NCBI RefSeq assembly: GCF_902652985.1
Contig: NC_047015.1
Coordinates: 33,542,001 to 33,606,000, forward strand
Source of the DNA: Pecten maximus
Lineage: Eukaryota
Length of the DNA: 64,000 nucleotides
Direction: 5' to 3'
Shown one piece after another: positions 1 through 64,000 of the stretch. The first letter of the stretch is position 1; each line of letters begins with the position of its first letter. The translations under genes and the position numbers were made by a program. The notes under the pieces were generated by a model. That model was not told where the DNA came from and did no database searches. It saw nothing but the letters and a program-made list of their open reading frames with translations.

Positions 1-12
1 TTGCAAATCGTT

Positions 13-310
13 GACAACAGAATACTACAAAACGTCCGCTCTGTATGACAACAGAATACTACAAAACGTCCGCTCTGTATGAAAACAGAAGATCACAAAT
101 CGTTCACTCTGTATGACAACAGAAGATCACAAATCCTCCGCTCTGTATGACAACAGAAGTCTACAAATCGTCCGCTCTGGATGATAACAGAAGACCACAA
201 AACGTGTGTTCTAGATGATAACAAGATAAAGTGATCTGACACGAATCCCCGCTCTATATGGTTACACAAGGTTACAGATCTTTGCTCTATATGATGACAA
301 AGGGCTTCAA
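13..310. repeat. 34-bp degenerate minisatellite (GACAACAGAATACTACAAAACGTCCGCTCTGTAT)
   Basis: Units start at 13, 47, 81, 115, 149, 183 and 217 and decay to the right; the array probably continues beyond the window start. Confidence 0.85.
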
Positions 311-678
311 ATCATCCGTATTAAGTGACTGGTTATTGGTTATTGGTGATATCTTTCTAACAAATATAATGTGGCTGTATTGTACACTAATTAATCTGTT
401 AAGATCTGCTTCATAGCAGGAATTGAACGATCTTCCATGGTCTCTTTAGCTACATATATACCTACCGCGGGATACTATGACAGAGAGCACGTCCGTATCA
501 TATTCCAGTTCACCCCGCTATTAATGTCCAAAAGTTGATTGGGATCATGCTACAGTACCAACAACATCTGTGAAACAGACAGAAGATAACACATATTCAG
601 ACAAAGCTACAGTATATTTTCAAATCGTTCAATTATCTTTCAAACATATACCGCACATGCCAGTCTGTCAGGTTGGTC

Positions 679-1030
679 GATCCAATGGTTTTACGTATAG
701 CGCTGTTAATCACGAACCCGATTATGTATTTACCAATACAATCTATAATTCTATCACTGACACGGGTTCATAAAGTAAATATTTGGCTTGCCAGTCTTCC
801 ATCGCTTCAGCTGCTGAGAGAGAGTGGATCACGACTGGCTGTGCGAAGCAGCGTGAACTGCACGCGTCCCACACCGTGCTGTCATACCTCGACGTACTGC
901 CGAGGCGGAGAAAATGTCGCGTAGTTGATAGCGCGAGTGGTCACTGTTTGTCCGTTATGGTAAGGGGAAAGTGCGCGATCGTGGCTGCGCGGCCTCGCTA
1001 TCCTAGAGATTGATCATGTGTAAGGTAAGT
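679..1030 (+). promoter_or_regulatory. Candidate Pol II promoter and non-coding first exon
   Basis: CCAAT at ~682 and ~733, CATAAAG at ~768, Inr-like CCAGT at ~791, a CpG-rich stretch at 800-1010, and a strong donor AAG|GTAAGT at 1024/1025. Motif evidence only. Confidence 0.35.
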
Positions 1031-2903
1031 CACTTCATTTCTCCTGTTACTGTGAGTACTGGGTTGTTAGTCACCAAATCGCGTGTAATGTTAGTTACAC
1101 AAACCTTTATAGTTGTGTGACGATTCACCAGATATTAATATAAGGTCGTAGTTAGCTGTATCTATTGTTAAATTGATAATACGATAAAAAAACTGTTATG
1201 CCATTGAAAGGATTGCGCAACGTCGTAATTATATGAAGCATGACGCTAGAACACATAACACTTCAAGTTAATGCTCTAAAAACACGGGAGTAAATCATGG
1301 ATGTGTAACTTTACCTGACTATACCGTCACACCTGGCAATACCAGGTAAGTCAGCCAGACATCTTATATTCGTCCCTAGGGACAATCTATCCTCAGTAGT
1401 AGCGCATTGTTTGTCTGTGGAATGGTGCTCAAATTATATTTTTGGTAAGGTATAAAGTACCACTACAATAATCAAGAGAAGATGATTATTGAAAAGGGTT
1501 TAAAATCCTTGAAACCAGAGACTTGTGAAACAGTCAAGATCATTATATTACGAGGATAACACCAAGAGAGAGTAAAGATTAGAGAAAAAGAGCAGAATTC
1601 CGGTAAATATTCTGTTCTTCTGGTATTATTCTCTGTTCCATATAGACGATGAACATCACCAAACAGATTTTCACTTATCAAGGAATTTATCACTTACTGT
1701 GATACCATAAATAGTGTAAGCTACATAGACAAAGTGTATTGATGTCAGATAGACTTTAGATTTTTTTGATTTTTTTCTTTTCGTCCCGGATATGACACGA
1801 CAGGTGACGTTACTGGTCAAAATGAAGTATGTGATTGGTCAATGTAGCGGTAAATGCAAAATGCAGATATGCAGTTAAAAACGAAACAAAGATAAGATTG
1901 AATGCAGGCTAAATAAGTGGATGTATCTTTTCAAATGACACATTGATAAAATTAAATACCTGATTTAAAAACAGTCTTATTATCACCAAAAATGATTCAA
2001 ACTGATATAATCTTGTTATCCGTGCTGAAACGCATTAGTTCGTTATTTTTTTTAACACCAGCAGTTTTACATTATAACCACCAGCATTAAAACTATGCCG
2101 TTTATCTTCTTTAAAGATATTTCTTGAAGTATTTTTTTTTTTTTTTTCAATTTAAAAAACTGAAATGTCAAGAAGCTTTGATACAGCGGTACCTTCCCTA
2201 CAAATTGTTCAAGCAAATACTTAGTATTTTATACATTTACCAGTTACGCCTGTTTCTGAAACAATTCTTTACCACTAGTAGAAATCAATTGAATAGTGTG
2301 TTTGAGATTGTGCTCAAACATTCAACAACATGACTTCCTGTGGTCGTTTCTTCATGAATAATTTTACTCTTCGCGTCAAATGAAAGTGTTGGCATACGAT
2401 GCCTCGCTTCACCTAATCAGTGCTGAATGTGTTTGTGACTGAAATACATTGTGTTAAACGTCTGGTATTGAGACATTGGAACAGAAAACATTAGGTGACT
2501 CTTATCAATGCCGCTTGTGGCTCCAAACCATGGCTGACCGAGTTGGACGTAAACACAATACTGGGAATTAAAAACAGTATCAGCCTGATGTGACTGTTTA
2601 TTCAGAGTAACACGTCTTCAATGATTGAGTTGTTGTATTGACAGTGTCTGTTGGAACCCGGCGTTATATACCGTAATTTACCGTCTGTGGTGGCAGCGGT
2701 GGGTGCTGCAATTAACAGTGCATATGTAATAGGTGTTACAATATTCAACATGTTTACACTTGTCCGCTCAACCAGAAACCAAAGCTGAAAATTATGTAGA
2801 GCTTAATTTTGCTATCGTTATACTCGGAAGACCGTCTTTGCATATGTTTTGAACGTCGACGCTTTTTGTTTGTGTTAATTTATACGATGATCTATAAATT
2901 ATT

Positions 2904-3155
2904 CATCAAACTCTGTTACGCCGACCTATCCCAAGTGTTAGCGAAACTTTTGGCATCAGACTCTGTTACACTAACGTATTCCAAGTATTGCCGCTCATGT
3001 AGGCATCAAACTATGTTACACCGACGTATTCTAAATGTTATCGCACCTGCAGGCATCAAACTGTTACACCGACGTATCCCACGTGTTAGCGCACCTTTAG
3101 ACATCAAACTGTTACAACGACATATCTCAAGTGTTAGCGCACCTGAAGGCATCAT
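2904..3155. repeat. Degenerate 48-50 bp tandem repeat, ~5 copies
   Basis: Recurring CATCAAACT(CT)GTTACACCGACGTAT...GTTAGCGCACCT. Confidence 0.8.
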
Positions 3156-4521
3156 ATATGTGAATGCTTGTAATCCATGAAAAGAAGCTTTCGGTCATTC
3201 AAATCGTCTTGAAGTAAGGCTTCTCTCAAAAGACTAAAGTTTCTATCGTCACCAAGGTGACCGATTGTATTTCTGATTAAAGTAGTTTCAGTTTCAGTAC
3301 AGACACCCAGCATACTCGAATATTTACAATCTGTTGTTAATTGATAGTATAAACCTATCGATTTCTACCACAAACATCAGCTTCAACTTTTTGTAAAACC
3401 CATTAAACCATGGGTAAATTAAAGCGACGCACAGACACACATCGTCCTATATTCCAGACACAGTCAATACAATGTATATGCTCATTGGAATGTACGATCT
3501 AAGTTTCCCTAACTTGTGTGAAAAATAAACCATAGCTTGTGTTTTCCTGTTCACTGATAATTCTCGGAAATTCATAGCAGTATTTGATGATTGTAGAATC
3601 CAAGGATGCCTAACGACATGTTCAATATAACTTTTATGAGTACTTGTAAAATATATGTATACTGGTCAGACCATAGGTTCAATGTACAGTGTTTTCTGGT
3701 CATTTTGTCGCGGATGATGTTAAGTATCCTAGTAACATTTGAAAGGTTAACATGTACGATGGAATCGTTCACTGGAAGAAATCGGAGATCTATAAACTAC
3801 AATGAAGTCTGTTTGATTTAGACACTAACTTGCAGGCATGTTTTTCTGTCAAACATCCAATTTGAAATTGCATTGTGATATATACAACTAATGATATGGA
3901 AGTCGAGTCTGTACTAGTTTCCGGTTTCGTTGGTTTGGTGGTTGGATACAGATTGCATTATATATTCTCTGCATAGTATCTGATAGAATCATTGTTCCCC
4001 TCCCTGTGTAACTGTCAGCAGTTTACAATGATGTTATTGGAATCGTAACAATCGGGTACTACATGGTCAATGTCAGATGTCAACCAACCTTACTGTCAGA
4101 CGTAAAACCAAGACAAGAAAGGTTGGGTTCTGTATACTATAAGTATATATACGGCTTCCCTTTATCTGCCGACGTTCGTCACAGTAGGAGTATGTTGGGT
4201 TGAGTTATGAGGTGCTTCAGGAAACCACCAAACCCCTTCGTAAAAACTGTCATCTTTGACGAATAGTATTCCGAAATATTCCATTCCCTACTCTTTACTA
4301 AACAATACACAACACATAGAAATCTAATCAAGTTACAAGCTCAGTAGTGAGATAAACAATCAGTTTACCCGCATTGTATTTTATTTTTAAGTCTAAATAA
4401 AACATATGTACAGAGTTGTGCACTAACTCTCCCTGATATCCCATTAACACATTTATCGTGGGTTGTGAATTTAACAGCTTCTGAAGTTTATACAAATGAT
4501 CCTTTTTATACATTCTGATAT

Positions 4522-4565
4522 GTGCGTGCGTGTATGCGTGCGTTCGTGCGTGCGTTCGTGCGTGC
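4522..4565. repeat. (GTGC)n microsatellite
   Basis: gtgcgtgcgtgtatgcgtgcgttcgtgcg... Confidence 0.85.
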
Positions 4566-5133
4566 TAAACAAAGGAAAATGAAGAACAGGAATAGCGTAT
4601 ATTAGTTCAATGAGTATATATGTATATATATAAGGTAACAAGTTGTTATATGCAAATTAGGTAGGGAATTTTAAGTATGAAACCTTAGATATTGAATATG
4701 AGATAATGGATATTTACAGTAAGGACACTATTTAAGAGTTGTTATACTGTTTTCACAATGGAACATTTTTCGAGCCTAGAACCCCAGCATTCATCACAGG
4801 ATTCCATCCTCTCAAGGATACAGACTAAAAGTGTACAGTCTAGAGTCCAGAACTCGTCCATAAAAATACAAAAGCAATACGACAGAATAGCTAATAGGTC
4901 ATTACGGTTGCTGAATTGAAAGACATTGCCCAACAGCAACTCAGATGAAAATGTTTGATACAAAGGAATGATATATGTTCCGTTATAACATTCCACTTTA
5001 AAGTCTTGACGAAAATCACATTCTACCAATACCAGAACTGGTTCCAATTATACAAATGTGCACGTTAATGTTTGAAAATTATCCAACATCCTAATTTCAT
5101 CATATTCATTGAAAAATGGGGTAAATACAACGC

Positions 5134-5662
5134 CCTGCAGGTAGGGCGTAAGAATTGTACCTGCTGCCCTCATTGCATGATCGTAAGAGACAGCTAAATT
5201 TAGGATCTTATCTTTTCTCTTCTTTCTTAACAGCTTTCTTCTTCCTAATGTCTCCCTTGACAATGCCTCACATTTGGCCTTTAGTTGAGCGTTCGCCCCT
5301 GTGAGGAAGGCTTTGGGTTCTGTCCCCTGGCCGAGACATACCAGAGTCTTTAAAAATGGTAGTGCTACTCCTGCTAAGCGCTCAGCATATTAGGAGTTGG
5401 ACGACTGGTTCGCGCGTTGTCAGTATAATATGACCGGGTGGAGTGTCCTGTTGTGTGTATTCGGCAGTATGCTTCAGTGAGATAGCACTATAAATCGGCA
5501 AAAGTTCCGGCCTATCACAAGGAGACATAACACAAACATACCGCAGCCTCCCAAAACACACACGCACTCACCACACGCATGCATATCGCACGCACGGGAG
5601 GCCGTCCTTATAATGACCTTAGCTGTTGATAGGACGTTAAACAAATAAAACCAAACCAAACC
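5134..5662 (+). mobile_element. Full-length composite SINE (structured 5' module, degenerate tRNA region, Meta-like core, LINE-derived tail)
   Basis: TSD AAATACAACGC(C) at 5123-5133/4 and 5663-5673/4; tRNA-like segment at ~5275-5335; core TAAAAATGGTAG..GCTAAGCGCTCAGCATA; tail GCTGTTGATAGGACGTTAAACAAATAAA(ACCAA)n. Confidence 0.85.
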
Positions 5663-6559
5663 AAATACAACGCCATTTATGTTTTAACACTTATTTAGGT
5701 CCATTTTCATTTACCTAACTTCTCTTCTGGACTTCCACACCTTCAATCCCTTACATCACTTAGGAGTCCGAGGAGGACGGACCGATAAAGCGAGTGTTAC
5801 ATCAATTACATGACATCTTCACCTATCATGGAATCCACATTTAATATTTTTATTAACATATTTTCCCATTCCATTGTACAATTGTATATCCTGAAGTTTG
5901 GGTTATTTGATCTACAAACGTAGACTGATATGATTTTATATGGAACATCAAATTGTATTCAAAGACAGAGCAGAGTTAGAAGTGCCATCTTCACGCCGCA
6001 TGATAAATCCTTTAAGAGTATTTCTGTCACTGCCCTAAGCGCTCTATAGAAATACAAGTACACAATGCGTGATCTCTAATTGGTTGTAGTGAACACCTGT
6101 TCCTGTTAGAATCTCATCATTGCGCTTTCCAATTATTTGTAGCAATTGCTTTACGAAATTCAACGCGCTGCAAGTTTTCTGTAAACTTAAAATTAGCTTG
6201 CTTAATTTGTTGGGTTTGTTAGTTTCATAAGTGATTGACATCGGAGTCATCCAGGATACAGATATGAAAGATCGCCATAAAGAGCATAATCCATCTGTTC
6301 CTTCCTTTTGACACTCTAGATGGTAGTGGCCAGAAGTGTTAAAATCGGTCTATATAAACGATGAGTTGTATATTAAATGCTGACAATTTTTCAAAGAATA
6401 AAAATTTGTATATCCTGAGTCAGTGACATTATTTATACGGACTTAGTCATGGTAGGCAGGTTACTACAAACGTTTGGACTAAAGTACCCACAAAAACAGC
6501 TCCTCATTCAGTAATCTAACAATGTATGATGGTAATATCCAAACGCAAAAATACAGTAA

Positions 6560-6850
6560 ATTTCCAAACTCTGGAAACATGAATTATCTTATCAATGATG
6601 GGATGTTACATAACATGCGTAATTATTTCAATTAGCTTTTTTTCCCGTTTCTAGATGATAACATCCCGCTTCCCCAGCATACGAAGTATATGCAGCACCT
6701 GATTCCATATCCAAGCACTTCCAAAACTCGATATATAAAGATGACGACTGATGGCAAAAATATATTACAATACAGGGTTTCGAGAGAGATATTTTGATAA
6801 AGACTAGTTTATGTTACATGTAGCATTGTGTGATCTTGTTTAGGTGTGCG
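6560..6850 (+). pseudogene. Penelope-like element RT relic
   Basis: Frameshifted translation FPFLDDNIP-SPAYEVY..LIPY resembles the PLE motif NFPFLxSNIPxSPAYGVYxSQLIRY. Confidence 0.5.
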
Positions 6851-8351
6851 TCTTGGACGTGCTCGTTGACATGCTGGTGGTTCTGTTGCCCCTATTTCAG
6901 TTGTCATTTTGAGGATGTGGCACTTCCTTCTTTGACCTACAGTGTAGATTTATAAAGCTGATTACGGTAATGAAATCCCTCCGATACACGCGGTCTTATT
7001 GTCTCTGTACATGGTCTCAATTTACAAAATCGTTTATACGCCATATTTGTTGTATCGGTTTTGGTTTAGGATAACGGGTTTATTTACATGACAGTGTTCC
7101 TGTTCCGTGATGTTTTCGTCCGTTGGTAGGCTTATTTAAAAAAAAAAAAGCAAAAAAAAAAAGTCCTTATCAGCACTGCCTATCATTCACAATATTAATT
7201 CTTACTTCTTAAATAGCAAATATACAAAGCATTAAAGTGAATACTAAAGTTGCGTTGATTAGATCAGCTTTCACTCTTCCGGTACAATTTCAGCCTCGAG
7301 AGACATCAATTAATTAGACGCCGATAGTTATGAGCCGATATTTATTGGAGCAGTAGCCAGTCTGGAGTAGGAGAACAAGATGGCCGCCACTGATACCATG
7401 TAGTTACTGATTAGGTATCAATATATGTCGGATATTTGTACCATGATTCTCGGGAAGTCTCGCGAGATTAGCTGGTATGATACCGAGACACTAATTAACC
7501 ACAGTCTACTACAATAAACCAGTCTCTGTATATTGGTATGTCGAGTAGACTGGCGTGACAGTCAACGATCGCTACATACAACGAAGGACTTGGGGTCAAA
7601 CCAGTCTGACATCACGTTCAGTGACTCTAGGTTTCATCAATGACAATTTGAATATGGACGAACTAACAGAAAATTGTCCTTTTTGTAAATGTTGCTATAT
7701 TAAGACCAATCTCTCGTTTCCTTGGTGATTGTCATTGGAAGTCGAACAGTGTCCTGTATTGAAAATATCCGTAAGTAGTGGCTTTGTTTCCGTCTGTCTG
7801 AAAACATATTACTGTTATAGAAAGTCAGTTTTTATCTGATTTAGTATGGATTATACAGAGGTTCTTGTAAATCAGATTACAGATCAGGAAATGTAAAACG
7901 AAAACGTACAATAATGCCATTTTATCATCTGATATCTGAGACTGTTTCGATATGTAGAATTCCTGTAATGCATGTTAAATGTGCAGAATTATGGACAAAT
8001 GAACCAGAAGTCATGCCTAAACATCAATTTCCATGTCACAAAAATGTTTGTCTTCTGTCTATTTAACAGTTTCTACAAAATATAAACAAAAGAATAGGCA
8101 CAGGTACGAGTAATAAAATATCTGCACCACATAGGTGTTTTATCCCTCTCGGATTTTACTCTGATCATAACTAAATAGAAGGAAAACACAGCTCGTATTT
8201 TCTTTCTTTACTGATCCAAACAACATATTAGTTTATAACTTCTCCTTTCATAAATACAGTGTCTTTGTCTTCGTCTTTCAGGATTTGCCGATTTTCTCAT
8301 CAATGGCAAGGATAGGGCTGCATATACGAATTTCAGTTATCAATAACTTAC

Positions 8352-8506
8352 AGCCACTGAGAAAGATTGTGGAAAACATGTTCAGACCTTTGCATATATG
8401 CATCTTTATCTTTCATATTTGTTATGTCATATACCTCTATCCTAAACGCATTGACAATACACATGCAATCTATTATTCGCCGCGGTCCTGTTCTCCTGTC
8501 ATCCAT
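8352..8506 (-). other. Candidate first coding exon (MDDRRTGPRR...HNLSQW, phase-2 donor)
   Basis: Kozak-like AAAC-ATG-G at 8506, 51 open codons, then CT|GTAAGT donor. No homology recognised. Confidence 0.35.
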
Positions 8507-8731
8507 GTTTAATTCTCTGCGGACCTGTCTGTAGCTGTTCCGTCCTCGTGCAATCGATAAAACGATATCGTATATGAAAAGCACCGCCGTACAATTTATT
8601 CAAATATGTAAATTGTTCTCACAGTTTCCATATTGTTGACTTTTAATTACTATAAACCAGATCATCAAATCTAAACATTCCGCCAAGAACAAAGCATCAT
8701 CGTTGCGTGAAAAATAAAATGAGCATTTTTG

Positions 8732-9099
8732 TGATCCCATGTGGCATATATGATCCCATGTGGCCTGTATGATCCCATGTGGCCTGTATGATCTCATGTG
8801 GCCTGTATGATCCCATGTGGCCTGTATGATCTCATGTGGCCTGTATGATCCCATGTGGCCTGTGTGATCTCATGTGGCCTGTATGATCTCATGTGGCCTG
8901 TATGATCGCATGTGGCCTGTATGATCTCATGTGGCCTGTATAATCCCATGTGGCCTGTGTGATCTCATGTGGCCTGTATGATCCCATGTGGCCTGTATAA
9001 TCCCATGTGGCCTGTATAATCCCATGTGGCCTGTATGATCCCATGTGGCCTGTATAATCCCATGTGGCCTGTATAATCCCATGTGGCCTGTATGATCCT
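8732..9099. repeat. 19-bp minisatellite (GATCCCATGTGGCCTGTAT), ~19 copies
   Basis: Direct tandem periodicity. Confidence 0.95.
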
Positions 9100-9296
9100 C
9101 GCACTATTACAGGCCATCTGGTATCATTGAAAACTATGTAGCCAATCACGTTCTATTTAAGAGAGCCGATTTTGACTTCAAATTATATACACAATTTTCT
9201 GCATATAAATACTAACAGTAAGACAGAATTTGTGAATTGAAGTAAATCCGACACATAACCCTGATAAATATTAGCCGCAATATAACGCTCGTTTAG

Positions 9297-9365
9297 ATAA
9301 CTTGATTGGTTGAGCGTACGATCAGTAACCTAGAGGACACGGATTCGATCCCTGGCTGAGGCAGT
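9297..9365 (+). mobile_element. Degenerate tRNA-derived SINE head
   Basis: A-box-like TAACTTGATTGGTTGAGCG and B-box-like GGATTCGATCCC at tRNA-like spacing. Confidence 0.45.
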
Positions 9366-11084
9366 GATATAAAAATGTAATCAATAAAGACATCTGCATC
9401 ATACAAAATTATCATACCGCAACGTGACCAAGCAACAAACTTTATCACATCTTAATGTTTCTGATAATTCTGATCTTTGTTATCGGACATTAGTGGTTTT
9501 TGTTGCTGTTGTTGTTTTTTTTTCTCCATGTAACTCCACGTATATTCTGACATTTAAACTAATTTAACCTTCTCTGTGAATGTCCGACACGTGCTGAATG
9601 TAACCCACTTGGTGTCGTTCTACATCAGCACATGGCCACTGTGACATGTCATAGCTTCTGGGGATTAGTTTGACTATAAAAGACAATCGAGGTTTTTCTT
9701 CCTTTTAACCTTGTACGTGTTTAAAGTTTTATGTGTGATAACTGTTGATGGAGACGTCGGATCAATGATATTCTGGACTATAGCGCAGCCCTGTAATAAC
9801 ATCAACATACACATACGTGAGCTGCATATTGTTCGAAGAGTACGGTCAGTTTCGCTTTATCTTGCTAAACATTAAAGACGTTTTCATGAATCTTTTTCCC
9901 CTGACAATTATGGATAGAAAACAATGGCTGTCAACCTATGAATTGAGATTGATGACGATAAAATACGCCTCGTTTTCCGTCAATCCCGCGTGACTGTCCC
10001 GTCGCACGGTCGACATGTATTTCCGCTTGTCCCAAATCGTCTCACTACTCGCCAGTATTCAACATTTCCATGCAGACCAAATCGAATTCCCAACCATCTA
10101 CAGATAAAGAACCATTTTGCACTGGAATGCCTACAAATGTTATATCAGATATCTTCATTGCACACATTTAATCGCCTCCCTTTAACCGATTGATCAGATG
10201 TTACGTAATTGGTTTTCAAACAAATCAACAAAAAACATAATATTGAAACCCCTTTTGGGATTAAACTGATAATTGTGTTGGTAAAACAAACTGCGTTCTG
10301 TCTAAAAAATGACTCGGTATAAGGGGTAACAAGAGACTATTCCGGCCCGGATGTCGTCTGCGTCAAAACTCCACGAGGAATTGCACTGCTGGTTGTTTCG
10401 GTGCACTTAAAACATGGTCGATTTCTGTAATTCGCGACTTCCTGTCGCTCTAAATAGCCCGAAACCTCGTTGTTTGAAATAACCACTTTCATGTTTTCTC
10501 TTCCTTAACAGTATTTAACATCCTTCCCGAACCCCAGAGGTCACGCAGGACACGTGACTATGACACTCACTGAAAGTCGTGACACAAAAATCATTATCAC
10601 TTTAAAGATGTAAATTGAAGTCTTTTCACAGAAAACTCGACAAGAAACGCGGGTTATTCAGTTCTTTATATTGAATCATTCATTTGAAATTGACTTTTTT
10701 AATCGATACAATAAATAGATGATGCAATGCCTTCGAACGTGATGACTTTTAAGTGATTTATTATTTTGTTGAAACATTTTACACATCAGAAATAAAGCAC
10801 ATAGGGAAATTGAGAAAAACACAAAATCTTGTTTTAATTCATATCAAAAGCGTGACGATGGCAGGTCAATTGTCAACACAACAATTTTTTGCTAAATAAA
10901 CGTGAATAATTACATTTTTGGTAAGAAAATAAAATGTATCAAGATGAGATATTCTTCATTTAAATTATATTAAGTAAGCAAGATGAAATATTATATGCCT
11001 TAAAATGAATGCATTTTCAATTCTCCGGGGATTACGATCAATTCTGCTCTCTTCATCCTGGAAGCCAGTACTCGTTGCCCTATT

Positions 11085-11900
11085 GGTGTCTCCTTGACTC
11101 CATTGCTCATGACCTTTGCTATTGTTGTCTCTTTGTCTACAGTGCTCATGACCCTGATTGTTGATGTCTCCTTGACTCCTGCCCATGACCTTGGCTGTTG
11201 ATGTCTTCTTGACTCCCGCCCCATGACCTTGGCTGTTGATGTCTCTTTGACTCCCGCCCCATGACCTTGGCTGTTGATGTAACTTTGACTCCCGCCCCAT
11301 GACCTTGGCTGTTGATGTAACTCCTTGACTCCCGCCCCATGACCTTGGCTGTTGATGTCTCTTTGACTCCCGCCCCATAACCTTGGCTGTTGATGTCTCT
11401 TTGACTCCCGCCTCATGACCTTGGCTGTTGATGTCTCTTTGACTCCCGCCCCATGACCTTGGCTGTTGATGTAACTTTGACTCCCGCCTCATGACCTTGG
11501 CTGTTGATGTCTCCTTGACTCCCGCCCCATGACCTTGGCTGTTGATGTAACTTTGACTCCCGCCTCATGACCCTGAATGTTGATGTCTCTTTGACTCCCG
11601 CCCCATGACCCTGAATGTTGATGTCTCTTTGACTCCCGCCTCATGACCTTGGCTGTTGATGTCTCTTTGACTCCCGCCCCATGACCTTGGCTGTTGATAT
11701 CTCTTTGACTCCCGCCCCATGACCTTGGCTGTTGATGTCTCTTTGACTCCCGCCCCATGACCTTGGCTGCTGATGTCTCCTTGACTCCCGCCCCATGACC
11801 TTGGCTGTTGATGTCTCTTTGACTCCCGCCCCATGACCTTGGCTGTTGATGTCTCTTTGACTCCCGCCCCATGACCTTGGCTGTTGATGTCTCTTTGACT
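11085..11900. repeat. 38-bp minisatellite (GACTCCCGCCCCATGACCTTGGCTGTTGATGTCTCTTT), ~21 copies
   Basis: Tandem periodicity of 38 bp; explains the ORFs at 10965-11872. Confidence 0.95.
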
Positions 11901-12517
11901 ACGCTCCTTGTCCGACCCCTGTTGCTGCGAGGATGTTACTGTGTGCCAATATGAGACATTTTAAAGGGGGGGATCACTATGTTATTGTGTCCCCAGAAAA
12001 GTATGGTGGACACTTAAAGATTCACTTTACACGTCAATCTTTAGTTGTTCGGATTTTGTTTCCTAACCGCTTATCACATCAATTTGTAAATTACTATGTG
12101 GCTTTGTCAGAATGAATTACAGTTTTGAGTTCAAACCCCATGTCAATATTTCAATTTTACTCGAGTTATTGCCCTTTGAAAATAAGAATTTTCCCCCGCT
12201 ACTGCTTGCTTCATCACTTTGTTACTTGATAGATGGCTTTATGATATTGAATCACAGATCGAGTCTGAACCAATGTGTTGAAATTTTCATTTTTTGCTGG
12301 AGTTATGAATATATTTGCACATTGTAAATTCGCATAATTAGCAATCAGGTCTGTTTTTCTACAGCTTGCCACATCATATTAATAATGGATTGCAGGTCAT
12401 ACTTGAAACCTGTGTTAATATTCTTTATCATTTTGCTGGAGTTACGGCCCCTTGGACATAAGAAATTCTCATAATTGTTTCCCGTATTTTTAGCGAAATG
12501 TTTGCCGTATCAATTTC

Positions 12518-14086
12518 GGGTTGTTTTTACTTTGCCGGTCCCCAGAAGTGTATTCAATGCGCATGACCCATGAACTTACGTGACCCGAGGTCGGTTGCCA
12601 GGTCGAGTAATACTATCCGCCATTTTGTTTTCTCGCTTCGGTCAGGTTAGGTATTCTAAGCGGGGTTTTGGGGCGTCAGCCCCTAATAGATAATAAAGGA
12701 CTTACCTTACACTTGAAAGTCATCCAAGCTACCATTTAGATTGGTTATGTTAGCAAATGGAAGTCTAGGTTTTTTGGAAACGACTGAGACAATACTGTTT
12801 GTTGATCGAACCCCAACGACTTCGTTCTTGATGGTATTTGGGTCAAAGACCTCCTTAATTAGCTCACAAAACTTAAGAACTTTTTCAGGTGTGTCATTAA
12901 GGAAAAGTTTTCTGACGCAGTATTGTGCAAAATAGCTGTCGTACAGAGTTTTAACTGTTCCTGTTTTTTGGCAATGAATGTTTTAGTGCTCTCCATGTGG
13001 ACTCAATAGTGTTTGTGTGAGCGCCGGACACTGGATCAACGAAATTGACTGAGTGGTTTACGGTCAAATGCGTGAATCCCTCTTTCTTTAAGTAGGAGTA
13101 CGCCTTCAATCACTGATGATAGTTGTTCCCGGTCTTATGTTGTTTTTAATAATTTCTATTTAGTGTATTAGCAGTTCTGTTCTCCACTGTACAGAAAAAA
13201 CAACAACACTTTTTAGAGTCTCTTTCAATCCCTACAAACACCCAAATCCCGTCAACCTTTCGACCTTTGTGAAACTTCCTCTTCCATAATTTGCTTTCGT
13301 CTATTTCGACGACTTTGCCTTCTCCCCCAACGATGTTATTTTCATTTTTACACAGAATTTCGGTACAAACCTCTCTTGCAAAATTATACCAGTCATCTAT
13401 AGTTTTATGGGAAATACTGAGTTCATGACAAACAAATTCTTGGTTGCATTTATAAACCCAAAAATATGTAATGTACACAATTTGCTCCAAAGTCAAATTA
13501 TGGTTTTCAAACCATGATCCCTTTCGTACAGACACTTTTTTTATGACATTTCTTGTCACTGCAACGCCAAACATAACAATCACTGGAGTAGGATTTGTCT
13601 TTACGGAGTCCAAGAACGCCCTTTTCACAACATTTACATGGTAAGGCACGTACATCCAATAATAATCCCAAGCCGATAAGCCACTCGATTAAAATTTCAA
13701 CAGTTTCACATTTCGATACTTAACCTCGCAATCGGAAAGGCATGTTAAACAAAAGCACATGTCAATGTTTACATTTTTGAACCAAATATAAACGTTACAA
13801 ATGCGCATGCGTCGCACGCGCCCCATGTCAACAGAGGGGAATTTCCAAAATGTGAACCGAGAAACCATCATGAAAACTATGCGATTTCGCTGTTAAAAAA
13901 CAACATTTAAAACGTTGGTTTTTAACCGAAATAAGGTATGTAGAACTCAATTTTTACCTTAAAAACACCCCAAAACCCCTAGATAAGATTTTAGAGAGAA
14001 GCGCGAATTCTCTTATAAGACACCGACTTCGGCGGTGTTAAGCTTTAGCGCCATTTTTCTGGGGACCGGCAAAGTAAAAATGCTCC
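12518..14086 (-). mobile_element. Merlin (IS1016/IS1595-like) DNA transposon
   Basis: TIRs of ~29 bp, GG....TTTTTACTTTGCCGGTCCCCAGAA, at 12518-12547 and 14057-14086, enclosing a transposase. TSD not convincingly preserved. Confidence 0.9.
12706..13761 (-). pseudogene. Merlin/ISXO2-type DDE transposase, frameshifted
   Basis: Zinc ribbon PCKCC..WRCSDKKC; SVRKGSWF; GGEGKVVEIDESK..RKFHKGRKVDGIWVFVGIER; IRPGTTIISD; HLTVNHSVNFVDPVSGAHTNTIESTW. Several frameshifts. Confidence 0.9.
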
Positions 14087-14255
14087 GGCAATATACAGCA
14101 ACGGTTTTTTTACCACTTGTCACATCAATATCATATCAAATTATGTAACATGATACATTTTTTTTCATGAATTAAGAATTTCGAGTTCGAGTTCGACTTT
14201 AATCTTTGTATCAATTTCCATCTATTACCGGAGTTATGTCCCACACAATAGTATC

Positions 14256-15929
14256 ATGATACCATCACTATATGACATAAATGGTTGTGGTGTGGAGGTC
14301 ACACCCCGTCAACCAACCAACCTCCAACATAAATCATCATCTTTTTTATGGCGACCATATTTTTTTTTAAAATACATCCTTTCGATTAAATAAGCGGATG
14401 CGACACACTTGTGTAGAGTTCTGGCGAGTTCTAGACGACATATTTGTTATCAACTTCTTATTTATGTTATCAATATCTACTCAAAATTGTGAAGCTCTAA
14501 ACCATATTTGTGGTAATGCAGGTTCTAAGTTTTTAGAGAAATATCAAAAGTTTACACTGCAAGAAGACTTTGGAGTGTCCAATAATAATACCCGTTTTAT
14601 ACCATTACATGTTGATCGTAGGAAGAGACTAAAATAGCCCCACTGCAGAATTTCCCTCCGTGCCTCTGCCTACATTATAACACTTTTAAATAAAAGATCC
14701 ACATTTGACTCTGTCTATTGGTGTTTTGAACCCCTAGAACAAAAACAAAAACTTCCTGTAAACATGATGGAATTCGCCGAGATGTTGTGGTTGACGTGTT
14801 AGAACCATTCTTATCAGAGTAAGATTGGTATTTAAGCTAAATCTTTTAGATAAAGTCATACAAATGCTAACTTCGTATCTCTATAAAAGTTAGTATGCTC
14901 TCGACTGCAGGACTCTTGTACGTTATGAGATCAAGACACGTTTAATCTGAATATTCTCACCTTACTCGGCTTCACCGAATGGCTTGATCATCATATAAAC
15001 AATAGCCAGATATTAGATGTAACAGACACGATTTACAAACACAGAAAAACGCGGACCAGGGACCATACAGTGACACCAGCGCCCTCTATATCCTGTCAAA
15101 GACAACCTATACGGTGGCTCAATCAAAGCCTCTCATGTGGCGCCTCTCGACGCCCGGGAATACTTACTTGTCGGTTTCAATCCAAGGCAATCGAAGATAC
15201 TTACACCACGCAACGAAAACTGAATCTTCAATCCACCGATTTAATTCTTCTATCTTGTTAGTATGTGTCGTTCTGATGACGCTAGGAGCTCATTTCCTTT
15301 CCGTGGAGTGCTTTTCTAAATGCCTTGGGTACTTCTGTAGACAATATCCCTGTGTAAGTTTATACGTACGAGGACTTGACACAGGTGTGAATATCGTTCT
15401 GGGCCTAATTAGGCTGGGACGGAAGGTTAGAAATTCATTGGAATAAAACATCATCAGAATAGGACTGCTTTTTAATCTTACCATTTTATTGGCCGTCTAT
15501 TTAAACAACATAAAGTCGCTACCAATTTATTTCCCTTTGAAAGTCGCCAATGAACACTCCCTGGGCAGTAGCATTAACATCTGCAAAAGCATTTTTAAAG
15601 ATTAAAGATAAGTTGCTCGTGAGGTATAAATGTCAGCTAATAAAAAGATACGTCGTTTGTATTTTTTATATATAGCCTTGTACGGTACACTGTAAATGAT
15701 CTGTGTTATGTATCGAGGTGTGGTCATAGCGTGGGGATGTCATACATTTTAGGCAGAAAGACGTCTTACAAAAACTGATAGTTGGACGAGCCTTCACTTA
15801 CACGGGGTTTCTTTGTCGGCTTTAACACATCAAGTATAATATGTGTCTAACAAACACGTCTTATTCAATATGACAAACAAAGAGAAAGAAAACAAGAAAA
15901 ACATACTTCTGGGATTTCTTTCCATTCTC
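14256..15929 (+). repeat. 1.67-kb direct repeat, copy 1 (left of the LINE)
   Basis: Aligns to 20839-22471 with roughly 30 substitutions and about 5 indels (manual count), one of them ~37 bp. Confidence 0.95.
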
Positions 15930-15939
15930 TAACTGTGTT

Positions 15940-17043
15940 TTGAGAACACAGATTGACAGCCTAATTCAGGAAAACGAAGATACTCGCCGCGCTCTAGAGA
16001 AGAACACATGCGAAAATTCTTCGTTAAAGAGATCTATCGCAGTTCTTACGTCTGAATTTCAAGTGGTACAGAAAGACAATTCTGATCTGACAAAACAGAT
16101 AGGTGACCTTAAACGATTAGGTATGAAATTCAAATTTTCAATGAAGGACATGAATGAAAAGGTCACTGATTGCAGCATAATAACACGGAGGTTTGACGAC
16201 AACAAGTCTAATGGCACCGAAGGTATCAAGAATAGACTCAAACATGTCATGCAAACCACAAAACAGTGTGAGGACGACATTCACGCGATGGAAGGTTCAA
16301 TAAAATCATTACAGAAGGTCGCTGACAACACACAAAAGCAATTAACTGACATTAAAAGACAATTGAAGCACAAGATACACGAAAATGTTGAAAAATCCAA
16401 CCCTGTTGAGGAAATATACAGGGTCGAAGTGAACAACCGGTTTATGCCGTTACAAGATCCACCTTCACCAAAACTACCAGTTACATTGTGTGAAATCTTG
16501 GAGAAGGCCCATCCACCCCCAAACACCAAAGCTCAGAATCCCGACACCCCTCTTAAAATGGTCAACCCTACAAGTGAAACAGCTGGACCTGTTAAGAGCT
16601 TTTCCGCTATTGTGAGCAACAAAACACCAAAAACGAACGACAAAGTGAAACCTGACGCGACGTCATCAATACCCGTACACTTTCCGACATCGGTGTGTAG
16701 ATCTTCTCTGTCTTCGTCATCTGCAGTGCCCATAAAGAGAGACTTCGTTGGATTCACTACTCCAGAGAGAAGAAAGAGAACACGCAGATACTACATTTAC
16801 GGTATAAATAAGAGAATGTCCTCAGAACAAGGAATGAGAAGTTTCCTTGAAGAGAGAAGCGTTACAGTTACGTTCCTACGATATTTTGAAAAGCGTTGGA
16901 AGCGAACGGCGTCGGCACAGGTAAACGTTGTTGACGATGAACACAACAACCTACAGGATCCATCCTTCTGGCCTGAAGGTGTGTCTGTTCGGCCCTGGCT
17001 CCCCAAAACTGTTTTTGTCACCGAACATGAACAAAATACATAA
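15940..17043 (+). CDS. LINE ORF1 protein (coiled coil, P/S-rich linker, RRM-like C-terminus); N-terminus missing
   Basis: Heptad-rich N-terminal half; C-terminal YIYGIN...FWPEGVSVRPW typical of LINE ORF1. Begins at TTG at the element junction, with an in-frame TGA upstream at 15871. Confidence 0.8.
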   Translation: MRTQIDSLIQENEDTRRALEKNTCENSSLKRSIAVLTSEFQVVQKDNSDLTKQIGDLKRLGMKFKFSMKDMNEKVTDCSIITRRFDDNKSNGTEGIKNRLKHVMQTTKQCEDDIHAMEGSIKSLQKVADNTQKQLTDIKRQLKHKIHENVEKSNPVEEIYRVEVNNRFMPLQDPPSPKLPVTLCEILEKAHPPPNTKAQNPDTPLKMVNPTSETAGPVKSFSAIVSNKTPKTNDKVKPDATSSIPVHFPTSVCRSSLSSSSAVPIKRDFVGFTTPERRKRTRRYYIYGINKRMSSEQGMRSFLEERSVTVTFLRYFEKRWKRTASAQVNVVDDEHNNLQDPSFWPEGVSVRPWLPKTVFVTEHEQNT

Positions 17044-20000
17044 CAAATTAAATCTTATGTGTTGGAATATAGAAGGTGTCATGGCAGGGACGCCGTACCT
17101 TCTACGATGCCTGGATGAATACAATATTGATATTTGTGGTTTGTCTGAACATTGGGTGAGAGAGTACAACTTGTCATTCTTTGACACGTTTAATCATTGT
17201 GGTTACTCCAGTATAGTAAAACCTGTACACGAAATAGACCCTTTTCGGTATAAATGTAATATCAGAGGCGGCGTTTGTATCCTTTTTAAGTCCGATCTAA
17301 ACGTTCAAGAGATACTAACCGATAGTCCTCGGATAGTTGGTATTGAAATTCAAGAATCTGATAGTAACTACATCTATGTATTTGCGGTATATATGCCGGC
17401 ATCTTCAAGACACTTTGATGCCTTCAAGGAAACTCTCGACGTATTAGACTCTCTTGTTACTGTATATTCAGAGAAGGGTAAAGTTATCATCATAGGTGAC
17501 ATGAATGTAAAAGTTAAGGGTCCAAGGTACCAATTTCTGTGTAATGAAAGATCAGAAGTTTTTGAAAAGTTTTTGGAAAGAAACAATTTGCTTTCGGTAA
17601 ACGTACAGGCCAATTGTAAAGGTCCTAATTATACATTTTGTCCTACCACGGGTCACTATACGATGATTGACCATATACTTGTTGAAAAAACCATAGATAA
17701 TTTAATAGAAAAGTCTGAAGTATTAGACGAGTGCGAAGTAAACACGTCAGAACATCTCCCTGTCCTGTGTTCTGTAAGAACTCCCAAAATTCCATCCATC
17801 CAGTGCAATAGTGAATTTTTGAGATATAACTGGAAAAAAGCAGTAAATAGTGACCAAATCAAAAAGTATAAGTCTACAGTCGATAATTATCTCAGTTCAG
17901 TAATATTGCCTCAAAATGTAACGTCGACTTCAGACATAGATATTTATTATGATGTTCTGAAATCTGTTTTGCTCAGTGCATCTAGTCAATGCATACAGAA
18001 ACGCAAATTCAGAAGGCACTTAAAGCCTTACTGGAATGAAGAGTTAACATTTGTGCACAATCTAATGCGTAGTAAAAGGCAACTTTGGAAAGACAATGGC
18101 CAATGTAGAGGTACTGATGTTTATTTTTTAGACTATAAGTCATGTAAAACCATTTTTAGAAAGAAGCTAAGAATTGCTTTTAACCAATATATGAAAGGCC
18201 AATTCGAAGAAATTGATAGATCAGGTGAAGTTGACCAAACGCTGTTTTGGCAACTATATAAAAGTAAATCACATAAACCCAAATTATCACAGACAGAACT
18301 AAAATATGATGGTAATGTCCTACGTAATCCCAGCGAAATAGCAAAGGCATGGGGTATACATTTTAGTAAATTATTTCAAAATGAATCCAATACATTATTC
18401 GATGAAGAGTTCTCAAATCATGTGAACAGTAATGTATCAAACATGTGTGTAAAAGCAATGCATGACAAAGATGTATTTCTTGAAAAAGAATTCAGTGTGA
18501 AAGAGGTTTCGAATATATGCAAATGTCTGAAGAATGATAAATCTGGTGGTCCAGATGGTCTTGTGTATGAGCATGTCAAATATTGTAATGATCTGATGAT
18601 TGAACATATCACGTTTTTGTTTAATCTTATAATTAAGTACGAGTATATTCCAAAATCTTGGAAAGTCGGCATCATTGTTACTCTTTATAAAGGTGATAAA
18701 AAACCGAAAGATGACCCCAATAGCTACAGAGGTATTACATTAATTCCTGTATTTTTTAAGATTTTTGAAACACTTTTGTCTACCCGTTTAAATCCCATTC
18801 TAGAATCTCATACTTTTCCTAACAGACAGCAATCAGCCTATCGGAAAAAACTGTGTAGTCTATGCACTTCATTTAATTTACAAGAGAGTATTAATTATAA
18901 CTTAGAGAATGGATCTGAAGTTCTTGTTGCTTTTCTTGATAGCAATAAAGCCTTTGATTCTGTATGGCAAGAAGGCTTATTCTACAAATTGTACAATATG
19001 GGTATTAAAGGGAAAATATGGCTTATTATGAAACAAATGTACTCGTGTTTCACTAGTAATGTTGTTTTTAATGGTTTTAAATCAGAAAGTGTAATTATGA
19101 AACGAGGGATCTTACAAGGAGGTTCTTTGTCTGCTAAAATGTATCTTGTTTTTATCAATGATTTGTTAAACGAAGTAGAATCCAGTGGAAAAGGAGCAGT
19201 AGTCCATTCATCACGTGTTAATATACCTACACAAGCAGATGATATATGTGTAATTACCAATAACGTCGAAAGTCTCCAACACTTACTATCTATGTGTGAC
19301 AATTACAGTAGAAAGTGGCGATTTACATTTTCCGCCTCTAAATCTAAAATTGTTGTTTTCACATACAAAAAGAAGCCAAGTACTTGTCGAAATGTATCCT
19401 TTTACGAAAAGAATTTACCAATTGTAGATAGCATAAATCATGTTGGTGTTTTATTAAACAATAGAAACAACAATGTCGAACGTACAGAACGTGCCTGCTC
19501 CAAATTAAAATGTGGTGTAATGTACTTAATTCGTTCTGGAGCACACCAATGTGCCCTCAATCCTTTAACCATTGCTAAAATCATTAAATGTAAAGTATAT
19601 CCTTCCGCACTCTATGGTTGCGAATTGTGGCAGTTAAAGAACAATGAAATGTACATGCTTGAAAAAGCACAGAACTTCATTATAAAATCAATTCAGGGTT
19701 TTAATGTAAGAACAAGAACAGACATGTGTACGTCATTGATCGGTTGGTTTTCAATAGAAGTATATATCAGTGTGAAAAAATTACTATTCCTTGGTAGAAT
19801 ATGTTCCATGGATGTTGGAGTTTTGACGCGCGAAATTTCTATAAAGCGCATATTTGATTACAAACTGTGTACTTTCTCCAGAGGTTTTATTCCCGACATT
19901 GTCAATATTTTGACAAAATATAATTTGAATTATGTTCTTGGTGAATTCTTGAAGAGTGGCTTGTTCCCAAACAGATGCCAATGGAAACGATTAGTGAATG

Positions 20001-20482
20001 ACCATGTAAGAAATTGTGAGGAGTTTAATCTATGTGAAAGAATGAAAACTGATAAAGAATTTTCTCGTTTCGGTCTTTTGCATAATAAAATACAACCATA
20101 TTCAATATGGAAATTAGCTCTACATTTCCCCCAATACAGTTCATGTTTTAAACAAATTGTTAAACTTTGTGTCGAAATGCGAGATGACGAAAATGTATTT
20201 TTGTGTCAATATTGTGGTTTAATTTACAATGATGTAATCTTACATAGCGTGCTTGAATGCTCTCATACAGAGTCTTTGCGTGACCAACTGTGGTGTGTTC
20301 TTTGTACTATAAAAGATATCGATTTTGTATGTTACCTTAACACGTTGTCAAATTACCATCTTCTCCATGTTCTTCTTGGGGGTATCGTCAATTATGACTT
20401 ATCCTCATACGAACTCGAGGACTTCAGAGTTAATTCAATCGTTATTGTATTCAAGATTCTTCAATGCAGTGGTATTTTGTAA
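17027..20482 (+). CDS. LINE ORF2: APE endonuclease + reverse transcriptase + C-terminal CCHC knuckle (1151 aa from the ATG at 17027)
   Basis: EN motifs WNIEG, LSEHW, GDMN, IDHI, SEHLPV; RT motifs KSGGPDG, YRGITL, FLDSNKAFDSV, GILQGGSLS, PTQADD; CQYC..H....C. Frame is uninterrupted. Confidence 0.95.
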   Translation: MNKIHNKLNLMCWNIEGVMAGTPYLLRCLDEYNIDICGLSEHWVREYNLSFFDTFNHCGYSSIVKPVHEIDPFRYKCNIRGGVCILFKSDLNVQEILTDSPRIVGIEIQESDSNYIYVFAVYMPASSRHFDAFKETLDVLDSLVTVYSEKGKVIIIGDMNVKVKGPRYQFLCNERSEVFEKFLERNNLLSVNVQANCKGPNYTFCPTTGHYTMIDHILVEKTIDNLIEKSEVLDECEVNTSEHLPVLCSVRTPKIPSIQCNSEFLRYNWKKAVNSDQIKKYKSTVDNYLSSVILPQNVTSTSDIDIYYDVLKSVLLSASSQCIQKRKFRRHLKPYWNEELTFVHNLMRSKRQLWKDNGQCRGTDVYFLDYKSCKTIFRKKLRIAFNQYMKGQFEEIDRSGEVDQTLFWQLYKSKSHKPKLSQTELKYDGNVLRNPSEIAKAWGIHFSKLFQNESNTLFDEEFSNHVNSNVSNMCVKAMHDKDVFLEKEFSVKEVSNICKCLKNDKSGGPDGLVYEHVKYCNDLMIEHITFLFNLIIKYEYIPKSWKVGIIVTLYKGDKKPKDDPNSYRGITLIPVFFKIFETLLSTRLNPILESHTFPNRQQSAYRKKLCSLCTSFNLQESINYNLENGSEVLVAFLDSNKAFDSVWQEGLFYKLYNMGIKGKIWLIMKQMYSCFTSNVVFNGFKSESVIMKRGILQGGSLSAKMYLVFINDLLNEVESSGKGAVVHSSRVNIPTQADDICVITNNVESLQHLLSMCDNYSRKWRFTFSASKSKIVVFTYKKKPSTCRNVSFYEKNLPIVDSINHVGVLLNNRNNNVERTERACSKLKCGVMYLIRSGAHQCALNPLTIAKIIKCKVYPSALYGCELWQLKNNEMYMLEKAQNFIIKSIQGFNVRTRTDMCTSLIGWFSIEVYISVKKLLFLGRICSMDVGVLTREISIKRIFDYKLCTFSRGFIPDIVNILTKYNLNYVLGEFLKSGLFPNRCQWKRLVNDHVRNCEEFNLCERMKTDKEFSRFGLLHNKIQPYSIWKLALHFPQYSSCFKQIVKLCVEMRDDENVFLCQYCGLIYNDVILHSVLECSHTESLRDQLWCVLCTIKDIDFVCYLNTLSNYHLLHVLLGGIVNYDLSSYELEDFRVNSIVIVFKILQCSGIL

Positions 20483-20838
20483 TTATTTCATATGAAAAAG
20501 AGAACTTGTAATTATTATTAATGTTGTTAATAATTCATACATGTATATAAAATGCATTTGCATTAGACCACATAATGAAATGACTGCTATTCATTTTCTA
20601 AAAATGAAGTACGTATATATGTGCTAACTAAGAATCTAATGTGTTTTAACTTAAGAAACATGCGAAGAAATTTCCTTTACTAACATCATGTAATCATTAT
20701 TATATCTGTAGTTTATTGTGTAACGCGTGAATCCTTATGCGAGAGGTGAAAATGAGCGTGAATGAATTTTGTTCTAATTTGTAAATCATTTCTGTATACT
20801 CTTCACATCTTGGAGGAAATAAAGAAATAATAATAATA

Positions 20839-22471
20839 ATGATACCATCCACATATGACATAAATGGTTGTGGTGTGGAGGTCACACCCCGTCAACCAAC
20901 CAACCTCCAACATAAATCATCATCTTTTTTATGGCGACCATAAGTTTTTTTTTAAATACATCCTTTCGATTAAATAGGCGGATGCGACACACTTATTAAC
21001 TTCTTATTTATGTTATCAATAACTACTCAAAATTGTGAAGCTCTTAACCATATTGTGGTAATGCAGGTTCTAAGTTTTTAGAGAAATATCAAAAGTTTAC
21101 ACTGCAAGAAGACTTTGGAGTGTCCAATAATAATACCCGTTTTATACCATTACATGTTGATCGTAGGAAGAGACTAAAATAGCCCCACTGCAGAATTTCC
21201 CTCCGTGCCTCTGCCTACATTATAACACTTTTAAATAAAAGATCCACATTTGACTCTGTCTATTGGTGTTTTGAACCCCTAGAACAAAAACAAAAACTTC
21301 CTGTAAACATGATGGAATTCACCGAGATGTTTTGGTTGACGTGTTAGAACCATTCTAATCAGAGTAAGATTGGTATTTAAGCTAAATCTTTTAGATAAAG
21401 ACATACAAATGCTAACTTCGTATCTCTGTAAAAGTTAGTATGCTCTCGACTGCAGGACTCTTGTACGTTATGAGATCAAGACACGTTTAATCTGAATATT
21501 CTCACCTTACTCGGCTTCACCGAATGGCTTGATCATCATATAAACAATAGCCAGATATTAGATGTAACAGACACGATTTACAAACTGAAAAACGCGGACC
21601 AGGGACCATACAGTGACACCAGCGCCCTCTATATCCTGTCAAAGACAACCTATACGGTGGCTCAATCAAAGCCTCTCATGTGGCGCCTCTCGACGCCCGG
21701 GAATACTTACTTGTCGGTTTCAATCCAAGGCAATCGAAGATACTTACACCACGCAACGAAAACTGAATCTTCAATCCACCGGTTTAATTCTTCTATCTTG
21801 TTAGTATGTGTCGGTCTGATGACGCTAGGAGCTCATTTCCTTTTCGTGGAGTGCTTTTCTAAATGCCTTGGGTACTTCTGTAGACAATATCCCTGTGTAA
21901 GTTTATACGTACGAGGACTTGACACAGGTGTGAATGTCGTTCTGGGCCTAATTAGGCTGGGACGGAGGGTTGGAAATTTATTGGAATAAAACATCATCAG
22001 AATAGGACTGCTTTTTAATCTTACCATTTTATTGGCCGTCTATTTAAACAACATAAATCGCTACCAATTTATTTCCCTTTGAAAGTCGCCAATGAACACT
22101 CCCTGGGCAGTATCATTAACATCTGCAAAAGCATTTTTAAAGATTAAAGATAAGTTGCTCGTGAGGTATAAATGTCAGCTAATAAAAAGATACGTCGTTT
22201 GTATTTTTTATACATAGCCTTGTACTGTACACTGTAAATGTTCTGTGTTATGTATCGAGGTGTGGTCATAGCGTGGGGATGTCATACATTTTAGGCAGAA
22301 AGACGTCTTACAAAAACTGATAGATGGACGAGACTTCACTTACACGGGGTTTCTTTGTCGGCTTTAACACATCAAGTATAATATGTGTCTAACAAACACG
22401 TTTTATTCAATATGACAAACAAAGAGAAAGAAAACAAGAAAAACATACTTCTGGGATTTCTTTACATTCTC
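20839..22471 (+). repeat. 1.63-kb direct repeat, copy 2 (immediately after the LINE tail)
   Basis: Begins ATGATACCATC directly after (TAA)n and ends at CATTCTC, the same point where copy 1 joins the LINE 5' end. Confidence 0.95.
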
Positions 22472-22929
22472 ATATCTGACACTGGATAAAGGTCAAAATT
22501 GCACCACAGAGACAAAAGTGTCTAAACTCTCTGACTTTATTCTGTAGCCTCCCGATTTTCGTGGTTTGTGATATATGAACAAGTATGCAAGAAAAAAAAT
22601 ACTAAAAATTGTGAAGCAGGCCTCTCCGATCATACATAACCGCTTAGTGGATTGCATAATTGTTAGACTATGGCTACTTCAAACTGATCGACTCAAGGTC
22701 CAATTCATACAGCTACATGTATTTCACTACACACATTGGTATGACATTTCTTCAGGTTCATTGTACTGACACCGGAAGTCATGTCACAGACACATTGATG
22801 TGACATAGCTTCCGGTTCATTATACTGACACCGGAAATCATGTCACAGACAAATTGACATGGCCTCCTTTCCAGTCACTAACGTGCATAATTACATAAAT
22901 TCACGATCTAGGGACATAACAAAAAGCCT

Positions 22930-23393
22930 TTCTAACACATGACTTTGGTATGTCACGGCCTTGGCACAGAATCCACAGCATTCCTAACATATGCTTCTTG
23001 TATGTCACGGCCTGGGCTTAAATCCTACAGCCTTCCTAGCAAATGACTCTCGTAAGTCAGGGCTTGGCACAGAACCCACAGCCTACCTAACACAGGACTC
23101 TTGTATATAAGGGCTTGGCAAAGAACCCACAGCCTACCTAACACATGACTCTTGTATATCAGGGCTTGGCACAGAACCCACAGCCTACCTAACACATGAC
23201 TCTTGTATATCAGGGCTTGGCACAGAACCCACAGCCTACCTAACACATGACTCTTGTATGTCACGGCTTGGCACAGAACCCACAGCCTACCTAACACATG
23301 ACTCTTGTATATCAGGGCTTGGCACAGAACCCACAGCCTACCTAACACATGACTCTTGTATGTCACGGCTTGGCACAGAACCCACTTCCTACC
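22930..23393. repeat. 51-bp minisatellite derived from the SINE tRNA/B-box segment, ~9 copies
   Basis: Unit CAGGGCTTGGCACAGAACCCACAGCCTACCTAACACATGACTCTTGTATAT. Confidence 0.9.
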
Positions 23394-23526
23394 TCGCAGG
23401 GCCGAGCGCTCAACTACAAGACCAAACGTGAGGCAGCGTCAAGAAAGACAAAATGATCACAACTTCAGTCGCCTCTTGCGAATCATGAATGGGACAGTCG
23501 GTACATGTATATCCCCTAACCGCAGG
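23345..23526 (-). mobile_element. 5' part of a SINE related to 5134-5662
   Basis: Minus strand CCTGCGGTTAGGGGA..TACCGACTGTCCC..CGCAAGAGGCGACTGAA..GCCTCACGTTTGG..AGTTGAGCG..GGGTTCTGTGCC..GACATACAAGAGTC aligns with 5134-5348. Confidence 0.8.
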
Positions 23527-25396
23527 TACTCAGAGTTGGTTACTAGATTTCTAGGTAACAGACTCAGACGAAAACAAACAAAACTTGTCCTTAAAATATT
23601 TCGTCAGCTTGTCAATATTCACTCTGCTTGCCAACAGGTCCTGTTTGTGGCTTTTTGTTTGATATACAAGATGTTATTTGTTATACAAGATGTCATTTTT
23701 TTTATACAAGATGTTATGTTTACAGGTCTCGAATTCATACACGAGATCAATTTCCATCAATTTTCTCTAGAGTGTCAACATATCTAAAGACGATGTATAA
23801 GTGAACTTCGTCAATAGCCAGAATTGCTAATTTATTTATTAGCCCACTCTACCACTGCGTTACAATTTAATCTATCGATCCAAAACCTGTACAGTTTTCC
23901 ATTAGAATATCTGTATAAAAGGAATATTGGTTTTGTGGTACCTCATTCAATTTCATGTTTATTGGGAATCGGTGATTCATTTTACAGTAACATCGAAGTT
24001 TCAGAACAATTTACATTCTTTCCATTTTTACCTCAATTAGAAGACCGTTTTTGTTGGGGGTTTTTTTTGTGGGGAGAAAAGGGGGGGGGGGGGGGGGGGG
24101 GGCTTTTTTTGTCGTCGTTTGTTTTGTTTTGTTGGGGTTTTTTTTACTCTTCTTGTTTTCGCACAACTATATTTCGCCTAGGATACCGGTTCACGTGCTT
24201 GCATTTTCAAAATATATCTCATCGTTTATCTTTTATCATTTATGCTGGAAATGTTGAATTAATGTAGGGAAGGGAATGAACTCTTAACGCCTACGTACAA
24301 AAGAAACATATTTTGCGTCCATGTGCGATCGGTCAAGATGTACCAATAGAACCCGGACTATGGCATGCAAGTAAGTTTTAGATTGCTCGCCTCGATTAAT
24401 ATCCTTCCCTTTCTTTTGCCGCTAGTAGACTGGAAGGGGATAGTTCGCGAATGGACGCTATATGTTGCGTGGTGCATTAACTGAAAGACTTTTCTCTTGC
24501 ACCTTTTTTTTTTTTTTTTTTCTAATTGCTTTACTCGCCCCATCCGCCTAACCATCCCCACCTGAATATTCGCTCAACCCACTAGCTGACATTGTTGTGT
24601 CAACAATTTAAGATTACAAAAATAAGCATAAGGTATGTAAATATTTCAATATGGTTTTAGCTGAGATCGTTACCAAGAAAGAAAGGCTCTAGTAGAAAAA
24701 AACGTATGCATCTTTCTTGAGGATATCGAACAAATCACGCGCCCTCGTGAGTCTGGCTTATACAGTTCTATGAACAAAGCTATATCACACGTTTTCGTCG
24801 TGAAACATCGTGACATGTATCAGCCATTGATATGTGTTAGACGTATAATCACATGTGTTCACATTACCGCTGACACGTGTTCACATTACCGCTGACACGT
24901 GTTCACATTACCGCTGTAACGTGCTCATCTGTCGTTTTTCATGGACCCCTAACTTGTAGGATGTATTTACATGTGATCTGGGATGATAGTCGATTCTTAT
25001 GACATTCTGCTGAATGGTATCATGGAACGGATATATATGTGTGTGTCGATTGTATGTATACATGGATTCCGTAATTGGATTGAAAGTCTAAAGTATTCTG
25101 AATTCAACGTTGAAATTCTGGTTATTACTGGCCTTGAAAATGAAATTAGTTAATTAATGGAGTTGATACGCCTGTCCTTCACTGTACTGTCAATGAAGGA
25201 GAGGACGCTCACTCTTTCGGATCACCTGGTCCTATTCTCCTTGTACTTTTTCAATGGTATTCAAGTAAATCTTTATTTTTTGCTAGGATTTTGGCCTCGT
25301 TTTCTCAATATTCAGTTAGAAATACGGTTGTTTTTTAACATGTGTTGGGTAGCTTTATAGTTTGAGCGTTTGCCGTCTTCACCTCTGCCAACTTCC

Positions 25397-26035
25397 AGTG
25401 TTTGGAAGCTTAAGTATCTTACCCTGAGGGTTGAGATTAATAGAATATTTCACCCCCTTTGGGGTGAGACAGGGGAATCTCAACCCGAGGGGAAGATTCT
25501 TAAGTTGCCAAACACGAGGCTTGCCGAGTGTTTAGCAGCTTAATTATCTTACCCCGAGGATTGAGATTCCCCTGTCTCACTTCCAATGGGGGTGAATGAT
25601 TATTTTTCTCTTACCCTGTTTACCCTCTTATGTATCTAATATTGACGTTACGTTAATGCAGGGACATGTTGACGTGACGTGATTGAATAGTCGACGTGAC
25701 GTCATCGTTCTGTTGATGTGACGAAATTCAATTGTTGAGAACGTGCAAAAAGCAGGTGTAGCTTGTCTTTTCCATAGGGTGAGATAAGAAAACTCAACCC
25801 GGTAAAACTGCGGATATCCCTGACCATTTTTACGACTTGTTTACTCAACGTAAAATGATGACGTTACTTTATTGTGAGCAGCGTCATATAGCGCGTGCCG
25901 ACTGTCTTTACCCACCCTGTGTAAGATCGATTTATCTTTTCCCTAACAACCGCCGGATACCCCTGTGAAGTATGTGAGAAAAGAAAATCCCATCCCGGTA
26001 AAACTGCGGATATCCGTGTCCATTGTAGGAGAAAT
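25397..26035 (+). mobile_element. Non-coding hairpin-ended repeat element (partial, rearranged copy)
   Basis: Starts TAATAGAAT at 25438; ~120-bp imperfect palindrome centred on CACGAGGCTTGCCGAGTG (25513-25530); homologous to 58388-59267. Confidence 0.8.
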
Positions 26036-26100
26036 TAGATATATTTTCGATGCCACCCTCCCCGTCCAAATTGCAAAAACTAAACCAAGAAAAAACTTAA

Positions 26101-29100
26101 CAGTAGAATTTTGTCAGTGGGGACGTACTATATGGTAACAGTAGACGTTTGTCAGTGGGGACGTACTATATGGTAACAGTAGACGTTTGTCAGTGGGGAC
26201 GTACTATATGGTAACAGTAGACGTTTGTCAGTGGGTACGTACTATATGGTAACAGTAGAAGTTTGTCAGTGGGTACGTACTATATGGTAACAGTAGACGT
26301 TTGTCAGTGGGGACGTACTATATGGTAACAGTAGACTTTTGTCAGTGGGGACGTACTATATGGTAACAGTAGACGTTTGTGTGTGGGGACGTACTATATG
26401 GTAACAGTAGACGTTTGTCAGTGGGGACGTACTATATGGTAACAGTAGACGTTTGTCAGTGGGGACGTACTATATGGTAACAGTAGACGTTTGTCAGTGG
26501 GGACGTACTATATGGTAACAGTAGACGTTTGTCAGTGGGGACGTACTATATGGTAACAGTAGAAGTTTGTCAGTGGGTACGTACTATATGGTAACAGTAG
26601 ACGTTTGTCAGTGGGGACGTACTATATGGTAACGGTAGACGTTTGTCAGTGGGGACGTACTATATGGTAACAGTAGACGTTTGTCAGTGGGGACGTACAT
26701 GTACTATATGGTAACAGTAGAAGTTTGTCAGTGGGGACGTACTATATGGTAACAGTAGACGTTTGTCAGTGGGGACGTACTATATGGTAACAGTAGACGT
26801 TTGTCAGTGGGGACGTACTATATGGTAACAGTAGACGTTTGTCAGTGGGGACGTACTATATGGTAACAGTAGACGTTTGTCAGTGGGGACGTACTATATG
26901 GTAACAGTAGACGTTTGTCTGTGGGGACGTACTATATGGTAACAGTAGAAGTTTGTTAGTGGGTACGTACTATATGGTAACGGTAGACGTTTGTCAGTGG
27001 GGACGTACTATATGGTAACAGTAGACGTTTGTCAGTGGGGACGTACTATATGGTAACAGTAGACGTTTGTCAGTGGGGACGTACTATATGGTAACAGTAG
27101 AAGTTTGTCAGTGAGGACGTACTATATGGTAACAGTAGAAGTTTATCAGTGGGGACGTACTATATGGTAACAGTAGACGTTTGTCAGTGGGGACGTACTA
27201 TATGGTAACAGTAGACGTTTGTGTGTGGGTACGTACTATATGGTAACAGTAGACGTTTGTCAGTGGGGACGTACTATATGGTAACGGTAGACGTTTGTGT
27301 GTGGGTACGTACTATATGGTAACGGTAGACGTTTGTGTGTGGGTACGTACTATATGGTAACGGTAGACGTTTGTCAGTGGGGACGTACTATATGGTAACA
27401 GTAGACGTTTGTGTGTGGGTACGTACTATATGGTAACAGTAGACGTTTGTCAGTGGGGACGTACTATATGGTAACAGTAGACGTTTGTCAGTGGGGACGT
27501 ACTATATGGTAACAGTAGACGTTTGTCAGTGGGGACGTACTATATGGTAACAGTAGACGTTTGTGTGTGGGTACGTACTATATGGTAACAGTAGAAGTTT
27601 GTTAGTGGGTACGTACTATATGGTAACGGTAGACGTTTGTCAGTGGGGACTTACTATATGGTAACAGTAGACGTTTGTCAGTGGGTACGTACTATATGGT
27701 AACAGTAGACGTTTGTCAGTGGGGACGTACTATATGGTAACAGTAGACGTTTGTCAGTGGGGACGTACTATATGGTAACAGTAGACGTTTGTCAGTGGGG
27801 ACGTACTATATGGTAACAGTAGACGTTTGTCAGTGGGGACGTACTATATGGTAACAGTAGACGTTTGTCTGTGGGGACGTACTATATGGTAACAGTAGAA
27901 GTTTGTCAGTGGGGACGTACTATATGGTAACGGTAGACGTTTGTCAGTGGGGACGTACTATATGGTAACAGTAGACGTTTGTCAGTGGGGACGTACTATA
28001 TGGTAACAGTAGACGTTTGTCAGTGGGGACGTACTATATTGTAACAGTAGACGTTTGTCAGTGGGGACGTACTATATGGTAACAGTAGATGTTTATCAAT
28101 GGGGACGTACTATACAGTAGACGTTTGTCAGTGGGGACGTACTATATGGTAACAGTAGACGTTTGTCGGTGGGGACGTACTATGTGGTAACAGTAGACGT
28201 TTGTCAGTGGGGACGTACTATATGGTAACAGTAGATGTTTATCAATGGGGACGTACTATACAGTAGACGTTTGTCAGTGGGGACGTACTATATGGTAACA
28301 GTAGACATTTGTCAGTGGGACGAACTATATGGTAACAGTAGAAGTTTGTCAGTGGGGACGTACTATATGGTAACAGTAGACGTTTGTGTGTGGGGACGTA
28401 CTATATGGTAACAGTAGACGTTTGTCAGTGGGGACGTACTATATGGTAACAGTAGACGTGTGTCAGTGAGGACGTACTATATGGTAACAGTAGACGTTTG
28501 TGTGTGGGGACGTACTATATGGTAACAGTAGACGTTTGTCAGTGGGGACGTACTATATGGTAACAGTAGACGTTTGTCAGTGGGGACGTACTATATGGTA
28601 ACAGTAGACGTTTGTCAGTGGGGACGTACTATATGGTAACAGTAGACGTTTGTCAGTGGGTACGTACTATATGGTAACAGTAGACGTTTGTCAGTGGGGA
28701 CGTACTATATGGTAATAGTAGACGTTTGTCAGTGGGGACGTACTATATGGTAACAGTAGAAGTTTGTCAGTGGGGACGTACTATATGGTAACAGTAGACT
28801 TTTGTCAGTGGGGACGTACTATATGGTAACAGTAGACGTTTGTGTGTGGGGACGTACTATATGGTAACAGTAGACGTTGTCAGTGGGGACGTACTATATG
28901 GTAACAGTAGACGTTTGTGTGTGGGGACGTACATGTACTATATGGTAACAGTAGACGTTTGTCAGTGGGGACGTACTATATAGTAACAGAAGACGTTTGT
29001 CAGTGGGGACGTACGATATGGTAACAGTAGACGTTTGTCAGTGGGGACGTTCTATATGGTAACAGTAGACGTTTGTGTGTGGGGACGTACTATATGGTAA

Positions 29101-29217
29101 CAGTAGACGTTTGTTAGTGGGGACGTACATGTACTATATGGTAACAGTAGACGTTTGTCAGTGTTGACGTACTATATGGTAACAGTAGAAGTTTGTCTGT
29201 GGGGACGTACTATATGG
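26101..29217. repeat. 38-bp minisatellite (CAGTAGACGTTTGTCAGTGGGGACGTACTATATGGTAA), ~82 copies
   Basis: Highly homogeneous tandem array with no spacers. Confidence 0.97.
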
Positions 29218-30519
29218 CACCTTTTTGTCAAGTTATCAATGAAAAAGAACAATGACCTTTATGTTTGGTGCCCCGAACACTTTTTCTATGTCACTTTTGA
29301 TCGGAAACGTTTGCAGCCGTCTATTGTGGATAATATATTTAAAACATGTCCAGGAAATCGATTTTCTGACATCACATGTTGGATCAATTCGATACCATCT
29401 CTCTCTCGTATACCGACTTATTCCTTCGTACGACCCTCCTTTTGACATAGCTAAGAGCGCCAGTCCAGGTGAGACTCACTCGATTTATATTCCCTCAGGA
29501 AGTTCGAAATCCTGGAATCTCTATGTATCGTCATATATCTACAAATATCGATCGTACATATCTACTTCCTTTTAACCGATTTAGAGCCTAAATTAGGCAA
29601 TACTGCAATATAAAACATTACTTGTGGCTTTTTTCACTACATCGGTCTTTGAATTAAAGTAAAAAAACATTTGAACATCGTTTTCTTCAGTGTTTGAAAG
29701 ATTCTCTACAATTATCGATGTGAGTGCTGTTTTGTGGCCAAGCAGCATACCTTATTTAAATTTGCACATGATTATTCAACTTGAACGTCGTCGTAATGCT
29801 GTCGACTCTTAGTTGAATGACATTGCTGCTGAAACCGTTTCTACATTGTATGTTATGTTGCCGAATACGTTTCTGTAAAAGATACAAAAATATTAAATGC
29901 CGAACTGTTTTGCTGTGATGTTGACTATGCGTCGCGCACGAGCACGTATCGCGGTGACACTGTATTGACACATTGCTGCCGAACTATTGTATAGTGCAGG
30001 TCAATTGTTTTGTATATAGTATTATCAACGGAAGTAATCGATACAACAAGGCGCAGACACAGCTAGCGAGATAGATTTACTCAACATAAACTGGTTACAA
30101 AATGGAAAGGATTCCGATGCAATATGGTGCTATGTTAGTTAAATTTATTGTCTTAATTTCAAATGAGAGAACATTGTAAATGAACGAAAATGTGTTAGAC
30201 TGTTGGTAGATATCGATTCTTCAATTTTTAATTGTAATTTAACCAAAACTGTTTGTAAATAGCAGTTGTCTCCCTTTACACACTCTCCGGTCATGACGAC
30301 CTATCAAAGCATGTGTCTATCAATAGAAGGTAATATAACTATATTTTCATTATTGTTTGTTGACTGTGGTGTGTATTAAGAGGAAACGTGATCACTTGAA
30401 CGCTGCTTGACAATATGACACATGGCACATTTAAAATGTTAACTTTTTTTTATCATACAACAATTGCCAAAAAAGTTGCAACATCTCTCATTCTAAAATT
30501 ATGTCAATATTCCATATTG

Positions 30520-30625
30520 TAAAATCATATGTTGTAAAATTATATTGGGAAAGGGTTTGGTATACGTTGGATAACTTGTGCCCCAAATCTCCTGTATACA
30601 GAATACTAATGAAAGATGTTTCAAT
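30520..30625 (+). mobile_element. CR1 3'-end fragment
   Basis: GGGAAAGGG..AACTTGTGCCCCAAATC..GATGTTTCAA resembles the CR1 3' end at 38622-38710. Confidence 0.45.
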
Positions 30626-30639
30626 CGATACATCATCTT

Positions 30640-30835
30640 GTACTAATCACACTTGTTGGCCCGGATTGAAGCGCGCGAGGGGTTTTACTCTGTGAGGTTA
30701 CCGGAGTACCCGGGGGACGGGGGTCCCACATGGTCAAGCTAGTGACCTCATACCTTTTCAAGTCCGCTCGGGGAATCGAACCACGACCGCCTAGGTGAAA
30801 GACGAGTTAGTTACTCCTGTGCCACTCGACCACCC
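30640..30835 (-). mobile_element. tRNA-derived V-SINE-like element
   Basis: Minus strand head GGGTGGTCGAGTGGCACAGG, B box GGTTCGATTCC, V-domain-like CCGGGTACTCCGGT..CCTC. Confidence 0.7.
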
Positions 30836-30899
30836 GCGACACATCGTATACATGTACAGTACGTACATGTATCTGACCTTATTTCAAACTTTTCTGGTT

Positions 30900-33800
30900 T
30901 GATAACTCAATATCGATAAATTCTTCGCCCACAATTAGGAATACGGACAAACAATTTTATAAAAAAACTATTTCTGAACTTATATTTATAAACTGAAGCT
31001 TCTACCTCGCTCTCATATATCGACTGTAATATAGCTAGCGATGCTAATTTTATCATTAAATGTCTTGTAAGAGAAAGTTTTCTTGGTTTAAGTATTAGTT
31101 ATCACTGTCCTACTATTTTAACATTGTTAAGCCTGTGTAAAACAGTTTCAGGCGTAACCGTGGAAATAACGATTTAGAGATAAATTAAACTGTTAACTGG
31201 AATGTACTGATCGAAGCTGATGATATTTTAAAATGTCTCGGTTAAAGCCTCTACTAATACGTTGCCTCACACTGCTAAAACTTGTACCCAAACAAAACTG
31301 TAACTGTAAAGTCTAACGAACCATCTTGAATGTCCAATGAAATACAAAGGCCGATTGAAGAAGGCAACGTGACTAAATTTCGTCAAATCCGTTATAAATG
31401 TGTAAACACTATTGAACAGGCTAAAACCATTAATGTTAATATCCTCTGCAGGAAACTTAGAAAACCCTCCAATCTCAGTAAGAAGAATGGATGGAATAGT
31501 TATATACACTTAATTGTCGATCTCTAGGAAATCCTCAATGCACCACTTCTCGACAATGACAATGTTGTCTCATTTGACCTCGATAATGAATACTTCTTTG
31601 CACAATCGACTGTTGATGACTCTTATGCCGTCCTTTGGACAACAAACCCCGAATCTATCAACAAAATATCTTATATTTATATAACTGCTACTGAGGTTAA
31701 AGATGCTACACTTCACCTCTAAAGCTGTTGGTCCTAATCTTGTCAATCCTCGAAAAGTTGTTGGTCCTACTCTTGTTAGTCCTCGAAAAGTTGTTGGTCC
31801 TAATCTTGTTATTCCTCGAAAACCTGTTGGTCCTAATCTTGCTAGTCCTCGAAAAGTTGTTGGTACTGATCTTGTTAATCCTCGAAAACCTGTTGGTCCT
31901 AATCTTGTAAATCCTCGAAAAGCTGTTGGTTCTAATCTTGTTAGTCCTCTAAAGCTGTTGGTCCTGATCTTGTTAATGCTCGAAAAGTTGTTGGTCCTGA
32001 TCTTGTTAATCCTTGAAAACCTGTTGGTCCTAATCTTCTTAATCCTCAAAAAGTTGTTGGTCCTGATCTTGTCAATCCTCGAAAAGTTGTTGGTCCTACT
32101 CTTGTTAGTCCTCGAAAAGTTGTTGGTCCTGATCTTGTTAATCCTCGAAAACCTGTTGGTCCTGATCTTGTTAATCCTCGAAAAGCTGTTGGTTCTAATC
32201 TTGTCAGTCCTCTAAAGCTGTTGGTCGTGATCTTGTTAATCCTGGAAAAGTTGTTGGTCCTAATCTTGTTATTCCTTGAAAACCTGTTGGTCCTAATCTT
32301 GTTAATCCTCAAAAAGTTGTTGGTCCTGATCTTGTTAATTCTCGAAAACCTGTTGGTCCTAATCTTGTTAATCCTCAAAAAGTTGTTGGTCCTGATCTTG
32401 TCAATCCTCGAAAACCTGTTGGTCCTAATCTTGTTAGTCCTCGAAAAGTTGTTGGTCCTGATCTTGTTAATCCTCGAAAAGCTGTTGGCTCTAATCTTGT
32501 CAGTCCTCTAAAGCTGTTGGTCCTTATCTTGTTAATCCTGGAAAAGTTGTTGGTCCTAATCTTGTTAATCCTTGAAAAACCTGTTGGTCCTAATCTTGTT
32601 AATCCTCAAATATTTGTTGGTCCTGATCTTGTCAATCCTCAAAAAGTTGTTGGTCCTACTCTTGTTAGTCCTCGAAAAGTTGTTGGTCCTAATCTTGTTA
32701 TTCCTCGAAAAGTTGTTGGTCCGAATCTTGTTAGTCCTCGAAAAGTTGTTGGTACTGATTTTGTTAATCCTCGAAAACATGTTGGTCCTGATCTTGTTAA
32801 TCCTCGAAAAGCTGTTGGTCCTAATCTTGTTAGTCCCCTAAAGCTGTTGGTCGTGATCTTGTTAATCCTCGAAAAGTTGCTGGTCCTGATCTTGTTAATC
32901 TTCGAAAAGTTGTTGGTACTGTAATCCTCGAAAAGCTGTTGGTCCTGATCTTTTTATCTTCGAAAAGTTGTTGGTCCTAATCTTGTAATTCCTCTAAAGC
33001 TGTTGGTCCTGATCTTGTTAATCCTCGAAAAGCTGTTGGTCCTAATCTTGTTAATCCTCGAAAAGTTGTTGGTACTGATCTTGTTAATCCTCGAAAACCT
33101 GTTGGTCCTGATCTTGTTAATCCTCGAAAAGCTGTTGGTCCTAATCTTGTTAGTCCTCTAAAGCTGTTGGTCCTGATCTTGTTAATCCTCGAAAAGTTGT
33201 TGGTCCTAATCTTGTTAGTCCTCTAAAGCTGTTGGTCCTGATCTTGTTAATCCTCGAAAAGTTGTTGGTCTTGATAATATTAATCCTCGAAAAACTGTTG
33301 GTCCTGATCTTGTCAATCCTCGAAAACCTGTTGGTCGTGATCTTGTTAATCCTCGAAAAGTTGTTGGTCGTGATCTTGTTAATCCTCGAAAAGTTGTCAG
33401 TCCTGATCTTGTTAATCCTCGAAAAGTTGTCAGTCCTGATCTTGTTAATCCTCGAACAGTTGTTGGTCCTGATCTTGTTAATCCTCGAAAAGTTGTCAGT
33501 CCTGATCTTGTTAATCCTCGAAAAGTTGTTGGTCCTGATCTTGTTAATCCTCGAAAAGCTGTTGGTCGTGATCTTGTTAATCCTCGAAAAGTTGTCAGTC
33601 CTGATCTTGTTAATCCTCGAACAGTTGTTGGTCCTGATCTTGTTAATCCTCGAAAAGCTGTTGGTCCTGATCTTGTTAATCCTCGAAAAGTTGTTGGTCG
33701 TGATCTTGTTAATCCTCGAAAAGTTGTTGGTCCTGATAATGTTAATCATCGAAAAACTGTTGGTCCTGATCTTGTTGACCCTTGAATGATAAGAGAAACT

Positions 33801-35010
33801 GCATATATTTTATGTTACCCTTTAAGCGACCTCTTTAACACATCTGGCGTTTTTTCCTGGAGAACAGAAGACTACAAATGTAACTCCCGTACATAAACAG
33901 AAGGCAAATCTAACTTAACAAATCACAGGTCTGTCTCTTTATTATCTATCGTCATCTTTGAATATGTCTACAACTTGTTACATTCTCACTCTCTCCTATC
34001 TCCCCACCAATCTGGATTTAGACTTTGCTGATACATCCGTTAAACAGCTTCTTACGATCCCTCATGACATTAACTCTGCTCTAGATAATATTTAATAATT
34101 ACTTTTTTATATTAGTAAAGCGTTTGATAGTGATTGGCATAAGGGACTTCTTAGTTAGCTATTAAGTTGCTGAGGCTCACATCCAACATGGTTCTAGAAT
34201 TATCTTTATAACCCAAACCAAAGTGTTATCAAATTGTCTGATTGGTCGAACATTGTACGTCATTATTGATACCACTAAAAATAGTACCGGGCTTTTAAAT
34301 AACGATCTTATTAAAATACCTATTTACTGAAATCAGTTCACACCTTGGCATGTCTCTGTCCAGAAAATGGTTGTTAGACCGACCACATCAACTATGTCCA
34401 AACGAAGATTTCGAAAAGAATTAACACTTTACGTGAATTTAGATTTACCCTTGATCATGCTTGTCTTTAGATTCTGTATTAATCACACACTTATTTGACC
34501 TATGTTTTAATATGGCGAAGTTATTTTCGATAACCTTACTAAAGCTTAATCTGACTTGTTAGAAGATCTTCAATAAGAGGCAGTACGTATAGTTACTGTA
34601 GGTAATTGGTTAACTGGTAGAGAGAAAATGTATCTTGAAACATGCTGGCTCCCTCTTGAGACAAACACAAACATCACAAAATCATTCATTTCCACAGAAT
34701 GGGTTATGGATTCCTCCCTCAGTATCTACACGAAATCCTTCCTCTATGTAATAACAGCATCCATGATCACAATTAACCTTGTTGGCCACAACTTAGGTCC
34801 ACCTCACTGTCGTACAAATCTTTACATGAACTTTTTGCAGACATCTGAAATTGGCCTCTGGAAATCTCTGTCGGATTCAATAAGAAGTGACCCGTCAATA
34901 AAATAGTTAAAAAATCACTTAAATGCACCAGACTACAAAGTTCGAGCTTTCTATTCTAGAGGTAGCAGACTGGGTCAGATTCACCATGCAAGGATGGAGT
35001 GCATTTCCCT
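30900..35010 (+). pseudogene. Old degenerate CR1-type LINE ORF2, interrupted by a minisatellite derived from it
   Basis: Fragments PNKTVTVKSNEPSxMSNEI, NEYFFAQSTVDDS, ITATEVKDA-KAVGP, PLSDLFN, NVTPVHK, HQSGFR, ISKAFDSDWHKGLL, GSRLGQIHHAR occur in the expected order. Confidence 0.8.
31717..33785. repeat. 33-bp minisatellite (GTTGGTCCTGATCTTGTTAATCCTCGAAAAGTT), ~63 copies
   Basis: Tandem periodicity of 33 bp with occasional 32-bp variants; one frame reads KAVGPDLVNPR. Confidence 0.95.
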
Positions 35011-35723
35011 AATTTATATGAATGAAATAAAGTTTAAATTAAGAGAAAATCGCTGATTCCGCTGAAGGTCGGCATTAACATGTCTCCTAGGATTAAAATA
35101 TATTTTGATGCTCATTCCTGAGTTCCTGAATATGCCAGAAACAGAAAACGTTGGAGAATCCACACCATAGCCATCGCCTTTTACAAGCTGATGAAGGAAC
35201 ATCTTTTCTCTCTAAACTTTATTTTACTTTGTTTATACCGTCATATCTGTGCCTCGAAACCAGAAAGGGGGCAATCTGCCAGCAGTTTTCCGCTTAACAT
35301 GTTTATGTGAAATAGGACAGTTTGAACCATAAACTAAATACTAAAACAGTAATTATACTGCCGATAATATTAATTTTTTAAATATTTTGTGAAAGAAAGT
35401 CATTTTTTGTGAACATTCAGCCCATTAAAAATATTTAGCGTATAGAGAGCTTTATCATTTACCCTAATCTTGCCGAAAGATCAAAACTTTACCATTTGTG
35501 CAAAGTTTTGATTTTTGGCTTTGACGTGTGTCTTCCCAATGACTTGGTTATGCTGACATGTGTAGGCAATGTCCTTAGATGAACATCACTGTTAATTATA
35601 ATTAGGACGTTAAATACGATATATTACATGACCGATAATGACTTAACAAATCTTACAACAATATACATCATATCTCATTGTTGTTTTGACATTACATTTT
35701 ACATGTTCTTCAAGTAAACAGCT

Positions 35724-38710
35724 GGAAGATTTAAACTTCTGAGATTGTTTAGTAATTGATTTCTAGGTAGTGTATATAATGGGCAAGAATAGAAGAAATG
35801 AAAATTGTTTTCAGTATTTCCGCATGAACACGACGGATCGTTAGTTAAGTTGGCCCTAAATAGATCATCCTGGAGAATACTGCATTTGTTTCTAAGTCTT
35901 GTGTGTAAAATTGTGAGTTTCCTGTCTCCCATAGTGAGAAATTTTGGAGTTGAGATTATATCAGGTTTTATTTGATTTCTAAAGGCGACAAGAGAGTTAG
36001 TGGATTTTAATGTGGGGGCAAGGGAATTCCATTGGGATATAGAAGAGGGTTAAACGATTTCCTAAATAATTCGGTCCTACATCTTGGGATTGTAAAGTCG
36101 TTCAAGTTTCGAGTGGAATATGCAGATGCTTCAGAGCGCAAGTTTGGTAAAAGATCTCGAAGATAATTTGGTGTCATATTGTTTTGAATGCGAAATATAG
36201 TTGATAGTTTTAATTGTTTACGACGTTCTGATAGTAGTTCCCAACCTGTTTCATAATATAAAGATTGTCTTGATGCATAATCAGGTAAACCTGTGACTAT
36301 TCAAGCGGCCAATAATTGAACTTTTTCAAGTTTTTCTGAGTCCTGAAGAGAGCAACCGTCCCAAACTACAGATGCGTATTCTAAAAGAGGACGGATATAT
36401 GTTTTATAGAGTATTGATCATGAACATCTGGACACTATGTATTTAAGTTTTTTTAGTAAGATTATTTTTTATAAGCTGATTTGGCAATGCAATCGATGTG
36501 GTAAGACCAACTACCATCACTTGAGAAATTGAGCCCTAGGTGTTTATGGTGTTGAATAAATGACAAGCTGACATTTTAAAAAACAATATCTGGTATTTGT
36601 GAGTTTCGTCTTTTTGAGAAAACAATAGCATTTGTTTTTTTCAGCAATAAATCTCATCAACCATTTTTTAGACCAATTTTCTAATGTTAGCATATCATGA
36701 TTAATAAAGGCTTCAATCTCCTGAGTAGATCGGGATGACTTACTCAGTGAGGTATCATCAGCGAAAAGTCTACTGACGCTTATCATATTTTCGGCAATAT
36801 CGTTAGCATCAATTAAAAAAAGTAAAGGACCACGCACTGAACCCTGGGGTACCCCAGCTGATATATTTAATAATTTATAGTAACTTGACTTGTAGATAAC
36901 TCTTTGTTTTCGGTTTGATAGATAATCTTTTAACCATAATAAAACAAATCCAGTTATTCCATATTTTTCTAATTTATGTAGTAATCCTTTATGCCATACC
37001 CTGTCAAAAGCTTTAGATAGATCACACAAAAGCAATACAACATTCCTCTTGAATATCTATGGCAGAAGTTATATTATGGTAGATCTCCAATAACTGAAAG
37101 ACAGTTGAGTGATTTGGTAAAAAACCTGACTGATATTTGTAAAATAAATCATTAGATTGAAAAAAGTTATATATATTTAAAAACAAGACGCTCAAACACT
37201 TTGCTAATGCAGCTTAATAATGAAATCGGTCTGTAGTTTGACATAAGGCTGGGATTGTCTTTTTTAAATAAAGGAACAACATTTGCGATTTTCCAGCTAT
37301 TTGGAAAACAATTTTCAGAAAGTGATCTATTGAATAAAATACACAATGGTTTGCAAATAGTAGAAGCTGTATTCTTTAACACCCCTGTTACTATTTCTTC
37401 TGGTCCTGTAGCTTTGTTTATATCTAATGTTTTAAATACATCTTCGACCTCTATTTCATTAACATTTACATCTGTAAGAGAGAAGTTCGAAGTAACTGGT
37501 TGTGGTAGGTCAGTATTAGGTTCTTCTATAGTTGATATTGATGCAAAATAAGAGTTAAGAGCATTAACATTATCTGAATCCGAAAAGGAGGTTGAAGTGC
37601 TTCCATCAAAATTCGTATGTTGCAAAGGAGGAATGTGTGATGATAATGTTTTGTAAATTAGCTGCTTAAATAGTTTCCAGTACAATTTCTGGTTATTGAC
37701 AGATGCATCAGAAAATATTGTTATAATAATTTAAGATGGCATGTTTCTTCATATTACATACTTTATTTCTAGCTGCTTTATACAAGTTTATAAGTGTTGT
37801 TGTTTGTGATGTCTGAGCTTTTTTCCTTAGCCTATCTCTTTTCCTGATTTGACGTCTTAGAGCGGAATCAAACCATGGTTTGTCCCTCGGATGAATAGTG
37901 ATTTGTTTGTTGGGTATATGTTTTCGTGTTAAATCAACTATAGCTCGAGTAAAGGATGTGCAGGCATGATCTAAACTAACTGGACTGTTAATGATGTTAT
38001 TCCAGTCAGTGTTGGCTATTTCGTTGTTTAGTTGTACAAAATTGGCATTTTGTTATATGATATAAATACCTTTTTGTGGGGAAACCCAAATCTGAGCCAA
38101 GACCTGAACAATGAGATTTTTAACTACGTATGTAAATACATTAAAGATACAGACCGTTTTTAGCACCTTAACATCTTTCTTAAGAAATGCAACTTTTAAT
38201 CAATTCATGCGGCAATCAGGTAAAAAATGTTGTGCTAAAATTGGGCATTGAAACAGCTGTCAACAACCAGTTTTAACTATTTTCTTCTTTTTTTTCTTTT
38301 TCTCCTTTGCTTATCCTTACCAACAGTGTTATTTATCCAAATAATGACAGTCGGACCTTGTTATCTCGAAGCAGGAAGAATCATCTGTTCGGAAATCACA
38401 TAGCAACATATAATCTTAAAAAAATTGAATACACAACTGAAATATTATTCAGTATTATAAACATAGATACAGTCCCATTTCTAGCCATCAGGAGAGCTCG
38501 AGATAACAGGGTCCAATTGAAATTGTAATTGCAATTGTAATTCATTGTAAAGTATTTACAAAATGAGCAATTTATTTATAGCTAATATGCAGCCATGATT
38601 CACTGTTAATATTTGATGTTCAGGAGAGGGCCTCGATAACTTTTAGAACTTGTGCCCCAATCCTATTTGTCAGTATGAACCAATCAAAGGCAAATAAAAT
38701 ATGTTTAAAC
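35724..38710 (+). mobile_element. CR1-type LINE with 5' inversion (twin-priming structure)
   Basis: 13-bp TSD CAAGTAAACAGCT at 35711-35723 and 38711-38723. 35724-~38055 carries RT on the minus strand (KATGP, NYRPISLL, DLSKAFD, GVPQGS, LFADD). ~38053-38710 carries the ORF2 C-terminus (DINTFLWGN..YIKDTDRF*) and 3' UTR on the plus strand. Confidence 0.9.
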
Positions 38711-38811
38711 CAAGTAAACAGCTTCTATATTCATGATTTGTAATATTATATTAAAGTGCTTCTATCCTATTTATAAAATCACGTCAGACGAAGACTTCAC
38801 ACTCCTAATAC

Positions 38812-39573
38812 AGTACTATTCTCACAATGAGAGATAGGTGTGTAGGTGCGGTACTGTCCTCACAATGAGAGATAGGTGTGTAGGTGTGGTACTGTCCTCA
38901 CAATGAGAGATAGGTGTGTAGGTGTGGTACTGTCCTCATAATGAGAGATAGGTGTGTAGGTGTGGTACTGTCCTCATAATGAGAGATAGGTGTGTAGGTG
39001 CGGTACTGTCCTCATAATGAGAGATAGGTGTGTAGGTGTGGTACTGTCCTCATAATGAAAGATAGGTGTGTAGGTGTGGTACTGTCCTCACAATGAGAGA
39101 TAGGTGTGTAGGTGTGGTACTGTCCTCACAATGAGAGATAGGTGTGTGGGTGTGGTACTGTCCTCACAATGAGAGATAGGTGTGTAGGTGTGGTACTGTC
39201 CTCACAATGAGAGATAGGTGTGTAGGTGTGGTACTGTCCTCACAATGAGAGATATGTGTGTAGGTGTGGTACTGTCCTCACAATGAGAGATAGGTGTGTA
39301 GGTGCGGTACTGTCCTCACAACGAGAGATAGGTGTGTAGGTGCGGTACTGTCCTCATAATGAGAGATAGGTGTGTAGGTGCGGTACTGTCCTCACAATGA
39401 GAGATAGGTGTGTAGGTGCGGTACTGTCCTCACAATGAGAGATAGGTGTGTAGGTGCGGTACTGTCCTCACAATGAGAGATAGGTGTGTAGGTGCGGTAC
39501 TGTCCTCACAATGAGAGATAGGTGTGTAGGTGTGGTACTGTCCTCACAATGAGAGATAGGTGTGTAGGTGCGG
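38812..39573. repeat. 38-bp minisatellite (GTACTGTCCTCACAATGAGAGATAGGTGTGTAGGTGTG), ~20 copies
   Basis: Tandem periodicity. Confidence 0.95.
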
Positions 39574-39599
39574 GTTGTAAAGTTGTCATTAGGAGAGAC

Positions 39600-41050
39600 A
39601 TTAAAACCATGAAATCTGCTAGAAACATAACTGGTTGTTTGATGTTTTAAAAGCAGATGACAATAATTTAACTGATGATTAAGAGATTGGCTTGCGAAGT
39701 GTTACACGAATTATCAGAAACGAATGCCGTGACCTGAGGATCAAAACGTTGGTGTTAATCAATGCTTACTATGTATAAAGAGTTTAAATAAAAACTCGAT
39801 CATTTTGTCCAAGCGCGCAAAACACTACCTCAGCTTTCATCACAAGCTATGGTGTCCGTGATCATCACATATTTGTTAACATTACCTCATAGGGAAAGAT
39901 CTTAAACCTAAAGTTGAAATTCGCATCGATGAAAGAGAAGTAATGAATTCCCAGCTATACCTTCCAGATCAAAGGAAATCACCACCGACCCTTTAGAGTT
40001 ATTACATGGAGTGTTCATTTCGGAGATTGAAATGGTAGTCTCTCCTGGCTGGAGAAAGATGGCATTGTTGTTGTTGATTGAAGATTTAGGGATGTTTTGC
40101 CAGATTTGTGATCACGTGGTTTGGCAACAAAGATGGCGTCTTTTCTAAAACTTGGACAGACTCATTATGACGACCTACAAGCTAACCTTGATCCATAACT
40201 CAATACAAATGGGTAGTGGAGTTACGTCATGGACGATTCAAGCAATGTCTGTTTTTCAGAAAAAAAAATTGCATCCAACTATTTCATTGTCGTCATCGAG
40301 ACACTCATTAGAATATATAGTAACAGTCTGTCTCAATGTAATCCGAGGACCCCTATATGTTAGAACACCAGAGAGAGACACAAAAGATAGGGTGCTGCCT
40401 GACAAAATGAAAGCGCACCTTAAGTTTTCACAGCACCTTGGCTCAGTGTATGAAAGATGAACCAGATCTTACCAGAAAGGCCATGTTACTATTTGTCAAA
40501 CTAAATGCGCCTGCGGATAATTGTGACTTTTCAATGTTAGACATGAAATACCTTCGGACAATATTTTGTGGCACATACAATCTGGCTACATCAGTGGTCA
40601 CTTCAGTGATAATGGTTAGTGCGAGATCTGGATATATCGGCACTCACGGGGCATTGTCAGACCAACTCGAGGCAAAAGAGCAGTCTAAAGTACAATGTTT
40701 GGATCCAGCGTGACATCTCCGACACCATCCCATAAAGGATTAGTATTGCCAGTGTCCTACTGGACAGAGAACCATGGAGGTAGGTACCTTGCCAGTGTCC
40801 TACTGGACAGAGAACCAAGGAGGTAGGTACTTTGCCAGTGTCCTACTGGACAGAGAACCATGGAGGTAGGTACTTTGCCAGTGTCCTACTGGACAGAGAA
40901 CCAAGGAGGTAGGTACCCAATTAGCAGTATTCTAGACTATTTAGGATACTATATGCATTTGGAAACTTGTAAGCCTTTGCATCCAAAAGTCAAAGGGTTT
41001 AAGACAAACCTCGAGCAATGCAGATTTCGCAACCAATCTCCCAGGTATTA
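39600..41050 (+). pseudogene. Degenerate DDE transposase of PIF/Harbinger-ISL2EU (DDE_Tnp_4) type with C-terminal SWIM-like finger
   Basis: VVD*RFRD (~40070, matching DRGFRD), MASFLKLGQ, WVVELRHGRFKQ (~40210), YLRTIFCGTY, SSLKYNVWI, *YCQCPTGQRT, ISSILDYLGYY. Many stops and frameshifts. Confidence 0.65.
40746..40917. repeat. 43-bp tandem repeat, 4 copies, inside the transposase relic
   Basis: Units start at 40746, 40789, 40832 and 40875. Confidence 0.9.
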
Positions 41051-42249
41051 GGTATGGTTGAGTTGGACACTTCTAACTACCATGTAGACCAACACTGGCA
41101 TGGCTTATAAGATTCTAGGATGAGGGAGCCGTATTGGATCACATATCGGGTGGTTTAATTTGTAAACCACCAAAAGATTATCATGTAGCGGTTGTAAGAA
41201 CACTTAATATCTGTGGTTATCAGGGATTTTGACGGCCATTTTAAAAGAGGATATTTCACTTTAGTGGGTTATAAGTAAAACCAAGTATAAACATTTATTT
41301 CAGTTCACATAACAATAGTTCAGTGCAAAAGAGGTTTTCCCCTATGCTCCTTTTTTCTTTTTAAAATTACATTACAATATTGTCAATCAATTTTAATTAC
41401 TTTGCAAGAAATCCTTAATTTTCTATTTTTATTTATCTGATATTGTTTGAAGATGATTTTTAGCACATCATTACGAATGGACTGCAATAGGAAGTTGTAT
41501 TTTTGACATTTAGATAATTTCGCTGAATATTAAAAGAGCATGTTTCTTCTGTTCCTAATGCATTCAAAATGTAACGTCTTGCTTTTTATATATGCCATCT
41601 AGCATGCTATTATCAGCATGTTTATGTTTAGTTTTTTTTCTCAAAAAGATCAAGAATTGATATTATAGCATTTCCTCCAAAAAAAACCCATTCATTAAAA
41701 ATAATAGCACAAAATGAGCGCTTTATTCTTGCGTATGTGCATTATACATTGTATATGTTTTGACTTCAATGCCTATTCATACAAATGTAAACGTAGAACT
41801 ACAGAGGCTGCCAATAAAACATACAAGGTGTTGTATTTGTTTCTTAGGCCATTTTGAAGTCCAAACTTTCTGCATCCTCACTCCCGTTACAACCATTCTG
41901 CTAATAAATATTCTGTCTGCATTCTGCAGTGTTACATTAGTCAATAATTCCCAAACTTTATCTAATCAATCAAAATAACGCTGAAACACCATCCTTACCT
42001 ACACAAATTCATCACGTGACCGACGTGTTTAACTGTCGCGATTGTGTTATTGCAGCTACATTGACGTCGAGATCGATATAGGACCGGAAGTGACTGATAT
42101 ATTGTATACTTATCTCACAAATTAGTTTCCTGACGTTGTGTAGGCCAGTCTGGATTTGGCTGTCGCAACGGCAATTGAGGGTATCGTGCGTGCGCGGAAC
42201 ATTATCTTATAATGTGGTATTTAAATCTTGTCCTGATTGGTGTAAGTAT

Positions 42250-44402
42250 AATTAGTCTAAATACACTACCTAATAAAGTCTAATTATATGTAGTCTAAAT
42301 TCGCTACTCAATAAAGTTTCATTAGTCTAAATACACCATCCAATAAAAGTTTAATTAGTCTAAATACAACAATTCATAAAGTCTAATTAGTCTAACTACA
42401 CTACCCAATAAAGTCTTATTATATGTAGTCTAAATACACCACTCAATAAAGTCTAATTAGTCTAAATACACCACTCAATAAAGTCTAATTAGTCTAAATA
42501 CACTACTCAATAAAGTCTAATTAGTCTAAATACACCATTCAATAAAGTCTAATTATTCTAAATACACCACGCAATAAAGTCTAATTAGTCTAAATACACC
42601 ACTCAATAAAGTCTAATTATTCTAAATACACCACGCAATAAAGTCAAATTAGTCTAAATACACTACTGAATAAAGTCGAATTAGTCTAAATACACCACTC
42701 AATAAAGTCAAATTAGTCTAAATACACTACTCAATAAAGTCTAATTAGTCTAAATACACCACTCAATAAAGTCGAATTAGTCTAAATACACTACTCAATA
42801 AAGTCTAATTAGTCTAAATACACCACTCAATAAAGTCTAATTAGTCTAAATACAATACTCAATAAAGTCTAATTAGTCTAAATACACTACTCAATAAAGT
42901 CAAATTAGTCTAAATACACCACTCAATAAAGTCTAATTAGTCTAAATACACTACTCAATAAAGTCTAATTAGTCTAAATTCACTACTCAATAAAGTCTAA
43001 TTAAATTAGTCTAAATACACCACTCAATAAAGTCTAATTAGTCTAAATACACCACTCAATAAAGTCTAATTAGTCTAAATACACTACTCAATAAAGTCAA
43101 ATTAGTCTAAATACACTACTCAATAAAGTCTAATTAGTCTAAATACACCACTCAATAAAGTCGAATTAGTCTAAATACACTACTCAATAAAGTCTAATTA
43201 GTCTAAATACACTACTCAATAAAGTCAAATTAGTCTAAATACACTACTCAATAAAGTCTAATTAGTCTAAATACACTACTCAATAAAGTCTAATTAGTCT
43301 AAATACACTACTCAATAAAGTCTAATTAGTCTAAATACACTACTCAATAAAGTCTAATTAGTCTAAATACACTACTCAATAAAGTCTAATTAGTCTAAAT
43401 ACACTACTCAATAAAGTCTAATTAGTCTAAATACACTACTCAATAAAGTCTTATAGGTCTAAATACACTACTCAATAAAGTCTAATTAGTCTAAATACAC
43501 TACTCAATAAAGTCTAATTAGTCTAAATACACTACTCAATAAAGTCTAATTAGTCTAAATACACCACTCAATAAAGTCTAATTAGTCTAAATACACTACT
43601 CAATAAAGTCTAATTAGTCTAAATACACTACTCAATAAAGTCTAATTAGTCTAAATACACTACTCAATAAAGTCTATTAGTCTAATACACTACTCAATAA
43701 AGTCTAATTATTCTAAATACACCACTCAATAAAGTCGAATTAGTCTAAATACACCACTCAATAAAGTCAAATTAGTCTAAATACACCACTCAATAAAGTC
43801 TAATTAGTCTAAATACACTACTCAATAAAGTCTAATTAGTCTAAATACACCACTCAATAAAGTCAAATTAGTCTAAATACACCACTCAATAAAGTCAAAT
43901 TAGTCTAAATACACTACTCAATAAAGTCGAATTAGTCTAAATACACTACTCAATAAAGTCGAATTAGTCTAAATACACCACTCAATAAAGTCTAATTAGT
44001 CTAAATACACTACTCAATAAAGTCTAATTATTCTAAATACACCACTCAATAAAGTCGAATTAGTCTGAATACACCACTCAATAAAGTCAAATTAGTCTAA
44101 ATACACCACTCAATAAAGTCGAATTAGTCTGAATACACCACTCAATAAAGTCAAATTAGTCTAAATACACCACTCAATAAAGTCAAATTAGTCTAAATAC
44201 ACCACTCAATAAAGTCTAATTAGTCTAAATACACCACTCAATAAAGTCTAATTAGTCTAAATACACCACTCAATAAAGTCTAATTAGTCTAAATACACTA
44301 CTCAATAAAGTCTAATTAGTCTAAATACACCACTCAATAAAGTCTCATTAGTCTGAATACACTACTCAATAAAGTCTAATTAGTCTAAATACACTACTTA
44401 AT
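42250..44402. repeat. 32-bp AT-rich minisatellite (AATTAGTCTAAATACACTACTCAATAAAGTCT), ~67 copies
   Basis: Tandem periodicity. Confidence 0.95.
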
Positions 44403-44404
44403 AG

Positions 44405-45145
44405 TTTTAGCTTTCAACACCTAGAATCTTCCTTCAATGACATGTTTTCATCAATGTTTATAAAAATGTTAAGTATGAGTAAACCTCTGGCATTGTTTTG
44501 GTTTCAAGATTCCAAGGTCAGGGTCAAGGTGAATTTAGAAAATAATCTTTTTTTCAGTTTTAATACTTAGAAACTACATCCTTTCATACATTTTTATCAA
44601 ACTTTATATACAATTTTGGGTATACTTCTGACATGGTTTCAAGGTCAAGGCACTGTTTTAGCCTAAATATAAAAATCATCAACGGATTCAACGTCATTAT
44701 ATGGTAGCTACATCATTTCTTTTTTGATGGAAAGACACAAAAAGACAAAATACAGTGTATGCATTAAACACACGAGTTTTTGTGCTTCAGGGTCCACAGG
44801 TCAAAATCACTTCATAGACACCGTCCTGTCCCGTCTGTCCCGTTCTGTCCCGTCCTGTCTCGTCACGTCCTGGCCCGATTCAATTTAAACACCTAACTTC
44901 ATTCTTTGATAAACTTTGGTGAAATATTTGAGTATACTTCGAACAACAGGTGTTTCAGAGTGTCAAGGTCAAGGTCAGACATGCTATATATAGAAAGTCA
45001 TCAATTGTTCAATTTAATCGCTATATATTGAAAGTCATCAATTGTTCAATTTAATCGTTTAGCAACTTAATTAATTCTTTAACAGACTTGGGTAAAACTT
45101 TATGCAAAGTTTACATGGCAGTGGGGGTATTTTTGTCGTACTAGT
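44405..45145 (+). mobile_element. Degenerate HINE/Helentron-like remnant
   Basis: Recurring TCAAGGTCAAGGTCA sub-repeats (~44513, 44639, 44963), GTCCCGTC/GTCC micro-repeats, and a terminal GGCAGTGGGGGTAT. Confidence 0.4.
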
Positions 45146-46261
45146 TTTCTTCAATTTAATGCCAATATATACATTTATAACTCGTTTCTGTTTTATGATT
45201 TTCAAATAAATATGATATTTGATAGGTGAATTACTTTAAGGCTGTGTTAATTTCATAATGTATATAGCAAATAATGATATTATTGAAATCGTTTCATACA
45301 ACAAAACAGTTGTTGATTTTGTTTAGGTTTATACACCGAATTGTAAATCGCAATCGCAAATTATTTATAAACAAACGGACTACAAACAAACGAGAAGTCC
45401 TGCCTAACAAATCAATAACAATTGAATTTGATTGTCTATATCATAGGTTTATTTAATTTTTATTGCAGAACAATTGGTACTGGTAGCGTTTCATCACTCT
45501 GTATACACCGCTGGCTGTTGGATATGTTATAATGATGAATTACTATGTAGTCTTCCAGTCAATCAAGAACAAAGTCAATAATTGTATGATATAGACTACT
45601 TATTGTATATCATACCGTCCGTTAAATGACACTATGAAATACCTATTATACATCAGTCCGCCCGTTAAACGGCGATATAAATGCTTACTGTACAGCAAAA
45701 TCGAAGATTATGTGTACAATATATTATGAATTTGGAAAATGAAGAGGTTTAACACTGTAAATTTGACCACAGGGTAAGGTTTATGAAAGCACTTACTCAA
45801 GTATTACAATTGGAAATGTTAATGATATCTTAAGTAGATAGCACTCTTAGCTTATGATTCAACAGGCCCACAATTATCATGGACTTGGTACACGTTCTCA
45901 AAGTAAAGGAGCTGATGATACACATATACATATATATAGACCAAAATCTGTCCGCCTCCCCTTCCGACACGCGTGGTCTTACTGTCTTTGTACTGTCTGT
46001 TACACAATATGAAGCAAGCACAGTGACGAAGATGCATGTTCTGTCAAAACTGACAAAATATGCAAACATTATCCATGCGTTACACCTGGCCACTAATATA
46101 ACCCCTACTCAGAACTATTTTCTCAAGATCACCAGCTGTGTTTTTGATGTAAATCATAAAACTTGTCACAAGCACCACTAGAAAGGGTCGACAGTATCTG
46201 CCATGCTAGGATAATGCATGTCCCACGGAGATTTTTTATCGATGGAGATCAACTGACTCAC

Positions 46262-46308
46262 AAACCGTTAGTGAATGGGGTCTTGGTATTGATCCGGGCA
46301 TTCTCCAT
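46262..46308 (-). other. Candidate short first coding exon (MENARINTKTPFTNG, phase-2 donor)
   Basis: GTG-ATG-G start, 15 codons, then TT|GTGAGT; motif cluster 400-600 bp upstream. Confidence 0.25.
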
Positions 46309-46712
46309 CACAGCGACTACGTCATGCTTCTTTATCAATAAAACCTTTTGACTCCCTCTGTGTATTTCCCTCTACACCCGTGCTTGTGTTATTGTGGACG
46401 CCATACGGTCAGTCCTGAGACCCTACCGTCCGTGTCCACGCTCGTTAGTGGCTGACGTCTGTAATTAGGATGGTTTGTGAACTGTAGATTAGACAGGACA
46501 TATTCTCTGTGTCGTTATAGCTGGTGTTGTCAGCGCTTCAGAAATGGATTGTGGATTCCATTCCTGTAAATACTGGAACGCCAAGGCTGGTACGTGTCAC
46601 AGACTTATCAGGAATTAGTCGGAACATTCAGTAATCCTACTCTTTATTTTCACACCCGTCATGGCAGTGCCAGACTCACCCAAGATAGGTATACGGATGG
46701 CTCAGAACGGAG

Positions 46713-46903
46713 TGACGTCAGGGGAGGGGGGAAACACCGCTTACGACGAGACCTCCATCCACAAGGTCAGTACAAGGTCAATTCAGTTTAACGCATTTTT
46801 GTAAAACTGTCAATTTACAAATAATGTATTTTAAATGTTGTACTTATTTTATGTTTCCCGTTCTTCTTTACCGCTCTTGGGGAAAGACCGTGTCACGTGA
46901 CCT
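46713..46903. promoter_or_regulatory. Motif cluster: CRE, GC box, perfect DR5, E-box
   Basis: TGACGTCA at 46713-46720; GGGGAGGGGG at 46721-46730; AGGTCA-n5-AGGTCA at 46764-46780; GTCACGTGAC at 46892-46901. Confidence 0.4.
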
Positions 46904-47639
46904 ATGGAACGGTCTACGGGGAACGACGTGTGCATTTGTGTAATCCCAAATGCATTAAGTGACAGAATTGATGAAAGTAAAATGACATGTATCTGGAGAC
47001 TATATTGATGTTTCGTTGAGAGAGTATGGGTAGGGGTTTAACCAGATCCATACTGTTTTATTTGAGACTCAATGTCTATCAAACTGAGAAAACGACGAGG
47101 AAATGTTTATAGACACAAATAGACACGAAAGCATTCGGTACCAACATATAGAACAAAAGGGTCATACAACCTGCTGTATCGAATGAGAGACGTCATTACC
47201 ATACGGTTACCCAGGGATCATTATCGATATAGATACCAGTGTTTACTTATTAACCTACCGCACTGCCCTACAAATCACCTGGTGTCCGAGATACCTGGTA
47301 TCGATCGGTACATAGGGCTCTACATATTGTCTGCACTATCCATTTCGAACTCATCCAACATTTTTATTTCATTTGGCAGTTTCCCAATATCACTATTTAT
47401 TTATCATGAGTGTTATCCTCGCAACATTACATCTACCCTGACCATTATACCGCCACCATTAAATCTACACTCTACCCATTAGATGTATACTTCAACCAGT
47501 TTACAACCATTAGACCCCCACAGTATTAAATGTATACTTCAACCTTGAGACGCCCACACCAATAAACCCGTGCAAGAGCAAGGCCAGTATTCACTCTATA
47601 TTGCTCTGCATGTAGTAAGAGGCGATTAATTGTAATCCT

Positions 47640-49013
47640 CACACCATAAGATGTATACTTCAACCATTACACCCTCACACCTTTAGGTGTATACTACAAC
47701 CATTACACCCTCACACCATTAGGTGTATACTACAACAATTACACCCTCACACCATTAGGTGTATACTACAACAATTACACCCTCACACCATTAGGTGTAT
47801 ACTACAACCATTACACCCTCACACCTTCAGGTGTATACTACAACCATTACACCCTCACACCATTAGGTGTATACTACAACCATTACACCCTCACACCATT
47901 AGGTGTATACTACAACCATTACACCCTCACACCATCAGATATATACTACAACCATTACAGCCTCACACCATTAGGTGTATACTACAGCCATTACACTCTC
48001 ACACCATTAAGTGTATAATACAACCATTACACACTCACACCATTAGGTGTATACTACAACCATTACACCCTCACACCATTACGTGTATACTACAACCATT
48101 ACACCCTCACACCATTAGGTGTATACTACAGCCATTACACTCTCACACCATTAAGTGTATAATACAACCATTACACCCTCACACCATTAGATGTATACTA
48201 CAGCCATCACACCCTCACACCAATTAGGTGTATACTACAACCATTACACCCTCACACCATTAATTGTATACTACCACCATTACACCCTCACACCATTAGG
48301 TGTATACTACAGCCATTACACTCTCACACCATTAAGTGTATAATACAACCATTACACCCTCACACCATTAGATGTATACTACAGCCATTACACCCTCACA
48401 CCAATTAGGTGTATACTACAACCATTACAGCCTCACACCATTAATTGTATACTACCAACATTACACCCTCACACCATTAGGTGTATACTACAACCATTAC
48501 ACCCTCACACCATTAGATGTATACTACAACCATTACACCCTCACACCATTAGGTGTATACTACAACCATTACACCCTCACACCATTAGGTGTATACTACC
48601 ACCATTACACCCTCACACCATTAGGTGTATACTACAACCATTACACCCTCACACCATTAGGTGTATACTACAACCATTACACCCTCACACCATCAGATAT
48701 ATACTACAACCATTATAACCTCACACCATTAGATATATACTACAACCATTACACCCTTACACCATTAGGTGTATACTACAACCATTACACCCTCACACCA
48801 TTAATTGTATACTACAACCATTACACCCTCACACCATTAATTGTATACTACCACCATTACACCCTCACACCATTAGGTGTATACTACAACCATTACAGCC
48901 TCACACCATTAAGTGTATACTACAACCATTACACCCTCACACCATTAGGTGTATACTACCACCATTACACCCTCACACCATAAGTTGTATACCACAACCA
49001 TTAAACCCTCACA
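47640..49013. repeat. 36-bp minisatellite (CAACCATTACACCCTCACACCATTAGGTGTATACTA), ~38 copies, with degenerate copies from ~47440
   Basis: Tandem periodicity; explains the ORF at 48372-48983. Confidence 0.95.
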
Positions 49014-49642
49014 CGAAGGTCAAATGTGAGTCGATTTATTTCGTGAAATTAGGTTGATGCATTTTGACACATCAGACACTAATCGTTGTTGACTCGTTGT
49101 TGACTCGTTATTGACTCGTTGTTTAGGTTGATTACATGGTTTGACACATACTGTCGAATCAATGTTGATTTATTTTTTATGAAAATTGACGCAATGATGA
49201 ATCTTCACCAAAAAATGACTTTTTTACTTTTATCTATTAGATATTGTGCTTTTGTTGTCATAATCGATATTGTCAAACGATACATAAATATTTTACACGA
49301 TAATTTATAATAAGAAGGGGTTTATTCATCCTTTAATCGTTACGCTTTGTCCACTTCATACATCGTTTACCTGTCTGTACTGACCAAATTGGTATTCGGT
49401 GTTATCGCTCTGTAAATAACCATTATTATTACTGGTGTGTCATGCGTAGGCACCAGTACGCCTACATGGGCAAATTAGGAATATCAGCTCTGACCAAATC
49501 TGCATTTAGAAACTTCCGGGTTGAAAGGGTCATACGATAGAAACTAACTATGTTACGAGATTTCAAAGTGTTTCTTTGACAGAGGTGGCCGAGATCTCCA
49601 GCAGTTCTTGTTACCTTTTCATCTAACTTATTTGACATCTTA

Positions 49643-50670
49643 ATACAGTCTGGTGTCGTTACTACAGTCTGGTGTCGTAACTACAGTCTGGTGTCGTAAC
49701 TACAGTCTGGTGTCGTTACTACAGTCTGGTGTCGTTACTACAGTCTGGTGTCGTCACTACAGTCTGGTGTCGTTACTACAGTCTGGTGTCGTAACTACAG
49801 TCCGGTGTCATCACGACAGTCTGATGTCGTCACTACAGTCTGATGTCGTCACTACAGTCTGGTGTCGTTGCTACAGTCTGGTGTCGTAACTACAGTCTGG
49901 TGTCGTTACTACAGTCTGGTGTCGTCACTACAGTCTGGTGTCGTCATTACAGTCTGGTGTCGTCACTACAGTCCGGTGTCGTCACTACATTCTGGTGTCG
50001 TAACTACAGTCCGTTGTCGTCACTACATTCTGGTGTCGTCACTACAGTCCGTTGTCGTTACTATAGTCCGTTGTCGTCACTACAGTCTCGTGTCGTCACT
50101 ACAGTCTGGTGTCTTTACTACAGTCTGGTGTCGTCACTACAGTCTGGTGTCGTCACTACAGTCTGGTGTCGTCACTACAGTCTGGTGTCGTTACTACAGT
50201 CCGGTGTCGTCACTACATTCTGGTGTCGTCACTTCAGTCTGTTGTCGTCACTACAGTCTGGTGTCGTTGCTACAGTCTGGTGTCGTAACTACAGTCTGGT
50301 GTCGTTACTACAGTCTGGTGTCGTCACTACAGTCTGGTGTCGTTACTACAGTCCGGTGTCGTTACTACAGTGTGATGTCGTCACTACAGTCCGGTGTCGT
50401 TACTACAGTCTGGTGTCGTCACTACAGTCTGGTGTCGTCACTACAGTCCGGTGTCGTTAATACAGTCTGGTGTCGTTACTTCAATCTAGTGTCGTAACTA
50501 CAGTCTGGTGTCGTTACTTCAATCTAGTGTCGTAACTACAGTCTGGTGTCGTCACGACAGTCTGGTATCGTCATTACAATCTGGTGTCGTCTCCGCAGTC
50601 ACGTGTCGTCACTACAGTCCAGTGTCGTTACTACAGTCTGGTGTCGTCACGACAGTTTGTTGTCGTTAAT
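49643..50670. repeat. 19-bp minisatellite (CTACAGTCTGGTGTCGTCA), ~54 copies
   Basis: Tandem periodicity. Confidence 0.95.
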
Positions 50671-50689
50671 ACAGCCGTGATCATGTGTA

Positions 50690-51200
50690 ATACAGTGTGT
50701 AATTTGTGTCTTGTCTGTGACCTTGTTTGATACAGTAAGTAAAGTGTATCTTGTCTGTGACCTTGTTTGATACAGTGAGTAAAGTGTATCTTGTCTGTAA
50801 CCTTGTGTGATAGAGTGAGTAAAGTGTATCTTGTCTGTGACCTTGTGTGATACAGTGAGTAAAGTGTGTCTTGTCTGTGATCTTGTGTAATACAGTGAGT
50901 AAAGTGTGTCTTGTCTGTGACCTTGTGTAATACAGTGAGTAAAGTGTGTCTTGTCTGTGACCTTGTGTGATACAGTGAGTAAAGTGTGTCTTATCTGTGA
51001 TCTTGTGTAATACAGTGAAAATGTTTGTCTTATCCGTGACATTGTGTGATCCAGTGAGTAAAGTATGTCTTGTCCGTGACCTTGTGTAAAACAGTGAGTA
51101 AAAGTGTGTCGTGTCTGTGATATTGTGTGATAGAGTGAGTGAAGTGTGTCTTGTCCTTGACGATGTGTAATACAGTGAATAAAGTGTGTTTTGTCCGTAA
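50690..51200. repeat. 40-bp minisatellite (TACAGTGAGTAAAGTGTGTCTTGTCTGTGACCTTGTGTGA), ~13 copies
   Basis: Units start at 50731, 50771, 50811 and so on. Confidence 0.9.
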
Positions 51201-51278
51201 AATAGTTTCGTTTACTTGCAATTGTGTTTACAATTTGTTGATACCGATGTCTTTTCCGTGACATAGTCTCACGTTATA

Positions 51279-54200
51279 AATCTGGTGTCTTGTCTATAGT
51301 GAATCTGGTGTCTTGTCTGTAGTGAATCTGGTGTCTTGTCTATAGTGAGTCTGGTGTCTTGTCTGTAGTGAATCTGGTGTCTTGTCTGTAGTGAGTCTGG
51401 TGTCTTGTCTGTAGTGAGTCTGGTGTCTTGTCTACAATGAGTCTGGTGTCTTGTCTGTAGTGAATCTGGTGTCTTGTCTGTAGTGAATCTGGTGTCTTGT
51501 CTACAATGAGTCTGGTGTCTTGTCTGTAGTGAATCTGGTGTCTTGTTTGTAGTGAATCTGGTGTCTTGTCTGTAGTGAATCTGGTGTCTTGTCTGCAGTG
51601 AATCTGGTGTCTTGTCTGTAGTGAATCTGGTGTTTTGTCTGTAGTGAATCTGGTGTCTTGTCTGTAGTGAATCTGGTGTCTTGTCTGTAGTGAGTCTGGT
51701 GTCTTGTCTATAGTGAATCTGGTGTCTTGTCTGCAGTGAATCTGGTGTCTTGTCTGTAGTGAGTCTGGTGTCTTGTCTGCAGTGAATCTGGTGTCTTGTC
51801 TGCAGTGAATCTGGTGTCTTGTCTGTAGTGAATCTGGTGTCTTGTCTGCAGTGAGTCTGGTGTCTTGTCTATAGTGAATCTGGTGTCTTGTCTGCAGTGA
51901 ATCTGGTGTCTTATCTGTAGTGAGTCTGGTGTCTTGTCTGTAGTGAATCTGGTGTCTTGTCTGCAGTGAGTCTGGTGTCTTGTCTATAGTGAATCTGGTG
52001 TCTTGTCTATAGTGAATCTGGTGTCTTGTCTGTAGTGAATCTGGTGTCTTGTCTGCAGTGAGTCTGGTGTCTTGTCTATAGTGAATCTGGTGTCTTGTCT
52101 GTAGTGAATCTGGTGTCTTGTCTGCAGTGAGTCTGGTGTCTTGTCTGTAGTGAATCTGGTGTCTTGTCTGTAGTGAATCTGATGTCTTGTCTATAGTGAA
52201 TCTGGTGTCTTGTCTGTAGTGAATCTGGTGTCTTGTCTGCAGTGAGTCTGGTGTCTTGTCTGTAGTGAATCTGGTGTCTTGTCTGTAGTGAATCTGGTGT
52301 CTTGTCTGCAGTGAATCTGGTGTCTTGTCTGTAGTGAATCTGGTGTCTTGTCTGCATTGAGTCTGGTGTCTTGTCTATAGTGAATCTGGTGTCTTGTCTG
52401 CAGTGAATCTGGTGTCTTATCTGTAGTGAGTCTGGTGTCTTGTCTGTAGTGAATCTGGTGTCTTGTCTGCAGTGAGTCTGGTGTCTTGTCTACAATGACC
52501 CTGGTGTATTGTCTGCAGTTAATCTGGTGTCTTGTCTACAATGAGTCTGGTGTCTTGTCTACAATGACCCTGGTGTATTGTCTGCAGTTAATCTGGTGTC
52601 TTTTCTGCAGTGAGTCTGGTATCTTGTCTATAGTGAATCTGGTGTCTTGTCTGCAGTGAGTCTGGTGTCTTGTCTGCAGTGAATCTGGTGTCTTGTCTGC
52701 AGTGAATCTGGTGTCTTGTCTGCAGTGAGTCTGGTGTCTTGTCTACAATGACCCTGGTGTATTGTCTGCAGTTAATCTGGTGTCTTGTCTACAATGAGTC
52801 TGGTGTCTTGTCTGCAGTGATTCTCGTGTCTTGTCTTCAGTGAATCTCGTGTCTTGTCTGCAGTGGATCTCGTGTCTTGTCTTCAGTGAATCTGGTGTCT
52901 TGTTTGCAATGTGTCTGGCGTGTTGTCTGTAGTAAATCTGGTTTCTTGTTTACATCGAGTCCGTTGTCTTGTCTGCAGTGAATCTGGTGTCTTGTCTGCA
53001 GTGAATATCGTGCCTTGTCTGCAGTGAATCTGGTGTCTTGTCTGTAGTGAAACTGGTGTTTTGTCTGTAGTGAATCTGGTGTCTTGTCTGTAGTGAATCT
53101 GGTGTGTTGTCTGTAGTGAGTCTGGTGTCTTGTCTATAGTGAATCTGGTGTCTTGTCTGCAGTGAATCTGGTGTCTTGTCTGTAGTGAGTCTGGTGTCTT
53201 GTCTGCAGTGAATCTGGTGTCTTGTCTGCAGTGAATCTGGTGTCTTGTCTGTAGTGAATCTGGTGTCTTGTCTGCAGTGAGTCTGGTGTCTTGTCTATAG
53301 TGAATCTGGTGTCTTGTCTGCAGTGAATCTGGTGTCTTATCTGTAGTGAATCTGGTGTCTTATCTGTAGTGAATCTGGTGTCTTGTCTGCAGTGAGTCTG
53401 GTGTCTTGTCTGTAGTGAATCTGGTGTCTTGTCTGTAGTGAATCTAGTGTCTTGTCTGTAGTGAATCTGGTGTCTTGTCTGCAGTGAGTCTGGTGTCTTG
53501 TCTGTAGTGAATCTGGTGTCTTGTCTGCAGTGAGTCTGGTGTCTTGTCTATAGTGAATCTGATGTCTTGTCTGTAGTGAATCTGGTGTCTTGTCTGTAGT
53601 GAATCTGGTGTCTTGTCTGCAGTGAGTCTGGTGTCTTGTCTATAGTGAATCTGGTGTCTTGTCTGTAGTGAATCTGGTGTCTTGTCTGCAGTGAGTCTGG
53701 TGTCTTGTCTGTAGTGAATCTGGTGTCTTGTCTGTAGTGAGTCTGGTGTCTTGTCTATAGTGAATCTGGTGTCTTGTCTGTAGTGAATCTGGTGTCTTTT
53801 CTGCAGTGAGTCTGGTGTCTTGTCTGTAGTGAATCTGGTGTCTTGTCTGCAGTGAGACTGGTGTCTTGTCTGCAGTGAGTCTGGTGTCTTGTCTACAACG
53901 AGTCTGGTGTCTTGTCTGCAGTGAGTCTGGTGTCTTGTCTGCAGTGAATCTGGTGTCTTGTCTGCAGTGAGTCTGGTGTCTTGTCTACAATGACCCTGGT
54001 GTATTGTCTGCAGTTAATCTGGTGTCTTGTCTACAATGAGTCTGGTGTCTTGTCTGCAGTGATTCTCGTGTCTTGTCTTCAGTGAATCTCGTGTCTTGTC
54101 TGCAGTGGATCTCGTGTCTTGTCTATAGTGAATCTGGTGTCTTGTCTGCAGTGAATCTGGTGTCTTATCTGTAGTGAATCTGGTGTCTTGTCTGCAGTGA

Positions 54201-56922
54201 GTCTGGTGTCTTGTCTGTAGTGAATCTGGTGTCTTGTCTGCAGTGAATCTGGTGTCTTGTCTGTAGTGAATCTGGTGTCTTGTCTGCAGTGAGTCTGGTG
54301 TCTTGTCTGTAGTGAATCTGGTGTCTTGTCTGTAGTGAATCTGGTGTCTTGTCTATAGTGAATCTGGTGTCTTGTCTGTAGTGAATCTGGTGTCTTGTCT
54401 GCAGTGAGTCTGGTGTCTTGTCTACAACGAGTCTGGTGTCTTGTCTGCAGTGAGTCTGGTGTCTTGTCTACAATGACCCTGGTGTATTGTCTGCAGTTAA
54501 TCTGGTGTCTTGTCTACAATGAGTCTGGTGTCTTGTCTACAATGACCCTGGTGTATTGTCTGCAGTTAATCTGGTGTCTTTTCTGCAGTGAGTCTGGTAT
54601 CTTGTCTATAGTGAATCTGGTGTCTTGTCTGCAGTGAGTCTGGTGTCTTGTCTGCAGTGAATCTGGTGTCTTGTCTGCAGTGAGTCTGGTGTCTTGTCTA
54701 CAATGACCCTGGTGTATTGTCTGCAGTTAATCTGGTGTCTTGTCTACAATGAGTCTGGTGTCTTGTCTGCAGTGATTCTCGTGTCTTGTCTTCAGTGAAT
54801 GTCGTGTCTTGTCTGCAGTGAATCTCGTGTCTTGTCTTCAGTGAATCTGGTGTCTTGTTTGCAATGTGTCTGGCGTGTTGTCTGTAGTAAATCTGGTTTC
54901 TTGTTTACATCGAGTCCGTTGTCTTGTCTGCAGTGAATCTGGTGTCTTGTCTGCAGTGAATATCGTGCCTTGTCTGCAGTGAATCTGGTGTCTTGTCTGT
55001 AGTGAATCTGGTGTTTTGTCTGTAGTGAATCTGGTGTCTTGTCTGTAGTGAATCTGGTGTGTTGTCTGTAGTGAGTCTGGTGTCTTGTCTATAGTGAATC
55101 TGGTGTCTTGTCTGCAGTGAATCTGGTGTCTTGTCTGTAGTGAGTCTGGTGTCTTGTCTGCAGTGAATCTGGTGTCTTGTCTGCAGTGAATCTGGTGTCT
55201 TGTCTGTAGTGAATCTGGTGTCTTGTCTGCAGTGAGTCTGGTGTCTTGTCTATAGTGAATCTGGTGTCTTGTCTGCAGTGAATCTGGTGTCTTATCTGTA
55301 GTGAATCTGGTGTCTTATCTGTAGTGAATCTGGTGTCTTGTCTGCAGTGAGTCTGGTGTCTTGTCTGTAGTGAATCTGGTGTCTTGTCTGTAGTGAATCT
55401 AGTGTCTTGTCTGTAGTGAATCTGGTGTCTTGTCTGCAGTGAGTCTGGTGTCTTGTCTGTAGTGAATCTGGTGTCTTGTCTGCAGTGAATCTGGTGTCTT
55501 GTCTATAGTGAATCTGGTGTCTTGTCTGTAGTGAATCTGGTGTCTTGTCTGTAGTGAATCTGGTGTCTTGTCTGCAGTGAGTCTGGTGTCTTGTCTATAG
55601 TGAATCTGGTGTCTTGTCTGTAGTGAATCTGGTGTCTTGTCTGCAGTGAGTCTGGTGTCTTGTCTGTAGTGAATCTGGTGTCTTGTCTGTAGTGAGTCTG
55701 GTGTCTTGTCTATAGTGAATCTGGTGTCTTGTCTGTAGTGAATCTGGTGTCTTTTCTGCAGTGAGTCTGGTGTCTTGTCTGCAGTGAGTCTGGTGTCTTG
55801 TCTACAACGAGTCTGGTGTCTTGTCTGCAGTGAGTCTGGTGTCTTGTCTGCAGTGAATCTGGTGTCTTGTCTGCAGTGAGTCTGGTGTCTTGTCTACAAT
55901 GACCCTGGTGTATTGTCTGCAGTTAATCTGGTGTCTTGTCTACAATGAGTCTGGTGTCTTGTCTGCAGTGATTCTCGTGTCTTGTCTTCAGTGAATCTCG
56001 TGTCTTGTCTGCAGTGGATCTCGTGTCTTGTCTTCAGTGAATCTGGTGTCTTGTTTGCAATGTGTCTGGCGTGTTGTCTGTAGTAAATCTGGTTTCTTGT
56101 TTACATCGAGTCCGTTGTCTTGTCTGCAGTGGATCTCGTGTCTTGTCTGCAGTGAGTCTGGTGTCTTGTCTGCAGTTAATCTGGTGTGTTGTCTGTAGTG
56201 AGTCTGGTGTCTTGTCTGCAGTGAATCTGGTGTCTTGTCTACAATGAGTCTGGTGTCTTGTCTGCAGTGAATCTGGTGTCTTGTCAAAAGGACTCTGGTG
56301 TCTTGTCAAAATTATTCTGGTGTCTTGTCTTCAGTGAGTCTCGTGTCTTGTCGTCGGTGAATCTGCTGTCTTTTCTGCAGTGAATCTGGTGTCTTGTCTG
56401 TAGTGAATCTGGTGTCTTGTCTGCAGTGAGTCTGGTGTCTTGTCTTCAATGAGTCTGGTGTCTTGTCTACAATGAATCTGGTGTCTTGTCTACAATGAAT
56501 CTGGTGTCTTTTCTGTAGTGAATCTGGTGTCTTGTCTGTAGTGAAATTGGTGTCTTGTCTGCAGTGAGTCTGGTGTCTTGTCTACAATGAATCTGGTGTC
56601 TTGTTTTCAGTGAATCTGGTATATTGTCTGTAGTGAGTCTGGTATCTTTTCTGCAGTGAATCTCGTGTCTTGTCTTCAATGAGTCTGGTGTCTTGTCTAC
56701 AATGAATCTGGTATCTTGTCTACAGTGAGTCTGGTGTCTTGTCTACAATGAGTCTGGTGTCTTGTCTACAATGAATCTGGTGTCTTGTCTACAATGAGTC
56801 TGGTGTCTTGTCTGCGGTGAATCTGGTATCTTGGTTGGAGTGAATCTGGTGTCTTGTCTACAATGAGTCTGGTGTCTTGTCGACAATGACTCCAGTGTCT
56901 TGTCTATAATGAGTTTGGTGTC
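51279..56922. repeat. 23-bp minisatellite (GTGAATCTGGTGTCTTGTCTGCA), ~245 copies, with higher-order structure
   Basis: Tandem periodicity; a diagnostic variant block recurs at 52901, 54856 and 56052. Confidence 0.97.
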
Positions 56923-58387
56923 AAATATTAGTATATGTAAGAACGTATCTGAGTAGTTTCTGAATGTGTTAGTGTCATCTCTGTAATGGTATATGATGAT
57001 AGAGTGCAACATTCAACTCTGATATCCACATCACATAATGTGTCGACAGGCCCGAGAACTCATTCTTGGAACCTTACTTCTAGAAGGAGATCTTATTTGC
57101 AATAATGTGATTGTATTGCTAGGGATTCTGTGATAGAATTCCTGGCTCGAGGCATCTAATGAGAATCGGGAACAGCAATCGTTAAATTAATAAAACATGC
57201 GTGGAACGCATTATGAAAACAATTTAACTATGGTCGTACAACACTCTGCTGTTGACTCGCCTTCATCTGTTTCATTCACAGTTTCGTATTCCGCCTCATA
57301 TTTATCGAATTACACGTTTATATAATGTTGTGGTGGTTGTGTAGAGGAGTTGTATTAGAGTACAGACTATGAACCCAGAAAATCGATGTTTTATGCATAC
57401 ATGTTATATTTACAATGCCTGTATGATAGACAGTGTTATTGCTATGAGGGGCGACTTGTCCCGCTGTTAGGCCTCCTATAAAACACCAGGATCGTGTCTG
57501 TACACTACGAGGGAGGCTCTTCTGTATGCTATGTATTTATTAGATTTTGCATTGTTATTCCTGATGTGGTTTTTTTCCTTATTGTAATGTAATTCTGATA
57601 CAACAATAAATAACAATCTGACAATATCAGACGCAACCGTCGAGTGCCTTAATTGATCACACGGATATTCTCTAGCAGTCATGATATTTGTAATTTGAAG
57701 CTTTACAGAAACATGTTATAAAATGAACACACAACACAATTTAGAGCCAGTCATAAACCTTATATTACAGGAAGTATCGTGACAAGGGAAGTAACTCTAA
57801 ATATAATAAAAAGTAACTCACGATTGAACAAATGATAGTTTCGAGGACTATACAACAGCATGGTGTGTTAATATTTTTAATAGTTTCGAGGACTATACGA
57901 CAGCTTGGTGTGTTAATATATTTGACTGTGTTTCCCCCGTACTCATTATCGTTATAATAAGATGGGACAGATCGCCATAGACCTTAATCTGGAAACTTTG
58001 TCATTTGAGAAATGTTTCTGAGAACAAATGTGACAGAATTACCGAATATTCCCACTGTACATTATCTTCAACTACAAGAAAACATTTCTGAAACATTTGC
58101 AGAATTGGATTCCTTGAGTAATGTGCAATATGCCGCGCAATTACGACTAGCGATCGATCTTCTTTACCCAAACGTCGCGTTCCCTTGTGGATGCCTGAAA
58201 GAGCTTGCACTGACGAATGTGATTGATTTTTAAATGATTATGGTAAAAAAAAAAACTCGTGTTATCAAAACAGGAATCGGTGAAATCGGGGGTTTTCTCC
58301 GTCACAGTGGTGGAATTACTTCACTTACATATATAGCATTGTAATAAATGTGATTGATTGACGCCCTCACAACAGCCAGGGTGATAT

Positions 58388-58735
58388 GGGGAAGATTCTT
58401 GCCGAGTGTTTGGCAGCTTAATTATCTTACCCCGAGGGTTGAGATTCCCCTGTCTCACTTCCATGGGGGTGAATGATTATTTTTCTCTTAACCTGTTTAC
58501 CCTCATGTATCTAATATTGACGTTATACAACAATGCAAGTAAATGTTAACGTGACGTGTTGAATTTGTCGACGTGACGTCATTGTACTGTTACCGTGAAG
58601 TCATGATATTGTTGACGTGACGAAATGCAATTGTTGAAAACGTGCAAAGAGCACATGTACCTTATCTTTTCCCTAGGGTGAAATAAGAAAATCTCTCCCC
58701 GGTAAAACTGCGGATATCCCTGTCCAGACTAAGAG
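58388..58735 (+). mobile_element. Truncated copy of the hairpin element, directly upstream of a full copy
   Basis: Homologous to 58785-59150; 22-bp deletion between CTT microhomologies in the hairpin arm. Confidence 0.8.
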
Positions 58736-58737
58736 AA

Positions 58738-59530
58738 TAATAGAATCTTTCAATCCCTTGGGGGTGAGACAGGAGAATCTCAACCCGAGGGGAAGATTCT
58801 TAAGTTGCCAAACACGAGGCTTGCCGAGTGTTTGGCAGCTTAATTATTTTACCCCGAGGGTTGAGATTCCCCTGTCTCACTTCCATTGGGGTGAATGATT
58901 ATTTTCTCTTATCGTGTTTACCCTCTTATGTATCTAATATTGACGTTACATCAATGCAAAGAAATGTTGACGTGACGTGATTGAATTGTCGACATGACGT
59001 CATTGTACTGTTGCCGTGACGTCATGGTAGTGTTGACGTGATGTAATACATACAATTGTTGAGAACGTGCGAAGAGCACATGTAGCTTGTCTTTTCCCTA
59101 GGGTGAGATAAGAAAATCTCACCCCGGTAAAACTGATGATATCCCTGTCCAGGGTGAGAGAAAAATCGATCTTACACAGGGTGGGTAAAGACAGCCGTCA
59201 CGCGCTATATGACGCTGCTCACAATAGCGTAACGTCATCATTTTACGTTGAGTAACCAAGTCGTAAATGATGACGTCATCAATACTTATGCACATTCCAA
59301 GGAGTATTGAAGACGGCGCGATGACACACTTTCATAAAAACTTACGTTTGGTTGCAAGTATGTGAGAAAAATAATCAATCATGGATCTGTTCCGTGAACA
59401 AGGATATCTCAACTCTCGTTTAAGAGTTTGACTGGCCAGCACTCGGCAAGCCTCGTGCTCACTGGCCAAACTCTTACACTCGGGTTGAGATATCCCTGTC
59501 CACGGAACAGACCCATGATAGATTCTATTA
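58738..59530. mobile_element. Non-autonomous element with 11-bp TIRs and two subterminal long hairpins
   Basis: TAATAGAATCT at 58738-58748 and AGATTCTATTA at 59520-59530; palindromes centred on CACGAGGCTTGCCGAGTG (+ strand 58813-58830; - strand 59440-59457). Confidence 0.8.
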
Positions 59531-59532
59531 AT

Positions 59533-59710
59533 CTTGAATGTCGCGATATCGACAGGAAAGATAGTTAGATCCTGAATGTCTTGATTTGGACAAGAAAAAT
59601 TGTTATATCCCGAATGTTGCGATTTGGACAGGAAAGACATTGAGATCCCGAATGTCGCGATGTGGACAGGAATGATATATAAATCCCGAATGTCGCGATG
59701 TGGACAGCAG
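59533..59710. repeat. Degenerate ~38-bp tandem repeat, ~5 copies (ATCCCGAATGTCGCGATGTGGACAGGAA...)
   Basis: Recurring GAATGTCGCGAT..GGACAGGAA. Confidence 0.75.
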
Positions 59711-59773
59711 ATTAACTTTAGTCTCCAGTGTCATTTTAGACTATCCCCGACTCTGTGGAGTGAATCCACTTAC

Positions 59774-60203
59774 AGTTGTCTACTACGATCGACATCTTTG
59801 ATATGGGGCCGTTTTCTTGCATTCGCAGTGTCCAAACACGAGGAGGCGACGACGGCATTGGAGAGACCTTCCCTGATCTCCAGGGAGCGGGGATAGGGTT
59901 GGTTCTCCAGGGAGTGGGGATGGGGTTGGTTCTCCAGGGAGTGGGGATGGGGTTGGTTCTCCAGGGAGTGGGGATGGGGTTGGTTCTCCAGGGAGTGGGG
60001 ATGGGGTTGGTTCTCCAGGGAGTGGGGATGGAGTTGGTTCTCCATTGAGTGGGGATGGGGTTGGTTCTCAAGGGAGCGGGGATGGGGTTGGTTCTCCAGG
60101 GAGCGGGGATGGGGTTGGTTCTCCAGGGCACTGGGTTGGGGTTGGTTCTCCAGGGAGCGGGGATGGGATTGGTTCTCAATAACATATTTATTGTACATGC
60201 ATA
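59774..60203 (-). other. Candidate exon containing a 27-bp VNTR
   Basis: Acceptor TTCCATTATTCTCTGTAG| at 60204/60203 and donor CT|GTAAGT at 59774/59773; two frames stay open across the repeat. Confidence 0.35.
59876..60178. repeat. 27-bp G-rich minisatellite (GGGTTGGTTCTCCAGGGAGTGGGGATG), ~11 copies
   Basis: Tandem periodicity; three G-runs per unit give G-quadruplex potential. Confidence 0.95.
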
Positions 60204-60644
60204 CTACAGAGAATAATGGAAATCGAATCTTAAAAAGTGGATTGATTGCATAAATTAAAACTCTCAAGGTAAACTTAACATATTTGACAAACAATTACAG
60301 TTTTAAGACCAATCATGTTGTGACTACTCTTTATGTTGTATCTTTGGGAAACTAGACTACATCATCTCTTTCCTGCGTATTTTTCTTCGTCTTTACAAGA
60401 GATATATTTTTACAAATTAAGAAACACCGTTACACGTCTCCGTTTTAACCAACAGCTGTAATTGATTACATGCAGTAGACAGACTTTACAAGTTCCACTA
60501 CGGTTTTAGATTGGCGTCTGTCAGCATTGGTTAAACACTAGTTTCGTTGTGCTTTGTCCTTAAACCTTTAAAGCTCACAAGTAATACTTCATTTTCCACC
60601 TATCCCCGCCTACATATATGTACGATCGCGATGCATTTTGATGT

Positions 60645-61100
60645 ATGTACTGTATAAAGCGCCTTGTACATGAACTGTCTAAGTGCGCCTTGTACTGTAT
60701 TAGTGCGTCTTGTACTGTATCAGTGCGCATTGTACTGTATCAGTGCGCCTTGTACTGTATTAGTGCGCCTTGTACTGTATAAGTGCGCCTTGAACTGTAT
60801 CAGTGCGCCTTGTACTGTATAAGTGCGCCTTGTACTGTATTAGTGCGTCTTGTACTGTATAAGTGCGCCTTGTACTGTATTAGTGCGCCTTGTACTGTAT
60901 AAGTGCGCCTTGTACTGTATAAGTGCGCCTTGTACTGTATCAATGCGCCTTGTACTGTATCAGTGCGCCTTGTACTGTATCAGTGCGCATTGTACTGTAT
61001 CAGTGCGCCTTGTACTGTATAAGTGCGCATTGTACTGTATCAGTGCGCCTTGTACTGTATAAGTGCGCCTTGAACTGTATCAGTGCGCCTTGTAATGTAT
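60645..61100. repeat. 20-bp minisatellite (GTGCGCCTTGTACTGTATCA), ~22 copies
   Basis: Tandem periodicity. Confidence 0.95.
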
Positions 61101-61250
61101 TAATGTTCCTATTTCTTATGACTTGCTGCTGGGACTGACTGATACCTTTATAACAAGGCTGTTCGCCTATTCCAGTAGACACCATCTTTCTTGTGTATCA
61201 ATTTAAAACTTCACATAAAGCAGGACAATGTTTCGTATTATTCACGGATT

Positions 61251-61997
61251 CAACAGATTGGCCAGTACCTACCAAAGTCTGAAACTATACTAAACAAGTA
61301 CAACAGATTGGCCAGTACCTACCAAAGTCTGAAACAATACTAAACAAGTACAATAGATTGGCAAGTACCTATCGAAGTGTGAAACAATACTAAACAAGTA
61401 CAATAGATTGGCCAGTACCTACCGAAGTCTGAAACAATACTAAACAAGTACAATAGATTGGCAAGTACCTATCGAAGTGTGAAACAATACTAAACAAGTA
61501 CAACAGATTGGCCAGTACCTACCAAAGTCTGAAACAATACTAAACAAGTACAACAGATTGACCAGTACCTACCGAAGTCTGAAACAATACTAAACAAGTA
61601 CAATAGATTGGCAAGTACCTATCGAAGTGTGAAACAATACTAAACAAGTACAACAGATTGGCCAGTACCTACCGAAGTCTGAAACAATACTAAACAAGTA
61701 CAATAGATTGACCAGTACCTACCGAAGTCTGTAACAATACTAAACAAGTACAATAGATTGGCAAGTACCTATCGAAGTCTGTAACAATACTAAACATGTA
61801 CAACAGATTGGCCAGTACCTACCGAAGTCTGAAACAATACTAAACAAGTACAATAGATTGGTCAGTACCTACCGAAGTCTGAAACAATACAACAAGTACA
61901 ACAGATTGGCCAGTACCTACCGAAGTCTGAAACAATACAACAAGTACAATAGATTGGTCAGTACCTACCGAAGTCTGAAACAATACTCAACAAGTAC
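61251..61997. repeat. 50-bp minisatellite (CAACAGATTGGCCAGTACCTACCAAAGTCTGAAACAATACTAAACAAGTA), ~15 copies
   Basis: Tandem periodicity. Confidence 0.95.
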
Positions 61998-62565
61998 ATG
62001 TTATAATTTCTCCTTTGTTTAGGAACAAATATGCTTCGTTTTGTGGAAGACTGGACTAAGATATATAGAGTTAAAAATGGATGGGGAAAAGTGGGCGTAG
62101 TCAAAATGTTCCGTATGCGAAGGAACGTGACCGAAAGGTTTGTTGGGCGAATTCGACTCTGCACCAACGAAACCGGTATGAATGTTTACAACAAAGAAAT
62201 CATTAACTGACACAAAGACTTAAGAGTATCTGTTAAACACAGATAATTCTCTAAATGTTGCGAAACAATTTCAAAGACAGACAGAACAGTTTTAGACATG
62301 AATTTCACCATAAGTTGGTATTGTTGGTAAGCATATAATTTGAATATCAGCTGTGAAAGTATTTGCCTTTTTCTTGCGTTAAATGTTTATCTAAGTTCTG
62401 TATAAAGACCATATTGTCCTAGTTCCATATATTTACATGAACTAGGGATGTCAAACCGGTTAGTCGGGAAATCTTACGATCGAGTAACCGGTTAAGTGGT
62501 TAGCCTAACACTTGGCTGGTAGGCCTCTAACTGGTAAGCAATTATAACAAGTAACAAGAACACAT

Positions 62566-63046
62566 AGTTTATATACGATAATTGATATATTCTAACCCTT
62601 TAGTTTATATATGATAATTGATATATTCTAACCCTTTAGTTTATATACGATAATTGATATATTCTAACCCTTTAGTTTATATACGGTAATTGATATATTC
62701 TAACCCTTTAGTTTATATACGATAATTGATATATTCTAACCCTTTAGTTTATATACGATAATTGATATATTCTAACCCTTTAGTTTATATACGTAATTGA
62801 TATATTCTAACCCTTTAGTTTATATACGTAATTGATATATTCTAACCCTTTAGTTTATATACGATAATTGATATATTCTAACCCTTTAGTTTATATACGT
62901 AATTGATATATTCTAACCCTTTAGTTTATATACGATAATTGATATATACGATAATTGATATATTCTAACCCTTTAGTTTATATACGATAATTGATATATT
63001 CTAACCCTTTAGTTTATATACGATAATTGATATATTCTAACCCTTT
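62566..63046. repeat. 36-bp minisatellite (TAGTTTATATACGATAATTGATATATTCTAACCCTT), ~13 copies
   Basis: Tandem periodicity. Confidence 0.95.
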
Positions 63047-64000
63047 AATTAAGTGCGTCGATTATGAATTGTGTTTGACACTTGATGAATATTTGATAAA
63101 TATATGACGAATATAAGAAAGTAATATGTATTTTGAAAAGAAAGAAGGAACACTTTGTAATTAAAGCATAATGCATGCATTACGTTATCTAGATTATTTA
63201 ACATAAAACGTGTTTTGTTTACAAGTTAAGTGGGATATTAAAAGCAATAGTCTATTTAGGATACATGTCAAGTGGTACATGCGCAGTACACACATTTACT
63301 GTCCTAGTACCATACAGAGTTACGGTTCTTGATGGTCAAAGGTGTTCGGATTAATCTAGTCTACCTCAGTATTAAAACCATCCCTTACACTCAGACCCCG
63401 GGGTGGTCTCAATAGAGAGGTTTTACTGCACTATCTTTTATGGTCATCAATGCTCTTACATGATAGCATAGTTACCAACAACATTGTACGCTTCAACGTT
63501 GTCGTTGTTAAATGGTATTTGCCACTTTTCGTTGAGGTTTTGAAAATTCATATTAGCTGGGATTTGTTGTGAACATAATGAGCAATCTGAGAATCTCGAA
63601 CCGACGTATATCCGGCCTAGTACTGGGAACTACTATGGACTTGTCTGTGATTGGAGAACTTGTTGACATATGCAGATATAAATGGGAAATAGAAATCAAT
63701 TTTGATTTGGTTTTCATAGAAACTAACAACGGCACGCCCACATGTACAGGCACAGACTGGAGTGCTTGCGTCAATCACCGCTACAGTCACAATTCCAAAT
63801 GTCAAGTGGAAGAGAGACGAAACAAGACTGTTGGATACGTTGGATTAAGAAATAAAACACGCTTGATTATCTAACTTTGGGAAGTGGTGACGTGGGTGTG
63901 ATTGAAAGGCAGTACGTGCTATTGATAACAAAATAACATGCGATATTGTCTTTTTTCAATTACTGGACATAGTCTTGGCGCCAGCCTTAGGCTTTGCATC

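What the first reader, a model, noticed from the sequence alone, without database searches (positions are those of the whole stretch)
14256..22471. Intact young LINE enclosed by a 1.67-kb duplication whose copies are too divergent for a simple TSD
Seen: the arrangement is X-D-LINE-D'-Y. D' starts exactly at the (TAA)n tail, with AT/ATGAT microhomology as expected for target-primed reverse transcription. D ends exactly at the 5' truncation point in ORF1. The geometry is that of a TSD about 100-fold longer than usual. However, D and D' differ by ~2% plus ~5 indels along their whole length (manual count), while 4.5 kb of ORF1+ORF2 carries no stop or frameshift. Inference: the copies had already diverged when they were joined. 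Possible routes are (a) an insertion bridging two homologous chromosomes, primed on one allele and resolved on the other, i.e. a retrotransposon-mediated unequal exchange; (b) recombination between two independent insertions 1.67 kb apart on different haplotypes; (c) D is an LTR-like terminal repeat carried by the element; (d) an assembly haplotype switch.
Basis: partly seen in the sequence, partly recalled or inferred. Interest (0 to 1): 0.75.

Follow-up and report, generated by a model that had tools for sequence, protein, structure and literature searches.

The report
LINE insertions duplicating kilobases of target
A young jumping gene sits between two copies of 1.67 kb of host DNA, as over half of its relatives in this animal genome sit between long duplicates, and here the two copies are two different natural alleles, likely because the insertion joined the two parental chromosomes, although later recombination or an assembly mix-up could give the same picture.

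Summary
Confirmed, and wider than reported. D (14256-15929) and D' (20839-22471) flank a 5'-truncated LINE with an open ORF2 and differ by 30 substitutions and 5 indels; the LINE has 7 private changes in 4887 bases. D occurs nowhere else, so it is no LTR. Long duplications are the family's habit: 17 of 30 scoreable copies have one (22 to 2140+ bp, median 418), none a short one. A sister family (6 of 18) and unrelated LINEs (3 of 13) have them too, so the host may set the length. In three public samples, LINE-free alleles carry D's letter at 19 of 30 sites and D' letters at 25 of 30: the copies are two standing alleles. A second young copy (C7) shows the same full-length divergence. Best reading: insertion primed on one homolog and finished on the other (0.45); rivals are later allelic recombination (0.33), assembly mixing (0.13) and two insertions (0.04). 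No read spans either junction. Nearest precedent: Chlamydomonas Dualen-4b, but this element lacks the second endonuclease. The scan noted similar long duplications before on other genomes (mushroom, skate, bacteria), not for this family.

The parts
14040..14255 (.). X, left flank next to D; differs from the LINE-free allele that carries D'-type letters
   Evidence: X5 contig 16: 4 other letters and 21 gap letters over 14066-14255, then 0 differences over 20839-21082
14256..15929 (+). D, left copy of the duplicated target; starts at a C|AT site; allele 1
14409..14447 (+). 38-bp stretch present in D and absent from D'; both states occur in runs X3, X4 and X5
   Evidence: tables 5 and 8
15930..15940 (+). 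11 extra bases at the 5' junction; 7 of them match the reverse complement of the LINE's first bases (weak: P about 0.085)
15941..17043 (+). 5'-truncated ORF1 (from codon 235 of 601); coiled-coil-like middle
16925..20482 (+). ORF2, open: APE endonuclease, reverse transcriptase, C-terminal CCHC; no restriction-like endonuclease motif behind it
20483..20827 (+). 3' UTR
20828..20838 (+). (TAA)n tail, running into D' with AT microhomology
20839..22471 (+). D', right copy of the duplicated target; allele 2, close to the alleles of runs X1 and X5
22472..23086 (.). Y, right flank; follows D directly in LINE-free alleles
   Evidence: loose end behind 15929 in X3 reads Y; contigs of X1 and X4 run from D' into Y

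Best explanation
D and D' are a 1.67-kb duplication of the insertion site, of a kind that flanks over half of this LINE family's copies, and the two copies are two different standing alleles, likely because the new LINE copy was primed on one homolog and its far end was joined to a break 1.67 kb further along on the other homolog. Steps. Shown: the duplication starts at a pyrimidine|AT site right at the tail in every duplicated copy, and ends at the 5' junction with short microhomology or a few extra bases; the LINE-free allele is X-D-Y; D and D' letters both occur in LINE-free alleles. Inferred: the endonuclease nicks at the X|D border and reverse transcription attaches the LINE to D'-Y; there is no nearby second nick; the free cDNA end is captured by a DNA end hundreds to thousands of bases downstream and joined by microhomology-type end joining. 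If that end lies on the same chromatid or the sister, the copies are identical (most cases); if it lies on the homolog, the product is X1-D1-LINE-D2-Y2, an unequal crossover bridged by the LINE (this locus and C7:31.3M).
For: Family habit: 17 of 30 scoreable copies have a flanking direct duplication, median 418 bp, 12 over 100 bp, 6 over 1 kb; control: 16 of 28 own flank pairs against 3 of 756 crossed pairs. Left border pyrimidine|AT in 17 of 17 (11 C, 6 T; read by eye). LINE-free allele: X5 contig joins 14255 to 20839; X3 runs from 15929 into Y. D letters seen in other samples at 19 of 30 substitution sites and 5 of 5 indels (17 of 30 in X4 or X5 alone); D' letters seen directly at 25 of 30; both states directly at 14 substitutions and 3 indels (tallied by hand). 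X4's contig carries D letters at the last four sites up to 7 bp from the junction and runs on into Y (its 22 other letters are all listed, none at those sites). Flanks switch with the copies: the X5 contig identical to D' over 244 bases differs at 6 places in 190 bases of X (rough P 0.007). Second case: C7:31.3M, LINE with 1 private change in 2865 bases, duplication with 44-46 substitutions, 13 indels and a 454-bp repeat in one copy only, spread from base 81 to 2440 of 2523 (P about 1e-9). Three other kilobase duplications (C11, C12, C362) differ by 0.14-0.40%, as their age predicts. A rough model favours this all-or-none pattern over uniform later crossovers by about 290-fold, or 22-fold without the window.
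Against: No read or contig shown spans either junction in the six runs laid, so the structure rests on the assembly alone. In an unrelated LINE (C5:39.87M) a 430-bp duplication has 7 differences, none in the first 150 bases next to the tail, a block pattern that later recombination predicts (about 0.05 under whole-length divergence, worked out by hand). The likelihood ratio rests on five loci, assumes that alleles at C11, C12 and C362 are as divergent as here (not measured), and ignores exchanges that resolve at the junction. D' letters at the last four sites are inferred from counts, not read directly. Public contigs collapse alleles and are not phased. 11 of 30 D letters were seen in no sample. 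One of the samples may be the source of the assembly.
Confidence: 0.45

Rival explanations
1. The insertion made an identical 1.67-kb duplication in cis (same or sister chromatid). Later, an ordinary allelic crossover or conversion with a LINE-free homolog, resolved within about 100 bases of the tail or at the junction itself, replaced one whole copy and its flank.
For: Long duplications are usual and mostly near-identical. The LINE is old enough (0.14% private changes) for crossovers within a kilobase if recombination is not suppressed. The three letters at 14267-14269 are seen in no sample, so the first informative difference lies 103 bases from the tail. C5:39.87M shows a block-like pattern.
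Against: It predicts partly exchanged copies far more often than fully exchanged ones; among five clean kilobase duplications two are fully divergent, three are not, and none is partial. C362, with more private LINE changes, has only 4 differences in 1725 bases.
Confidence: 0.33
2. Assembly mixing: the animal is heterozygous (LINE with two identical copies on one homolog, LINE-free allele on the other) and the collapsed assembly took one copy's letters from the other homolog.
For: No junction-spanning record was seen. D-versus-D' divergence equals allelic divergence at the locus (X4 differs from D at 22 of 1422 bases). No alternative haplotig of D exists in the assembly.
Against: Both copies differ right up to their own junctions (7 bases from the 5' junction; 103-154 bases from the tail, with a 38-bp indel), where junction-spanning reads should fix the letters. 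Each copy matches a natural allele over unbroken stretches (0 differences over 208 and 244 bases). Mixing should show only part of the allelic differences. The C7 case holds a 454-bp insertion in one copy. These are arguments, not tests.
Confidence: 0.13
3. Two independent insertions 1.67 kb apart on different haplotypes recombined through the LINE (in the animal or in the assembler).
For: The D|Y border also falls on C|AT, the family's target motif (chance 0.018 at a fixed place). Five of the LINE's 7 private changes lie in 780 bases.
Against: The family has tens of young copies in 918 Mb, so two within 2 kb in one orientation are unlikely, and it would have to happen at C7 too. Both halves of the window's LINE group with the same copies (C8, C11, C9). 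With 17 duplications, one C|AT right border is within chance.
Confidence: 0.04
4. D is a terminal repeat carried by the element, or a repeat that inserted twice.
For: None beyond the geometry.
Against: D has two strong matches in the genome, both here; every other copy is flanked by its own, different duplication; D is single in LINE-free alleles.
Confidence: 0.01

Closest known systems
Dualen-4b_cRei LINE of Chlamydomonas reinhardtii (PMC9977147; passages seen, supplements not seen)
   Same: More than half of insertions flanked by duplications over 50 bp, median 900 bp; duplicated sequence on either side of the LINE.
   Different: An alga, de novo lines, and the authors suggest the two endonucleases (APE plus RLE) as the cause. 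This element is in an animal and has APE only; no allelic difference between copies was described in the passages seen.
Large-TSD L1 inserts in NER-deficient human cells (PMC5223499; passages seen)
   Same: Most inserts have duplications over 100 bp, many over 1 kb; the authors suggest a distant, unrelated second nick.
   Different: Cultured mutant cells and L1; in normal cells such events are under 10%. Here they are inherited and frequent. NER genes of this host were not examined.
L1-bridged tandem duplications and translocations in tumours and cell lines (PMC7058536, 10.1101/2024.12.14.628481, 10.1101/2024.08.27.596794; passages seen)
   Same: cDNA primed at one site and joined to another DNA end; 1-10 kb tandem duplications regarded as large TSDs; sister-chromatid bridging and break-induced replication proposed.
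   Different: Somatic and rare; partners named in the passages seen are sister chromatids or non-homologous chromosomes, not the homolog at the same locus.
Zebrafish ZfL2-2 in DT40 cells (PMC2666801; passages seen)
   Same: End-joining-dependent 5' junction; one 1228-bp duplication.
   Different: 1 of 25 insertions; short alterations dominate.
RTE-X / Proto2-type LINEs of bivalves (PMC10294476; passages seen)
   Same: Two ORFs, APE-RT-CCHC ORF2, full length about 6 kb, (TAA)n tail; likeness to these clades is recalled from memory.
   Different: Clade not established here: no labelled reference sequences were available.

Membership tests
APE-type non-LTR retrotransposon (LINE) | ORF2 with APE endonuclease and reverse transcriptase | tested here: met
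   PF03372, PF14529 and PF00078; catalytic-type motifs present
APE-type non-LTR retrotransposon (LINE) | Common 3' end with simple-repeat tail, variable 5' truncation | tested here: met
APE-type non-LTR retrotransposon (LINE) | Short (5-30 bp) target-site duplication | tested here: not met
   one duplication of 22 bp, 16 of 38 bp or more, 13 copies with none found
Target-site duplication made at insertion | Duplicated sequence is single in the empty allele | tested here: met
   X5 joint 14255 to 20839; X3 and X4 run from D into Y
Target-site duplication made at insertion | Copies abut the tail and the 5' end, with the family's nick motif at the left border | tested here: met
   11 extra bases at this 5' junction
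Target-site duplication made at insertion | Copies no more divergent than the element's age allows | tested here: not met
   30 observed, 4.7 expected
Dualen | Both APE and restriction-like endonuclease in one ORF | tested here: not met
   73 residues and no PD motif after the CCHC; no such Pfam hit
LTR or terminal-repeat element | The same repeat flanks other copies | tested here: not met
RTE-X / Proto2 clade | Placement in an RT phylogeny with labelled references | not testable with these tools
   23 homologs without clade names; Atlas clusters unnamed; the classification paper is not held
LINE-bridged exchange between homologs | Left copy and flank from one haplotype, right copy and flank from another | tested here: inconclusive
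   supported by unphased contigs; no phased or spanning reads
LINE-bridged exchange between homologs | The two alleles were joined at the moment of insertion | not testable with these tools
   needs de novo insertions or a population series

The most novel reading that the evidence does not exclude
In this animal's germ line, LINE insertion normally finishes without a nearby second nick: the new copy is joined to a distant DNA end, duplicating hundreds to thousands of bases, across several LINE lineages. In a sizeable share of the longest events that end belongs to the homologous chromosome, so retrotransposition itself makes unequal crossovers that put two alleles in tandem. LINE families filed as 'without TSD' may have been scored with windows too short to see this.
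Probability: 0.4. Interest if true: 0.82.

Novelty: new variant of a known kind. Interest (0 to 1): 0.64.

Why it matters
How the second strand of a LINE insertion is cut and joined is an open question. An animal genome in which long duplications are the rule gives a natural series of these junctions, and allelic markers in a very heterozygous host tell which chromosome supplied each end. If the homolog is used, each such insertion is also a crossover and a small segmental duplication that fixes both alleles on one chromosome. There is a practical point too: published TSD searches use ceilings of 30 or 49 bp (PMC2912911, PMC13295347; passages seen), which would miss 15 or 16 of these 17 duplications. 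Long flanking repeats also let an insertion be removed by recombination (suggested in PMC5223499, passage seen).

Tried and rejected
LTR-like or high-copy D: rejected. Fold-back origin of the 11 extra bases: a 7-base inverted match exists but random 11-mers reach it 8.5% of the time; not used as evidence. A nick motif at the right borders of duplications: no clear excess by eye; not used. Mosaic LINE as a sign of two insertions: not seen. A haplotig holding the other allele: none for D, C362 or C7. Hi-C run X21 and run X17 gave no cover of D; no conclusion drawn. Clade assignment failed for want of labelled references. 'Long duplications are special to this family' was my reading until the control: unrelated LINEs have them too, 3 of 13 against 17 of 30 (Fisher P = 0.054). 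The L237 listing was one base out of register and is void; its identity is taken. Rows dropped before the count of 30: two copies inside minisatellites (C7:44.5M, C16:13.26M), the C6:20.3M tandem array and its contig copies, ten loci that share flanks (one insertion re-copied), and C1543 (contig ends inside the element). Dropped from the control of 20: seven in tandem repeats. Literature searches gave no paper on an animal LINE family with routine kilobase duplications or on same-locus interhomolog bridging; the library lacks most subscription journals, and Repbase reports and the supplements of the papers read were not seen. PMC4245944 was seen as a search listing only.
Full report
Observation. 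A self-comparison of the window finds the duplication at 14253-15929 against 20836-22471. A global alignment of 14256-15929 with 20839-22471 gives 30 substitutions in 1632 columns (1.84%) and 5 indels, one of 38 bp. The differences are evenly spread. Between the copies lies a LINE with an open ORF2 that has APE endonuclease and reverse transcriptase domains and a CCHC motif with no restriction-like endonuclease motif behind it. Five other genomic copies match from window base 15941 and continue upstream with a common sequence, so the element starts at 15941 and 11 extra bases separate it from D. It lacks about 1130 bases of its 5' end, including 234 of 601 ORF1 codons. The host is an animal with a 918-Mb assembly; earlier notes on this genome call it a scallop (unchecked).

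D is unique host DNA. A search of the genome gives two strong matches, both in the window, and five weak short ones. In public runs the LINE-free allele exists: an X5 contig joins 14255 to 20839, and X3 and X4 contigs run from D into Y. So D was duplicated with the insertion and is no part of the element.

The copies are too divergent for the element's age. The window's LINE differs from its nearest copy at 11 of 4857 columns and has 7 private changes in 4887. That predicts about 4.7 differences between D and D'; 30 are seen (P = 4e-7).

The differences are standing alleles. I laid contigs of X3, X4, X5 and X17 on 14040-15990 (X17 gave nothing) and of X1, X4, X5 and raw reads of X21 on 12500-24500 (X21 gave no cover of D). 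Tallied by hand: D's letter occurs at 19 of 30 substitution sites and all 5 indels; D' letters are read directly at 25 of 30; both states are read directly at 14 substitutions and 3 indels. The 38-bp indel has both states in all three runs. One sample may be the source of the assembly, but X4 and X5 alone show D's letter at 17 sites. X4's contig has D's letters at 15782, 15791, 15860 and 15922 and goes on into Y. Eleven D letters were seen in no run. The X5 contig that is identical to D' over 244 bases differs from the window's X at 6 places in 190 bases (rough P 0.007), and X1's contigs are within 3 letters and 1 gap of D' over 1502 bases and within 2 letters of Y over 503. The window therefore reads as X1-D1-LINE-D2-Y2. 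The contigs are unphased and collapse alleles, and none of those shown spans a junction.

Long duplications are the family's habit. Three searches (the two DNA searches scored 40 of 145 and 40 of 109 candidates, so young copies are favoured) gave the loci whose flanks I fetched. After dropping copies in minisatellites, one tandem array, ten loci that share flanks and one cut contig, 30 remain. Seventeen have a direct duplication that starts at the tail: 22, 38, 55, 63, 82, 135, 142, 394, 418, 650, 717, 1301, 1440, 1633, 1725, 1764 and 2140 bp (shorter copy), median 418. Three of these lie in or hold local tandem repeats, and three end 40-111 bases before my reference's start, so the clean set is smaller. 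Thirteen have none within the 3.5 to 18 kb searched, and no short duplication was found beside them. A 13-mer test finds 16 of 28 own flank pairs and 3 of 756 crossed pairs. All 17 left borders are pyrimidine|AT; the AT is partly defined by the tail, but no G precedes it (P = 0.005 for 16). Most 5' junctions have 1-5 bases of microhomology or a few extra bases.

It is not special to this family. A sister family at 73% DNA identity has duplications of 45-286 bp at 6 of 18 independent loci, and one further relative has a duplication of over 1.2 kb. As a control I took 20 young copies of LINEs with 24-30% protein identity to this ORF2. Seven lie in tandem repeats. Of the other 13, three have long abutting duplications (436, 261 and 879 bp), ten have none, and none has a short one. 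The rate is lower than 17 of 30, at the edge of significance (P = 0.054). Either the host sets the length or these LINE lineages share the trait.

How often are the copies allelic? Of five clean kilobase duplications, C11, C12 and C362 differ by 0.14, 0.40 and 0.23%, in line with age; the window and C7:31.3M differ by 1.8 and 2.2% along their whole length. The C7 element has 1 private change in 2865 bases, and its left copy holds a 454-bp repeat that the right copy lacks. A sixth (C15:35.3M) is older and repeat-rich and was not scored. A rough likelihood comparison favours an all-or-none process over uniform later crossovers by 290-fold, or 22-fold when the window is left out because it was picked for its divergence. 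Against this, the 430-bp duplication of an unrelated LINE at C5:39.87M has 7 differences, all beyond base 150, which looks like a partial exchange.

Mechanism. I commit to this: the endonuclease nicks at pyrimidine|AT, reverse transcription ties the new copy to D'-Y, no second nick forms nearby, and the free end is joined by microhomology to a DNA end further downstream. On the same or sister chromatid this gives identical copies; on the homolog it gives the window's structure. The nick site, junction anatomy, empty allele and allelic letters are shown. The order of events and the use of the homolog at insertion are inferred (0.45). Later allelic recombination (0.33), assembly mixing (0.13) and two insertions (0.04) remain. 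That D is a long target-site duplication whose copies are two alleles in this assembly is much firmer, about 0.9.

Comparison. Dualen-4b of Chlamydomonas makes duplications of median 900 bp in over half of its insertions, which the authors link to its two endonucleases (PMC9977147, passages); this element has one. L1 in NER-deficient cells gives duplications over 100 bp in 57-91% of inserts, against under 10% in HeLa (PMC5223499, passages). ZfL2-2 gave one of 1228 bp in 25 (PMC2666801, passages). L1-bridged duplications in tumours are ascribed to sister chromatids or break-induced replication, and L1-bridged exchanges to non-homologous chromosomes (PMC7058536; 10.1101/2024.12.14.628481; 10.1101/2024.08.27.596794; passages). 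Eight searches of the library showed no report of routine kilobase duplications for an animal LINE family, nor of bridging between homologs at one locus; the library is incomplete and supplements were not read. The clade could not be tested.

Verdict. Real in the assembly, more than chance, and part of a genome-wide pattern. A new variant of a known kind. Interest 0.64: the long-duplication habit is well supported and useful; the interhomolog step, the most surprising part, is plausible but needs spanning reads.

Noticed in passing
G000:C10:6.79M, C17:29.0M, C3606, C7:13.5M, C99, C18:14.4M, C4:52.5M, C7:45.9M, C5:40.2M, C14:35.9M: Ten loci carry a piece of this LINE with shared flanks: one insertion that was re-copied inside another repeat.
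   Followed up: no
G000:C6:20.31-20.33M; contigs C3873, C3328, C360: A truncated copy of the LINE is part of a tandem array with units of 8.6 and 3.6 kb; the short unit is the LINE plus a 1234-bp duplicated flank, as if a long duplication seeded the array.
   Followed up: partly
G000:C18:32.727M (L110): A copy in which 39 bases of the element's own 5' end are joined directly to a point 1.2 kb inside it.
   Followed up: no
window 14933-15664 in run X5: The X5 alleles of D have further structural variants: a stretch 14986-15242 at about 2.7 times the depth, 1108 foreign bases before 15238, and a 16-bp deletion at 15786.
   Followed up: no
window 12500-14100: The left flank is a multi-copy repeat (depth several times that of D in three runs) with many deletion variants.
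   Followed up: no
window 26098-63050: Many minisatellite arrays with units of 19-50 bp, the longest 5.6 kb with a 23-bp unit.
   Followed up: no
G000:C7:31.300M; C3327, C13:29.35M: The 454-bp repeat found in only one copy of the C7 duplication also forms tandem arrays with a 1344-bp period elsewhere.
   Followed up: no
L227-L266: 7 of 20 young copies of unrelated LINEs lie in tandem repeats; tails are (AAATCTTG)n, (AAATCTG)n and (TGTAT)n.
   Followed up: partly
window 20828, runs X1 and X5: A variant of this LINE's 3' end continues with a (GAAT)n tail in place of (TAA)n.
   Followed up: no
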